DNA of 49,508 nt from Terriglobales bacterium. Its GTDB lineage: Bacteria; Acidobacteriota; Terriglobia; Terriglobales; Acidobacteriaceae. Position numbers and translations under genes: made by a program. The stretch lies in the NCBI GenBank assembly GCA_049698855.1, contig JBAVYO010000234.1, positions 1 to 49,508 of the forward strand. Direction: 5' to 3'. This document shows positions 1 to 49,508 of this stretch, in pieces (position 1 is the first letter of the stretch; each line of letters opens with the position of its first letter). The notes under the pieces are model-generated. The model worked only from the letters and a program-made list of their open reading frames with translations. It was not told the DNA's origin and did no database searches.

Positions 1-1
1 G

Positions 2-2452
2 TACAAGTCCAAGGCCGACTTCACCTACGCCGGCAAGAATGGCGAGGTCTATGCCGTGGTTCCTTCCGATCTGGCGACCATCTACAATATGAACCCGCTA
101 TTCAAGGCAGGCACTTCAGGACAAGGACAAACCATTGTTCTGATCGAGGATTCGGATATCTACAGCACATCCGACTGGAACACGTTCCGTTCGGTCTTTG
201 GTCTTTCTTCCTATACTTCGGGGTCGCTCCAACAGGTTCATCCCGCGCCTCCGAGCGGTCCCAATAATTGCATCGACCCGAAGGCGACCGGCGACGATTT
301 CGAAGCCACCCTGGACGTTGAATACGCCAGCGCGGCCGCGCCCAGTGCGGCAATTGAATTGGCCTCGTGTTCAAGCACATCCACCTGGGGTGGATTCATT
401 GCGCTGCAAAACTTATTGAACGGCAGCAGTGTCCCGCCGGCAATCGTCAGCATCAGCTACGGCGGGTGCGAAGCCCTGCTAGGAGCCGCTCAAGATGGCG
501 CGTTTAATGCGGCCTATGAGCAGGCGGTCACGGAAGGGGCGTCGGTCTTTGTTTCCGCGGGAGATAACGGTCCCGGAGGCTGCACCGCATCCTATTATTG
601 GTCGGTGTTTGGAATTGGCGTCAGCGGATTCAGTTCCACACCCTATAACGTCTCCGTCGGTGGTACCGACTTCGGCGACACGTATGCAGGTACGAACAGC
701 ACGTACTGGAGTAGTACGAATAACAGTGTGTATGGTTCGGCCCTGTCGTATGTACCCGAAATTCCATGGAATGATTCCTGCGCCAGCAGTCTTCTCGCCA
801 GTATTTATGGTTACAGCGTAACTTACGGGGATCAGGGATTCTGCGACGGTAGCTCGACGGGAGCACTCTACTGGGATAACACTGCCGCCAGTGGCGGCCC
901 GAGTGCGTGCGCCTCGGGACAGCCGGCGGAACCTGGAGTTGTGAGCGGTACCTGTGCAGGATGGCCGAAACCGACCTGGCAATCGTTGGTGGGAGTGCCG
1001 AACGATGGATTTCGCGACATTCCCGACGTATCGCTATTCGCCGCCAATGGACTCTGGTCGCACTATTATCCCGTCTGCTACACCGATTCGTTGTGGGGCG
1101 GTGTCCCCTGCACCGGCACGCCGGATACCTGGTCGGGCGCCGGTGGCACGTCTTTTGCCTCGCCAATCATGGCCGGCATCCAGGCTCTGGTGAATCAAAA
1201 GACGGGAGACCGTCAGGGCAATCCCAACCCGGTCTATTACAGCTTGGCCGCCAAGGAGTACGGAACCAGTGGAAACAGCGCTTGCAATTCGACGCTCGGG
1301 AATCAGGTTGCAAGCTCTTGTACGTTCCAGGACGTGACGCTCGGCGATAACAATATCGATTGCCAGACCTACGATTGCTATTGGCCGAATGCGTCGGAGT
1401 CGACTCCGACCGATCCAACCGTGGGCGTACTTTCCACGACCTCAGCCTCATTCCAGCCCGCCTATCCCGCCACGGTCGGCTGGGATTTCGCAACTGGTAT
1501 TGGTTCGGTCAACGCCGCCAATCTGGTCAATAACTGGCCCGCGTCAAGTCCTAGCTTCACGCTGGCAGTTAGTCCTTACAACGTAAGCCTCAAGCAGGAC
1601 ACAAGCGTCACCAGCACCGTCACGATTGTTCCGCAAGGGCATTTCAGCGGTAGTGTGAATCTGTTGATTTCAGGCCTGCCTTCAGGTGTGACCGCCTCCT
1701 TCAGTCCAAGCGCGGCAACTTCCACCAGCACGCTGACCCTGAACGCGGCCAACACCGCGACTCCCGGGACGGTAACCCTCACGGTTACGGGAACCTCTGG
1801 TAAGCTGACGACGAGCACGTCTGTGACCCTGACGGTCATTCAAAATGAGCGGTTCACGCTTTCGGCCGCGCCCAGCGCAGTTACAGCACCACAAGGAGCG
1901 ACTACCACGACGGCTGTCACTATCGCTCCGGTGAATGGGTTCTCGGGGAGCGTAGCCTACACTGCCTCTGGCTTGCCGAAAGGAGTGACGGCTATTTTCA
2001 GTCCGAATCCGGCAACCACTTCGAGCACCGTGAGCTTCACGGCGGCCCAAACCGCGAAGCCGGGAACGTCAACCGTAACCATTACCGGAATCGCAGCCGT
2101 TCCCACAGGAACGGCGACCGCAAGCACAACGATCATGCTGACAGTAACACCTCTAGGAACGTTTACGATTGCGACCATGCCGAAAAAGCTGTCGATTTCA
2201 CTGGGCAGCAGCGGCACTGAAACCATCACCATCGCTTCTAAGAATACGTTCGATCAAAACGTCAATCTGTATGCCACCGGGTTGCCCAAGGGAGTGACAG
2301 CATCCTTCAGTCAGAACCCGGCAGCCTCCACAAGTACGCTGACCCTAACGGTGAGCCCATCCGCCAAAACCGGAACATCGGAGATCGCAATCACGGGCAT
2401 CTTTGGAACCCTGAGTCGGGAGGTAATTATCACGCTCGATGTCACGAAATAG
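2..2452 (+). CDS. Peptidase S53 (sedolisin/kumamolisin-type serine-carboxyl peptidase), 5'-truncated by the window edge, with C-terminal Ig-like repeat modules
   Basis: The frame is open from nt 2, with no stop before the ORF-track Met at 56. It has the E-x3-D motif 'EATLDVEY' and the S53 nucleophile motif 'GGTSFASPIMAG'. The C-terminal ~300 aa are Thr/Ser-rich repeats. Confidence 0.85.
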   Translation, partial: YKSKADFTYAGKNGEVYAVVPSDLATIYNMNPLFKAGTSGQGQTIVLIEDSDIYSTSDWNTFRSVFGLSSYTSGSLQQVHPAPPSGPNNCIDPKATGDDFEATLDVEYASAAAPSAAIELASCSSTSTWGGFIALQNLLNGSSVPPAIVSISYGGCEALLGAAQDGAFNAAYEQAVTEGASVFVSAGDNGPGGCTASYYWSVFGIGVSGFSSTPYNVSVGGTDFGDTYAGTNSTYWSSTNNSVYGSALSYVPEIPWNDSCASSLLASIYGYSVTYGDQGFCDGSSTGALYWDNTAASGGPSACASGQPAEPGVVSGTCAGWPKPTWQSLVGVPNDGFRDIPDVSLFAANGLWSHYYPVCYTDSLWGGVPCTGTPDTWSGAGGTSFASPIMAGIQALVNQKTGDRQGNPNPVYYSLAAKEYGTSGNSACNSTLGNQVASSCTFQDVTLGDNNIDCQTYDCYWPNASESTPTDPTVGVLSTTSASFQPAYPATVGWDFATGIGSVNAANLVNNWPASSPSFTLAVSPYNVSLKQDTSVTSTVTIVPQGHFSGSVNLLISGLPSGVTASFSPSAATSTSTLTLNAANTATPGTVTLTVTGTSGKLTTSTSVTLTVIQNERFTLSAAPSAVTAPQGATTTTAVTIAPVNGFSGSVAYTASGLPKGVTAIFSPNPATTSSTVSFTAAQTAKPGTSTVTITGIAAVPTGTATASTTIMLTVTPLGTFTIATMPKKLSISLGSSGTETITIASKNTFDQNVNLYATGLPKGVTASFSQNPAASTSTLTLTVSPSAKTGTSEIAITGIFGTLSREVIITLDVTK
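1556..2449 (+). repeat. Three tandem ~100-aa in-frame repeat modules (1556-1852, 1853-2161, 2162-2449) inside the S53 peptidase
   Basis: Each module starts 'FTL/FTI' and contains 'SG(S)V..(L)..SGLPxGVTAxFSxxPA..TSSTLT..' followed by 'TPGT/KPGT/KTGT..(V/I)T(V/I)TG'. This pattern fits a beta-sandwich or Ig-like surface module. Confidence 0.8.
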
Positions 2453-2655
2453 TGAAAGCGTCGCTCCTTTTTACAATTTACAAAAGACCAAATTTCACCG
2501 GACTCACTGGCTGAGGCAATAACGGGATTAGGCAGAAAGCGATTAAGTCAACGGAGAGCGTGTTGGTTCTGCTGAGATTTCAAGCCAGCGCTCGGTCTTG
2601 GTGTCAATTTTGCCGGAGGAACGGATGGGCCTCCTTCCTCCGAGCACCACTGGAA

Positions 2656-2688
2656 CTGCACCGCAGTTCAAATAGAACTGCGGTGCAG
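2656..2688. repeat. Perfect 14-bp stem / 5-nt loop hairpin (ctgcaccgcagttc-aaata-gaactgcggtgcag) in a non-coding region
   Basis: The arms were read directly and are exact reverse complements. Neither strand has a flanking U-tract, so it is not a canonical intrinsic terminator. Confidence 0.7.
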
Positions 2689-3043
2689 GATTCAGGGCGC
2701 GCAACGAGACGAGTCCGCAGCGAGTCAGACTGCTATTGGTACCTCGAAGACTCGCCCGTCGATTACCCTGTGCGCCCAGTACCGCATAACCACTGCAAGT
2801 ATCTACGCCCACCTCGTAGGGGCGCGCTCCGCGAGATAGCCTCCCACATTCGGCTCTAAGTCCGAAGTGGCGGGAGGCGAGTGAATGGGGAACCAGGGGG
2901 CCGGAAAAGCAAGGCCTCACTCTGGGCGCGCACAATCTATTCGGAGGTCTCCATCCACAGCTTGAGCTAACAACAGAGCGTCCGGTTCTCCTCCGAGCGA
3001 GCATACCCTCACCTCTGGTGAAACAGTCACCGGAGGAGGGACA

Positions 3044-4067
3044 ATGCGCGTTCGTTATCAGCGAGGATAACTGCGGGTCGGTCATCGAAAGACCGGAGCT
3101 GACTGTTGGGAGTTTCTTTGGTGGGATCGTGAACTTACTGGAAAACGGGTTCGGCGCAAAGCCGTAATTGGTACCATTCAGCAGCATCCAAGTGTAGAAG
3201 ACGCGTGGCAGGCGAGCAACGGGCTCCGCGTGTCGATCAATGAGGTGCGAAATCGTCAATGTGAACAAGCCATCACAGTTGCGGACCTCGTCGATCACTA
3301 CAGCACGACCGAGCTGGTCGGTGATCTGGTTGATGGGGGAAAGACCCATGCTACCAGAACCGTCTACAGGGACTTCCTCGCGAGATGGGTGAAACCTACA
3401 TGGGGAACGCTGAACATCCGTGCCGTACGCACAATCGCGGTCGAACACTGGCTTCATCAACTCAGGCGAGTGAACGGCAATCCCTTGGCTCCTTCTACAA
3501 AAGCGAAATTGCGGAGCGTGATGAGCGTTCTCTTTAACCACGCCATTCGCCACGAGTGGATGGAGCAAGGTAGGAACCCCATCCTTCTGGTTCGCCAAAG
3601 CGCCAAGCGACAAAGATACCCCGAGTATCTGGAGCCGGAAACTCTGGGCTTGGAAGCAAGACAGCCCCCACGGGCAGTCTCATGATCGACTGTTCGCGAG
3701 CCCTCATAGTCAAGGAAAGAGGCCTTATTGGCCGGACATCCTTCTTTCTCGCGTCATTCAGCCTGCGGGCGGCTGGCACACGTTCCAGCACAGCTTCGCC
3801 ACCCTGTTGATGGCTAACGGAGAAAACGTAAAGGTCGTGCAGGAATTCATGCGGCACGCGAACTGCCGGTGCACGCTTGAAATTTATTCGCAGGCCCGAA
3901 TTCAAGCGAAGCGGGAGGCCCAGCATCGGGTTGGTGAGATGATCGTCCCTCGGGAGCGGGAAGCTACCGATGTTGAAGAGCCCTTCATTCTCGCGAAAAC
4001 GCCCGAGCGCTATCAGCAGCACTCGTACAGGGTCGCCGAGCCCGCTCAGAACTCCAATCGCGCCTGA
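3044..4067 (+). pseudogene. Tyrosine recombinase/phage-type integrase, degraded (premature stop, internal deletion/frameshift, active-site loss)
   Basis: It starts 'MRVRYQRG' with TAA at codon 9 (3068-3070), then continues in frame as 'LRVGHRKTGADCWEFLWWDRE...VRNRQ..ITVADLVDHY..' (SAM-like N-domain) to 3685. The C-terminal part 'LFASPHSQGKRPYWPD...GWHTFQHSFATLLMANGENVKVVQEFMRHA..LEIYSQA' lies in another frame. About 100 aa of the catalytic core are missing, and the HxxR motif reads HTFQH. Confidence 0.8.
3487..4001 (+). repeat. Direct repeat copy 1 (~0.5 kb, integrase 3' portion)
   Basis: It aligns base by base with 7532-8073 at roughly 9 of 10 positions by eye. It lacks a 27-nt segment that is present in copy 2. 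Confidence 0.85.
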
Positions 4068-7000
4068 AATGCGATCATGCGTGGACTGCTATCACCACCC
4101 AATCCGACGCCCAGCAAGCCCGTCGGCGGAGACGTTGTAGATGTGAGCGCTCCAAATCCACTCTGCGTGGAAGGATTTCCTGGAATGCCGGCCTGTACCA
4201 CGCTGGGAAGCGCAAAATTCGGATGGTTAAAGACATTAAAGAACTGACCCTCAAAGCGCAGCTTCAAATGCTCGGCCAGGGCAAACCATTTCGTGAGATA
4301 AAAGTCACTCCAGAGGAAATCGGGACCACGCAGAGCATTGCGACCGAGGTTTCCGAATTGGCAATTCTGCGGGCTGTCGCCGCCGTTGCACTGCCCTGTG
4401 CTCGGATCAACCGCTGACACAAATGCGTCCGGATTGAGCCACTGACGTGTTCCCGACGGCGTTACACCCGGAATCGGATGATGCTCATACAGCGGAACGC
4501 CGGGAACGAGGCTAGCAAACTCCGGCCCGCTGCCCTGCACAATTCCCTCTTCCTTCATGGTGATTGGATTGATCGCTGAATAGGGCGTGCTCAACACCGA
4601 GAACGGAACTCCACTGTGCCAAAACGCTGTTCCGGAAATCTGCCAGCCATTGAGAGCATACCCCAGAGAATGACTGTGCACTCGAACCGGCAGCTGATAC
4701 ACATATTGCGCATTGAGATTGTGCCGGATGTCATAGTCGCAAGGGCCATAATCGCGGGCCAGTTCGCCCGGCAGAGGCGAGAGAATCCCTCCCGAGGAAA
4801 ACGAAAGGAACCCACCGTTCGAGACCGTATCCATACAACGGCTCCAGGTGTAGTTGACCTGTCCTTGCAAGCCGTGGCCGAGCCGCTTCATCGCGGTCAG
4901 TTGAAGGCCGTTGTAGTGACTGTTCGCGCCGGTGGAGAATTGCGTCGCTGCGCCAAATCGCGGATCGGTGGGTTGCATGTAGGGGAACGGCGCAAAACAA
5001 CCCTGGCACACGGTTTGGTAGCCGTTCACCTGGGTTGAGTATGGCTGATTCACAGCGCGCGTGCCCACGTACTGAGCGTGCAGGCTGGCAGTCGTTCCGA
5101 ATTGATGTTCAATTCCCAGACTCCACTCCATGAAATATGGGGCGTGGAGTTTCCCATCGGGGACGGCTGTAATCGCAGGTGGTGGAAGCGAGCGCTGGCC
5201 CTGGGGAAATCCCAACGTAAACGCCTGATTCGCGGCAATGATCGCACTGACCGCACTGTTGGGCGCTCCCGGCGCGATGGCCGTACCGCCGACGCTGCCA
5301 AGCTGTCCTCCCTGAAACGTCTTATCGTAGGGGGGATTGGTGCCGACTAGGTCGGCTATCGTACCCGGCAAAATGTCGCTGAAAATTCCAAAGCCGGTGC
5401 GGAGCACTGATTTCGGCTCGAACTGCCAAGCAATCGCCATTCTCGGCTGCAAAATGGCCACCGGCGTGGACGAGAACAGATGGCCGAGATGAGTCTCGAT
5501 GACCTCGTTCAGCGGTTGACTGGCCTCATGCGAGATGGAATTGAAGGAGCCACTAAGACGGGCAACTTGATCATGTGGGCTCAGCGGATTGGAGTTGAAG
5601 GTGTCGCGCAGACCGAACGTCCAAGTCAGCGCGGGAGTTACTTTCCAAGTGTCCTGCGCATAGAGATCGAGATTGAGAAAGTTGAAGGGCTCATTTGCGT
5701 TCGAAGCGAAGGTCTGCGACGCGGTGTTCGCCACTCCAGAGATAAATTGCTGCAAGGTTGCGTAGGTCACGGTGGGAACTGTGCCTTCGCCAAAGTCGTA
5801 GTCGTTCAGGCGGAAGATCCGGGTATTGGTTCCAAACCGCAGTTCGTGAGCGCCATGACTCCAGGCGAGATTGTCGTTGATGAAAAACCGCGTGGCGCGC
5901 CGGCCTTGCACCCAGGTATTGTCAAGCCCGCCAATGGGCGTGAAGGGGTTCGCTCCGGTGCCCTGTAACACGATTGGGAACGCTGAAAGTGTCTGCTGAA
6001 GATTGCGTGGCCCAAACAGGCTTTCGTACCAAGAGAACGCGGGATTGAAGTAGTTCACCAGGTTCTGCGAGAAGACGTGCGTATGCCCTGCCGCAAACGA
6101 ATAAAGAGGCTGCGGCGAAAACGCATTGAACACCGGGTTGATGGGGTCAGTCCACGCAGCTTGTAGTCCCGTGTCCGACTGAAGACGAAACCAAGTCGTA
6201 TCCTTCTCGTTGAGGTTGTAGTCGAAGCGGAAAGTCTGAACCTGTTCGTGGTCGTCGCTGGTGTTTGAAACGCTTTGCTGGTTCGCGCAACCATACCCAG
6301 CCGCGAGCGGACAACCGTCGATCGGGTAAGCTGTGCCGCCGGTATTTCCGTAGAGCGAGAACATCTGTTTATAAAACGGCACCTCCTGCGATGGAAGTTG
6401 TCCCAACACGTATGTCTGGAAGGCTAAAGCAGGCACAATCGTGGGTGCGACAATGGGCAGCGCAATCCGCACCCATTCGCTGTCGAAGAAAAAGAAAAGT
6501 TTGTCGTGCGCAATGGGCCCGCCCACACTGCCTCCAAAATGATTCACGGTCGATCTGGGCTTATAACGTCCTGGCACCGCGTTGGTAAAGTAGTCCGCCG
6601 CGTTCAATAATGAGCCATTCCATAGTTCGTACAGATTTCCGTGAAACTGGTTTGTGCCGGACTTGGTGACATAGTTGATCTGCGATGCTCCGTATCGTCC
6701 TTGATCCACGGAATAGGAGAGTGTGTTGACGGTCACTTCCGAGATTGAATTCAAACCCAGAACGAGGTTGGTGGAAAGGCCGCTATTGAGATTGGTGAGC
6801 GGGTCGTTTGTTTCCAGCCCGTCAACGATGTAGCCGTTTGAGAGGGCGGGCAGGCCGTTGAATTCCACGTTGCCATATCCGTTGCTGCCGCCGACGAAAT
6901 CGTTACTGCTACCCGCAGTATTGATGAGAGCCCCGGGCGCAAATTGCAGCGGGTACGTCAGGTCGCCGCCCGGATTCGGCAGGTCTTCTAGCGCTGGCGC

Positions 7001-7438
7001 ATCTAGTGTGGAAGATGTATTTGCGTTTTCCGGGTTGATGAGCGGAGCTTCGCTGATTACCTCAACTGTCTCATTGGATCGAGCCACTCTAAGCGTGATA
7101 TCTACAGTCTGTTTTTGCCCTAGGCCCGAGACGACGTTGTCAATTTGATGTGGATCGAAGCCTTGCGCCACCACGCGGATTGAATAGGTATCCGGCCTTA
7201 GCTGTGGGAAGTTGAATCGTCCCGCGTCATCGGTCTGGGCCGTACGCTTCAGGCCGTTTTCCTGGCTTGTGATGGTCACGGTGGCGTCCGCGACGACGGC
7301 GTTAGTTGTGTCTCGCACTTGGCCGACAATGGCGCTCGTGGTTTCCCCTTGTGCCAGCGCTTTCGCCGGATGAAGACACGCTACGGTCAAAATAAGAAAA
7401 GCGAGGGGTGCCGCCCGCGCCATGATTACGTCGCTCAT
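4046..7438 (-). CDS. TonB-dependent receptor with N-terminal carboxypeptidase-regulatory-like domain (acidobacterial type)
   Basis: Signal peptide 'MARAAPLAFLILTVACLHPAKALAQ'. CarboxypepD_reg-like 'IVGQVRDTTNAVVADATVTITSQENGLKRTAQTDDAGRFNFPQLRPDTYSIRV'. Long beta-barrel body ending in the C-terminal 'RLEF'. The ORF-track start at 7453 is TTG. ATG codons at 7438 and 7423 are more plausible starts. Confidence 0.85.
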   Translation of the reverse strand: MSDVIMARAAPLAFLILTVACLHPAKALAQGETTSAIVGQVRDTTNAVVADATVTITSQENGLKRTAQTDDAGRFNFPQLRPDTYSIRVVAQGFDPHQIDNVVSGLGQKQTVDITLRVARSNETVEVISEAPLINPENANTSSTLDAPALEDLPNPGGDLTYPLQFAPGALINTAGSSNDFVGGSNGYGNVEFNGLPALSNGYIVDGLETNDPLTNLNSGLSTNLVLGLNSISEVTVNTLSYSVDQGRYGASQINYVTKSGTNQFHGNLYELWNGSLLNAADYFTNAVPGRYKPRSTVNHFGGSVGGPIAHDKLFFFFDSEWVRIALPIVAPTIVPALAFQTYVLGQLPSQEVPFYKQMFSLYGNTGGTAYPIDGCPLAAGYGCANQQSVSNTSDDHEQVQTFRFDYNLNEKDTTWFRLQSDTGLQAAWTDPINPVFNAFSPQPLYSFAAGHTHVFSQNLVNYFNPAFSWYESLFGPRNLQQTLSAFPIVLQGTGANPFTPIGGLDNTWVQGRRATRFFINDNLAWSHGAHELRFGTNTRIFRLNDYDFGEGTVPTVTYATLQQFISGVANTASQTFASNANEPFNFLNLDLYAQDTWKVTPALTWTFGLRDTFNSNPLSPHDQVARLSGSFNSISHEASQPLNEVIETHLGHLFSSTPVAILQPRMAIAWQFEPKSVLRTGFGIFSDILPGTIADLVGTNPPYDKTFQGGQLGSVGGTAIAPGAPNSAVSAIIAANQAFTLGFPQGQRSLPPPAITAVPDGKLHAPYFMEWSLGIEHQFGTTASLHAQYVGTRAVNQPYSTQVNGYQTVCQGCFAPFPYMQPTDPRFGAATQFSTGANSHYNGLQLTAMKRLGHGLQGQVNYTWSRCMDTVSNGGFLSFSSGGILSPLPGELARDYGPCDYDIRHNLNAQYVYQLPVRVHSHSLGYALNGWQISGTAFWHSGVPFSVLSTPYSAINPITMKEEGIVQGSGPEFASLVPGVPLYEHHPIPGVTPSGTRQWLNPDAFVSAVDPSTGQCNGGDSPQNCQFGNLGRNALRGPDFLWSDFYLTKWFALAEHLKLRFEGQFFNVFNHPNFALPSVVQAGIPGNPSTQSGFGALTSTTSPPTGLLGVGLGGDSSPRMIAFQARLEF

Positions 7439-7531
7439 TGCCGTGAAGGGCAATATTTCTCCAGTGCGGTATATTAACCGGCAATTATTTTTCTTAGTTA
7501 ACCACAGTTAACGCAAACAAGCAATGGAGGG

Positions 7532-8073
7532 GGCTCCCTCTACGAAAGCGAAGTTGCGCAATGTGATGAGCGTTCTCTTTAACCACGCCATTCGCCACGA
7601 ATGGTTGGAGCAAGGCAGGAATCCCATCCTTCTGGTTCGGCAAAGCGCCAAGAGACAAAGATACCCCGAGTATCTGGAGCCTGAAACTCTGGGCTTGGAA
7701 GCAAGACAGCCCCTACGGGCAGTCTCATGATTGGCTTTTCGCGAGCCCTCATAGTCAAGGAAAGAGGCCTTATTGGCCGGACATCCTTCTTTCTCGCGTC
7801 ACTCAGCCTGCGGCAGCGCGTGCGGGAATTCGGAAGCACATCGGCTGGCACACGTTTCGCCACAGCTTCGCCACCCTGCTGATGGCGAACGGTGAAAACG
7901 TGAAGGTCGTGCAGGAACTCATGCGGCACGCGACCTGCCGTTGCACGTTGGAGATCTACTCCCATGCTCGAATTCAGGCGAAACGGGACGCCCAGAATCG
8001 TGTTGGTGAGATGATCGTCTCTCGGGACCGGGAAGCTACCGATGTGGAAGGGCCTTTGATTCTAGCGAAAAAC
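7532..8073 (+). repeat. Direct repeat copy 2 (~0.5 kb, integrase 3' portion)
   Basis: See copy 1. Both copies share the same deletion junction, 'YLEPETLGLEARQ|..HDWLFASPHS'. Confidence 0.85.
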
Positions 8074-8100
8074 GACGTCACCGCGACGGCGCTGCCATGA
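7532..8100 (+). pseudogene. Second tyrosine-integrase remnant (3' part only, same internal deletion as the first copy)
   Basis: 'APSTKAKLRNVMSVLFNHAIRHEWLEQGRNPILLVRQSAKRQRYPEYLEPETLGLEA', then a frame change to 'KQDSPYGQSHDWLFASPHSQGKRPYWPDILLSRVTQPAAARAGIRKHIGWHTFRHSFATLLMANGENVKVVQELMRHA...'. The N-terminal ~150 aa are absent. Confidence 0.8.
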
Positions 8101-8255
8101 GGCGATTGGGGTCCAGAGATAGAGCAGACTTCTTCGCGGTCGTAATCCGAGATAACAGCCAACATCACGACTTCGCTGGACGCGCTGCTAACTTCCCACC
8201 CTCCCCCCATTGTTTGCTAAATTATTGATAGGCTCTTGGTGAGAGGAGACGACTG

Positions 8256-8630
8256 ATGTTAAAGCGAACTCAGGTTGCCGCTACGCTTGCGCTCAGGTGC
8301 GCTCTCCTCTTGTTGGCCTCCGCCGTATTCTGCTGGGGATTGCAGGCGAAACTTTCCCTGTACAAGACGCCGCAAACACCCTCTACCGTCACAGTCGCCA
8401 AGCTCTTGACGGAGAGGCGCTCCGTCCAAACCATGGCTTTGCTTGAAAAGGCCCTCAAACCGGATACGTCCTGGAAGACGTTGAACCTGATTCCGCTATT
8501 GGTGTTGGCCCTGGCGATTTTGATTCTTGCATTTAAGTCTTGCGAAGTTGAAATGGACCTTTGCAGGTCTCGCAGATGGGACCTTCAGTATCCGTACCTT
8601 ACGCAACGTCCCCCTCCAGCCATTTCTTAA
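8256..8630 (+). CDS. Hypothetical small membrane protein
   Basis: ATG preceded by 'gagaggagacgactg' (AGGAG about 8 nt upstream). Two hydrophobic segments. It sits directly upstream of the RND operon. No family was recognised. Confidence 0.45.
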   Translation: MLKRTQVAATLALRCALLLLASAVFCWGLQAKLSLYKTPQTPSTVTVAKLLTERRSVQTMALLEKALKPDTSWKTLNLIPLLVLALAILILAFKSCEVEMDLCRSRRWDLQYPYLTQRPPPAIS

Positions 8631-8773
8631 TCCCTCCACGGCGATATATTTGCGGGAAGCCCGGCCTATTCTTGGACATCGAATAGGACAGTTGGGTAAT
8701 CGCCAGACCCTCTGGAGATGTACGGTCGTCGATTCCAATCCCGAACCTCCGGGATTAAAAATAAGGTGGCTCC

Positions 8774-10003
8774 ATGCATCGTAAGCGGATCCTTTGGATC
8801 GCGGTGCTTCTCTGCCTTTTATTGGCAGCTCTCTTCCTGATCGTTCGAATTCACTATGGCAAAGCCCCTGCCGAGCAGGCAAGGGCAGCCGCAGTCGTCG
8901 CAGTCGTGCGTGGCAATCTGGCCAGTTCGCTTACGGTTGCTGGTCAATTTCAGCCCTATCAACAGGTGGATCTTCACGCCAAGGTCTCAGGATATATTCG
9001 CTGGATCAAAGTCGATATAGGCGACCGCGTCCATAAGGGCGAAGTCCTGGCTCTGCTGGAAGTCCCAGAGCTGCAGAATCAAGTGGAGGGCGCTCAGGCC
9101 GAGGTCCGCCACAGCCAATCTGATATCACTCGCGCACAAAGCGAGGTGGTCAGCGCGGAGTCGACGTACTCCGCATTGCACGCTGACTACACCCGTCTGG
9201 AAGAAGCTTCCAAAGAGAGACCAGGGCTGATCGCGGAGCAGGAGTTGGACGACGCGCGAGCCAAAGACCAGCAAGCCGCGGCACAGGTCGGGGTCGCCAA
9301 GGCCTCGGTCGACGTCATGCAGCAACAACTCGGCGTTTCCAAGGCGACTCGCAGCCGGCTCGAAACGATGTCCGGATACGAGCAGATCGTCGCTCCCTTT
9401 GCAGGTGTGGTGACGAAGCGCTACGCCGATACCGGCACGCTGATCCAAGCTGGACAGGACAACAACACGAACACACTTCCCGTGGTACAAGTGGCCCAGA
9501 GCGATCTGCTCCGTCTTCGCATGCCTGTGCCGGAGAGTGACGTACCCTACATTCAGGTCGGCGGCGATGTGCAGGTGAAAGTCAATTCAACCGGGCACAC
9601 ATTTACAGGCAAGATCATCCGTTTCTCGCGCGCACTCGATACCAACACGCGAACCATGCTGACCGAGGTCGATGTCCCCAACCGTGATCTGAGTCTGAAT
9701 CCAGGGATGTACGCGGAGACGACGATTCAACTCCAGCAGAAGAATGACACTCTTATTTTGCCGGCACAGGCTGTGGTGCAAAATGGCGATCAATCTTACG
9801 TGCTGATTGTGGATGCGACGAACCATGTCGCGAAGCGCAATGTGACTCTCGGAATCCAAACCTCGAACCGCGTGGAGATTACCAGCGGCCTGCAGGTTGG
9901 GGACAACGTGATCGCCTCTGGACAGACTGGCTATCAGCCCGGTGAAGTTGTGTCCCCGCATGCGGCGTTCATTCCGACGGCGGCGCAGGAGGTAAGCGAG
10001 TAA
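8774..10003 (+). CDS. Efflux RND transporter periplasmic adaptor (HlyD/MFP family)
   Basis: N-terminal TM anchor, lipoyl/coiled-coil/beta-barrel pattern ('KVSGYIRWIKVDIGDRVHKGEVLALLEVPEL', 'IVAPFAGVVTKRYADTGTLI'). Its stop overlaps the next start (TAATG). Confidence 0.9.
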   Translation: MHRKRILWIAVLLCLLLAALFLIVRIHYGKAPAEQARAAAVVAVVRGNLASSLTVAGQFQPYQQVDLHAKVSGYIRWIKVDIGDRVHKGEVLALLEVPELQNQVEGAQAEVRHSQSDITRAQSEVVSAESTYSALHADYTRLEEASKERPGLIAEQELDDARAKDQQAAAQVGVAKASVDVMQQQLGVSKATRSRLETMSGYEQIVAPFAGVVTKRYADTGTLIQAGQDNNTNTLPVVQVAQSDLLRLRMPVPESDVPYIQVGGDVQVKVNSTGHTFTGKIIRFSRALDTNTRTMLTEVDVPNRDLSLNPGMYAETTIQLQQKNDTLILPAQAVVQNGDQSYVLIVDATNHVAKRNVTLGIQTSNRVEITSGLQVGDNVIASGQTGYQPGEVVSPHAAFIPTAAQEVSE

Positions 10004-13000
10004 TGTCCTCTTTTGCCATCAAGCACCCGTTCTTCATCCTGATGCTTTGTCTCATGGTGATCGTCGTGGGTGTTACCACAGTCGCACGTATGCCCGTCGA
10101 TCTGTTTCCGGAGATTAATATCCCGGTTGTCGTGGTCGCGACCTTCTACGCGGGCATGCCGCCGCAGCAGATCGAGGCGGATATCACAGATAGCTACGAG
10201 CGCTTCTTTACGTTGGGAAGCGGAATCAATCACATCGAGTCGCGATCGCTGCCCGGTGTGAGCCTGATCAAGATCTATTTTCAGCCGGGCACGGACGCGA
10301 ACTCCGCGGTCAGCAATATCTCGAATCTGGCCATGGCGAATTTGCGACGGCTACCGCCGGGAACCCTCCCTCCGGTGGTGCTGAAGTTCGATGCTTCCAA
10401 TCTTCCGGTTTGTCTGGTCACGCTCGAAGGTCAGGGTCTCGACCAGACGCGGCTCAAAGATCTGGCGCAGTTTGAGGTGCGGAATCAAATCGCCAATGTT
10501 CCTGGCGCGTCGGTACCGCAGCCTTACGGCGGCAAGTATCGGCAAATTCAGATTTATGTCGATCCGGTGAAACTGGAAGCTCACCAACTCTCGGTGATGG
10601 ACGTGGTGCGCTCGGTGAATGAATCGAACTTGATTCTGCCCGCCGGCGACGTGCGCATTGGACCGAAAGACTACAACGTTTATGCCAACAGCCAGATTCC
10701 GGTAGTTGACGAAATCAATGCCATGCCGATCAAGACGGACAAACAGGACCATATGGGTGAGTCCGTATTCGTTGGCGATGTTGGGAAAGCGGTGGACTCA
10801 GGGCAACTGCAATACAACATCGTCCGGGTCGACGGTCAACATTCCGTCTACATTCCAATCCTAAAGCAGGGTGGGGGATCGAACACGATCAGTATTGTGA
10901 ACGGCATTCGAGAGGCTGTGAAACATCTGCTCGATATTCCGAAGGCGCTGAAAACGGCCGTCGTCTTTGATCAATCCGTTTTTGTGAAGATCGCGGTGAA
11001 GAACGTGATCAACGAGGGCGGCATTGGTTTGTGCCTCACCGCGCTGATGATACTTCTCTTTCTCGGCAATCTCCGCGCGACGATTTCGGTATTACTCTCC
11101 ATCCCCATTTCTTGCCTCGCCGCCTTCATTGGGTTGAACCTGGGCGCAAGCACCATCAACACCATGGTACTTGGCGGCATCGCACTCGCACTTTCCCGCT
11201 TGATTGATAACTCGGTCGTCGTTCTTGAGAACATCTTTCGTCACATGGAATTGGGCGAACCGGCGGTTGAAGCCGCCATCAACGGAGGCAAAGAGGTCCA
11301 GCTTGCCGTGTTGGCAGCCACGTGCAGCACAAGCATCGTTTTCTTTCCTGTCCTTTTAATCTCGGGTGTCAGCAAATATATCTTTAGCGCGCTCGCTCTC
11401 GCGGTCGTGTTGGCGCTCTTTGCTTCTTATGCGGTCGCCATGACCGTCGTGCCACTTTTCTGCGCGAGATTCATCCGCCTGAAGCCTGAACACTGCAGCG
11501 TTCCCTACAGCACGCTAGGCGGCGGCTCGGAGGCTGTAGAAGAAGTCGAACACGAACAAGAAATAAAGCTCGCGAATATTTTTCGACGCATCGTCATCGC
11601 TTTCAATGAGCAATTCGAACGGTTGCAGCGAGCCTACGAAAAAGCTATCGCCGTTTGTTTGGATCGCCCAGTATTGGTCGTATGCGGATTTGCTGGTTTC
11701 GTAGTGCTGAGCTTCGGATTATTTCCATTCCTTGGCGTGGCATTCTTTCCGCGCACCGATCCCGGGCAATTTGTCGTCAATGTCAAAGTCCCGCCCGGAA
11801 CTCGTCTCGAGGTGACTGATGAATATGTAGGGAAGATGGAGCAGGATATCCGTGATGTAGTGTCACCGCGCGACATGAATATGATCGTGTCGAACATTGG
11901 CATTACACCAGATCTTTCGGCCATCTATACCAGCAATTCCGGAATGCACACCGCCTTCATTCAGGTCAGTCTCACGGAGGATCACAAGACCAGCAGCTTC
12001 GCTTACATGCAACGTCTGCGCGAGAGGTTCGCAAACGACTTTCCAGAAGTCAGCACCTATTTCCAAACGGGTGGATTGGTTGATTCCGTCGTTAACCAGG
12101 GGCAACCCGCTCCGATCGACATTCGAATCGGGGGCAGTGACTTGGATGAACCGTTTGCTTTCGCCAAGTCCCTGGCTATGAGAGTGAAAGGATTGAGTTC
12201 CGTCAACGATGTACTGATTCCGCAGGATCTCGACTATCCGGGGCTGGAACTAAATATTGATCGCGAACATGCGGCGCTGCTCGGCATATCGCCGGAGGCC
12301 GCACTTGATAATGTCATCACTGCGCTTACATCGGACACGATGATTGCGCCGAGTTTCTGGGTCGATCCGAAGACCGGCAATAATTATTTCCTTAGCGTGC
12401 AGTATCCCGACAATCAAATTAAAACCCTGACTGATTTAAAGCAGATCCCCTTGCGCGCCCCGGGAGCCGCAAACACAACACCGCTTGAGTCGCTCGCATC
12501 TATCAAGCAGATCGATACTCCGACCGAGGTCGATCACTATCAGCTGCGTCGTAGTTTCGACATCTACGTCATGCCGAAAAAGGAAGACCTCGGCCGCGTA
12601 AGCTCCCAGATCAAACACGTCCTTGATGGCATGCACCACTCGTCGCAGATCACCGTGACGATGGGCGGAGCGGTCTCTGACATGGACAGTTCCTTCCGGA
12701 GTTTTGGCATCGGCCTCATCCTCGCAATCGTGCTGGTTTATCTGATCCTGATGGCGCAGTTCGCTTCGTTCTCCGATCCCTTCATTATCTTGCTCGCGAT
12801 TCCCCCGGGGCTTTCGGGCGTGATCTTATTTCTGATGGCGACGGGCACAACGCTTAACGTGATGTCGCTTATGGGAGTCATCATGATGACTGGAATCGCC
12901 GTTTCCGACAGCATCCTTATTGTGGAATTCGTAGGCACGCTGCGCGCCAATGGGCGTCCCCTTAAGCAAGCCCTTGCCGAAGCCTGCAAAGTGCGGTTGC

Positions 13001-13233
13001 GTCCTATTCTGATGACCACGCTAGCCACCGTCCTCGGGCTCATTCCAATGGCGCTCGCTCTGGAGCCGGGCAGCGAACAGTATGCGCCGCTCGCGCGCTC
13101 AATTCTCGGAGGGTTGACCGTTTCCGGCATCGTAACTGTCTTTTTGGTGCCGACAGCGTACCTGCTGATTCATCGCAAGAAAATTCGTGATGACGAAACC
13201 ACGCCCCAATCCGGTGAGGTGAACCATGCTTAA
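10003..13233 (+). CDS. Efflux RND transporter permease (AcrB/AcrD/AcrF family)
   Basis: 1076 aa with a 12-TM RND layout. N-terminal 'FAIKHPFFILMLCLMVIVVGVTTVARMPVDLFPEINIPVVVV'. Conserved 'SRLIDNSVVVLENI'. Confidence 0.92.
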   Translation: MSSFAIKHPFFILMLCLMVIVVGVTTVARMPVDLFPEINIPVVVVATFYAGMPPQQIEADITDSYERFFTLGSGINHIESRSLPGVSLIKIYFQPGTDANSAVSNISNLAMANLRRLPPGTLPPVVLKFDASNLPVCLVTLEGQGLDQTRLKDLAQFEVRNQIANVPGASVPQPYGGKYRQIQIYVDPVKLEAHQLSVMDVVRSVNESNLILPAGDVRIGPKDYNVYANSQIPVVDEINAMPIKTDKQDHMGESVFVGDVGKAVDSGQLQYNIVRVDGQHSVYIPILKQGGGSNTISIVNGIREAVKHLLDIPKALKTAVVFDQSVFVKIAVKNVINEGGIGLCLTALMILLFLGNLRATISVLLSIPISCLAAFIGLNLGASTINTMVLGGIALALSRLIDNSVVVLENIFRHMELGEPAVEAAINGGKEVQLAVLAATCSTSIVFFPVLLISGVSKYIFSALALAVVLALFASYAVAMTVVPLFCARFIRLKPEHCSVPYSTLGGGSEAVEEVEHEQEIKLANIFRRIVIAFNEQFERLQRAYEKAIAVCLDRPVLVVCGFAGFVVLSFGLFPFLGVAFFPRTDPGQFVVNVKVPPGTRLEVTDEYVGKMEQDIRDVVSPRDMNMIVSNIGITPDLSAIYTSNSGMHTAFIQVSLTEDHKTSSFAYMQRLRERFANDFPEVSTYFQTGGLVDSVVNQGQPAPIDIRIGGSDLDEPFAFAKSLAMRVKGLSSVNDVLIPQDLDYPGLELNIDREHAALLGISPEAALDNVITALTSDTMIAPSFWVDPKTGNNYFLSVQYPDNQIKTLTDLKQIPLRAPGAANTTPLESLASIKQIDTPTEVDHYQLRRSFDIYVMPKKEDLGRVSSQIKHVLDGMHHSSQITVTMGGAVSDMDSSFRSFGIGLILAIVLVYLILMAQFASFSDPFIILLAIPPGLSGVILFLMATGTTLNVMSLMGVIMMTGIAVSDSILIVEFVGTLRANGRPLKQALAEACKVRLRPILMTTLATVLGLIPMALALEPGSEQYAPLARSILGGLTVSGIVTVFLVPTAYLLIHRKKIRDDETTPQSGEVNHA

Positions 13234-14695
13234 TCGACATTTATTCTCGGCGCTTGCTCTTTTCGCGAGTTTTCTCGACGTGCGTGCGCAGCAGGTGGTC
13301 GATCGGCAAATCGTCGATCGGCAGGCCATCAATAGAAACCTCGCTGCGCAGTCGATCGCGCAACTTCCAGATGCGCCGCAGCTCCATACTCAGGCTCAGG
13401 CACAGCCGCCAACACCGGCGTTAAATTCCGCGACAACGAATCCTCCGGCATCGCTCCCGACGGCCTCAACCGGAGAAACGCTTACTCGTGGACAGGCGGA
13501 GCAGTTGGCGCTCAAGAACAACCCGCGAATCAGCGTCGCCGCGCTGCTCGCCTTGGCACAGATTCAGGTCGTCCGCGAAACTCGCTCGGCGTTGCTTCCG
13601 ACGCTGAATGGCAATCTGACTGGAGTTGATACTGAGGAAGCAAGCCGCATCTCGACGGGGTCGCTTGAGGCCTCCCGGCTTCTCTATCACGTGGGCGCAG
13701 GGGTTGACCTCAATCAGTTGATTACGGATTTTGGCCGCACGCGCAACTTGATCGCATCCTCATCTTTTCAGGCAAAAGCCTCCGAGCAACACTCGCAGGC
13801 GACACGGGAGGACATCGTCCTGGCGGCGGACATTGCTTTCTACAATGCGATGGAGGCGCAGGCCACGCTGCAGGTTGCGAAAAGCACCGTCAAGGCCCGC
13901 CAAGCGGTTGGCGATCAGGTCAACGCATTAACTGCGAGCAAGCTCAAGTCCACGCTCGACCAGAGTTTCGCGCAAGTCGATCTGTCACAGGCCAAGTTGC
14001 TCGACCTCGATTCGCAAAATCAGCTTGATGCCGCAATGGCGAATCTGAATGAGGTGCTTGGAACCGCAAGCAATCAACAGTTCCAACTCGTCGATGACCC
14101 GTCGCCTCCGCAGCCGGTGGCGCCTTCAGCAGACGCAGTGATTGCTCTCGCCTTGCGGCAGCGCCCCGATCTTCTTGCTCTCAAATTCAATCACCAGGCG
14201 GATGTGCGCTTCAGCCGGGCGCAACACGAGCAACTGCTTCCGAAGATCTCCGGGTCGGGCACGGTCGGCATCACGCCCGTTGGATCCAGCACCTACTTCA
14301 CTCCCGATTGGTATGGAGCGGCAGGCGTGAACATTGGCATACCGATCTTCGAAGGTTTCAAATTCCATGCCCAGGCGGCGGAAGCCGAGCTGCGCGCCAA
14401 GGCGTCCGATGAGCAGAGCCGGGTGCTCATCAATCGCATCGTACGGGATGTCCGCACAGCCTGGCTGAGAGCGAACACTGCACAACAGAAAATGAGTGTG
14501 ACCGCGGAGCTCTTGCAAGAGGCCAACACCGCACTGGACCTTGCCGATACTAGGTATCGCCTGGGGCTAAGCTCGATTGTTGAGTTAAGTCAGGCCCAGT
14601 TACAACAGACACAGGCGCAGATCGCCGAGGCCAATGCCCGATTTGACTATGAAGCAGACCTTGCCGCATTGCGGTTTCAAAGTGGATCGCAGTAG
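13226..14695 (+). CDS. TolC-family outer membrane efflux protein
   Basis: It has a signal peptide and two OEP repeats ('LTRGQAEQLALKNNPRI', 'ALRQRPDLLALKF'). It overlaps the RND gene by 8 nt, giving the order MFP-RND-OMF. Confidence 0.88.
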   Translation: MLNRHLFSALALFASFLDVRAQQVVDRQIVDRQAINRNLAAQSIAQLPDAPQLHTQAQAQPPTPALNSATTNPPASLPTASTGETLTRGQAEQLALKNNPRISVAALLALAQIQVVRETRSALLPTLNGNLTGVDTEEASRISTGSLEASRLLYHVGAGVDLNQLITDFGRTRNLIASSSFQAKASEQHSQATREDIVLAADIAFYNAMEAQATLQVAKSTVKARQAVGDQVNALTASKLKSTLDQSFAQVDLSQAKLLDLDSQNQLDAAMANLNEVLGTASNQQFQLVDDPSPPQPVAPSADAVIALALRQRPDLLALKFNHQADVRFSRAQHEQLLPKISGSGTVGITPVGSSTYFTPDWYGAAGVNIGIPIFEGFKFHAQAAEAELRAKASDEQSRVLINRIVRDVRTAWLRANTAQQKMSVTAELLQEANTALDLADTRYRLGLSSIVELSQAQLQQTQAQIAEANARFDYEADLAALRFQSGSQ

Positions 14696-14986
14696 GTTAC
14701 AGGGCAGCCGTCCACGCTGGTTGCAACTCGAACCAAGGAACGAAGGACAAGATGGGCCCAAGAAAGCAAGCACTTGGATCATCCCCGAAGAAACTATGTC
14801 GATACCAACGAGCAGAACCAACGAAGCATCGCCGAAACCCATAACGATCAAAGCGTGTGCACTGTCCCATTCCTCCCATTCACATGGATCGGTGACATCC
14901 CGTCCCCTCCCCGCTTGGACGTGCTTAATGGAGCCATATGGAGCCTCGCGGGGTGACGTTACAGAAGCTAAGGGATTGGAAAGAAA

Positions 14987-15063
14987 TGGTAGGCACGAGG
15001 AGACTCGAACTCCTGACCTCTACCGTGTCAAGGTAGCGCTCTAACCAACTGAGCTACGCGCCT
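14987..15063 (-). tRNA. tRNA-Val (anticodon GAC), CCA encoded
   Basis: The reverse complement folds as a cloverleaf: AGGCGCG-TA-GCTC-AGTTGGTTA-GAGC-G-CTACC-TTGACAC-GGTAG-AGGTC-AGGAG-TTCGAGT-CTCCT-CGTGCCT-A-CCA. Confidence 0.93.
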
Positions 15064-15076
15064 ACTGATGGATTGG

Positions 15077-15082
15077 ATTATA
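15077..15082 (-). promoter_or_regulatory. Candidate -10 box (TATAAT) for tRNA-Val
   Basis: A perfect TATAAT on the minus strand lies about 13 nt upstream of the mature tRNA 5' end. No convincing -35 element was found. Confidence 0.3.
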
Positions 15083-15154
15083 CCCTTTTGCCCCTGCCGC
15101 TCGCCGGAGGAAATTAACCCTCCGCCTCAGGTGCAGACCTTTAGATCCGCTCTT

Positions 15155-15182
15155 CATTCGTGGACCCGCATTCGTGGACCCG
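15155..15182. repeat. Perfect 14-nt tandem duplication (cattcgtggacccg x2)
   Basis: Read directly. It lies between the GT2 stop and the tRNA-Val promoter region. Confidence 0.85.
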
Positions 15183-15200
15183 CTTCTTCATCAAGGGCCT

Positions 15201-16025
15201 TCATAGCTCGCCAACAGAAGGTACAGCTGGCGTGGTGTAGGCCCCGCTAATCGAGTTCCAGCGGATTCTCAGAACTTCTCCGAACATGCGCAGGCCGTCG
15301 CGGAAAGGATGGAGGCGCGTGCCTTCGCTGTGTGCCCAGACGACTGGCACCTCTTTGACCACCAGGCCCAGCTTCCTCGCCAGAAAAAGAATCTCGGGGT
15401 CGAATCCCCAGCGCTCGATCTTTTGCAGCGGGAAGATGCGCTGCGCGGCATCGCGGCGAAACGCCTTAAATCCGCATTGCGTGTCCGCGAAGTTCAGGCC
15501 AAGGATCACCCGCAACACCAGATTGAAGATTCGCCCAAAGAGCCGGCGATAAAGCGGCTGCCGCACAGTCTGCAATTCGGAGCGGAGCCACCGCGAGCCG
15601 ATCGCAATATCCGCGCCGTCCGCGATTGCGTCGAAAAGGTGCTGCGCCTCGCCTAGGGGCGAGGACAGATCGGCGTCCGTGAACAGACAAATCTCGCCAC
15701 GAGCCTGCAACATACCGGCGCGCACGCTGAATCCCTTACCATGATTTTCCGGATTGTCGAGCAGCACGATTTGCGGATGCAGCTTGCTGTACTCGCGGAT
15801 GATGGCCGTTGTGTCGTCGCGCGATCCGTCGTCGACGACCATAATCTCCACGTTCCAATTACGCTCCTCGGAATAGCGCAGTAACTCATCGAGCGTCGGC
15901 CGTATGCGCGCGCTTTCGTTGTAGGCCGGGATGATGATGGAGCAAGCGGGAATCATGGAATTTGGATCGCTGACATTTTGGTCGCTAAAATATTGAACGG
16001 CGGCGCGATTGGTGGAATAAGCCAT
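15201..16025 (-). CDS. Glycosyltransferase family 2 (dolichyl-phosphate/polyprenyl-phosphate glycosyltransferase-like)
   Basis: 'CSIIIPAYNESARIRPTLDEL...VEIMVVDDGSRDDT...FTDADLS' contains the GT-A fold DxD/DDGS motifs. Confidence 0.85.
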   Translation of the reverse strand: MAYSTNRAAVQYFSDQNVSDPNSMIPACSIIIPAYNESARIRPTLDELLRYSEERNWNVEIMVVDDGSRDDTTAIIREYSKLHPQIVLLDNPENHGKGFSVRAGMLQARGEICLFTDADLSSPLGEAQHLFDAIADGADIAIGSRWLRSELQTVRQPLYRRLFGRIFNLVLRVILGLNFADTQCGFKAFRRDAAQRIFPLQKIERWGFDPEILFLARKLGLVVKEVPVVWAHSEGTRLHPFRDGLRMFGEVLRIRWNSISGAYTTPAVPSVGEL

Positions 16026-16093
16026 CGAAACATTTCATCATTGCAGCAATGCCGCAAGGATTCAACTCCGCCGGAATCAATCAAGCCATCGTC

Positions 16094-17191
16094 TCACGCG
16101 ACCTGACGCCGCTTGTCGAGCAGGCGCAGGAATTCCGCGGTCAGTTCTTCATCCCAAAGGCCGGCCTTGGCTTCATCGCACATGGTGTTGACGCTTTGCT
16201 CGTGCGTTAGAGCCGGCTTGTAAGGGCGCGCCGTCCTCAGAGCGTCATAGACATCGACGACTTGCAGAATGCGCGCCAGCAGAGGAATCTCCCCATCACT
16301 GAGGCCGTCGGGATAGCCGCTGCCGTCGGAATGCTCGTGATGATGGCGGATAATCGGCAGCACCAGGCGCAGCGACCTAAGCGGCCGGCAAATGGTCTCT
16401 CCCACCACCGGATGCTGCTTCATAATCTTCCATTCATCCGGCGTCAGATTGCTGCCCTTTTTCAGAATTTCATCCGGCACAGTGATCTTGCCGAGATCAT
16501 GCAAGTAACCTCCACGGCGCAAAGCAGTCACGCATTCGTCATCCAGACCGAGATGGCGTCCTAATTCGCTGGCGTTGCGCGCGAGGCGTTCGCAATGGCC
16601 TTCGGTGTAAGGATCGCGCGCCTCGACGCTCAAACCGAGCGTGCATAACACTGACTCCGCCGTCTCCAGTTCGTCGGTGAATTCCTTCAGCTTCAGAAGC
16701 GATTTCACCCGCGCAAACATCTCCTCGGAACCGATCGGCTTGATCAGGAAATCGTCGGCTCCAGCCTCGATCCCGCGCAGGCGGTCTTCATGAGCGTTGA
16801 GGCCGGTGATCATGACCACGGGGATCAAACGCGTTGCCGGATCGTCCTTCAGTTCGCGGCAAAGTTCGTAGCCGCTCTTACCGGGCATGATCACGTCGAG
16901 CAGAATGAGATCGGGCGGATCGCTGCGAATCTGCGCTTCGGCATCGGCAGCGCTGGACGCGATGGAAACCGCATAGCCGCGCGTTGCGAGCATCTCCCGC
17001 AGCAGCTCGGCATTGAGACGATGATCGTCGACCACCAGAATGGATTGCTTGCGGCGACCCGGGACGACCTCACCCATAGAAGAATGAGAGCTGGAGTGCA
17101 GGGAAAGGGTTGCCCTTGTACGACGCGGGGGAACGTTCATTGCCACACCTTGTATTGATTTTAACAGGCTGGGGAATTCTTCGTTTGGCAT
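16094..17191 (-). CDS. Response regulator with receiver domain and HD-GYP phosphodiesterase domain (RpfG-type)
   Basis: REC domain: 'ILVVDDHRLNAELL...DLILLDVIMPGKSGYELCRELK'. HD-GYP domain: 'HCERLARNA...YLHDLGKI...HHHEHSDGSGYPDGL'. Alternative starts at 17140 and 17077. Confidence 0.88.
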   Translation of the reverse strand: MPNEEFPSLLKSIQGVAMNVPPRRTRATLSLHSSSHSSMGEVVPGRRKQSILVVDDHRLNAELLREMLATRGYAVSIASSAADAEAQIRSDPPDLILLDVIMPGKSGYELCRELKDDPATRLIPVVMITGLNAHEDRLRGIEAGADDFLIKPIGSEEMFARVKSLLKLKEFTDELETAESVLCTLGLSVEARDPYTEGHCERLARNASELGRHLGLDDECVTALRRGGYLHDLGKITVPDEILKKGSNLTPDEWKIMKQHPVVGETICRPLRSLRLVLPIIRHHHEHSDGSGYPDGLSDGEIPLLARILQVVDVYDALRTARPYKPALTHEQSVNTMCDEAKAGLWDEELTAEFLRLLDKRRQVA

Positions 17192-17414
17192 GGGATTTCC
17201 GGCTACTGCCCCTATCGCACGGATTCGGAACCGATTTTGGTTGTCGCAGCTGCTCGTTTGTAGCGCCGGCGTCCCGCCGGCTGTCCGGCGGGCGTCCTCG
17301 CCCGCCGCACCTCAAGGCTCTTCTCGTCTGACGCAATACCTGCATCCAAAAACCGACCATTTCCCATGTTCACCGGTCATAGCCGCCGCCGCAAACCGGT
17401 GCCACGCTCAAGGA

Positions 17415-18089
17415 ATGAAACTCCGTAAACTCCAGCCCCTGTTCTTCGCGCTCGCTCTTGTCTGCACCCTCACCTGTCCATGCGCCGCCGTTCCCAAGCC
17501 GCACGTCATCGCCTTCGGCAAATGGATCGCCGCCAAATATCCCAACGCCACCGGCCAAAAGCTCCTCGACCTCAAAGTCCGCCCACTATTCGTCGATACG
17601 CGCCTCAAGGAGTACACCACCGGCGCTCCCCACGATCTGACCGACCGTCTCTTCGTGGTGCGGCGCGCCTTCCGCATTAACGACGCCCTGCCAGCCGAAA
17701 CCACCGCGCACTGGCAATGGCAGCGCGGAGGCTGGCTTCTCGTCGACCGCCTCACCGGACGCGTCTCGCAACTCAACCTGCCCGAGTTCGATCCTTATTA
17801 TTCGGCCGCGAGCTGGTATCGCGACTACATCGCCTACTGCGGAGTCTCCGACGACGGCAAAAAGCTCTATGCCATGGTGGCGCAGGTAGGACGCCGCAAG
17901 CCCGTCCTGAAAAAAGATGTAGGCGAGCCCGCCGCCGGCGACGATCCCGATTCCGAATGCCCTCCGCCAGCCTGGGAGCGCAGCCCCATGCGCGTGACAT
18001 TTGTGCCCGACGAGGATCAGAAGGTAGTCTTCTCCATCCGCAACCGCGTAGTCGACGTAGTGAACGACGCGGAAGAAGCGGAAGAATAG
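17415..18089 (+). CDS. Hypothetical secreted protein
   Basis: ATG at 17415 preceded by 'caagga'. Signal peptide 'MKLRKLQPLFFALALVCTLTCPCAAVP'. The ORF-track start at 17190 would run through a REP-like GC palindrome and overlap the divergent regulator start. Confidence 0.6.
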   Translation: MKLRKLQPLFFALALVCTLTCPCAAVPKPHVIAFGKWIAAKYPNATGQKLLDLKVRPLFVDTRLKEYTTGAPHDLTDRLFVVRRAFRINDALPAETTAHWQWQRGGWLLVDRLTGRVSQLNLPEFDPYYSAASWYRDYIAYCGVSDDGKKLYAMVAQVGRRKPVLKKDVGEPAAGDDPDSECPPPAWERSPMRVTFVPDEDQKVVFSIRNRVVDVVNDAEEAEE

Positions 18090-18099
18090 CCCGCGTAGG

Positions 18100-18161
18100 G
18101 GCGGACGCATTCGTCCGCCAAAGGATCCTGATTTTGGGTGGCGCAGCGGTTCACCGCTGCG
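18100..18161. repeat. Two GC-rich REP-like stem-loops (ggcggacg-catt-cgtccgcc at 18100-18119; cgcagcgg-ttca-ccgctgcg at 18142-18161)
   Basis: Both are 8-bp GC stems with 4-nt loops, starting 10 nt after the stop at 18089. No U-tract. A similar stem-loop, cccgccgg-ctgt-ccggcggg, is at 17273-17292. Confidence 0.6.
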
Positions 18162-18192
18162 ATGAGGGTACCCCCCTCCCCCGGTCTATTGG

Positions 18193-18261
18193 AATCAAGA
18201 CTTTGGCGACAAATTTTTGCAAAGTCTTGAGCCGTAAGCAGTTATAGTCAAAGTCTTGATT
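18193..18261. repeat. Three copies of an 11-13-nt motif (aatcaagactttg / caaagtcttga / caaagtcttgatt) at the left edge of the AT-richer islet
   Basis: Copy 1 (18193-18205) is the reverse complement of copies 2 (18220-18230) and 3 (18249-18261). Confidence 0.7.
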
Positions 18262-18494
18262 ACGCATTACTTACGTCTGATCCCCCACTTTTTCCCCGGA
18301 TCAGCGGGCAGTCTTGGGACGACAATTGAGTTGGGCCCGCTGGATTCAGGGAATATGTGTTGATCAATTTTGTCACTTAGTAAGTGGCGTTGTCTATGAC
18401 GTAGGACACATGGAAATTGTGATGAATCAAGTACCGAAATGGGACGGTAGGGAGCCTCAGACCTCGCTAGACCCGCCCGTTCACTCGAAACTCT

Positions 18495-18620
18495 CTATGG
18501 AATGGGGTCAGTCAATTTTTTTGTTGGATGACCGTATGAGAAATAGTCATAGTAGAAGTCGCTTGCCTTCGTAATGGACAAGAGCATTCGATGGAAACGA
18601 AGCTTTAGGAGTTTGATGTC
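18495..18620 (-). pseudogene. Orphan 41-codon open frame, the probable displaced 3' end of the 484-aa gene
   Basis: Minus-strand translation from 18620 gives 'DIKLLKLRFHRMLLSITKASDFYYDYFSYGHPTKKLTDPIP*'. It has no start codon of its own. It abuts the outer edge of the left 32-bp inverted repeat. Confidence 0.45.
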
Positions 18621-18621
18621 C

Positions 18622-18653
18622 CTAATTAGGGCAAGGATATACTTGACCCGACC
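18622..18653 (+). repeat. Left 32-bp inverted repeat: ctaattagggcaaggatatacttgacccgacc
   Basis: The reverse complement of 20457-20488 is ctaattagggcaagaatatacttgacccgacc, with a single mismatch. Confidence 0.9.
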
Positions 18654-18671
18654 ACGCTATTTCTGTATTAT
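18643..18671 (+). promoter_or_regulatory. Sigma70-like promoter: TTGACC - 17 nt - TATTAT, reading into the cassette
   Basis: The -35 (18643-18648) lies inside the left repeat, and the -10 is at 18666-18671. The first ATG (18679) is about 7 nt after the -10, giving a leaderless or very short leader. The next ATG is at 18694. Confidence 0.55.
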
Positions 18672-18678
18672 TTGAGTC

Positions 18679-19173
18679 ATGGAGAACAAGGCCATGACCG
18701 AACCTAAGAGTCTGCAAGAAGCAATCGTCTACTTCTCGAACCCCGACAACTGCATTGACTATCTCGCTGTCCGCCGTTGGCCGAACGGTAAGGTTGTCTG
18801 CCCCACTTGCGGTTGCGAGACTGTCAAATTCAGCGAGAAGCGCCGAACTTGGACTTGTGCGAAGCATCATGCAAAGCGCGAGTTCTCCATCAAGATCGGC
18901 ACCGTCATGGAAGATTCCGCTATTCCTTTGGACAAATGGCTCACCGCAACTTGGCTGGTCACCAACTGCAAGAACGGAATCAGTAGCTATGAGATTGCGC
19001 GTGATGTGAAGGTCACCCAAAAGTCGGCATGGTTCATGCTTCACCGGATTCGCCTTGCTATGCGGGACGATTTCTTCGGTTCCAAACTGGGCGGCGAAGT
19101 CGAAGTCGATGAGACTTTCATCGGCGGCAAAGCGCGAAACATGCACGCCTTGGAGTCGGAAACGCGGGCCTAA
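18679..19173 (+). pseudogene. IS1595-family (ISXO2-like) transposase, N-terminal 164 aa only: Zn-ribbon plus HTH, with the DDE domain missing
   Basis: 'FSNPDNCIDYLAVRRWPNGKVVCPTCGCETVKF...WTCAKHH..FSIKIGTVMEDSAIPLDKWLTATWLVTNCKNGISSYEIARDVKVTQKSAWFMLHRIRLAM'. It stops just after 'VEVDETFIGGKARNMH', where the DDE domain normally begins. Confidence 0.75.
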
Positions 19174-19457
19174 TCCGCCGCGCTCTCAGTCTCGCCCCGA
19201 AAACTGATGCGATCCGCAATTTCCCCAAGAGCCTGATAGGACTTCTGGAAACTGTCCACATTTGGGCGAATGGCACTGTCGTATTGTTTCCTGCATCCGG
19301 GACAATCCTTCGGACAAAAGGCATTGTCATATTTTTGAGCCAATTCGTGCGGTTCCTTCATGTCGAGAGTAACGACCGTCTTACAAAGCGGACACTCGAT
19401 AGAAACGAATCGCAGATCGGCAAGCGATACTACAAGTTGTTTATGCATGAGCAACAT
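19170..19457 (-). CDS. Hypothetical 95-aa Cys-rich (possible zinc-ribbon) protein
   Basis: It has a CPLC...CPKDCPGC pattern. Its ATG overlaps the stop of the upstream 49-aa ORF (TAATG). Its stop overlaps the transposase-fragment stop by 4 nt, in convergent orientation. Confidence 0.5.
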   Translation of the reverse strand: MLLMHKQLVVSLADLRFVSIECPLCKTVVTLDMKEPHELAQKYDNAFCPKDCPGCRKQYDSAIRPNVDSFQKSYQALGEIADRISFRGETESAAD

Positions 19458-19606
19458 TATGGTCGCTCTTTTCTTGCCGTGGAAGCCCTAGCCCGCTTTT
19501 TCTGTGCTCGTTTACGCCTCCACTCTTTGTCGCGCTTCTGGATTTCTTCGTGGGACACAGATAGAAGCCTTCGCACCACAGCATCGAACTTTTCGCTCTC
19601 GGTCAC
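19457..19606 (-). CDS. Untracked 49-aa basic protein (GTG start): VTESEKFDAVVRRLLSVSHEEIQKRDKEWRRKRAQKKRARASTARKERP
   Basis: The GTG overlaps the TGA of the DUF3800-like gene (GTGA) and is preceded by 'agaaaggggg'. Its TAA overlaps the next ATG (TAATG). It is too short for the supplied ORF track. Confidence 0.5.
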   Translation of the reverse strand: MTESEKFDAVVRRLLSVSHEEIQKRDKEWRRKRAQKKRARASTARKERP

Positions 19607-20361
19607 GCCACCCCCTTTCTCTTGTCTTCCAATTCTTTGATAGCCTCAAGGCCCCGTTTGTCTATCCAGTGAGAATAGATACTAGCCTTCATGCCCAGCA
19701 TGGTTTCTAGGGCTTTCCTCATATCTCGACCCGTCCACAGCGTGTCATCCAAGCGTCGCATTAGTTCGTAGGCAATCAAATCGGCGCTTTGTAGTCCTAC
19801 GTCTTCTCGCCAAGTGAGCGGGGTAATGCTCACAAAACGGTGCCGTCTCGGCCATGTTGGGTCATCAACTAAACTGTTATAGCCACGCAACGCCCCTTCG
19901 TCCCAGTCGCCGTGATCATGGATGATTGCAACCCGATCCTCACTCTTCGCGTCATCCATCGCATGGGCTATTTCTACCATTATTTCTTTCATACACAGGA
20001 CGTAAGCGTCAGACTCGTCGGCAGTGGGAAATATCTCAACCATTGCCTTTAGGTCTATACCGCAGGCAACGCACGTCATGGCCGGACTGCTAACGAACTT
20101 TAGAAGCTTGCGCACTAGCCTAAGTTTTCTATTCGCCTCTTTTTCCCATCCAGTGAATTCCCCGTCGTTGGCGTTCATCTGAGCCGCGTGGTACCGAGAT
20201 ATTTGCCTATCAGGTCCGAGGGTCCGATTTTCGTAGGCGATGGCCTTCTGCCATCTCTTCTGCAATCGCTTCCATTGGTGGTCGTTTGCAATCCAACCGC
20301 CCACCATGAAACTCCTCTTCTCTTTGTAGCTTTCATCAAACTTGAACGTGAGGACAGCCAT
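19603..20361 (-). CDS. DUF3800-like protein
   Basis: N-terminal 'LTFKFDESY' (DES motif) and C-terminal 'GLQSADLIAYEL' (QxxD motif), both typical of DUF3800. The ATG at 20361 has a GGAGGG Shine-Dalgarno sequence. The ORF-track start at 20415 would lie close to the predicted transcription start. Confidence 0.6.
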   Translation of the reverse strand: MAVLTFKFDESYKEKRSFMVGGWIANDHQWKRLQKRWQKAIAYENRTLGPDRQISRYHAAQMNANDGEFTGWEKEANRKLRLVRKLLKFVSSPAMTCVACGIDLKAMVEIFPTADESDAYVLCMKEIMVEIAHAMDDAKSEDRVAIIHDHGDWDEGALRGYNSLVDDPTWPRRHRFVSITPLTWREDVGLQSADLIAYELMRRLDDTLWTGRDMRKALETMLGMKASIYSHWIDKRGLEAIKELEDKRKGVA

Positions 20362-21790
20362 AACCCTCCGTCCTTTCCTGTCGGGATGAACAATGTGCGC
20401 TATTTCGCAAATCATCGCGCACCCCCGCCCTGACGACCATCATGCGCTTTGCGCTCGGTCGGGTCAAGTATATTCTTGCCCTAATTAGATCCACGATTTC
20501 TTCGGTCTCGCTGGTACCTCCGTGTGCCGCAGCGTTCCGTCGACTCCATGCCCTTTTCTCTCTTTCTCCCAGATCGAGCTGGAGAAGGGCCATAAGATTT
20601 TCCGTAACAAGGCTCTGAGGTCGTGCGTTTAGCCCATCGAGCTTATTCTTCATGATCCCTTTCACCTTCTCATCGACTGCTAGCACCGAAATTGCGCTTT
20701 CCGCAGAAGCCTTGATCCGCTTCCACTCTTCACGTTCGAATAACTTTGTCTTTAGGGCATTCCTATTCGCCTTTAGATATGATCGCTGTAGGGCCTCGAC
20801 AACCGCACCAAAATGGACGGCTGCAATATGCGGTGTCGCACACACGGCGTGCCAATATGCCCAGCTTAGATGACCAAAATCGAGAGCGTCATAGTTCGAA
20901 TAAATCGAATTGACCATTCGGGACAGGACATCCCGATCAAGTTCGCCTTCATAATTCTTTCCCAGAGGAGACGGGGGCAAAGGCGGCAGTTCAAAAGCTT
21001 TTCTTCCTAAACTATAAGCGCTGATCGCCTCAAACGAGGCTAATGCCCAATCTTCGGAAAACGTTGAACACCCAAGATAGACAAAGTATGTGCCCAGCGA
21101 AAAGGAGAGGCATCTTCTTACTTTGTTCCTAAATTCTTCCGTAGGAGCGCCCATATACAAAATGAAACCCGGCTTGCTGACCGTCTTTGCGGCTGCTGGC
21201 GTGGCTGCACAGAGGTAAAGTTCTCGCCCGTCAACACTAATCTTCGCGCAATTCCTGCTTGATGCCGTGTTTCTTCTCCCCGCTTTCAGAACCGGCCCGC
21301 TATTGCCGCCGCAGAGCGTGCGCGTTTTTGTGATCTCAGTCTCATCATCGCAAGTGTCGGGCCAGAGAAAGGAGTCATCCACGTTAGCTAGCCAGTCAAT
21401 GACGTGCTTTGGTTCAAGACTCGGGGCGATAGTTCCCCTAAGGCTGTGTATTGAGCACTCCTCTCGCAATTCACTCTGCGCTGGATCGCCAAAGAATGAG
21501 CTTTTCCAGCCACGCGACTGCACGCCCGCAGCGACGACTTCTATGCCCCTGCCATCGGATAGTGTCACTGCATCAGTGTTAACGCGCACCGTCCCAAGAG
21601 GATAATCAGCGGCAATGCTCGTAGCGGTTTGCTCAGCCCGAGTTTCCATGATCAGTTTAAGTTTTTCATCTCGACTGATAGAGAAACGACGAATGGGAGC
21701 CCGAAGTGGACCGCTATCCACAATATTGAAGGAGTTGTTATTTAGAAGCCTCTCGAAAGATTCCCACTCCCAGTCATACGTCAAAGGCAT
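20336..21790 (-). CDS. Hypothetical 484-aa protein with a C-terminal HEPN-like R-x4-H motif. Its 3' end is probably replaced by the cassette insertion.
   Basis: No family was recognised for the N-terminal ~300 aa. The C-terminal helical region contains 'FGAVVEALQRSY' and 'AWSRRNAAAHGG' (RNxxxH at 20522-20542). The last ~50 codons read through the right inverted repeat and promoter and are Arg/Ser-rich junk. Confidence 0.55.
   Translation of the reverse strand: MPLTYDWEWESFERLLNNNSFNIVDSGPLRAPIRRFSISRDEKLKLIMETRAEQTATSIAADYPLGTVRVNTDAVTLSDGRGIEVVAAGVQSRGWKSSFFGDPAQSELREECSIHSLRGTIAPSLEPKHVIDWLANVDDSFLWPDTCDDETEITKTRTLCGGNSGPVLKAGRRNTASSRNCAKISVDGRELYLCAATPAAAKTVSKPGFILYMGAPTEEFRNKVRRCLSFSLGTYFVYLGCSTFSEDWALASFEAISAYSLGRKAFELPPLPPSPLGKNYEGELDRDVLSRMVNSIYSNYDALDFGHLSWAYWHAVCATPHIAAVHFGAVVEALQRSYLKANRNALKTKLFEREEWKRIKASAESAISVLAVDEKVKGIMKNKLDGLNARPQSLVTENLMALLQLDLGEREKRAWSRRNAAAHGGTSETEEIVDLIRARIYLTRPSAKRMMVVRAGVRDDLRNSAHCSSRQERTEGYGCPHVQV
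20439..20467 (-). promoter_or_regulatory. Sigma70-like promoter: TTGACC - 17 nt - CATGAT, reading into the cassette toward the DUF3800-like gene
   Basis: The same -35 lies inside the right repeat (20467-20462, minus strand), and the -10 is at 20444-20439. Downstream, 'ggacggagggtt' (GGAGGG) precedes the ATG at 20361. Confidence 0.5.
20457..20488 (-). repeat. Right 32-bp inverted repeat
   Basis: See the left repeat. This copy lies inside the 3' tail of the 484-aa ORF. Confidence 0.9.
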
Positions 21791-21828
21791 CCCCCGGCAA
21801 CATCAAGAACCAAACACTATCAAACGCT

Positions 21829-22770
21829 TCAATCCGCAACAACAACTTCTTCCGCCACAACTCGACTTGAAACTTTCGCGCTCGTTACCAGCACAACTGA
21901 CGCCACAATAATCGCACTTCCCATCGCAATGTAGCGGTCGATGCGTTCGTGGAGAACCAGCCATCCGAGAAAGACAGCGACCACAGGATTGACGTAAGCG
22001 TAAGTCGAGACCTTGGACGTGGGAACGTGCTGCAGCAGCCAGATGTAAGCTGTGTAACCAATCCACGATCCGCAGACGACGAGATAGAAGATCGCGCCTA
22101 ATCCGCGCGCGGTCCAGACAACATGCGCGTGGCGCTCAAACGCGAGCGCGTACGCAAGGTTGGCCACGCCCGCGAACACAACTTGCCATGCAGTCGTGCT
22201 GAACGGATCGCCCGCTGCTGTCTTCCACTTCTTAGAGAGCACGGAACCAAGCGCCCAGCTCAACGAGCCTCCTTGGAGCGCGAGAGACCACCAGAACTCG
22301 CGGCGTCCGAACGCAGTGGTTTGCGCCAGCGTTGGCCAGATAAGAACGACGACGCCGAAGATACCAATAATGAGGCCAACCTTGCCGCGCCGCGAGATGT
22401 GATGGTCGCCAAGCAGCAGGCTATCGATCACCTGGAACCATAGCGGACTTACAGCAACCAGCAGCGCGGCCAATCCTGTGGGAACGATCTGCTCGGCATA
22501 AGAGAGCGTGAGGTTTCCGCCCATGAGAAGCAGCGTGCCAACCACGGCCAGATGCGCGAGATGGCGCGCGGAGAAACGGATTTGGCGTCCTGTAGCGGCG
22601 CAATAGGCGAGCATGACGATGCCCGCGACAAGGAAGCGCACCGCGCACATCGTTGCAGGAGGAATCTGCTCGACGGCAATGCCGATGCCGAGATAAGTTG
22701 ATCCCCAGAAGACATAGACCAGGCCAAAGGCGAGGATGATCTTCCACTGACCTGGAGATGACGTGGTCAT
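21829..22770 (-). CDS. EamA/DMT-family transporter
   Basis: Ten predicted TM segments in two EamA repeats, e.g. 'LAFGLVYVFWGSTYLGIGIAVEQIPPATMCAVRFLVAG'. Confidence 0.85.
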   Translation of the reverse strand: MTTSSPGQWKIILAFGLVYVFWGSTYLGIGIAVEQIPPATMCAVRFLVAGIVMLAYCAATGRQIRFSARHLAHLAVVGTLLLMGGNLTLSYAEQIVPTGLAALLVAVSPLWFQVIDSLLLGDHHISRRGKVGLIIGIFGVVVLIWPTLAQTTAFGRREFWWSLALQGGSLSWALGSVLSKKWKTAAGDPFSTTAWQVVFAGVANLAYALAFERHAHVVWTARGLGAIFYLVVCGSWIGYTAYIWLLQHVPTSKVSTYAYVNPVVAVFLGWLVLHERIDRYIAMGSAIIVASVVLVTSAKVSSRVVAEEVVVAD

Positions 22771-22856
22771 GAGATTCGGAGCGGGGAATGGTTAGGATAA
22801 CAGAGGGCGAAGTGGGAACTGTCGAGCGACCAGTCGGCGATAACGCGTGCGAGGAA

Positions 22857-24266
22857 TCAGAGTCCCATTCCAGCGAGGACTTTGCTGGCCGCTTCGGTGC
22901 CGGAGCGAACGCAGTCGGGAACGCCGATTCCGTTGAAGCCGTTGCCGGCGAGAGCGAGGCCGGGAAGTTTGTCGCAGAGGGACTTAATGCGGGCAAGGCG
23001 ATCGAGGTGGCCGACGGAATATTGCGCCATCGCCGATCTCCATTTGTAGACGCGCGTGAACAGAGGCTCGGCATTGAGCGCGATGATGCCGCGCAGTTCG
23101 TCGCGGACAATCTGGAGAATCTGCTGGTCGGAGTAATCGAGGATGGCTTCGTCGCGCGCGCCGCCGAGGAAGCAGCGCACGATGGCACGATTCTCGGGCG
23201 CGCGGTGTGGGAACTTATTGTGCACGAAGGTCGCGGCCAACATGCGGTGTCCTGCGCTGTGCGGGATGAGGAATCCGAAGCCGGGAGGAAGCGAGCGCCG
23301 GACTTTCTCGTCGTAGCCGAGCGTAACCGTGATCGACGAGCTGTAGTTGATGGCGGCGAGTTCACGGGCAAGCGCGTCGTTGGCGGATTGAAGGACGGAC
23401 GCAGCCGCATGCGCGGGCGCGGCGATGATGACGGCGTCGAAGTGATCGGATTGATCTCCAGCGGAGACGATCCAGCCGTTGGCTTCCGGAATCAACCCTT
23501 GCACGACCGTGGAAGGGCGCAACGAGGAAGGATCGAGGCGTGCGAGCAGCGCGTCGACCATTTGCTGCATACCTTCTTTGAGCGAGGTGAACAGCGGGCG
23601 CGGCGGAGCTTTCGCGGTCGCAGCCATCGCCTTCCGCGATGCGAGCATGGCGCGGCCCAGGCTGCCGTGTTTGGCTTCCATATCGGCGAAGCGCGGGAGC
23701 ACCGCACGCACGCTGAGCTGGGAGGCTTCGCCTCCGTAGACGCCGGAGAGCAGCGGATCGGCGAGGAGATCGACCATTTCCGATCCGTAGTGGCGCTCGA
23801 CCATCGCAGCCACGGTCTCGTCGCCAGTTGCCTTATGCGGAGGATGGAACCATTCAGCCGCCATGCGCATCTTGGTGCGGAGCGAGAACAGCGGCGAGAG
23901 CACCGTGGGCAGAATTTTGGTCGGCACCATGAACATCAGGCCGTCGGGCATGACGACGAGCTTGTCGCGGCCGTTCTTGCGCAGCACGATGTAGGTTTTG
24001 CGGTCGGCGTCGTTGGAGCCGATGAGCTGATCTCCAAGTCCGATTTTGCGGCAGAGGTCGGCGGCCCAGGGCTTTTCGGAGATGAAGGAATCGGGGCCGG
24101 CCTCGACAAGGCAGCCATCGACGCGGTCGGTGACAAGGACTCCGCCGAGGCGCGGGGCGGCTTCGAATAGAACGTATTCGATAGACGCTCCGGCTTTGCG
24201 TTTTTCCTCGAGCGAGAACGCGGCCGAAAGGCCGGAGATTCCGCCGCCGATGATGGCGATACGCAT
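22857..24266 (-). CDS. hemY: Protoporphyrinogen/coproporphyrinogen III oxidase (HemY/CgoX type, FAD-dependent)
   Basis: 'MRIAIIGGGISGLSAAFSL' dinucleotide-binding fold, 'GGVLVTDRVDGCLVEAGPDSF', and a C-terminal 'GLALAGNGFNGIGVPDCVRSG'. It lies in a hemE-hemH-hemY context. Confidence 0.88.
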   Translation of the reverse strand: MRIAIIGGGISGLSAAFSLEEKRKAGASIEYVLFEAAPRLGGVLVTDRVDGCLVEAGPDSFISEKPWAADLCRKIGLGDQLIGSNDADRKTYIVLRKNGRDKLVVMPDGLMFMVPTKILPTVLSPLFSLRTKMRMAAEWFHPPHKATGDETVAAMVERHYGSEMVDLLADPLLSGVYGGEASQLSVRAVLPRFADMEAKHGSLGRAMLASRKAMAATAKAPPRPLFTSLKEGMQQMVDALLARLDPSSLRPSTVVQGLIPEANGWIVSAGDQSDHFDAVIIAAPAHAAASVLQSANDALARELAAINYSSSITVTLGYDEKVRRSLPPGFGFLIPHSAGHRMLAATFVHNKFPHRAPENRAIVRCFLGGARDEAILDYSDQQILQIVRDELRGIIALNAEPLFTRVYKWRSAMAQYSVGHLDRLARIKSLCDKLPGLALAGNGFNGIGVPDCVRSGTEAASKVLAGMGL

Positions 24267-24267
24267 A

Positions 24268-24330
24268 AGGCAGGTCTCAGGTGTCAGGTCTTAGGTGTGA
24301 GGTTCTCAGTTCTCGGTTCCCGGTTCTCAG
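24268..24330. repeat. Nine tandem degenerate heptamers (minus-strand CTGAGAA/CCGGGAA/CCGAGAA/CTGAGAA/CCTCACA/CCTAAGA/CCTGACA/CCTGAGA/CCTGCCT) ending 2 nt upstream of the hemY ATG
   Basis: Read directly. The period is 7 and the span is 63 nt. Confidence 0.8.
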
Positions 24331-24488
24331 TTACGCCGCCGATGATGGCTATACGTGGCATAAAGATGCTGCGAGCTACGAGCTTTGAGCTACTAGCTTA
24401 GGCTTTCGGTTCGGCCTATGAACGTAACTGCGACTCGTTGAATAAACTAGCCGCCCGCGAGCGGGCAGTCGTGATTTATCGCCAACTG

Positions 24489-25469
24489 CTATTCCTCTCC
24501 CGGATGAAAGTGCTTGTAAACTGGCGATCCCTTAGGCGCCCAGCTCTTGGCCTTTTCCAACCACGCATTGCGATTCGCAGTATCCCCCAATGCCTCGTAA
24601 GCCGAAGCTAGGTTCATCGCCAGTTCGCTCTTCTCGGCCATCTGAGATTCGGAGTCACCACACAGCGCGATACACTCCTGATATTGCGCGGTGGCGTCCT
24701 TATAGCTTTTCAGATGGAGATAGGCGAAGGCCATTTCACGGCACAGCAACTCATCCTTGGGATTCTTGGCAAATTCACTCTTTGCGACGCGAATCGCATC
24801 TTCGGGTCGCTCTGTTGCGTTGTAAGCATACGTAAGCTCGAAAACAACTCGTGGCGCGTCGGGCCTTTCCTTATAGGCGGGTTCGAGAAATCCAAGCGCT
24901 CGCTTGGAGTCTCCAATGCCGTTGTAAAAAAATCCCCAATTGACTTTGTGAATTACTGGATCAGCCTCGTCTTCGTAGTACTTCATCCAGTCCGGTCTCT
25001 GGGGCAGCTGGAGCTGTGCTAAAGCGCGGGCGGGAAGCAGCGCCGCAATTCCATTTTGATCCAAACGAATCTTCAAGCTGGCTTTGTCCGAAGGGAGGGG
25101 GTTAGGTGCGGCATGATAGTTGCCACCGTCATCAATTGTGAAGCGTCCAAAATAATGCAGCGTGAATCCCGCTTGCGGGTCAATGTAGACGAAGCCGTAA
25201 GTGTAGTCAGCATCGTCTGGCTTGTGATATAGAGCCACCCACCGATTTTCGCAATCAGACATGCGAACGTCGTAGCTGAGACCCGCGATCTTTCTAATTG
25301 GGTCGTCAGCAATACCCCCAGCGTTGCTATGCTGAACCGCGCCGTAAAGCTCGGACAGTATCTGTTTTGCCAGGGCATCCGTCTGTGGGTCGCTCTTGCG
25401 GGACGAATCCTGAGCGGCGGCGAAACATGAAAACGTTAGGCAAACCACTATGATCCAGACTCGACGCAT
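24489..25469 (-). CDS. Secreted TPR-like repeat protein (hypothetical)
   Basis: Signal peptide 'MRRVWIIVVCLTFSCFAAAQ'. The C-terminal half has TPR-like helices ('ALGFLEPAYKERPD', 'AFAYLHLKSYKDATAQYQECIAL', 'LASAYEALGDTANRNAWLEKA'). Its start is 1 nt after the hemH stop. Confidence 0.65.
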   Translation of the reverse strand: MRRVWIIVVCLTFSCFAAAQDSSRKSDPQTDALAKQILSELYGAVQHSNAGGIADDPIRKIAGLSYDVRMSDCENRWVALYHKPDDADYTYGFVYIDPQAGFTLHYFGRFTIDDGGNYHAAPNPLPSDKASLKIRLDQNGIAALLPARALAQLQLPQRPDWMKYYEDEADPVIHKVNWGFFYNGIGDSKRALGFLEPAYKERPDAPRVVFELTYAYNATERPEDAIRVAKSEFAKNPKDELLCREMAFAYLHLKSYKDATAQYQECIALCGDSESQMAEKSELAMNLASAYEALGDTANRNAWLEKAKSWAPKGSPVYKHFHPGEE

Positions 25470-25470
25470 T

Positions 25471-26553
25471 TTACGACCTCTCTCCGTACCCTAGCTGCCC
25501 AGCGCCGCCAGCTGCAACACGGCTACGCACTAACTCCGCCAGCGCCGCCGTCAACATCTTCGAGCCGTTCAGCGATTCGGCTCGCCATAGGCGCATGCCT
25601 TGTTTTTCTACGAACTGTTTGAAGAAGATGTCGATGTCGTAGAGCACTTCCACGTGATCGCAGAGGAAGCCTACGGGGTGAATGAACACTCCGCGGTGGC
25701 CTTTGGTTTTGAGGCCCAGAATTGTTTCTTCAACCGTCGGCCCAATCCACTGGCCTCCGGACATGCCCTGGCTTTGGAAGGCGAAGGTCCATGCATCATC
25801 TTTGAGTCCGGCCGCTTTCGCTACCAGTTCGGCGGTTTCTTTGGACTGGGCTTCGTAGGGATCGCCTTCGGTGATGGTGCGCGCGGGCACGCTATGCGCG
25901 GTGAAGATGATGGGCAGTGTGCCGGACAGAGTTCCGGACAAAGTGCCGGACGTAGTGCCGGAAAACGTTCCGCCGTATTCGGCATTGGCTTTCGCCCATC
26001 CGGCACGCAGGTTTTCGGCGAAGGCCTTGGCCAGAAGAGGCTGGTCATGCCACTCGTCCACGAAATCGAGTTCGAAGTGCGCGTCGTCGTTGCCAGTCAA
26101 TTCGGTGCCAGTCACGGCGCTGCGATAGAGGCCGACGCTGGTGCGGGAATTTTGCGGGGCGAGGCAGATGGCGATCACTCGCTCGAATTTTTGCGCGGCG
26201 ATGGCTTTGACTGCATCAGCGATGAACGGCTTCCAGTTGCGCATGCCGACGAAGACGGGCAGTTTCAGCTCCTGCGAAAGCTGGTCGGCTTGCAAAAGCG
26301 TCCAGCAGGCGAGCGGCGAAAATCCGATCAGCGAATAGCGATGGCGGATTTCTTCAACGACCTGCGGCGGGAGCGGACGGCCTCCGGTGACGTAGCGAAG
26401 GTACTCTGGAATCTGGTCGGGATTATCGGGAGTGCCGTGGGCGAGGAGAAGGACGGCGGTTTTGGTGGCGATCGCTGCAGGCGCGGGTGGAAACGCGTTG
26501 ATTTGGTTCGCGCAATAACAGGCCCCGGCCAAGCCCAGCGGACAGGCGGTCAT
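25471..26553 (-). CDS. hemH: Ferrochelatase (HemH/CpfC)
   Basis: 'TAVLLLAHGTPDNPDQIPEYLRYVTGGRPLP...IRHRYSLIG.SPL', 'FVGMRNWKPFI', 'IIFTAHSVP', 'CDHVEVLYDID'. Its start overlaps the hemE stop (ATGA). Confidence 0.9.
   Translation of the reverse strand: MTACPLGLAGACYCANQINAFPPAPAAIATKTAVLLLAHGTPDNPDQIPEYLRYVTGGRPLPPQVVEEIRHRYSLIGFSPLACWTLLQADQLSQELKLPVFVGMRNWKPFIADAVKAIAAQKFERVIAICLAPQNSRTSVGLYRSAVTGTELTGNDDAHFELDFVDEWHDQPLLAKAFAENLRAGWAKANAEYGGTFSGTTSGTLSGTLSGTLPIIFTAHSVPARTITEGDPYEAQSKETAELVAKAAGLKDDAWTFAFQSQGMSGGQWIGPTVEETILGLKTKGHRGVFIHPVGFLCDHVEVLYDIDIFFKQFVEKQGMRLWRAESLNGSKMLTAALAELVRSRVAAGGAGQLGYGERS
25915..25974. repeat. In-frame 12-nt tandem repeat (4 good units plus 1 degenerate) inside hemH, encoding (SGT[TL])n
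   Basis: Plus-strand units are cagtgtgccgga / cagagttccgga / caaagtgccgga / cgtagtgccgga / aaacgttccgcc. The protein reads 'GGTFSGTTSGTLSGTLSGTL', directly before 'PIIFTAHSVP'. Confidence 0.85.
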
Positions 26554-27623
26554 TGCTTATGCTCCGATTTCTTGAGGTCTTCCGCTTTGAACTCCGCCGA
26601 ATGTTCACGGACATATGCGCACAGGCTCTTCACGTTCTCCACCGGAGTTTCCTGAAGGATGCCGTGGCCTAGATTGAAGATGTGGCCGGGGCGTCCGGCA
26701 GCCTGGCGAAGAATTTCTTCGGCGCGCGATTTGATTTCTTTCCAGTCGGCGAACAGGAGCACGGGATCGAGATTGCCTTGCACGGCTCCTTTGTTGCCGA
26801 GCGCTTGCCAGCCGGTATCGAGGGGAATGCGCCAGTCGAGGCCGATGACTTCCGCTCCCGTTTCCTGCATCGACGGCAGGAGCGTGGAGCTATCGGTGCC
26901 GAAATAAATGATGGGCACGCCGGTCTTCTGCAGGCGCTTCACGAGCGTTGTAACGTGCGGCAATACATAGCGGCGATAATCTTCCACGCTCAGGCAGCCA
27001 ACCCAGCTATCGAAAATCTGGATGGTGTCGGCTCCGGCGCGAACCTGCTCCGCGGAATATTCGGCGGTGACGGAGACGAGCTTGGTCATCAACTCGTTCC
27101 AAACGGCGGGCGCGGAGTACATCATCTTTTTTGTGTGCAGGTAATTACGCGAGCCTCCACCTTCAATCATGTAGCTGGCGAGGGTGAAGGGCGCGCCGCA
27201 AAAGCCAATCATCGGCAGGCTATCGCCGAAATGCTTGCAGACCAGTTTGATGGCTTCGGAAACATAACCGAGCTCGGCGGCGCGGTCGGTGCGAAGATGC
27301 GTAACGTCTTCGGCGGTGCGAATTGGCTTCTCGATTTTGGGGCCTTCTCCCGCAGCGAAATGAAAGGGCAGGCCCATGACTTCGAGAGGGAGAAGAAGAT
27401 CGGCGAAGATGATCGCGGAATCGACCTTCAGGATTTCGGCGGCCTCAATGGTGACTTGCGCCGCGACCTTGGGCTTCTTGCAGATTTCAATCAGCGAATA
27501 TTGCTTGCGAATGGCGCGGTACTCAGCCATGTAGCGTCCCGCCTGACGCATGAGCCAGATCGGAGTGCGTTCCGTGGGTTGGGCCTTACAGGCGCGGACA
27601 AAGAGAGAGTTAGGAGCGGACAT
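26550..27623 (-). CDS. hemE: Uroporphyrinogen decarboxylase
   Basis: 'ERTPIWLMRQAGRYMAEYR' N-terminal signature, 'GAPFTLASYMIEGG', 'NLGHGI'. Confidence 0.92.
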   Translation of the reverse strand: MSAPNSLFVRACKAQPTERTPIWLMRQAGRYMAEYRAIRKQYSLIEICKKPKVAAQVTIEAAEILKVDSAIIFADLLLPLEVMGLPFHFAAGEGPKIEKPIRTAEDVTHLRTDRAAELGYVSEAIKLVCKHFGDSLPMIGFCGAPFTLASYMIEGGGSRNYLHTKKMMYSAPAVWNELMTKLVSVTAEYSAEQVRAGADTIQIFDSWVGCLSVEDYRRYVLPHVTTLVKRLQKTGVPIIYFGTDSSTLLPSMQETGAEVIGLDWRIPLDTGWQALGNKGAVQGNLDPVLLFADWKEIKSRAEEILRQAAGRPGHIFNLGHGILQETPVENVKSLCAYVREHSAEFKAEDLKKSEHKQ

Positions 27624-27883
27624 GGACCATCCAATTTAGCATTTTCGAGCGCGAGACGGCGGAGGCCGTCGCTCGCGTAAAACTTTTCCATTGTCGCGTC
27701 CAGAGTGAACAGCCGCATGTGATGGCCGTCACGCTGGACACTGACGAGGGAACACGGAGTATCTTAAAGCTTGGAAACAAGAGTTAGCGAAATTCCGATT
27801 AGGGGTCGAAGAAGGGCAAGCCATAGGGCCGCAAACGCAGGGCCAAGTGGCCCTCAATTGGAGTTTGCTCAGGGGAACGAGCC

Positions 27884-28231
27884 GTGGGCGTCGTTATCTT
27901 CTATGTGCTTTTCGTTGTTGCTTTGCTGATTTGCACGCCTCGATCGCAGCGTGTCCTGGCCCTCACAACCATGGCCGCCGTCGGGGCCGCGATCTGGCTG
28001 GCGGTGAGGATTAATCTTCACAGCATTCTCGGGAGTTTTGTTGGCGCGGTGGTCGCGCTCTTCTGGGAGTTTCGCTACGAGTTGTTGCTGATCCTGGCGG
28101 CGGTAGTCGTGCTCATTGTGCCAATTTTGATGATTTACGTTGGGCTTTCCGATCGGCTTCGCGCCGGAGCGACCGCGCAAAAGAGAAGACATCCGATTGA
28201 GTCAATCCCGCATACGCGGGAAAAGAAGTGA
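27884..28231 (+). CDS. Hypothetical small membrane protein (GTG start)
   Basis: Three or four hydrophobic helices. It has no recognisable family and a weak RBS. Confidence 0.35.
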   Translation: MGVVIFYVLFVVALLICTPRSQRVLALTTMAAVGAAIWLAVRINLHSILGSFVGAVVALFWEFRYELLLILAAVVVLIVPILMIYVGLSDRLRAGATAQKRRHPIESIPHTREKK

Positions 28232-28449
28232 AACATAACATAATAAGGACGGTGCGGAACTCGGGAATTCGCCGGCCAATTTACACGAGCTTAATGTCTA
28301 TTTTTTTTGTGGGCTTTTACAGGACTTTACGCTACGCCGCGGATGAATAAGCCATAATAGTCGATTGGTGCTTCCAGTATGGACGTTAGTGCCGGAAGGC
28401 TCCACAATTTTTTGAGAGAAAAGAAACAGCCAATTCGTCTAATCCTACG

Positions 28450-29733
28450 ATGACCGACCAAGTGAGTCGCACGCCGCTTCCGCCCGATCTGCCACCATCC
28501 AACCGTGAATCCGCAATCGCGGAGCCCAAGCCCAAGCGCCGCGCGTGGATATGGATCATTGTGCTGCTCATCTTCGGGCTGGTGTTTTGGTGGGTGGTGA
28601 CGCGCAGTAATGCCCCGTCGGCGGCGCCAACGGGACGGGGTGCTCTTGGCGGCCCGGTTACGGCTTCCACCGCCAAGGCATCCAAGGGTGACATCGGAGT
28701 CTATCTCAATGCGATTGGCACAGTGACGCCCGTCTATACCGATTCGATTGTGAGTCAGGTCACGGGACAGGTTGTGAAGGTGCATTACCGCGAGGGCCAA
28801 TTGGTGCGGACCGGCGATCCATTGGTGGATATAGACCCGCGTCCGTATGAAGCGACTTTGAAGCAGGCTGAGGGCACCCTGGAGCGCGATACCCATCTGT
28901 TGGAGCAGGCTCAGATGGATTTGGAACGCTATCAGGCTGCGTGGGCCCGGAATGCGATTGCGAAACAGCAATTGGACGATCAGGAAAAGCTGGTGCTGCA
29001 AGACCAAGGCACGGTGAAGAACGACCAGGGCTCGGTGGATTATGACCGCGTGCAGGTTGGATTCTGCCACATCGTCTCTCCCATCACCGGCCGAGTCGGT
29101 CTGCGGCTGGTGGATCCGGGGAATGTGGTGACCGCTGGCGCCGGCACGACTTTGGCTGTGCTTACGCAACTTCAGCCCATCACGATTGTCTTCACGATTT
29201 CGGAAGACAATTTGCAACAGGTGATCGGTCAGATGCGCAAGACGCCATCGCTCACGGTGCAGGCTATGGATCGCGCGCAGTCGAAGATGATTGCCAGTGG
29301 CAAGCTTCTGACGACCGATAACCTGATCGACACCACGACCGGCACGGTAAAGATGCGCGCCGTGTTCGACAACAAGAACAATGCGTTATTTCCCAATCAG
29401 TTTGTGAACACGCGGTTGCTGGTGAACACGCTGCACGATGTGACCCTGGTGGACTCGTCTGCGATTCAGCACAACGGAACCCAAGCCTACGTGTGGGTGA
29501 TCCAGAACGGTGCGGCGCAACAACGCAACATAACCACTGGAGTCACCGACATCGGTGTAACGGAAGTAAACGGCTTGAATCCCGACGAGGTGGTTGCCGA
29601 CAGCAGCTTTGAAAAGATGCAGAATGGCTCCAAGGTGAATGTAGTGCAGCCGACAGGGCAGCGCTCGCAGCAACAGCAACAGCAGCCGCAAAACGCTCCG
29701 CAAGGCGGGCAACCGGAGAAGAAAACGCCTTGA
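28450..29733 (+). CDS. mdtA: MdtA/MuxA-type RND efflux periplasmic adaptor
   Basis: '[56 protein letters not shown]', '[20 protein letters not shown]'. It is followed by two tandem RND permeases. Confidence 0.8.
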
Positions 29734-32700
29734 GCCCATCTCGGCCATTCATTCTGCGGCCGGTCGCAACCTCGTTGCTGATGGCTGCGATCATGCTGGC
29801 GGGCATTGTCTCCTACAAACAGCTGCCGGTCTCCGCCCTGCCGCAGGTTGACTACCCTACCATTCAGGTTCTGACGTTTTATCCGGGCGCGAGCCCCGAC
29901 GTATCGGCCACGACGGTGACTGCTCCATTGGAACGGCAGTTCGGCCAGTTACAGGGCTTGAGCCAGATGACTTCGACCAGCGCCGGAGGAGTGTCGGTGG
30001 TGGTGCTGCAATTCGTGCTCACGCTGCCCATTGATGTTGCCGAGGAAGAAGTGCAATCGGCCATCAATGCGGCGCAGAGTCTTCTGCCTTCCAACTTGCC
30101 CGCGCCGCCGATTTACAGCAAAACAAATCCGGCCGATGCACCGGTGCTGACGCTCGCTATTACGTCCGACATAATTCCGCTTTCCAAGGTGGAAGACCTG
30201 GTGGATACGCGGCTGGCGCCGAAAATTTCCCAGCTCAGCGGTGTGGGGTTGGTAACCATCAGTGGGGGCCAAAAGCCGGCGGTCCGCATCCAGGCGAATC
30301 CGGTGGCTTTGGCGTCGTACGGCGTTGATTTGGAGGCGCTACGCACCGCCCTGACTCAGACCAGCATCAACGCGGCCAAAGGCAACTTCGATGGACCTCG
30401 GCAGGATTACCAGATCGACGCTAATGACCAGCTCGTGACCAGCGGAGATTATCGCGATGTGGTCGTGGCGTACCGCAATGGCGCGCCAGTTTTCCTGCAC
30501 AACGTTGCGAGGGTTGTCGACGGCGCGGAAAACTCGAATCAGGCCGCGTGGATGAATCAAACGCCCGCCGTTATTCTTAACATCCAAAGGCAACCGGGCG
30601 CGAACACCATCACAGTTGTCACAAGCATTCAGAAGCTGCTTCCGCAGCTCGAGGCCAATCTTCCGGCAGGCATCCAGGTCACGAAGCTCACCGATTTGAC
30701 GACGAGCATTCAATCGTCGGTACACGATGTGGAATTTGAATTGATGCTGACGGTCGGATTGGTTGTGCTTGTCATTTTCCTGTTCTTGCGCAGTTGGAAA
30801 GCAACGATTATTCCGAGCGTGGCCGTTCCGTTATCGCTGGTGGGGACGCTGGCGGTGATGTACGTACTGGGCTACAGCCTGGACAATCTGTCGCTGATGG
30901 CGCTGACCATTTCCACCGGCTTCGTGGTGGATGACGCCATCGTGATGATTGAAAACATCTCGCGCTTTCTGGAAGAAGGCGACCGCCCCATGCAGGCGGC
31001 GCTCAAGGGAGCGGAACAAATCGGCTTCACGATTGTTTCACTGACCGTTTCACTCATTGCCGTGCTCATTCCGCTTCTTTTCATGGGAGACGTGGTGGGG
31101 CGGCTTTTCCGCGAATTTGCGGTGACGCTGGCAGTGACGATCGTGATCTCCGCGGTCGTTTCGCTGACGCTCACGCCGATGATGTGCGCGCGCATCCTGA
31201 AACACACGCCGGACTCGCAGCAAGGAAAGTTCTACCGCTGGTCGGAGAGTGTGTTCGATCGGATGATCGCCTTCTACGGACGCACGCTCAAAGTCGTGTT
31301 GCGCTATCAAACGATCACTCTGCTGGTCGCTCTGGCTACGCTGGTTCTCACCATCGTGCTCTACATCGTAATTCCCAAGGGATTTTTTCCGGTGCAGGAT
31401 ACGGGCGTGATCCAGGGCATTTCGCAAGCGCCGGAAACGGTTTCTTTCGCGGCGATGAGCGAAAAGCAGCAGGAAGTAGCAAAACTGATCCTCGCAGATC
31501 CGGCTGTAGAAAGCCTTTCATCGTTTATCGGCGTGGACGGCACGAACACGACCCTGAACTCGGGCCGTTTCTCGATCAACCTGAAGCCACTGAGTGATCG
31601 CGGCCTGAGCGCGTCCGACGTGATTCGGCGCCTGCAGCCAAAAATTCACGATCAGGTACAGAACTTCCAAATCTACATGCAGCCGGTTCAGGACATCACG
31701 GTGGATGACCGTGTGAGCCGCACGCAATATCAGTACACGCTCGAAGATCCGGATGTGAATGAGCTGAATCAATGGACCGATAAATTCCTGTCGAAAATGA
31801 AAGCGATGCCGGAACTGGAAGACCTGGCAACCGATCAGCAGACTGGTGGCCTCGCCGTCTCGCTGAACATCGATCGCGTGACGGCTTCGCGCTTGGGCAT
31901 TGCAACGGCAACCATCGACAACGCGCTCTACGACGCGTTCGGTCAGCGGCAAATCAGCACGATGTACACGCAGCTCAACCAGTACCACGTAATTCTGGAG
32001 GCGCTGCCCTCATTCCAAACCAGTCCCGATAAATTGCAGTCTGTTTTTCTTCAGGCGAATGCCTCTTCGGCCGCGGTTGGCTCGGGCGCAGCCACTTCGT
32101 TTTCGTCATCGAGTTCCGCATCGGCCGGTTCGAATGCGGTGACTGAATCCGCGCAGTACACGCCGACGCCGAGCCAATCTGTGCTCGCTCCGCTGCAAAC
32201 CGCCCTTGCAAACACGACCGTCGCCTCAAACGTCAGTAGCAGTTCGCTGCCGTCAAATGCCGTGCCTCTGGATGCTTTCACACATCTGTCATTGATCCGC
32301 GAGCCGCTGACCGTGACTCATCAGGGACAATTTCCCGCCGTAACAATCTCCTTCAATCTTTCGCCCAAAGCCTCGCTGGGTACGGCGATCAGCAAGATCG
32401 ACAAAATGGCTCAGGACTTCACGCCGCCGCCGAGCCTGCAGGCGGACTTCCAGGGAACGGCAGCGTCGTTTCGCAATTCACTCTCGAATGAATCACTGCT
32501 GATTCTCGCCGCATTGGTTACGGTGTACATCGTGCTGGGTGTTTTGTATGAGAGCTTCATCCACCCGATTACGATTCTCTCCACACTGCCTTCCGCCGGT
32601 GTGGGCGCGTTGCTGGCGCTCATGTTGTTCGGGCAGGATCTCAGCGTGGTGGCCATCATCGGCATCATCCTTTTGATCGGCATTGTCAAAAAGAATGGCA

Positions 32701-33038
32701 TCATGATCGTGGACTTCGCGCTGGAAGCCGAGCGTAAACACGGCAAGAATTCCACCGACGCTATCTACGAGGCGAGCCTTCTGCGCTTCCGCCCCATCAT
32801 GATGACGACAATGGCGGCGCTGCTCGGCGGATTGCCGCTTGCCTTCGGAAGCGGATTAGGATCGGAGTTGCGCCGTCCGCTCGGCATCGCCATGGTGGGA
32901 GGGTTGCTGTTGAGCCAGGTGCTCACGCTCTACACCACGCCGGTCATCTATATCTTCTTCGACAAGATTGCGCAGCGGTTCTCGCATGGCGCAAGCCATG
33001 ACGGTAGCGAGAGCGCGCCGGCGCCCGAGGGAGCATGA
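29730..33038 (+). CDS. mdtB: MdtB-type RND multidrug efflux permease
   Basis: The N-terminus is collinear with my recollection of E. coli MdtB: '[64 protein letters not shown]'. It also has '[16 protein letters not shown]' and '[19 protein letters not shown]'. Confidence 0.88.
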
Positions 33039-36000
33039 GCCTCTCGACTCCATTCATTCAGCGGCCGGTGGCAACCACGCTGCTGACGATCGCCATTGGA
33101 ATCGCGGGCGCGATCGCCTACACCGTGCTGCCGGCGTCGCCTTTGCCGCAGGTCGATTTCCCGACCATCAATATCAATGCCGGACTGCCGGGTGCGAGCG
33201 CCGAGATTATGGCGTCATCGGTCGCGACGCCGCTGGAACGGCAACTGGGCCACATCGCCGGCATCACGGAAATGACGTCGTCCAGTTCGCTGGGCAGCAC
33301 AAACATCACGATTCAGTTCGATCTAAGCCGCAATATTGACGGAGCCGCTCGCGACGTGGAGGCAGCCATCAATGCGGCCCGAACTTATCTGCCCGCCAAC
33401 CTCCCGTCCAATCCCACATACCGCAAGGTGAATCCGGCGGACGCGCCCATCATGATTCTCGCCCTGACCTCGGATGTCTATAACAAGGGCCAAATGTACG
33501 ATGCTGCATCGACGGTGCTGGCGCAGCGCGTCTCGCAACTCGCCGGTGTGGGTCAGGTAGCCGTTGGCGGGGCGTCGTCGCCAGCAGTGCGTGTGGAGTT
33601 GAACCCCACGCAGATGAACAGCTATGGCATTTCTTTTGGAGAAGTGGAAAACGCGCTGCGCCTGGATAACGCCCACATTGCTCTCGGCCAGATTGCGAAT
33701 GGCAACTCCACCGCCGACATCGTCACCAATGACCAGATGACGGTCGCAGCCGACTACAAGCCGCTGGTGGTGGGCCAGCACAACGGTACGGCGGTGCGGC
33801 TTTCCGATATTGCGAGCGTAATTGACTCGGTGCAAAACGTGCGCAACGCCGGATATATGGATGGCAAGCCGTCCGTGACGATCATCATTTTCAGGCAGCC
33901 GGGCGCGAACATCATCGACACGGTGGATCGCGTAAAGGCTGCGATCCCGTCTTTGAAAGCATCGATTCCGTCCGCTATCGAGATCGTAAACGTATTTGAC
34001 CGGACGACCACAATCCGCGCCAGCCTGGGCGACGTGGAGCGGTCTCTGGTTTTGTCCGTGGTCCTGGTTGTGCTAGTTGTGTTTGTCTTCCTCCGCAACT
34101 TCCGCGCCACGTTGATCCCGAGCGTCGCTGTCCCTGTCTCGCTGGTTGGCACCTTTGCCGTGATGTACCTGTGTGGCTACAGCCTGGACAATCTTTCGTT
34201 GATGGCGCTGACCATCTCGACCGGGTTTGTGGTGGATGACGCCATCGTAGTCATGGAGAACATTTCCCGTCACCTGGAAGCGGGCATGGAGCCGATGGCA
34301 GCGGCTTTGCTGGGAGCGCGCGAAATCGGATTTACCGTGTTCTCCATCAGCGTCTCGCTTATTGCCGTCTTTATTCCGATTTTGCTGATGGGTGGAATTG
34401 TGGGGCGCTTATTCCGTGAATTTGCGGTTACGCTATCCACCGCAATTCTGGTTTCCATGGTGATCTCGCTGACCACCACCCCTATGATGTGCGCTCACCT
34501 GCTGAAGACGCATGGCGGCGAGGAACAGCACGGCAGGCTCTATCGTCTCAACGAAAGTGCGTTCAACTGGGTACTGGAGGGATATCGCCGCACGCTCCAC
34601 TGGGTGTTGGACAATTGGGTGATGGTCCTGATCGTTCTGGTGCTGGTAATCGCGCTGAACGTGGTTGTGATGATCCGGATTCCCAAGGGCTTCTTTCCCC
34701 AGCAAGATACGGGCGCGATTGTTGGCGCGGTGCAAGGCCCGCAGGATGCGTCATTCCCGCTGATGGACAACTCTGTTCTGCAACTGGTGGATGTGATCAA
34801 GGCGGATCCCGCTGTTTACCACGTGAACGCTTATACAGGTGGCGGCGCTCTGAATACAGGCTTCATCTATATTGCCCTCAAGCCTCTGAAGGACAGAAAA
34901 ATTAGTGCTGCCGACATCATTAACCGCTTGCGCCCGAAGATGGCCCGCCTGCCCGTTGCGCAAGCGTTCCTGCAGGCGGCGCAGGATATTCGCATTGGCG
35001 GGCGCGCCAGCGCAGCGTTATATCAATACACGATTCAAGCCGATAACGTGGACGACCTTAATAAGTGGGGTCCCATCCTCCTGGCCAACATGAAACGAAT
35101 TCACGGCCTACAGGACGTAAACTCGGACCAGCAAAATGGCGGCTTGCAGTCCTATGTGAGTTATGACCGAACTGCTGCCGCTCAGGTCGGCCTTACTCCT
35201 CAGCAACTCGATTCGACTTTATACAGCGCGTTCGGGCAGGAGGAAACATCCGTTATATTCAAACCGCTGAACCAGTACTATGTGATCCTGGAGGTTGCGC
35301 CGCCTTACTGGCAATCGCCCGCGGGATTGAAGAATATCTATCTCCCCAATGGCAAAGGGTCCGTGCCGCTCAACAGCGTCGCGAAATTTCAGACCAATAC
35401 GGCCCCGCTGTCGGTGGCGCACTCAGGGCTGTTTCCTTCTGTGACGGTATCGTTCAACCTTGCGGACGGTCTGGCGCTTAGCGACGCAGTGCGGATGATC
35501 TCGCAGATGGAGGAAAGACTGGGAACGCCCTCCACCATTCACGGCTACTTCGCCGGCACCTTGCAGGCGTACCAAAGTTCGTTGAGCACGGAGCCGGTGC
35601 TGATCGCGACCGCATTGCTGGCGGTCTATATTGTGCTGGGTATTCTCTATGAGAGCCTGGTGCATCCGTTGACCATCATTTCCACGCTGCCGTCGGCCAG
35701 TATCGGCGCGATGCTGGCGCTCATGATCTTTCATCAAGACCTCAACGTGATCTCTATCATCGGCATCGTGCTCTTGATTGGAATCGTGAAGAAAAATGCC
35801 ATCATGATGATTGACTTTGCCCTCCAGGCCGAACGCGAGCAGGGCATGACGACCTATGACGCCATCTTTACAGCTTGTGTGCTGCGCTTCCGGCCCATTC
35901 TGATGACTACCATGGCCGCGCTGTTTGGAGCGCTGCCGCTCGCCTTCGGCACGGGCACGGGCTCCGAGTTACGGCGGCCACTTGGACTTTCGATTGTCGG

Positions 36001-36136
36001 CGGCCTCATCGTCAGTCAGATGCTGACGCTTTACACGACTCCGGTCGTCTACTTGTTCATGGACAGGCTGCGTCTCCGCGTGCTGGGGAAAGAGCGAGAC
36101 ACGTTCGCTCCGCAATCTGAGGAGGGCATGGCATGA
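33035..36136 (+). CDS. mdtC: MdtC-type RND multidrug efflux permease
   Basis: '[101 protein letters not shown]' closely follows my recollection of MdtC. Confidence 0.88.
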
Positions 36137-37665
36137 AAGAGATGTATGTGGCGAGAACAGCACGTGTAATCGCGGCCGCAACTTTGATTTGCCTCGGCTT
36201 GACCTCCTGCGTCGTCGGCCCCAGATATCACAAACCTTCCGCATCCACGCCGAGCGCGCCGAACTATAAAGAGTCACCGGTCAATTTTCAGGATGCGGAA
36301 GGATGGAAAGTCGCGTCTCCGCAAGACCAGATGCTGCACGGTAATTGGTGGGAAGTTTTCCAGCAACCGGAACTCAACGATCTGGAAAAACAGCTGAATA
36401 TCAACAACCAGACCATTAAACAGTATTTCGAGAATTATCTTGCGGCCCGCGCGGTGATTCGCGAAACGCGCGCACAGTACTATCCCACCGCAACGATTGG
36501 AGCGGGTTTTTCGCGCACACGCACTTCGGGAACTTTGGCGCCGGGTAGCAGTGGAACGGGTGGCAACACTGGTGCGACGATTTCGGAATTCTCTCTGCCG
36601 CTGGATGTTTCCTGGGCTCCCGATTTGTTTGGCCGCGTGCGCAACGCGGTGAGAAGCGCCCAAGCCACTGCGCAGATGAGCGCAGCCGATCTTGAAAACG
36701 AGCGTCTATTGGAGCAGGCGACACTCGCCGAGACATTCTTTGAAATTCGCGGACAAGACGAGCTCCAGAGAATTCTGAACGAAACGGTCAAAGCCGACGA
36801 GGAAGTGCTGAACTCCGTGCAGGCGCAGTACGACGTTGGCACTGGCGATCAAGTATCTGTGGAGCAAGCCCGGCAAACGCTCGAAAGCGCGCGGGCGTCG
36901 GCCATCAACGTAGCGATTGCGCGGGCGCAATATGAGCACGCGATTGCCACGCTGCTCGGCAAGGCCGCGACCGACTTTTCAATGCCCATCAAACCGCTCA
37001 CCGCCGAGCCGCCGCCAATTCCAACGGGAACGCCATCGCAGCTCTTGGAACGCCGCCCGGACATCGCAGCGGCCGAGCGCCAAATGGCCGCGGCCAATGC
37101 GACGATCGGCATTGGCTACGCCGCCTTCTATCCTTCGCTTACACTGAGCGCGAGCGGAGGGCTGGCTTCTTCTGCTATCAGCAAGCTTTTCAACGCCGCC
37201 AGTCGTGAGTGGTCTGTGGGACCGTCAGTTTCAGAGACTATCTTCGACGCGGGATTGCGGCGCGCCACCATCGACCAATACATCGCGACTTACAACGCCG
37301 ATGTGGCAAGTTACCGGCAAACCGTACTCACAGCGTTTCAGCAGGTGGAAGACTATCTGGCGGCGACGCGCCTGCTCTGGCAGGAAATTCGCGAGGCCAA
37401 GGCCGCGGTCGATTCCGCGCAAAAAGCATACGACCTGGAAAAGGGACGCTATGACACCGGCATCGATCCCTATATAACCTTATTGGATACACAGACCGCG
37501 TTGTTTGCCACGCAGCAAACCCTGCTCAACCTACAGGTGCAGCAAATGACCAGCGCAGTCGAACTGGTTCAAGCTCTGGGCGGCGGTTGGGACGTTTCCC
37601 AATTGCCTTCGACGCAGCAGGTGACGCAAAAGCCTCCACAAGATCAACGAACCATCCAGCAGTAA
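36133..37665 (+). CDS. RND efflux outer membrane lipoprotein, NodT family
   Basis: Lipobox 'LGLTSC', 'WW..F.QPELNDL', two OEP repeats. The ATGA overlaps mdtC. Confidence 0.88.
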   Translation: MKEMYVARTARVIAAATLICLGLTSCVVGPRYHKPSASTPSAPNYKESPVNFQDAEGWKVASPQDQMLHGNWWEVFQQPELNDLEKQLNINNQTIKQYFENYLAARAVIRETRAQYYPTATIGAGFSRTRTSGTLAPGSSGTGGNTGATISEFSLPLDVSWAPDLFGRVRNAVRSAQATAQMSAADLENERLLEQATLAETFFEIRGQDELQRILNETVKADEEVLNSVQAQYDVGTGDQVSVEQARQTLESARASAINVAIARAQYEHAIATLLGKAATDFSMPIKPLTAEPPPIPTGTPSQLLERRPDIAAAERQMAAANATIGIGYAAFYPSLTLSASGGLASSAISKLFNAASREWSVGPSVSETIFDAGLRRATIDQYIATYNADVASYRQTVLTAFQQVEDYLAATRLLWQEIREAKAAVDSAQKAYDLEKGRYDTGIDPYITLLDTQTALFATQQTLLNLQVQQMTSAVELVQALGGGWDVSQLPSTQQVTQKPPQDQRTIQQ

Positions 37666-37742
37666 AGGCGTTTCCGGGTTGGACACGACTTGCGAGCGAA
37701 CCGCACCCTTGCGTGCCAACCGTACTCGCCGCCGCCGGGCGC

Positions 37743-38048
37743 TCATTGCCACTGCGCATTATGCCGCGCTAGCCACCAGCAGGGAACGTTCCATTGTTGC
37801 GAGGCATACTGCGGAAACAGCGTTCGTGAGCAGGGTTGGTCGGCCGTCCCCATGTAGTCATACTCGGCCTTGTTGCCTTTGAGCGGAGTCTGCAGATATT
37901 GCTCCACCGGAACGCTGCCCAACGCAGTCCCTTGCATGCGCCGCACTGCAAAAATGCCCCAATCGAGGAGGTAGAGAACCGTCAGCCCAATCAGCAAATA
38001 TCTCGCAGTGTTTCGCAGGATTTCGAGCGGCTCGATTCGCATGGCCAA
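37743..38048 (-). CDS. Hypothetical small membrane protein
   Basis: It has one clear TM helix ('YLLIGLTVLYLLDWGIFAV'). The start is TTG at 38048 or ATG at 38042, with no Shine-Dalgarno sequence. No family was recognised. Confidence 0.3.
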   Translation of the reverse strand: MAMRIEPLEILRNTARYLLIGLTVLYLLDWGIFAVRRMQGTALGSVPVEQYLQTPLKGNKAEYDYMGTADQPCSRTLFPQYASQQWNVPCWWLARHNAQWQ

Positions 38049-38170
38049 AGTTTGATCGGCAGAACCCTCTGTCAGTTACGCGCGAATCTTACGTGGACGG
38101 TACACAACAGTCAACGAAGGGAACCGGGCTTGCCGACAGCGCGCTTCGCCGAAAAATCGGCGCTGTGTTC

Positions 38171-40168
38171 TTAATGAAGCGCAGCGTCAATCGTTCGTAG
38201 AAGCGCGCCTCGAGTGAACGGCTTGTCCAGCATGGCGATTCCATGCATCTCGCCGTTCTGCGTAAGCAGCTCTCCTGTGTACCCGGACATATACACGATC
38301 TTTAGGGCTGGATGCTGATGGAGGAGTTTGCGAGCCAGTTCGGGCCCGCTCATCCCGCGCATCACGACGTCGGTCAACACAACGTCGATCGACACCCCGC
38401 TCGAATCCAGCTTCTCCAGCGCGGAACTCCCATCTTCGGCTTCGACGACGTTGTAGCCGTGTTCTTGCAACATTTGTCGGGTGAGACGGCGCATCAGCGC
38501 ATCGTCCTCGACCAGCAAGATGGCTTTTCCGTCCGCTCTCGGAGGCAGGGCCTCGGTTTTGGCCTTGGGCGCCATTCCCAGCTTATGGTCGGCGGCCGGC
38601 AGATAGACCTTAAAGGTCGTGCCCCGCCCGACTTCGCTGTACACCCAGACATGGCCTCCGTTTTGCTTCACGATTCCGTACACTGTCGCTAATCCCAAAC
38701 CCGTGCCTTTGCCCGCTTCTTTTGTCGTGAAAAAAGGCTCGAAGATTTGAGAAAGAATTTTGTCGTCCATGCCGATGCCGTTGTCGCTGATCGCCAACAA
38801 AACATACCGGCCAGCTTTCATGGGTGGATGCCGTTCCGCCAATCCCGCGTCAAATTCCTGCACCGACGTTTCGAGAATCAGCTTCCCGCCCTTCGGCATG
38901 GCATCCCGGGCATTGACCGCAATGTTTAAAATGATTTGATCGAGCTGCGCCGGGTCGGACTCGACGACCGCAACCTCAGCCCCATGCCGGACAACTACCT
39001 GAACATCGTCACCCATCAGAGGCCGCAAAAGCTTGACCACCTCCCTGACCGCATCGTTCAGATCGAGCAGGCGCGGCTGGGCGCCGACTTGTTTTCGGCT
39101 GAAAGAAAGCAGCTGGCGAGTGAGTGAGGCGCCGCGCTTGGACGCCTCCTGGATATTGTCGATGTATTGCGTGACGCCGTTCTGCTCAAGATGGCTGCGC
39201 AGCAGCTCGCAGCAGGCAGTAATAATACCCAGCACATTATTGAAGTCGTGGGCGACGCCGCCGGCCAATCGCCCAACGGCTTCCATTTTTTGCGCCTGCC
39301 GCAGCAGTTCCTCCGATCGCTTTTGTCCGGTAACGTCGCGCGCAATCACGGACGCCCCGATGATTTGCCCTGTCGCATCCTGAATTGGAGAAACCGAAAT
39401 TGACACATTCAGGTGCTTGCCGTCTTTCCGCACTCGAGTCGTTTCAAAATGGTCGACGCGGCTGCCCTGGCGAATCTTCGCCAATATCTCCATTGTCTCG
39501 TCGCGGCGCTCATCCGGCGCGAGCATGGAAATCGGCTTGCCAATCACTTCTTCCGCTGTGTAGCCGTAGATGTGTTCCGCACCCTTGTTCCAGTGGGTGA
39601 TGGTGCCCTCAAGAGTTTTCGCAATGATCGCGTCCTGCGACGAATCCACGATAAGAGCAAGACGGTCCTGCGATTCCCGCAGTTCCCGGTCTTTGCTGGC
39701 GGCGAGTTCCGCATGGGCCTTGTGCAGCTCCTGCTCGATGCGTTTGCGGTCCGTAATGTCGCGGATGGCGCTTAACACCAGCATGCCGGACTCGGTGGGC
39801 ACGGGCGACAAACTGATTTCCACCGGGAATTCCGAACCATCCTTGCGCCGGCCGTGGAGGTCGAGCTGTGCGCCCATGCGCCGCATCTCGGGCTGTTGCT
39901 GGAACCTCGCGCGATGGTGATTGTGGGCCTCGCGCTGCCCCATCGGAACCAGCATCTCGACGCTCTGGCCGACCAATTCACCCTGCGTATATCCAAACAG
40001 CCGTTCGGTTTGAGAGTTGACCTGAACGATCACGCCATGGTGGTCGACTGCCACCATCGCGTCGGGCACGGCTTCGAAGAAAATTGGAGACAGAAGTTGG
40101 CCGGTCACATTCTCGCTCAAACTATGCCGCCTTTTCTCGGGATGCGGATCGAGCGCGTGCAAAGGCAT
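38171..40168 (-). CDS. Hybrid sensor histidine kinase (PAS-PAS-HisKA-HATPase-REC), cytoplasmic
   Basis: Two PAS modules ('VDHHGVIVQVNSQTERLFGYTQGELVGQ', 'LEGTITHWNKGAEHIYGYTAEEVIGK'). H-box 'LAGGVAHDFNNVL'. G-boxes 'DNGIGMD' and 'GKGTGLGLA'. C-terminal receiver domain 'ILLVEDD...VLTDVVMRGMSG'. Confidence 0.9.
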   Translation of the reverse strand: MPLHALDPHPEKRRHSLSENVTGQLLSPIFFEAVPDAMVAVDHHGVIVQVNSQTERLFGYTQGELVGQSVEMLVPMGQREAHNHHRARFQQQPEMRRMGAQLDLHGRRKDGSEFPVEISLSPVPTESGMLVLSAIRDITDRKRIEQELHKAHAELAASKDRELRESQDRLALIVDSSQDAIIAKTLEGTITHWNKGAEHIYGYTAEEVIGKPISMLAPDERRDETMEILAKIRQGSRVDHFETTRVRKDGKHLNVSISVSPIQDATGQIIGASVIARDVTGQKRSEELLRQAQKMEAVGRLAGGVAHDFNNVLGIITACCELLRSHLEQNGVTQYIDNIQEASKRGASLTRQLLSFSRKQVGAQPRLLDLNDAVREVVKLLRPLMGDDVQVVVRHGAEVAVVESDPAQLDQIILNIAVNARDAMPKGGKLILETSVQEFDAGLAERHPPMKAGRYVLLAISDNGIGMDDKILSQIFEPFFTTKEAGKGTGLGLATVYGIVKQNGGHVWVYSEVGRGTTFKVYLPAADHKLGMAPKAKTEALPPRADGKAILLVEDDALMRRLTRQMLQEHGYNVVEAEDGSSALEKLDSSGVSIDVVLTDVVMRGMSGPELARKLLHQHPALKIVYMSGYTGELLTQNGEMHGIAMLDKPFTRGALLRTIDAALH

Positions 40169-40286
40169 ACTACCCCACAGTTGCCATTACTATACGTGTG
40201 CGGTGCGGAGCACTCAAGCCAATAACCGCGAATGCTCAACATCCATCACGTTCCCGAAACAACTTCGCTCTTGCCCTGGGCTAGCG

Positions 40287-40733
40287 CTAGCGGCGGCAGG
40301 CGGAACAGTATCCGCCCACTTCCAGACGCGACACAACAATATGAAAGCGGCAATCGCTTTCCAGCTGGCTCTTCAGCGAATCGAAAGTCTTACTCACAAA
40401 TTCAGTGATCTTCCCGCACCGCAGGCATGCCATGTGAATATGATCGGGGCCCAGCTTGCGCTCGTAGTAGTGTCCCTCGCCGTTTAGATGCATCAAATCG
40501 AGCTCATCGATCAGACCTTGCCGCTTGAGCAGGTCCAGCGTGCGGTACACGGTGCTGCGGTCCACCGAGGCTTCCAACCGTTGCGCCTTGCGCAGGATTT
40601 GGCTTGCGTCGAGATGCTTGGATGCCGTCTCAATGACGGCCAGGATCGCGCGTCGCTGCACGGTCATGCGGATTCCGCGGCCCGCGAGCTGCGTTTGCAG
40701 ATGGCCTGGAACTTGAGTGTGCGGCAAGGGCAT
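40287..40733 (-). CDS. Fur-family transcriptional regulator (Fur/Zur/PerR subclass not resolved)
   Basis: 'RMTVQRRAILAVIETASKHLDASQILRKA......STVYRTLDLLKRQGLI' winged helix, 'HIHMACLRCGKI' and a 'CSAC' structural Zn site. The ORF-track start at 40781 is TTG and would lie inside the putative operator. An ATG at 40733 is preferred. Confidence 0.85.
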   Translation of the reverse strand: MPLPHTQVPGHLQTQLAGRGIRMTVQRRAILAVIETASKHLDASQILRKAQRLEASVDRSTVYRTLDLLKRQGLIDELDLMHLNGEGHYYERKLGPDHIHMACLRCGKITEFVSKTFDSLKSQLESDCRFHIVVSRLEVGGYCSACRR

Positions 40734-40774
40734 GGTTTGATCTCTAGATGAAGATGCAACTCTGTCGCAAACAC

Positions 40775-40804
40775 ATTGCAATACAATTTTTGTATACGTA
40801 TTGA
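40775..40804. promoter_or_regulatory. AT-rich overlapping dyads (ATTGCAATACAATTTTTGTATACGTATTGA), a candidate Fur-family operator in the fur/TBDR divergent region
   Basis: ATACAA-ttt-TTGTAT (40781-40795) is nested with CAATAC...GTATTG (40779-40803). It is flanked by gtcgcaaa (40764-40771) and tttgcgac (40845-40852). A separate perfect 14-nt palindrome, CCAGTTGCAACTGG, is at 40853-40866. Confidence 0.45.
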
Positions 40805-40924
40805 CCGAACCAGGAGCCCGACCTTACGGTTAAGTGTAGCCCTATTTGCGACCCAGTTGCAACTGGCTTGGGCGACATCGCAGGACCAATAGCCTTGCGA
40901 ACAAAAACCGGAATTTGGGCCAAG

Positions 40925-43900
40925 ATGACTATCCCTGTAAATCCGCTGAGATCGTTCTTCCTTTCGGGTGCCTTTGTACTGCTGTCGTTTGTCTGTGCGC
41001 GGGCCGTTGTCGGTGGCCGCATCCAGGGCACGGTCAAGGACTCGAGCGGCGCGGTCGTGGCAAAGGCTGCCGTCACTGCAGTTCACACCAGCACGGGCGT
41101 TAAGGTCTCGACCGCGACCGACGAGAAGGGAATCTACGCATTTCCGCTCCTGCCCGCCGGCCGCTATGACATTGCAATCGATGTCCCCGGCTTCCGGCCT
41201 TATCGCCGCACCGGGGTCGTTGTCGATTCCGATAGCGCATCCATCATCGATGCCACGCTGACCGTCGGACCGAGGGCGGACTCCGTTATCGTCGAGGACA
41301 CCGCGGCTCGCGCCGAAACATCGGATACGCAGATGGGCGAGGTCATTAGCGGCACGAAGATCGCGGCTGTGCCTTTGAATGGCCGCAGCTACACCGATCT
41401 GCTCGCTTTGCAACCAGGCGTGGCCCCGGCAACCTCGCTCACTTCCGGCACTGTGCAGGATATTGGCGCCAGCGCTTTCTCTCCTTCGGGCGATTTGAAT
41501 CCGGGAACGATTTCGATCAACGGCCAGCGCGAGTTCTCAAACGCGTTCTCTGTAAACGGAAGCGATGCTGAGGAAGACGTCAACGCTGGAACGGCCATTA
41601 TTCCCAACCTCGACTCCATCGCCGAGTTCCGCATTCTAACCAACAATTTCGACGCCGAGACGGGAGGCCATAGCGGAGGGCAGATCAGCGTAGTCACGAA
41701 ATCGGGTACCAATCAATTTCACGGCGACATTTTCGAATTTCTACGCAACACGAATCTGGACGCCCGCAACTACTTTTCACCCGTGCGCGGCCTTTTCGAT
41801 CAGAATCAATTCGGCGCGACCTTCGGCGGACCGATACGAAAAAGCAGAGTTTTCTTTTTCGCCGATTATCAGGGCACTCGATTAACGCAGGGAATCGATA
41901 CAAATACGATTTCCGTGCCTTCGTCGCAAGATCGGAGCGGCAATCTCTCCGATCTCGCGAGTTCGTTCGCAACTACAGACGCCAACGGAAACACAGTGCC
42001 CACCATCGTAAACGGTGCGTATTGGGCCAGCGAACTTTCACAGAAACTGGGATACGCCGTCTCCGCCAATGAACCATATTATTTTTATAAGAATGAGGAT
42101 GAGCCGGGTAACCAGATTCCCCCACTCACTTATAAATCGGCCTGCACATCCACGGCGCAGTGCGTTTTGCCAGGGTTAACCATTCCTCAGGCTGCGTGGT
42201 CCGTGCCCGCAAAAAATCTGCTGCAATATATCCCCGGACCGAACTCGGGCACGAGCAGTTTCGCAACCTCGGCCTATAACGAAACTCTGCACGACGACAA
42301 GGGCGCCTACCGGCTCGACGCGAACAGCCGCTGGGGGCTGTTTTCCGCCTACTATTTTCTCGACGACTACACGCTCAACAATCCCTATCCGGTGGCGCAA
42401 AGCGGGGCCAACGTGCCCGGTTTCAGCGATCTGAATCTTGGCAGGGCGCAATTGTTCAGCCTGGGCCACACCAAAACTCTGAGTACAACTGCCGTCAACG
42501 ATCTTCACTTCAGCTACCTGCGCGACACTAACAACCTAGGGAAGCCCGTGGGCGGTCTCGGCATTAGCCTGGCATCGCAGGGATTTCAAACCGGCGGGTC
42601 TGGTATTGTGCCTCTTAATCCGAACGGCGAAGGCGTCGAGAACATTATCTTCAACGCCTATTCCATCGGAACAACTCCGAACGAATTGCGGCAGGCAAAC
42701 AATACTTTCCAATGGATCGACAACTTCTCCAAGGTGCTGGGCCGTCACACGATGAAGGTCGGCGCGGAATTTCACTACGACCAGATCAACACTAATGCGA
42801 TTGCGCAATTCAACGGCAGCTTTCTGTTTACCGGGAGCGAGACAGGCTCCGACTTCGCCGATTTTCTGCTTGGCATTCCCAGTCAGTACAACCAGAGTCA
42901 GTTGCAGCCGTTTTATGGACGCAATCGATATTGGGGATTGTACGGGCAGGACAGCTGGCGCATACGCCCTGACCTGATGTTGAATTACGGCTTACGTTGG
43001 GAACGCATCGAGCCCTGGTATGAAAAAAACAACGGAATCTCGGTACTCGATCCCGGCAAGTCATCGGCTGTTTTCCCCGGCGCGCCGGCGGGCATACTTT
43101 TCCCGACGGATCCGGGTGTGCCGCGTACTCTGGCGCCACCAGGAAATCGGGACTTTGCCCCTCGCATTGGCGTGGCCTATTCGCCGAGCGTTGCACGAAA
43201 CTCTCTTTTTGGAAAGGTGCTAGGTGAGTCCGGCAAAACGAGCATCCGTGCAGGCTTCGGAATGTATTACTCGCAGATTGAAGCCCTGACGATGGGAGTT
43301 CTGGCCGGCAACGCTCCGTTCGGCATCACTTATTCAAGCCCCGCTCCACCGCTGTTCGCTACTCCTTTCATTACGGCCTCGACCGGACAGGAGCAAGTCA
43401 ATCCTTTTCCCGTCAAACTCGCAACCGGGATGGCCTCGATCCACCATCCAAACCCGAACATCGACTGGCAGCAATACGAGCCCATCACCGGCATTCCAGC
43501 GTATCCCACAACCAATCGCATTCCTTACGTCGAAGAATATATGCTGTCATTCCAGCGTCAGATTGGCGCGACTACAGTGCTCAGTGCAAGTTACGTGGGC
43601 AATGAGGGGCACCGCTCTCTCGTGTTGGTGGAGGCTAACCCCGGCAACCCAGCGCTCTGTTTAAGTCTGCCGGGCTGCGGCCCTTTCCAGGAAGATACCT
43701 ATAATACCCGGGGACCCCTGGGCTCGAACTTCGGCAGCGACGCCGATCAGGCAACCATCGGCAAGTCCAATTACAACTCCCTCGAATTAAGTCTGCGGCA
43801 TACTAGCGGCCGGCTGGATTTTTCAGCGGGATACACTTACAGCAAATCGATGGACAATTCTTCAAGTTTGGGCGAGCAGGTTAATCCCAGTAATCCAGCT

Positions 43901-44524
43901 TTGAGCTACGCGCTGTCCGCTTTCGACGTTAAGCACAATTTTGTGGCCAGTTACAGATATCAGCTCCCGGTCGAGCGTCTCTTCAGGCGATCGACTAGCT
44001 GGACCGAAGGCTGGGCTTTCTCGGGAGTTACACATTTCAGCAGTGGATTTCCAGTAACTCTTTATAATTACGGCGACAATTCTCTATTGGGTGCGGAACC
44101 GAATGGCGTCAACAACTACGGTGTCGATGAACCGCAATACACGCCCGGGCCGCTCAGGCTGAACCAGAATCCGCGTAATGGCGCCGCTTATTTCAATACT
44201 TCACTTTTTGGGTTACAACCCCTGGGCACTCCTGGAAATGCCAAGCGACGCTTCTTTTATGGTCCCGGCCTTAATAACTATGACATGGCTCTCATGAAGG
44301 AGCTACGACTTACAGAATCCAAAATGCTGAACTTCCGCATGGAGGCGTTCAACATCTTCAACCACGCGCAATTTTATGGTCCTGGGGCGGTTAACGGCAA
44401 CGTTAACGAGCTCTGTTCAGCCGCAGCAGGTGCGTCCATTGTCGCCGATACATCTTGCTTCGGCTACGTAGTCAGCGCGATGCCTCCGCGGTTGATGCAG
44501 GCGGCTATCAAATTCGTATTCTGA
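40925..44524 (+). CDS. TonB-dependent receptor with N-terminal carboxypeptidase-regulatory-like domain
   Basis: Signal peptide 'MTIPVNPLRSFFLSGAFVLLSFVCARA'. 'GRIQGTVKDSSGAVVAKAAVTAVHTSTGVKVSTATDEKGIYAFPLLPAGRYDIAIDVPGF'. Plug-like 'NGRSYTDLLALQPGV'. C-terminal 'IKFVF'. The ORF-track start at 40868 is TTG. Confidence 0.87.
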   Translation: MTIPVNPLRSFFLSGAFVLLSFVCARAVVGGRIQGTVKDSSGAVVAKAAVTAVHTSTGVKVSTATDEKGIYAFPLLPAGRYDIAIDVPGFRPYRRTGVVVDSDSASIIDATLTVGPRADSVIVEDTAARAETSDTQMGEVISGTKIAAVPLNGRSYTDLLALQPGVAPATSLTSGTVQDIGASAFSPSGDLNPGTISINGQREFSNAFSVNGSDAEEDVNAGTAIIPNLDSIAEFRILTNNFDAETGGHSGGQISVVTKSGTNQFHGDIFEFLRNTNLDARNYFSPVRGLFDQNQFGATFGGPIRKSRVFFFADYQGTRLTQGIDTNTISVPSSQDRSGNLSDLASSFATTDANGNTVPTIVNGAYWASELSQKLGYAVSANEPYYFYKNEDEPGNQIPPLTYKSACTSTAQCVLPGLTIPQAAWSVPAKNLLQYIPGPNSGTSSFATSAYNETLHDDKGAYRLDANSRWGLFSAYYFLDDYTLNNPYPVAQSGANVPGFSDLNLGRAQLFSLGHTKTLSTTAVNDLHFSYLRDTNNLGKPVGGLGISLASQGFQTGGSGIVPLNPNGEGVENIIFNAYSIGTTPNELRQANNTFQWIDNFSKVLGRHTMKVGAEFHYDQINTNAIAQFNGSFLFTGSETGSDFADFLLGIPSQYNQSQLQPFYGRNRYWGLYGQDSWRIRPDLMLNYGLRWERIEPWYEKNNGISVLDPGKSSAVFPGAPAGILFPTDPGVPRTLAPPGNRDFAPRIGVAYSPSVARNSLFGKVLGESGKTSIRAGFGMYYSQIEALTMGVLAGNAPFGITYSSPAPPLFATPFITASTGQEQVNPFPVKLATGMASIHHPNPNIDWQQYEPITGIPAYPTTNRIPYVEEYMLSFQRQIGATTVLSASYVGNEGHRSLVLVEANPGNPALCLSLPGCGPFQEDTYNTRGPLGSNFGSDADQATIGKSNYNSLELSLRHTSGRLDFSAGYTYSKSMDNSSSLGEQVNPSNPALSYALSAFDVKHNFVASYRYQLPVERLFRRSTSWTEGWAFSGVTHFSSGFPVTLYNYGDNSLLGAEPNGVNNYGVDEPQYTPGPLRLNQNPRNGAAYFNTSLFGLQPLGTPGNAKRRFFYGPGLNNYDMALMKELRLTESKMLNFRMEAFNIFNHAQFYGPGAVNGNVNELCSAAAGASIVADTSCFGYVVSAMPPRLMQAAIKFVF

Positions 44525-46804
44525 TTATTGTAAGTTCGGCGTACGCTCCCCAAGCGCCGCCAAGGCAGCCTGTCCCAGGCTGATGCCGCCGTCGTTCGCT
44601 GGAACAGCATGATTCGTCCAAAGCTGCAATCCTGTGTTCCCGACCTCTGCCTTGAGATCCTCGATCAGCAGTTCATTCTGAAAAACGCCGCCCGAGAGAA
44701 CGATCACGTCCACCTGGTGAGGGACGGCCAACATCTTGATTGCATCCGCGACGCCGCGGGCCACTCCAGCTTGAAATGCGCGCGCAATTTCCGCGATGTC
44801 ACGTCCTTTCAATCTGTCCATCGCGACCGCCCGCAGCAGCGGCCGAAAATCCAGTTCTCCATTCAGAAACGGAAACGGATAACGATCGCCTATCTCAGCG
44901 GAGCGAGCTAGATGCTCCACCCACATCGCCGCCTGTCCCTCGAATGTGACGTCGCGCGTGGATCCCAGCAGTGCCGCCGCCGTGTCGAACAACCTGCCCG
45001 TCGAAGTGGTTGGAAATGTACGTACATGTTTGTCAATCAATTGCAATGCCGTTTGATACCGCGACGGAAAAGAAAATGGCGGCTCACTCAGATTTGGCAA
45101 CCCTTCTACCTGCGACATAAAACCCGCCGCAGCCTGTACCGGATGCTGCGCCGCCGCGTCGCCTCCCGCCAGGAGTGCGGACCGCAAATGCGCAACCCGT
45201 TCGAATCCTTCGCGCAAGCTTCCAACCAAAAATTCTCCGCCCCAAATGCTGCCATCGTCGCCGTAGCCAGTTCCGTCAAAACTTAGGCCCAGCACCTGTT
45301 TCTCCCATGCGCCGCGCTCCGCCAGCACCGAAGCGATGTGTGCGCGATGATGTTGCACCGCCAGCCGTCGCGTTGCGGGCAGCCGCAGCGCATGGACCGT
45401 GGATCGATACTCGGGATGAGCATCGTGCGCCACCACGACGTCCTCCCATCGAATCTCATACATCGTCATCAGATCGCGAATTGTCTCTTCAAATGCGCGG
45501 AAAGCGTCGTAATGATCGAGATCGCCGATGTGCTGGCTGACAAATGCCTGTCCCGCGACCACCAGGGTCACTGTATTTTTCAGATCCGCACCAAGAGCAA
45601 GAATCGGCTGGGGGTGCGTATCGAGCGGAAAACTAGCCACCGCGCCCGGCGCATAGCCGCGCGATCGCCGCAAAATTGCCGGGCCGAGCGCTCCCACACG
45701 CGCCACCGAATCATCGACGCGCCGCGCAATGGGGCGCTCGCCGACTAGGAAAGCATCTGCAATGCCCGACAATCGGTCAAACGCATCCTGATCCTCGTAA
45801 GCAATCGGCTCGCTCGAACGATTCGCGCTCGTCATGACTAGAACTGACGGCGCGCCGGCCGCAAACAACAAATGCTGCAGTGGAGTATAGGGCAGCATGA
45901 TGCCAAGTTCGCGATTATCAGGAGCTATGCCCGCAAGCTCCTCTTTTGCAGGTGCCAGCACGATGGGCCGCGCCATCGAAGTAAGTAATTCAATCGCGTC
46001 GGGTGAAAGCTCTGCCAACTTTTGCGCATCGGCGACATGATCCACCATCACCGCGAATGGTTTTTCTTTGCGAAATTTGCGCGCGCGCATCTCCGCCACG
46101 GTAGCGGCATTCCGCGCATCGCAGGCCAAGTGATATCCGCCCAGGCCTTTTATCGCGACAATGTTTCCTGCATGCAGCAACGCCACAGTTTCACGAATTA
46201 CACCCTCGTCGCCACGCGTTGTTTCTTCGCCAACGCGTAAGTAGTAGTGCGGACCGCACTCGGGGCAGGCCACCGGCTGCGCGTGAAATCGCCGATTTCC
46301 CGGATCGTGATATTCGCGATCGCAGTATTCGTCAAACGGCCAGTCCTTCATTGTTGTATTGGGACGATCGTACGGCAGCGCCAGAATCACCGTGTAACGC
46401 GGCCCGCAATTCGTGCAGTTAATGTATGGATACTGATAGCGGCGATTTGCGCGGTCGGCCAGTTCATGCAAACACTCATTACACGCGGGCAAGTCGGGCG
46501 AGATGCGTACAGTGGGCCGCCGATTCCGCTCGCTCTCCTTGATAGTGAATCGATCAAATCCGACAACCGCGATCGGTTCAACCTCGATAGCAACAATTCG
46601 AGAAGCCGGAGGCGCGTCGCTTTTCAGCCGGTCAAGAAAATTCTGCAAGCGCAAGTCATCGCCCTCCAGGTGGATGGCCACGCCCTCTTCGCCATTCAGC
46701 ACCCACCCTGTTAAGCGCAACTCGCCGGCAATGCGATAGACGAACGGACGAAATCCCACGCCCTGCACTACTCCACGAACTTTGATCAGACAAGCGCTCG
46801 CCAT
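44525..46804 (-). CDS. hypF: [NiFe]-hydrogenase maturation carbamoyltransferase HypF
   Basis: Acylphosphatase domain 'VRGVVQGVGFRPFVYRIA'. Two Zn-finger pairs, 'CNECLHEL...RRYQYPYINCTNCGPRYT' and 'CPECGPHY'. A YrdC-like domain, then a Kae1-like C-terminus. Confidence 0.92.
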   Translation of the reverse strand: MASACLIKVRGVVQGVGFRPFVYRIAGELRLTGWVLNGEEGVAIHLEGDDLRLQNFLDRLKSDAPPASRIVAIEVEPIAVVGFDRFTIKESERNRRPTVRISPDLPACNECLHELADRANRRYQYPYINCTNCGPRYTVILALPYDRPNTTMKDWPFDEYCDREYHDPGNRRFHAQPVACPECGPHYYLRVGEETTRGDEGVIRETVALLHAGNIVAIKGLGGYHLACDARNAATVAEMRARKFRKEKPFAVMVDHVADAQKLAELSPDAIELLTSMARPIVLAPAKEELAGIAPDNRELGIMLPYTPLQHLLFAAGAPSVLVMTSANRSSEPIAYEDQDAFDRLSGIADAFLVGERPIARRVDDSVARVGALGPAILRRSRGYAPGAVASFPLDTHPQPILALGADLKNTVTLVVAGQAFVSQHIGDLDHYDAFRAFEETIRDLMTMYEIRWEDVVVAHDAHPEYRSTVHALRLPATRRLAVQHHRAHIASVLAERGAWEKQVLGLSFDGTGYGDDGSIWGGEFLVGSLREGFERVAHLRSALLAGGDAAAQHPVQAAAGFMSQVEGLPNLSEPPFSFPSRYQTALQLIDKHVRTFPTTSTGRLFDTAAALLGSTRDVTFEGQAAMWVEHLARSAEIGDRYPFPFLNGELDFRPLLRAVAMDRLKGRDIAEIARAFQAGVARGVADAIKMLAVPHQVDVIVLSGGVFQNELLIEDLKAEVGNTGLQLWTNHAVPANDGGISLGQAALAALGERTPNLQ

Positions 46805-46935
46805 CGCTATCAGTGTTCTTCAAATATCGGCAATATCGAACCACTCAGGGTGCCCTAGGTTCGCGCCCGCTCTTGGGCGCTAACCTGGGCGGTAGGCTCC
46901 AGCCAAAGACCCCACCCTGTTAAGCTCGTTTCTGC

Positions 46936-48117
46936 GTGGATCAAGCATACAACGCCATCATTCTGGGAGCGGGCGCGGCTGGCCTGATGTGCGCCATCGA
47001 AGCCGGTAAGCGCGGCAAGCGAGTTCTCGTCATCGAGCACGCCGATCGCATTGGCAAGAAGATTCTCATCTCCGGCGGCGGCCGCTGCAATTTCACCAAT
47101 CTTCACGCCGGCGCGGACAACTTCATCTCCAGGAATCCCCACTTCGCCAAATCGGCCCTTGCTCGTTACGGCCCCAATGCTTTCTTGGAATTGATCGAAA
47201 AGCACCGCATCCCATACCACGAAAAAAAGCTCGGCCAGTTGTTCTGCGATCGCTCGGCGAATGACATCGTCACCATGCTCGAGGAGGAATGCCGAGCCGC
47301 CCACGTCGAAATCCTGCTTGACACAAGGATCAACGAAGTCGCGAAAACCGATCAATTTACTCTCCACGCAGCCGGTACAACCTTCACAGCGCCTCAGTTG
47401 GTGGTTGCAACGGGAGGGTTGTCCATACCGAAAATCGGCGCCACTCACTTCGGCTACAATCTTGCCCGGCAATTCGGCCTCAAGATCCAGCCCCCTCGAG
47501 CGGCGCTGGTGCCGCTTGTTTTCAGCGAAAACGACCGCCGCAACTGGTGCGACCTTGCTGGCGTCTCGACCGAAATAGTCGCCTCCAGCTCGACGCAACG
47601 CTTTCGCGAAAAAATGCTCTTCACGCATCGTGGTCTGAGTGGGCCGGCGATTCTCCAAATATCCTCTTATTGGGATGGCCAGGGATCCATCTCGATCGAC
47701 CTCGCACCCGATATCGATCTGAATTCTCTTTTGCGGCGGCGCGACGCGCGCGATCAGGCCGCCTGGAAATCGCTACTGCGCGAAATTCTGCCCCGCCGTC
47801 TGGCGGACCGGTGGCTGGAAACGCATCCACTCGCAGGCAACTCCGCCAGCGCCTTTGCCGATGCAGAGCGCGTTCTCCACAATTGGAAAGTGGTCCCGGA
47901 AACAACCGAGGGTTACGGAAAAGCCGAGGTCACTGCCGGCGGAGTGGACACCGACGAATTACACGCCCGCACAATGGAAGTTCGCAAAGTCCCGGGCTTG
48001 TTTTTCATCGGAGAGCTTGTTGACGTCACCGGCCAGCTCGGCGGCTTCAACTTCCAGTGGGCCTGGGCCTCGGGATTTTGCGCCGGCCAGGCAATCTCCG
48101 GTCAGGCAATACTATGA
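46936..48117 (+). CDS. HI0933/YhiN (BaiN-like) family NAD(P)/FAD-dependent oxidoreductase
   Basis: 'AIILGAGAAGLMCAIEAGKRGKRVLVIEHADRIGKKILISGGGRCNFTN', 'GLFFIGELVDVTGQLGGFNFQWAWASG'. GTG start. Confidence 0.85.
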   Translation: MDQAYNAIILGAGAAGLMCAIEAGKRGKRVLVIEHADRIGKKILISGGGRCNFTNLHAGADNFISRNPHFAKSALARYGPNAFLELIEKHRIPYHEKKLGQLFCDRSANDIVTMLEEECRAAHVEILLDTRINEVAKTDQFTLHAAGTTFTAPQLVVATGGLSIPKIGATHFGYNLARQFGLKIQPPRAALVPLVFSENDRRNWCDLAGVSTEIVASSSTQRFREKMLFTHRGLSGPAILQISSYWDGQGSISIDLAPDIDLNSLLRRRDARDQAAWKSLLREILPRRLADRWLETHPLAGNSASAFADAERVLHNWKVVPETTEGYGKAEVTAGGVDTDELHARTMEVRKVPGLFFIGELVDVTGQLGGFNFQWAWASGFCAGQAISGQAIL

Positions 48118-48309
48118 GCACTGGCTGCTATCGCACCGACTGGGTCGCTTTGCGCTCGCTCTTCAGGATCGACTGGGCGCAAACTGCATGAGTCCGCGTG
48201 ATGATTTTACTGGGCGCGATTTTTTTGACGATTCTTCCCGCACTGTGCGTGGTCTCAAGGCTGGTGCTGTAAAATAATGTAGCTTCGCAGTTGGTTGTCA
48301 ACACACCGT

Positions 48310-48386
48310 GGCGGTGTAGCTCAGGTGGTTAGAGCGACGGTCTCATAATCCGTAGGTCGTAGGTTCGAGTCCTACCGCCGCCACCA
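48310..48386 (+). tRNA. tRNA with CAU anticodon, an elongator type: tRNA-Met or lysidine-modified tRNA-Ile2. CCA encoded.
   Basis: GGCGGTG-TA-GCTC-AGGTGGTTA-GAGC-G-ACGGT-CTCATAA-TCCGT-AGGTC-GTAGG-TTCGAGT-CCTAC-CGCCGCC-A-CCA. G1-C72 is paired and the anticodon stem lacks the GGG/CCC run, so it is not an initiator. Confidence 0.9.
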
Positions 48387-48584
48387 GATTTAGGTTGTTT
48401 TCACTAGCCTGGAGATTTCACTTGCGCTTGCGGAAGGCTTCAGGTTGCTGACACGCCACGACGGTCGCGCAACAAGGGAAGGTCGTTGGGAACATCCCAG
48501 ATTCAATGACCGGTGCTGACCAACTGGAGTTCGCCATACTCGGTGCCGATCCCTTGCAAACCGGTTTCGTGGGCCGGCACTTCC

Positions 48585-49508
48585 TCAGCGGATTGGATTC
48601 GAGTACATCAGTCCACCGTGGGTCGAGAGATTGTTGGCTCCGCGTTCAAGCTTCATAGCGGACCCGGATCCCAAGTCGCGTTCGAACATCTCTCCGTAGT
48701 TTCCGACGGCCTCGATGGCGCGCGCGGCCCACTCGTCGTCCAATCCAATAAATTGACCCCAGCCGCGGTGCGCCCCCAGCAAGCGCCGGACGAGAATGTC
48801 GTCGCTCTTCTTCATGTCCTTCAAATTGGCCTGAGTGACGCCTACTTCCTCGGCCTGGATCAGTGCCTGCATCGTCCAATCGACGATGGCGCGCCATTGC
48901 GGGTCATCGGATCGGACAGCAGGGGCCAAAGGATCGCTGGCAACGGAGTCGGACATGATCGCGAATTTCTTTGCCATGTGCTTGAATGCGATCCGTTCAT
49001 AGGCCAGCTGTGAGACGTCGGCAGTAATCGCGGCGCAATTGCCCGTGATCAGCGCGGCCTCCATCTCTCCCTCTTCGGAGAATGGCCCTCTTAGAAAATT
49101 GATCTTCTCTCGCTGCATGTAATCGTTCACCTGCGCCTCGATTTCCGTTCCGGTCAGAAAACAGACCTTCTTGCCGGCGAAATCCTTAGGTGAAGTAATG
49201 CCCAGGCTTTTATCCACCAGGAATCCCTGAAAGTCATAAAAAATTGGACGCGCGAAGCTGAAGCTCCCATTATCGTTGCGGAAGTTGAGTGAAGCGGTTG
49301 CGAGCAAGTCGATTGCCCCCGACTTCAGCGCCGCCAGGCTGCTGGCTTCATCGCGAAAGTATTTGATCGTAGCCTTGGCATCCGCTCCGAGAACCGCGAC
49401 CGCTACTGCCTTGCAGATGTCATCGTCGAACGCGGAATGATTTCCATGCGCGTCGGCAAGCGTCCACTCGGGCTCTTCGGTATCTACCCCGCAGGCCAGG
49501 GTTCCAGC
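48585..49508 (-). CDS. Amino-acid ABC transporter periplasmic substrate-binding protein (AapJ/general L-amino-acid type), N-terminus outside the window
   Basis: The frame stays open to the window end ('AGTLACGVDTEEPEWTLADAHGN...'). C-terminal 'LERGANNLSTHGGLMYSNPIR' is typical of AapJ-like binding proteins. Confidence 0.8.
   Translation of the reverse strand, partial: AGTLACGVDTEEPEWTLADAHGNHSAFDDDICKAVAVAVLGADAKATIKYFRDEASSLAALKSGAIDLLATASLNFRNDNGSFSFARPIFYDFQGFLVDKSLGITSPKDFAGKKVCFLTGTEIEAQVNDYMQREKINFLRGPFSEEGEMEAALITGNCAAITADVSQLAYERIAFKHMAKKFAIMSDSVASDPLAPAVRSDDPQWRAIVDWTMQALIQAEEVGVTQANLKDMKKSDDILVRRLLGAHRGWGQFIGLDDEWAARAIEAVGNYGEMFERDLGSGSAMKLERGANNLSTHGGLMYSNPIR

Follow-up and report, generated by a model that had tools for sequence, protein, structure and literature searches.

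A probable transposase-deleted, passenger-carrying IS1595-family element in a Terriglobales bacterium

The window, that is, the whole stretch of 49,508 nucleotides analysed here, carries a cassette of 1851 bp (duplications excluded) that lies between the two parts of an interrupted gene (Table 1). On the plus strand, the cassette holds a gene for the N-terminal part of a transposase (the stub), and on the minus strand it holds three cargo genes, which code for a DUF3800-like protein, a small basic protein (orf49) and a small Zn-ribbon protein (orf95). The set of ORFs and their convergent layout (18679-19173, 19170-19457, 19457-19606 and 19603-20415) were recovered as the initial annotation had given them, and the convergent stop codons of the stub gene and orf95 overlap at 19170-19173.

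Table 1. Coordinates of the cassette and the interrupted host gene in the window
Feature	Position	Strand	Basis or detail
Host gene 3' remnant	18495..18621	-	Reconstruction; codes, together with one duplication copy, for the C-terminal 44 residues, LIRDIKLLKLRFHRMLLSITKASDFYYDYFSYGHPTKKLTDPIP
Target-site duplication, left copy, CTAATTAG	18622..18629		Identical to 20481-20488; excision restores the host ORF
IRL, GGCAAGGATATACTTGACCCGACC	18630..18653	+	Fits the subgroup end consensus GGCAATAATATACTTGAC; pairs with 20457-20480
Predicted transposase promoter, -35 TTGACC inside IRL, 17-nt spacer, -10 TATTAT	18643..18671	+	Consensus scan
Truncated transposase gene, 164 aa	18679..19173	+	Pfam and NF033547 matches; N-termini of relatives
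Deletion junction	19145..19147		About 496 bp, transposase codons from about 152 through the stop, absent relative to L099
orf95, small four-cysteine Zn-ribbon protein, 95 aa, intact, last gene of the cargo operon	19170..19457	-	13 homologues
orf49, conserved small basic protein, 49 aa	19457..19606	-	Subgroup HMM; stop overlaps orf95 start (TAATG)
DUF3800-like cargo gene, 270 aa maximal ORF	19603..20415	-	Pfam match near threshold; 4-nt overlap of its stop with the start of orf49
Predicted cargo promoter, -35 TTGACC inside IRR, 17-nt spacer, -10 CATGAT	20439..20467	-	Consensus scan
IRR, GGCAAGAATATACTTGACCCGACC (minus-strand reading)	20457..20480	-	Repeat search and family end comparison
Target-site duplication, right copy, CTAATTAG	20481..20488		Same 8 bp as the left copy
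Host gene 5' part, 434 codons	20489..21790	-	504 homologues, typically 470-490 aa, aligned to residues about 5-433

The repeat search returned 18622-18653 and 20457-20488 as inverted arms of 32 nt that are 97% complementary (31/32) and separated by a spacer of 1803 nt. By direct calculation, only about 7e-9 inverted pairs of at least 31/32 are expected by chance in 50 kb, and with as many as 3 mismatches tolerated, the 24-nt core was found at these two sites only in the window, a situation encountered in 0 of 100 shuffles. The match of 31/32 beyond chance, as initially annotated, therefore stands, whereas the repeat length of 32 bp does not. At the outer end of each arm lie 8 bp, CTAATTAG, that are their own reverse complement, and their occurrence at both flanks is a direct target-site duplication located outside the inverted repeat. 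Thus, the true terminal repeats are 24 nt long, with 23 of the 24 positions of IRL and IRR pairing and one difference between them. Both ends start with 5'-GG (GGCAAGGATATAC... and GGCAAGAATATAC...), and the subgroup consensus is GGCAATAATATACTTGAC. A REP element was considered as a source of the 32-mer and rejected, since full-length IS1595 relatives carry the same termini, which identifies the repeats as IS ends.

Three profiles were matched to the stub protein. Zn_ribbon_IS1595 (PF12760) covered residues 23-62 with 36.2 bits (cut-off 25.4), DDE_Tnp_IS1595 aligned over profile positions 1-22 of 153 only (18.4 bits, cut-off 27), and NF033547 aligned over profile positions 2-75 of 215 (73.5 bits, cut-off 75). 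The first two matches bear out the earlier assignment of the protein as the N-terminus of an IS1595-type transposase. The native part, residues 1-156, spans the Zn-ribbon and the HTH region and reaches into the DDE domain as far as its first strand, which bears the first Asp. The identity between the stub and the N-terminal parts of full-length relatives is 80-93%. The search found 7917 homologues, the complete ones being about 270-320 aa long with both domains; the complete DDE_Tnp_IS1595 catalytic domain present in these relatives is absent from the window copy. At the C-terminus the stub ends in 8 foreign, out-of-frame residues (ALESETRA) made by the deletion, and its translation may in fact begin at the second ATG (18694), which is preceded by GGAG.

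The extent of the deletion was read from relatives that carry the same kinds of genes. L097/L098 and L099 are elements of 2393 and 2456 bp with perfect duplications, and they contain a DUF3800 gene, an ORF of 52-62 aa, a Zn-ribbon gene sharing 72-73% identity with orf95 and, in convergent orientation, an intact gene for a transposase of 315-323 aa. In a two-block alignment, positions 11-516 of the window element correspond to 11-516 of L099 at 85.6% identity and positions 518-965 correspond to 1013-1463 at 71%. The global alignment has a single gap of 496 bp, running from directly after "GGKARNMH" through the transposase stop codon, with no inserted DNA. These data contradict the view in the initial annotation that the catalytic half had been replaced by passengers: the cargo homologues occur in the same order beside an intact transposase in L097 and L099, and what separates the window copy from L099 is one clean deletion inside the transposase gene. 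We therefore regard the cargo as native and the catalytic half as deleted. Judged by its sequence, the window copy is a defective derivative of an IS1595-family member and not a functional member. Since the window DUF3800 gene is only 14-16% identical to its counterparts in L097/L099, the ancestor was a mosaic relative of L099 rather than L099 itself.

We delimited 57 non-redundant elements of this subgroup in soil Acidobacteriota, all with ends GGCAATAATATACTTGAC and with sizes of 1.3-5.4 kb; the 8-bp duplications are perfect in 53 of them and give the consensus CTAATTAG (C-T-A-A-T-T-A-G). Typically, a transposase of about 320 aa faces a convergent gene of about 50 aa (54/57), accompanied by cargo. 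The cargo of 25 elements includes a DUF3800 gene, that of 13 a HEPN-like gene. The latter class encodes proteins of about 290 aa that keep R....H in at least 85% of the 13 members, and the 1332-bp element L087 holds the transposase gene and orf49 only. The passenger genes beside intact transposases in L097 and L099 agree with the earlier suggestion of an IS1595 subgroup with passengers. Other short transposases of the subgroup, namely a gene split in two (P0009) and frameshifted copies (L018, L022 and L080), are unrelated random lesions. In the plasmid search, no named IS relative was found above 44% identity; the top matches on plasmids do not exceed 44% and bear no annotation other than "IS1595 family transposase". 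The element family is abundant and poorly described.

Among the cargo genes, orf49 is the most widespread. Its family HMM matches 54 of the 57 elements, nearly always directly past the transposase stop and on the opposite strand, and the homologue P0205 adjoins an IS1595 transposase of 316-321 aa at all 8 loci listed; orf49 is a core gene of the IS1595 subgroup. Proteins of this type form 3626 clusters in the public database, all of about 50-63 aa, and no Pfam family was found for them. A gene of the orf95 type was present in 8 of the 57 elements. Its 13 database homologues (54-81% identity) share invariant C22, C25, C52 and C55 and the same C-terminus. Fold comparison of its AF2 model (pLDDT 82.7) gave no informative match.

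For the DUF3800-like gene, the ATG at 20361, preceded by GGAGG, is a more likely start than that of the maximal ORF and would give a protein of 252 aa. The window protein scores 20.4-20.7 bits against Pfam DUF3800 (PF12686), just under the gathering cut-off of 21, and the cargo homologues of L003 (25.9 bits) and L042 (22.8 bits) exceed that cut-off; all 17 aligned cargo homologues match DUF3800 at E <= 0.01, the best E-value being 4e-10. In the cargo alignment, D-E-S and QxAD are invariant, corresponding to D9 (FKFDES) and Q191/A193/D194 (LQSAD) of the window protein, which thus has both the N-terminal DE and the C-terminal QxxD motifs of DUF3800 as defined in PMC7736814. A profile search of this protein against PDB sequences gave no match, and its single-sequence AF2 model (mean pLDDT 36.8) was unusable for the fold. 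The DUF3800 fold is reported to be RNase H-like (PMC7736814, PMC10910872), and an association of DUF3800 with mobile elements has been reported (PMC13594972).

Outside the cassette, the 5' part of the host gene now reads across IRR to a stop at 20336. Excising the element together with one duplication copy restored an ORF of 478 aa, whose product was aligned end to end with eight homologues (within P0254-P0265) at 40-47% identity. The restored junction, VDLIRDIKLL, aligned with the homologues, and invariant residues downstream are also kept. As reconstructed here, the element sits within a host gene of 478 aa that is conserved. In the homologue alignment of its product, R418 and H423 (RNAAAH) do not vary and constitute an Rx4-6H motif, as expected of a C-terminal helical HEPN domain; the HEPN assignment, for the host gene as for the HEPN-like cargo, is at the level of this motif, and the DUF4145 match is weak (E = 0.042).

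The inward-facing promoter-like sites TTGACC-17-TATTAT and TTGACC-17-CATGAT were found as initially annotated. A consensus scan of 18400-20700 gave exactly these 2 matches, and since 1.7 +/- 1.2 are expected by chance, the two sites alone carry no significance. Across the subgroup, a -10-like hexamer lies 17 +/- 1 nt past the in-repeat TTGAC at 48 of 55 left ends (shuffled mean 3.8, maximum 8) and at 27 of 55 right ends (shuffled mean 2.4, maximum 6), indicating that the predicted inward promoters are kept in these elements. Since the interrupted host gene is co-oriented with the cargo, read-through from it could also drive the cargo genes.

On the basis of the family membership, ends, duplication, empty-site reconstruction, deletion and promoter-element conservation described above, we conclude, with a probability of about 0.88, that the cassette is a defective passenger-carrying ("transporter") IS1595-family IS with its catalytic half deleted and its cargo native, a state of ordinary mobile-element decay. 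The ancestor would have been an element of about 2.35 kb consisting of IRL, a transposase gene (about 315-325 aa), a convergent Zn-ribbon gene, a gene for a basic protein of about 50 aa, a DUF3800 gene and IRR. It would have inserted at the preferred palindrome CTAATTAG within the 478-aa host gene, duplicating 8 bp. A later single deletion of about 496 bp would then have removed the transposase gene from directly past the first catalytic Asp (...DETFIGGKARNMH) through the stop codon, leaving behind the two inverted repeats, the 164-aa stub (Zn-ribbon plus HTH) and the cargo operon with all three genes intact. Autonomous movement has presumably been lost, so that at best a cognate full-length copy could mobilise the element in trans. 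The IRL promoter probably still expresses the stub, which, in the manner of IS1 InsA, could attach to the two repeats and weaken the promoters at both ends, and the cargo operon is probably expressed from the IRR promoter, by host-gene read-through, or both.

N-terminal derivatives of transposases are repressors in IS1 (InsA), IS911 (OrfA) and Tn5 (Inh). By this precedent, the cassette might be a domesticated regulatory module, in which the stub was selected as a repressor acting on both repeats and promoters and thereby controlling the DUF3800-like gene, orf49 and orf95. The stub is complete from the N-terminus to the beginning of the DDE domain, the -35 is conserved in both repeats, and the cargo ORFs are intact and translationally coupled. 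Furthermore, the diverged strain L002 shares the insertion and the deletion, its left flank being about 3.5% different; the visible 616 bp of the element has 4 differing sites, and the 164 stub codons show 2 synonymous and 0 non-synonymous changes. This pattern, along with the intact cargo and repeats, is compatible with selection on the remnant over plain decay, in numbers too small to decide, and the two synonymous changes are without statistical weight. Against domestication, the interruption of a conserved host gene with a perfect duplication is the signature of a plain insertion, the stub ends in out-of-frame residues that come from the deletion, and the other short transposases of the subgroup are unrelated lesions. 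In public assemblies, the exact stub protein occurred on 2 contigs only, which agree in their neighbouring genes, and the window's DUF3800 protein occurred in identical form on 1 contig. We consider domestication improbable.

It is still less probable that the cassette is live and non-autonomous, like the mobile insertion cassettes (MICs), a known class (PMC3129680), and that a full-length relative at another genomic site moves it in trans. In favour of this, neither 24-nt repeat is damaged, and the same population has active full-length relatives, as shown by L001, where a 2434-bp relative with perfect repeats sits inside the left duplication copy of the cassette. However, the repeats of that neighbour are identical to those of the cassette at only 17 of 23 compared positions and its transposase is 62% identical to the stub over the N-terminal 157 aligned residues, so that cross-recognition is doubtful. 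The deleted form was found at one locus only in the databases searched, the 49.5-kb window holds no second copy, and the public assemblies searched did not contain the several copies at different sites that would mark mobilisation in trans. Finally, replacement of the catalytic half by acquired passenger genes, suggested by the window alone because cargo stands where the 3' half of the transposase gene is expected, is barely credible given that the three cargo homologues co-occur in the same order with full-length transposases in L097, L098 and L099, orf49 follows intact transposases in 54/57 elements, and the difference from L099 is a single deletion without inserted DNA.

A broader proposal goes beyond the defective transporter IS and is put forward tentatively, as a possibility that we rather doubt. 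The window copy would have decayed from a member of an abundant IS1595 subgroup with two genes and apparently no name. In that subgroup, the conserved basic protein of about 50 aa would be a functional partner or regulator of the transposase, and an IRR-driven cargo slot would deliver interchangeable nuclease-like genes (DUF3800 or HEPN-like) to the preferred palindrome CTAATTAG; the stub plus cargo could mark the beginning of a path to a host module that represses itself.

Several known systems resemble parts of this locus. The DUF3800-like protein has the N-terminal D-E and C-terminal QxxD of DUF3800 proteins linked to mobile elements and defence loci, including retron type VII, the TPR-DUF3800 proteins by Cas12a2/a3 and DUF3800-associated RNA motifs. 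Its partner genes in the window differ, coding for the basic protein of 49 aa and the Zn-ribbon protein of orf95. The locus showed neither a reverse transcriptase nor a TPR domain, and neither a CRISPR array nor an Rfam DUF3800 RNA motif; the PADLOC defence search gave no match. Like IS1 InsA, IS911 OrfA and Tn5 Inh, the stub keeps the Zn-finger and HTH of an IS1-related family, and the inward -35 at both ends offers a predicted geometry for end-binding autoregulation. Those proteins, however, are programmed products of intact elements, whereas the stub is a deletion product with 8 out-of-frame residues. As in MICs such as IS231-MIC231, IS-type repeats bracket passengers in the absence of a working transposase and are flanked by a duplication. 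Unlike MICs, which are defined by mobilisation in trans and usually present in several copies, the window form occupies one locus and the stub remains; thus, "internally deleted IS" is a better name.

The closest likeness is to the transporter ISs, those with passenger genes, which are known for the IS1595 family (Siguier 2009, as cited in PMC3129680). The features described for IS1595-family elements (PMC8101967) are target duplications of 8 bp, a Zn finger at the N-terminus and the domain DDE_Tnp_IS1595. The subgroup shares the Zn_ribbon_IS1595 plus DDE_Tnp_IS1595 transposase (complete in relatives), the repeats starting with GG and the 8-bp duplications, and it carries passengers between its repeats, namely DUF3800, orf49 and orf95 in the window and also in L097 and L099. 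The transporter IS of Siguier, Gagnevin and Chandler (2009) are said to include the ISNwi1+ and ISPna2+ groups. Presumably, the subgroup sizes of 1.3-5.4 kb fit the transporter-IS range, and we take the ends to resemble the ISNwi1 signature GGnnatTAT. The window copy departs from transporter ISs in lacking the catalytic domain. The subgroup as a whole departs from the single-transposase-gene organization described for IS1595 (PMC8101967) by its second, near-universal gene of about 50 aa convergent to the transposase gene, and it also has a cargo slot beside IRR, which holds a DUF3800 or HEPN-like gene.

The structure bounded by the two inverted repeats is, at a probability that we put at roughly 0.88, an internally deleted, non-autonomous, passenger-carrying copy of an IS1595-family element that lies inside a HEPN-like host gene. 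The family assignment of the initial annotation was confirmed, since the 164-aa ORF contains an IS1595 Zn-ribbon and the start of the DDE domain, of which only the first 22 of 153 positions are present. The ORFs described there, the 4 nt (19170-19173) by which the convergent stop codons overlap, and both TTGACC sites with a hexamer 17 nt further on were likewise found as stated. The repeats themselves were taken to be 32 nt long, and the pair at 18622-18653 and 20457-20488 is indeed real, with one mismatch; its outermost 8 bp, CTAATTAG, however, are a direct repeat that looks like a part of the inverted repeat because it is a palindrome, which leaves a core of 24 nt. This core has no third site in the window even when three mismatches are allowed (0 of 100 shuffles), and direct calculation gave about 7e-9 such inverted pairs expected in 50 kb.

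Positions and composition of the features discussed in the text
Feature	Position	Strand	Description
Element proper	18630-20480		1851 bp; 24-nt repeats
Interrupted host gene	18495-18629 + 20489-21790	minus	reconstructed protein, 478 aa
tRNA gene	14990-15063	minus	with the next, the window's sole Rfam matches above gathering score
tRNA gene	48310-48383	plus	
L097/L098 element			DUF3800 286 aa, 62-aa ORF, Zn-ribbon 118 aa, convergent intact transposase 323 aa
L099 element			DUF3800 277 aa, 52-aa ORF, Zn-ribbon 105 aa, convergent intact transposase 315 aa
Elements with Rx4H cargo			L010, L012, L013, L018, L022, L023, L031, L046, L050, L051, L066, L074, L089

For comparison, 80 loci were taken from species-representative genomes with the 164-aa ORF as the probe, and more were added via exact-protein look-ups. 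Element ends were delimited by searching for the motif GGYAANNATNTACTTGAC upstream and downstream of each transposase gene, which yielded 55 nonredundant elements, and the addition of L097 and L099, two loci with full-length relatives, brought the set to 57. Related elements with a full-length transposase bear the family ends. Identical 8-bp sequences are present outside both ends in 53 of the 57 elements; therefore, the family generates 8-bp target-site duplications, as has been published for IS1595 elements (PMC8101967). The duplication consensus from these 53 flanks is symmetric (C-T-A-A-T-T-A-G); C1 and G8 each reach 70%, and the center is A/T-rich. The window carries the exact consensus CTAATTAG, as do loci L001 and L029, and L018 has TTAATTAG. 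This palindromic consensus points to a sequence-preferring choice of target by the IS subgroup.

The 13 homologues of orf95 (54 to 81% identity) led, through their loci, to the full-length relatives in L097/L098 and L099. The former element is 2456 bp long with the perfect duplication AAAGCTCT and the latter 2393 bp with the perfect duplication TTCGTAAG. When the window element was aligned with that of L099, its block 11-516 matched L099 11-516 at 85.6% and its block 518-965 matched L099 1013-1463 at 71%. The global alignment contains a single 496-bp gap that opens after ...AACATGCA and closes precisely at the stop codon of the transposase gene. Native transposase sequence thus stops at residue 156 (...DETFIGGKARNMH) and is followed by 8 codons to a chance stop, which read the antisense of the orf95 3' end. 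The segment 19147-19173 matches the L099 sequence just after the transposase stop at 25 of 27 positions without a gap; it also partly resembles the internal "VSERKRR" coding segment, and this resemblance may represent a microhomology that mediated the deletion. A 1-nt frameshift and, after it, a breakpoint near 19168, suggested by comparison with locus L003, were dropped in favor of the L099 comparison.

It had also been proposed that the cassette is a domesticated module with a retained DNA-binding domain. This alternative is unsupported. Short transposases elsewhere in the family go back to lesions unrelated to this one; recurrent selected stubs of about 156 aa were considered and rejected, as P0009 represents a normal transposase gene that has been broken into ORFs of 156 and 147 aa. 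The further proposal that passengers replaced the catalytic half is wrong: L097 and L099 carry cargo and an intact transposase together, the window copy has a 496-bp deletion, and the cargo was not gained in exchange for the catalytic domain because these genes are the normal load of the element. The passenger-carrying nature recognized at the outset is borne out by the same cargo gene types beside intact transposases in L097/L098 and L099.

The internally deleted copy also occurs on other contigs. In L001 and L009, the sequence of the element is identical to that of the window. L002 comes from a diverged strain, whose left flank is about 3.5% different and in which the insertion and the deletion are both present. 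Comparison of window 17000-19245 with L002, in which 616 bp of the element are visible, revealed 4 differences in this part, namely, one in the left repeat (IRL), two synonymous ones in the stub, and one in orf95, with the amino acids of the stub unchanged. Such a small number hints at constraint, but the differences are far too few for a test, and the low divergence may equally be due to a recent sweep or to chance. L001 contains another IS1595 relative, this one full length (3779-6228), exactly in the left CTAATTAG copy, a site that corresponds to window position 18622. It is 2434 bp long, with perfect repeats GGTAACTATTTACTTGACTGACC, a gene for a 321-aa transposase, and minus-strand ORFs of 49, 100, and 262 aa, and the resulting order is duplication-IS-duplication-IS-duplication, in which one duplication copy is common to both elements. 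Judged from the contigs compared, this arrangement shows relatives active in the population and preferring this target. Neither the window nor L002 has this second insertion; it is therefore polymorphic and presumably recent.

The element interrupts a minus-strand ORF, and when 18630-20488 is removed, the 434 codons to the right continue in frame into the 44 codons to the left. Homologues of the 434-residue part number 504, and most of them are 470 to 490 aa long; the reconstructed protein was aligned end to end with eight of these at 40 to 47% identity. The alignment spans the junction (VDLIRDIKLL versus IDLIKDIKLL), and invariant residues are present in the part encoded left of the element. 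An empty site in a near-identical strain was searched for and none was recovered; for this reason, the empty-site comparison suggested in the initial annotation was made by reconstruction from the homologues at 40 to 47% identity. The host protein has no match in Pfam, NCBIfam, or PADLOC. An invariant Rx4H (RNxxxH) motif, which precedes the insertion point by 16 residues, suggests a HEPN-type domain. Host gene and IS lie in a low-GC stretch of about 18.1 to 21.9 kb (GC 0.46 to 0.55 versus 0.58 to 0.65 in the flanks). Left of the host remnant lies the intergenic segment 18096-18315, where the window and L002 differ most (about 25 differences within 220 bp); it contains an inverted repeat (18193-18212 and 18242-18261); the hairpin (18193-18261), with imperfect 20-nt arms of 85% complementarity and a 29-nt loop, is present in L001 too.

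The sampled loci come mostly from Acidobacteriota metagenome-assembled genomes (Terriglobia, Bryobacterales, and "Candidatus Acidoferrales/Sulfotelmatobacter"), and the elements range from 1.3 to 5.4 kb, with a mode at about 2.1 kb. Their usual layout is IRL, a plus-strand gene for a transposase of about 320 aa, a minus-strand gene of about 50 aa, a cargo gene, and the right repeat (IRR). The ~50-aa gene, which encodes a basic protein homologous to orf49, directly follows the transposase stop, and the minus-strand gene of about 250 to 330 aa upstream of it adjoins IRR. An HMM of the small protein matches 54 of the 57 elements, and the 1332-bp element of L087 consists of the transposase and the ~50-aa gene alone. 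The large cargo is DUF3800 in 25 of the 57 and, in 13, a protein of about 290 aa that matches DUF4145 weakly and has a conserved Rx4H motif in its C-terminal part; the two are mutually exclusive. A four-cysteine Zn-ribbon gene homologous to orf95 occurs in 8 of the 57. When a full-length transposase was compared with plasmids by tblastn to find a named relative, identity did not exceed 44%, and all the names were generic. Five loci (L012, L013, L030, L049, and L075) contain two IS1595-family transposase genes 2 to 5 kb apart, and in L027 (5831-7750) the transposase gene is split by an insert of about 1.9 kb with a 464-aa ORF; these six look like nested or clustered insertions.

Relatives of orf49 form at least 3626 clusters in a public protein database, all of about 50 to 63 aa and without a Pfam family, some of whose entries are mislabelled "U3 small nucleolar ribonucleoprotein component". 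The basic 49-aa protein has the core motif E.EKFD..VRKVLSVSHDEL.RREK.W and, after it, a tail rich in K and R. In every locus inspected, this gene and an IS1595 transposase gene are convergent, and P0205, a sampled member, adjoins a 316- to 321-aa IS1595 transposase in all eight places shown. Neither a search of PDB sequences with the orf49 profile nor one of Pfam with the orf49 family returned a match.

In the window, orf49 and orf95 are full length, and DUF3800 retains its invariant D-E-S and QxAD motifs; its start is more likely the ATG at 20361, which has a GGAGG 5 nt upstream. The three cargo genes overlap by 4 nt and 1 nt and are therefore a coupled operon. DUF3800 proteins have been described as RNase H-like; their genes are reported to lie often beside retrons, Cas12a2/a3, or structured RNAs and to be associated with mobile elements (PMC5737381, PMC7736814, PMC10910872, PMC13594972). 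Rfam revealed neither a DUF3800-associated RNA motif nor any other RNA in the cassette at E ≤ 10, and only two distant tRNAs in the whole window at gathering thresholds. PADLOC gave no meaningful hit for any of the four proteins of the cassette, for the reconstructed host protein, or for ten cargo proteins from the family. The DUF3800 profile had no match among PDB sequences, and single-sequence AlphaFold2 gave an unusable model (pLDDT 36.8); the orf95 structure was predicted confidently (pLDDT 82.7), and its Foldseek search against PDB returned generic Zn-ribbon noise only (E ≥ 0.37).

At 14 to 16% identity, the window DUF3800 is not an ortholog of its counterparts in L097 and L099; its closest relatives (51 to 61%) are encoded in L090 to L096. 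A family repeat lies about 50 bp upstream of DUF3800 in L090 to L093, and L091 to L093 also have an orf49 homologue downstream. From these relationships, cargo modules appear to have been exchanged between elements. On long contigs, L094 (5001-5816) and L096 (5001-5767) contain DUF3800 homologues 52 to 59% identical to that of the window, and neither a family repeat nor orf49 nor a transposase is close by; these homologues could be chromosomal copies that stand alone or elements that have decayed completely.

Inward-facing promoters had been predicted in both repeats, and for 55 elements we aligned the outermost 80 nt at either end. TTGAC occupies positions 14 to 18 of both repeats. A TAnnnT hexamer follows at 17 ± 1 nt in 48 of the 55 on the transposase side (shuffled controls: mean, 3.8; maximum, 8), and one is present in 27 of the 55 on the cargo side (mean, 2.4; maximum, 6). 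The predicted sites are therefore conserved, with stronger support for the left end. Since the −10 hexamer is not part of the repeat, the fact that it is conserved speaks for a promoter function and not just for binding of the transposase. A −35 within IRL is a classical IS arrangement. The cargo operon and the interrupted host gene have the same orientation, and read-through from the latter could thus contribute to cargo expression.

For the window alone, the outcome is annotation: a conspicuous repeat pair is explained as a dead transposon disrupting a HEPN-like host gene. The wider value is in the element family, which is highly abundant in soil Acidobacteriota, includes a conserved small gene without a database name, has a clear palindromic target preference, and transports DUF3800 or HEPN-like genes. 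By virtue of these properties, it is a tractable natural system for DUF3800 function and for how IS1595 elements gain and express cargo. The window copy, as a defective transporter IS, is an object of a known kind; any novelty would be at the family level, in the near-universal small second gene, the cargo position with DUF3800 or HEPN-like genes, and the preference for CTAATTAG as the target.

Follow-up and report, generated by a model that had tools for sequence, protein, structure and literature searches.

The window, the whole stretch of 49,508 nucleotides of contig JBAVYO010000234.1 from a Terriglobales bacterium (Acidobacteriota), contains three consecutive minus-strand genes that a first-pass annotation had set apart as a possible accessory, defence or toxin-antitoxin (TA)-like module. 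All three were present as claimed: a DUF3800-like protein of 252 aa (19603..20361; ATG 20361 to TGA 19603), a basic protein of 49 aa (19457..19606; GTG 19606 to TAA 19457) and a four-cysteine Zn-ribbon protein of 95 aa (19170..19457; ATG 19457 to TAG 19170). The overlaps that chain them are real as well, with GTGA at 19606-19603 joining the first gene to the second and TAATG at 19459-19455 joining the second to the third. The annotation had further seen the trio as part of a mobile cassette, located in a GC-poor islet, and this held: the region has a GC content of ~0.46-0.55 versus ~0.60 in the flanks, and it is an insertion sequence (IS) with inverted repeats and a target duplication.

The element, a member of the IS1595 family, measures 1,851 bp (18630-20480) and encloses all three minus-strand genes. 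Its left terminal inverted repeat (IR; GGCAAGGATATACTTGACCCGACC, 18630..18653, plus strand) fits the IR consensus of relatives, and the right one (20457..20480, minus strand), also of 24 nt, differs from it by one mismatch. Identical 8-mers, CTAATTAG, adjoin both element ends, the left copy at 18622..18629 and the right copy, a perfect 8-bp match to it, at 20481..20488. Terminal IRs and an 8-bp target-site duplication (TSD), the structural marks of IS1595 elements, were thus both found. A 32-nt inverted repeat was considered as the IR proper and rejected, its outer 8 nt proving on comparison with relatives to be the palindromic target duplication. Inside the IRs there are only four ORFs, the fourth being a truncated transposase gene convergent with the three-gene operon. 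The IRs and TSD, the transposase and the host gene interrupted by the element had all been absent from the first-pass annotation.

The transposase gene (18679..19173, plus strand; 164 aa) was recognized with Pfam, NCBIfam and by comparison with the related locus L050. It keeps the Zn-ribbon and HTH-like N-terminal part together with the last 8 codons and the stop, and an internal deletion of ~0.5 kb, with its junction at ~19145-19147, took out the DDE domain; the deletion was mapped against L050, in which the transposase 5' region and IR are 85% identical at the nucleotide level. The Pfam profile Zn_ribbon_IS1595 (PF12760) matched with 36.2 bits (cut-off 25.4) and the NCBIfam model transpos_IS1595 with 73.5 bits (E 2e-20; cut-off 75), and only positions 1-22 of the 153 in the Pfam profile DDE_Tnp_IS1595 were matched. 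The complete DDE domain is present in the sister elements L047, L048 and L050. With this domain gone, the window copy is a defective derivative that cannot move by itself. In a plasmid collection the nearest transposases were at most 40% identical, and no convergent small gene was annotated at the two loci inspected there. The element may belong to the ISNwi1 / ISNwi1+ subgroup of IS1595 in ISfinder, whose members have ends of the form ggnnatTAT and a DDE...K (DDE-x6-K) signature. The IR consensus GGCAATAATAT/GGCAATTATAT, with its ends GGCAAT(A/T)AT..., and the sequence NGLENFWSLLK in L050 are compatible with these features.

The insertion point lies in the 3' part of a HEPN-like host gene with an RRNAAAH motif, which encodes 478 aa when intact. 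Its 5' part (20481..21790, minus strand) was delimited from the ORF list and by conceptual excision, and its 3' part (18495..18629, minus strand) by aligning the rejoined product to protein P0073. When the IS and one TSD copy are taken out in silico, a full-length 478-aa protein results that aligns with P0073 (479 aa) without a gap over the junction and through the last residue, with 72% identity in the last 99 residues. The 484-aa ORF of the ORF list is the host 5' part reading through into the IS. Locus L139 suggests that a second insertion site exists.

The DES and QxxD motifs by which the 252-aa protein had been classified are present and conserved, in FKFDES (D9, E10, S11) and LQSAD (Q191, D194), respectively. 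In the 58 homologues found, D9, H58, H148, D149, Q191, D194 and E199 are invariant and E10 and S11 nearly so; homologues also occur outside any IS. A search with PF12686 (DUF3800), proposed as a check of this classification, gave a divided result. The window protein itself scored 20.7 bits over profile positions 4-148 of 149, short of the gathering cut-off of 21, but its relatives support a DUF3800 type: homologues P0009, P0010 and P0038 (48-58% identical) carry a precomputed PF12686 match, the sister-element proteins exceed the cut-off with 24-36 bits, and an iterated HMM connects the window family with them. NCBIfam gave nothing significant and PHROGs no match for the trio, and PADLOC 2.0 no match to the DUF3800-like or the 49-aa protein.

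Structure prediction was informative for this protein. In its AF2 model (pLDDT 90.4) Foldseek found RNase HII/HIII as top matches (1eke, 3asm; probability 1.0), with further matches to enzymes of the same type (2dff, 3puf; probability range 0.98-1.0); the TM scores are modest (0.38-0.50) and the identities low (8-13%). On the strength of the model, the protein is predicted to have an RNase H-like fold of type 2. Shared with these enzymes are neighbouring Asp and Glu residues on the first strand and acidic residues further on. In contrast to RNase HII/HIII, the protein carries extra helices, and its gene is mobile rather than housekeeping. DUF3800 has been described as RNase H2-like and, in type VII retrons, either as the associated protein or as a fused domain (PMC7736814), and TPR-DUF3800 proteins as accessories of Cas12a2/a3 loci (PMC10910872, PMC13594972).

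Related loci, ~130 in number and mostly from Acidobacteriota, follow a common plan: IR, variable cargo, small basic ORF, convergent transposase, IR. The clade-wide IR consensus, GGCAATAATATACTTGAC, was seen over dozens of loci, and 54 complete relatives of ~2.0-3.4 kb are flanked by it, a few longer spans among them looking mis-paired or compound-ended. Perfect 8-bp TSDs accompany 43 of the 54, and 4 more agree in 7 of 8 positions. Non-transposition passenger genes between the IRs of an IS-like element (here 18630-20480), with a content that varies among relatives, are what defines a transporter IS (tIS), a type described for the IS1595 and IS66 families (bioRxiv 10.1101/2021.05.26.445724).

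The variable slot lies between the IR and the small ORF. In the 50 loci with a defined slot it holds a DUF3800 gene 17 times and other genes 33 times. The latter include an AAA_15/21 ATPase with DUF3226 (PADLOC AbiLi / PDC-M38, E 1e-40 to 1e-44), GmrSD_N (NsnA / PD-T4-2, E 1e-50 to 1e-64) with a HEPN protein, DUF4145 (PD-T7-4) and, in one sister element, a DUF433 and PIN-like pair; cargo families without an assigned function (the L061, L100, L104/L136 and L099 types) occupy the same slot. As judged by these profile matches, genes in the sister slots fall into known or candidate defence families. They make the accessory or defence role first suggested for the trio plausible, although PADLOC applied to the trio itself returned only a marginal PDC-M14A match for the 95-aa protein (E 0.009). 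From this guilt by position and from the literature analogies, the DUF3800-like cargo probably serves in defence.

The 49-aa ORF behaves differently from the cargo. Its family shares the motif F..F...R+LL.V(P/S)H.EI followed by a basic tail, and has no match in Pfam; the protein itself matches no family in Pfam, NCBIfam, PADLOC or PHROGs. The sole match among PDB sequences, the basic C-terminal helix of SRP14 (E 0.003), was set aside as a composition-driven lead. Using a narrow alignment of the small ORF, 80 metagenome loci were retrieved through it, and in 71 of them the convergent transposase adjoins the small ORF whatever the cargo, with a 4-nt overlap of the stops in 69; in the other 9 the contig mostly ends or the transposase is absent. 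Since the 49-aa gene stays with the transposase 3' end regardless of what fills the slot, the comparison assigns it to the backbone of the IS clade, as the second gene there, and not to the cargo as a partner.

The 95-aa gene is far more restricted, with 13 homologues in 5.8 billion proteins. Cysteines C22, C25, C52 and C55 are invariant in the family. The gene occupies the same position in L048/L049, L050 and L055, is represented by distant relatives elsewhere in the element in L101 and L122 and by copies outside any IS in L051-L054, and is missing from most elements. By its distribution it is an optional accessory of four lineages, co-inherited with the backbone lineage of the window. Its AF2 model (pLDDT 82.7) consists of a beta-hairpin and a helix, and here the search for a fold was fruitless, with no PDB match by Foldseek below E 0.3. 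One homologue is named 'phage Mu Com', an identity that we rejected, as neither the profile libraries nor the fold search gave a Com match. The notion that the ORF is an antisense artefact or a window-specific filler of the lost DDE region was likewise rejected, full-length sister elements carrying the same gene.

Both small ORFs had been put forward as real genes, and their substitution patterns agree with this: pN is 0.085-0.20 versus a pS of 0.68-0.82 for the 49-aa ORF in the closest lineages, and 0.14-0.20 versus 0.69-0.86 for the 95-aa ORF. Such values show conserved coding sequences under strong purifying selection. Because all copies of the defective element are more than 99.8% identical, selection on the window copy itself cannot be gauged.

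The cargo gene and the backbone have separate histories. The DUF3800 gene of the window is closest to that of L047 (78% identical), an element with a distant backbone (transposase N-part 60%, small ORF 44% identical). The window backbone, in turn, is closest to L048/L050/L055, with 88-90% identity in the transposase N-part, 70-88% in the small ORF and 72-77% in the 95-aa ORF, whereas the DUF3800 proteins of elements sharing this backbone are 19-37% identical to the one in the window, in partial alignments. Across the clade, IS-borne DUF3800 proteins are 17-30% identical to each other and their transposases 55-90%. As the incongruence between these identities and those of the backbone shows, DUF3800 has been swapped between elements. 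Sequence comparison thus marks it as exchangeable cargo and not as a fixed member of a trio. Where co-occurrence of the three genes had been expected, gene order and the TAATG overlap do recur in L048/L049, L050 and L055; the fixed module does not, with DUF3800 swapped and the 95-aa gene mostly absent.

This pattern bears on the proposal that the trio is a self-contained TA or addiction module, with DUF3800 as a toxic nuclease, the 49-aa protein as antitoxin and the Zn-ribbon protein as regulator, stabilizing the element or the host locus. The overlapping start and stop codons of the three genes, the type VII retron association of DUF3800 (PMC7736814), the intactness of the three ORFs despite the transposase deletion and the DUF433 and PIN-like pair, by which TA-type cargo does occur in a sister slot, all speak for it. 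Type II TA operons share with the trio small overlapping co-transcribed genes, a location on a mobile element and a putative nuclease beside a small basic protein. In the window clade, however, the small gene tracks the transposase, not the nuclease, and goes with every cargo type; half of the layouts have it in divergent orientation to DUF3800. The co-inheritance of type II TA partners was not found either, as the relationships of DUF3800 and the small gene are incongruent, DUF3800 having been exchanged without its supposed partner, and solitary DUF3800-like genes outside any IS (e.g. L006-L008, L010, L012) have no detectable neighbouring small ORF. The fixed TA-like module of the first-pass annotation is not supported, given that the small gene follows the transposase and that the 95-aa gene is rare, and we consider a TA module unlikely.

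Two symmetric sigma-70-like sites, both facing inward, are the only ones within 18500-20600: TTGACC-17-TATTAT (18643-18671, plus strand), with its -35 box inside the left IR, and TTGACC-17-CATGAT (20467-20439, minus strand), with its -35 box inside the right IR and facing the DUF3800/49-aa/95-aa operon. The TTGAC of both belongs to the IR consensus of the whole clade, and two matches in the region are no excess over the 1.8 expected in shuffled sequence.

A second alternative is that the window copy is a decaying remnant without function, its ORFs intact merely through a recent deletion and insertion. The transposase is inactivated, the recovered copies, 99.8-100% identical to each other, must be young, and relatives often have a frameshift in the DUF3800 or the transposase gene (e.g. 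L004, L011, L017, L019). Yet purifying selection across lineages is strong on all three genes, both promoter-like sites are intact, and other transposase-less derivatives, such as L126, retain cargo, small ORF, IRs and a perfect TSD, which makes a mere remnant unlikely.

The stretch of ~54 nt upstream of the DUF3800 ATG is conserved in IS-borne copies only, not in solitary ones, and given that DUF3800 genes are associated with eleven RNA motifs unrelated to one another (PMC5737381), it could be a structured non-coding RNA of the element with which the protein works. Against this, the stretch shares the reading frame of the DUF3800 gene, is conserved with a period resembling that of codons (0.59/0.70/0.53) and, in the window and the closest relatives, opens with ATG, GTG or TTG as a start codon; in the window, the in-frame ATG at 20415 would give a protein of 270 aa. 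The predicted fold of the 5' leader is unremarkable (z = -1.47). Rfam 15 gave no match in the window at gathering score, none up to E 5 in 18000-22000 and none relevant in 16 sister loci. An N-terminal extension is the likelier reading of the stretch, and an RNA partner very improbable. Least probable of all is that DUF3800 is an accessory transposition nuclease, making the second-strand cut like TnsA in Tn7 or acting on an RNA/DNA intermediate, with the trio as transposition functions: the RNase H-like nuclease fold of the model and the constant position of the gene within the IRs would suit it, and as no clade member without cargo was found, the cargo region might have a part in transposition, but unrelated genes replace DUF3800 in 33 of 50 metagenome elements with TSDs still perfect, its divergence far exceeds that of the transposases, and homologues exist away from any IS.

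The account we favour, and hold to be somewhat better than an even bet as a whole, is that of a non-autonomous IS1595 transporter IS with a probable defence-type nuclease as cargo, working as follows. The right-IR site would transcribe the DUF3800, 49-aa and 95-aa genes as one translationally coupled operon, running convergently into the transposase gene, which would itself be driven from the left-IR site. The DUF3800 protein would be a metal-dependent nuclease with a type-2 RNase H fold and a DE...D...D carboxylate set, acting on RNA/DNA hybrids or another nucleic acid as a conflict or defence effector of the abortive-infection type; such an effector agrees with the presence of its domain in Cas12a2/a3 loci as well as type VII retrons, and with the defence-gene matches in sister slots. 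The small basic protein, in which a Lys/Arg tail follows a helix, may bind nucleic acids on behalf of the IS, as a regulator or cofactor of transposition or of the IR promoters.

The 164 aa left over from the transposase may have kept the ability to bind the IRs and could serve as a repressor. Transposase-derived repressors are exemplified by IS1 InsA and the Tn5 inhibitor protein, to which the fragment compares in that it keeps only the DNA-binding Zn-ribbon/HTH part and that the IRs overlap both promoter-like sites. It differs from them in that its truncation arose by deletion and not by programmed expression; its binding to the IRs and its repression are putative.

As an IS1595 tIS, the element is conventional in its Zn_ribbon_IS1595 and DDE_Tnp_IS1595 domains (complete in sister copies), IRs, 8-bp TSDs and passenger genes inside the IRs. 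What sets it apart is the loss of the catalytic domain in the window copy and, in its clade, a convergent small second backbone gene and a slot filled largely by nuclease- or defence-type genes. In the searchable literature we found only the general tIS definition, and no description of a second backbone gene or a defence cargo slot in IS1595. With the DUF3800 proteins of retrons and Cas12a2/a3 loci, the window protein shares the DE(S) and QxxD motifs, the RNase H2-like fold and the association with mobile elements and defence loci. In contrast to those systems, the IS has no reverse transcriptase, msr/msd, CRISPR array or TPR domain, and the window gene is a single-gene IS cargo. In particular, no RT-like ORF was found among the four inside the IRs and no Rfam family in the region, either of which would be features of a type VII retron.

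A bolder version, which we offer tentatively and think doubtful as a whole, is that this IS1595 clade is a dedicated shuttle of anti-phage genes in Acidobacteriota, with a fixed backbone, made up of the transposase, the small basic protein and the IR promoters, and a plug-in slot that elements would fill by exchange with each other. DUF3800 would then act alone, as an abortive-infection effector of RNase H-like type, the 95-aa Zn-ribbon protein and the cargo families without an assigned function would be new defence or regulatory genes, and hosts would retain transposase-deleted copies like that of the window as domesticated defence loci, with the DNA-binding fragment as their repressor.

With the analysis, three ORFs that lacked an explanation become parts of a defined mobile element whose boundaries are clear and whose insertion and inactivating deletion can both be dated. 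DUF3800, an orphan domain of wide occurrence, has links to retrons, Cas12a2/a3 loci and eleven RNA motifs, and its presence as single-gene cargo in a defence-type slot would, if true, provide a simple, testable system for its role. An always-cargo IS1595 clade with a second backbone gene would, if true, extend the transporter-IS concept. Neither broader point alters established principles, and for function both build on what we infer from comparison. If the slot is what it appears to be, it would offer a place to look for new defence genes of Acidobacteriota, a phylum that has received little study.

Reading the minus strand across 18900-20700 together with the ORF listing bore out the three genes proposed in the first-pass annotation: a DUF3800-like ORF of 252 aa (ATG at 20361 to TGA at 19603, with a second in-frame ATG at 20415), a 49-aa basic ORF (GTG at 19606 to TAA at 19457; hereafter the small ORF) and a 95-aa Cys-rich ORF (ATG at 19457 to TAG at 19170). 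The genes overlap as described there, through GTGA and TAATG, and the region is poorer in GC than its flanks, as expected of the AT-richer islet. The best explanation of the locus is a defective IS1595-family transporter insertion sequence (IS) composed of a 49-aa backbone gene, a swappable RNase H-like DUF3800 cargo and an optional 95-aa zinc-ribbon accessory, and this anatomy is well supported. Transporter ISs, which carry passenger genes, are an established concept for the IS1595 and IS66 families.

A repeat search returned a 32-nt inverted repeat (97%) with arms at 18622-18653 and 20457-20488. Set against relatives, the palindromic CTAATTAG that makes up the outermost 8 nt of each arm proved to be a direct target-site duplication (TSD), which leaves as true ends 24-nt terminal inverted repeats (IRs) starting with GGCAAG and gives the unit a span of 18630-20480 (1,851 bp). 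On the plus strand, convergent with the three genes, a 164-aa transposase ORF (18679-19173) keeps the IS1595 zinc ribbon and has a DDE domain reduced to its first 22 positions. L050, one of the related loci from other genomes and metagenomes (L numbers), aligns with the transposase 5' region and IR at 85% nucleotide identity, and about 497 bp are absent from the window relative to it; the gap opens after codon 156 (...GGKARNMH) and leaves the last 8 codons in place. Since the frame still runs to a stop overlapping that of the 95-aa gene, in a 4-nt arrangement identical to that of L050, the transposase catalytic domain has undergone an internal deletion.

The element disrupts a host gene. Excising it with one CTAATTAG copy fuses 20481-21790 to 18495-18629 (both minus strand) and restores a 478-aa protein, whose full length aligns with a protein family (members mostly of about 475-485 aa) and which shows no gap across the insertion junction against the homologous protein P0073. 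The family is uncharacterised, and none of its at least 167 homologues carries a Pfam domain. An HEPN-like RRNAAAH motif lies close to the C-terminus, and CARF_HEPN, a model in the PADLOC defence-system collection, matches weakly; the host gene may itself be a defence-type gene inactivated by the IS.

The same plan recurs widely among relatives. A large protein collection contains 58 homologues of the DUF3800-like protein, and the 46 loci of this protein in species-representative genomes are mostly from Acidobacteriota (Terriglobia). An IS1595 transposase adjoins the gene in about 20 of the 46, in two layouts that are both bounded by the IR consensus GGCAATAATATACTTGAC: that of the window, with DUF3800 followed by the small ORF and facing the transposase, and one in which the transposase faces the small ORF and DUF3800 is divergent from the latter. 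A metagenome search with the small-ORF motif yielded 80 loci, 71 of them with a convergent transposase after the small ORF (stop codons overlapping by exactly 4 nt in 69); most of the remaining nine stop at a contig edge or lack a transposase. Perfect 8-bp TSDs flank 43 of the 54 complete elements and 7 of 8 positions match in four more, with sizes mostly of 2.0-3.4 kb, so the units transpose together with their contents. The divergent layout has a conserved promoter-like site, TTGACT-17-TACCCT, between the cargo gene and the small ORF, to which the site belongs (at about 1350-1400 in L047 and at the matching place in L009, L011, L014 and L015); the 'C.KSQ' peptide that seems conserved ahead of unrelated cargo genes is explained by it. 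A group II intron domain (L045, 10378-10602, minus) and an Acido-Lenti-1 RNA (L011, 10209-10255, plus) lie outside the IS1595 elements, about 2-3 kb past the nearer IR, and seem to have no relation to the element.

The cargo slot extends from the far IR to the small ORF; it could be delimited in 50 metagenome elements, and 17 of these have DUF3800 there. Other elements carry there an AAA_15/21 ATPase with a DUF3226 partner (PADLOC AbiLi and PDC-M38), a GmrSD_N protein (NsnA / PD-T4-2) with an HEPN protein, DUF4145 (PD-T7-4), DUF6941, a DUF433 and PIN-like pair, or several families without any match. The unmatched families (L061 1086-1919; L100 3027-4016; L104 865-1611 with L136 4381-5169; L099 536-1342), one of which has an HEPN-like RNPIAH motif, share the slot with matches to known or candidate defence genes and are candidate new defence genes. 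The backbone of the window is nearest to L048, L050 and L055 (transposase N-part 88-90%, small ORF 70-88%, 95-aa ORF 72-77%), whereas its DUF3800 aligns only partially with theirs, at 19-37% identity, and is nearest to that of L047 (78%), whose backbone is merely 60% (transposase N-part) and 44% (small ORF) identical. Given this disagreement, and identities of only 17-30% among IS-borne DUF3800 proteins, cargo has been exchanged on a conserved backbone.

The 95-aa protein has only 13 homologues, in which four Cys are invariant, and its gene is under strong purifying selection. Co-occurrence with the same overlap was found in L048/L049, L050 and L055, which repeat the gene order and the TAATG junction to the small ORF and have a full-length transposase. 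Distant relatives stand beside the opposite IR with other cargo (L101, L122), and 95-aa-type copies occur outside the IS in L051-L054; we classify the gene as an optional accessory. Its model, a beta-hairpin and helix (pLDDT 82.7), had no significant neighbour in a fold search of the PDB. The small-ORF family profile (window 19457-19606, minus) gave a marginal match (E 0.003) to SRP14, in its basic helix at the C-terminus, an RNA-binding segment; composition probably accounts for this match. A regulatory role may be proposed for the small protein. The earlier suggestion of an accessory or defence module on a mobile cassette thus holds in that the genes are real, mobile and plausibly defence-related, but with exchanged cargo and an optional 95-aa gene, a fixed trio or TA module does not.

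The expected PF12686 assignment of the DUF3800-like protein was borderline: the model was covered over 4-148 of 149 positions, but the score of 20.7 bits fell below the cut-off of 21. Homologues 48-58% identical to it have precomputed PF12686 matches, and the DUF3800 genes of sister elements in the same IS clade score 24-36 bits. The confident structure model (pLDDT 90.4, pTM 0.87) has as best PDB neighbours archaeal, bacterial and human type-2 RNase H (1eke, 3asm, 2dff, 3puf; probability about 1, TM 0.38-0.50). The invariant or nearly invariant residues are D9 and E10 (first strand), H148 and D149 (where the fourth strand ends) and Q191, D194 and E199 (the helix after it); very divergent IS-borne relatives keep the equivalents. 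Fold and residues agree with the published DUF3800 proteins of type VII retrons, RNase H2-like with a DEED or DEDD set (PMC7736814), and with TPR-DUF3800 proteins of RNase H fold beside Cas12a2/a3 (PMC10910872, PMC13594972); we infer a defence function. Eleven structured RNA motifs are associated with DUF3800 genes (PMC5737381); neither these nor another relevant family was found in the window or 16 sister loci. At gathering score, Rfam returned across the window only two tRNA genes, 14990-15063 (minus) and 48310-48383 (plus), neither adjoining the element. The 18 in-frame codons ahead of the DUF3800 ATG (20362-20415, minus; MICEIAHIVHPDRKGRRV) are kept in IS-borne homologues and not in solitary ones, show a codon-like conservation period and share the start codon position with the closest relatives; these codons may belong to the protein, whose true length would be 270 aa, or may form a cis element.

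Only two sigma-70-like sites were found in 18500-20600, as mirror images within the IRs: TTGACC-17-TATTAT faces the transposase and TTGACC-17-CATGAT the DUF3800 operon, and the -35 box of both belongs to the clade-wide IR consensus. No terminator-like site lies between the convergent operon and the transposase gene, which makes transcriptional or antisense interference with the transposase a plausible prediction. The residual DNA-binding transposase fragment could occupy both predicted IR promoters.

The same defective element was found at 99.8-100% identity on contigs from other samples. On three of these contigs, L136-L138, the same CTAATTAG, corresponding to window 18622-18629, has also received another member of the clade, complete and 2,434 bp long (L136 4337-6770), in tandem with the defective one, so that CTAATTAG is present three times. 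It encodes a different cargo, a 262-aa protein without known family, with a 96-aa ORF, a 49-aa small ORF and a 321-aa transposase; its absence from the window is a population polymorphism, and the CTAATTAG site is possibly a target hot-spot. L126 (917-2469, 1,553 bp) has both IRs, a perfect 8-bp TSD, cargo and the small ORF and wholly lacks a transposase gene; together with the element of the window, it shows that transposase-less, non-autonomous derivatives bearing cargo recur. In L139 (1-1110), the copy of the defective element is 99.8% identical, and the flank that comes after it differs, consisting of CTAAATAG with an FAA_hydrolase gene next. Two explanations suggest themselves: a second insertion site, which, if true, would imply mobilisation in trans, or a chimeric assembly. 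We regard it as conceivable, if on the unlikely side, that this clade of IS1595 elements is a dedicated defence-gene shuttle in Acidobacteriota.
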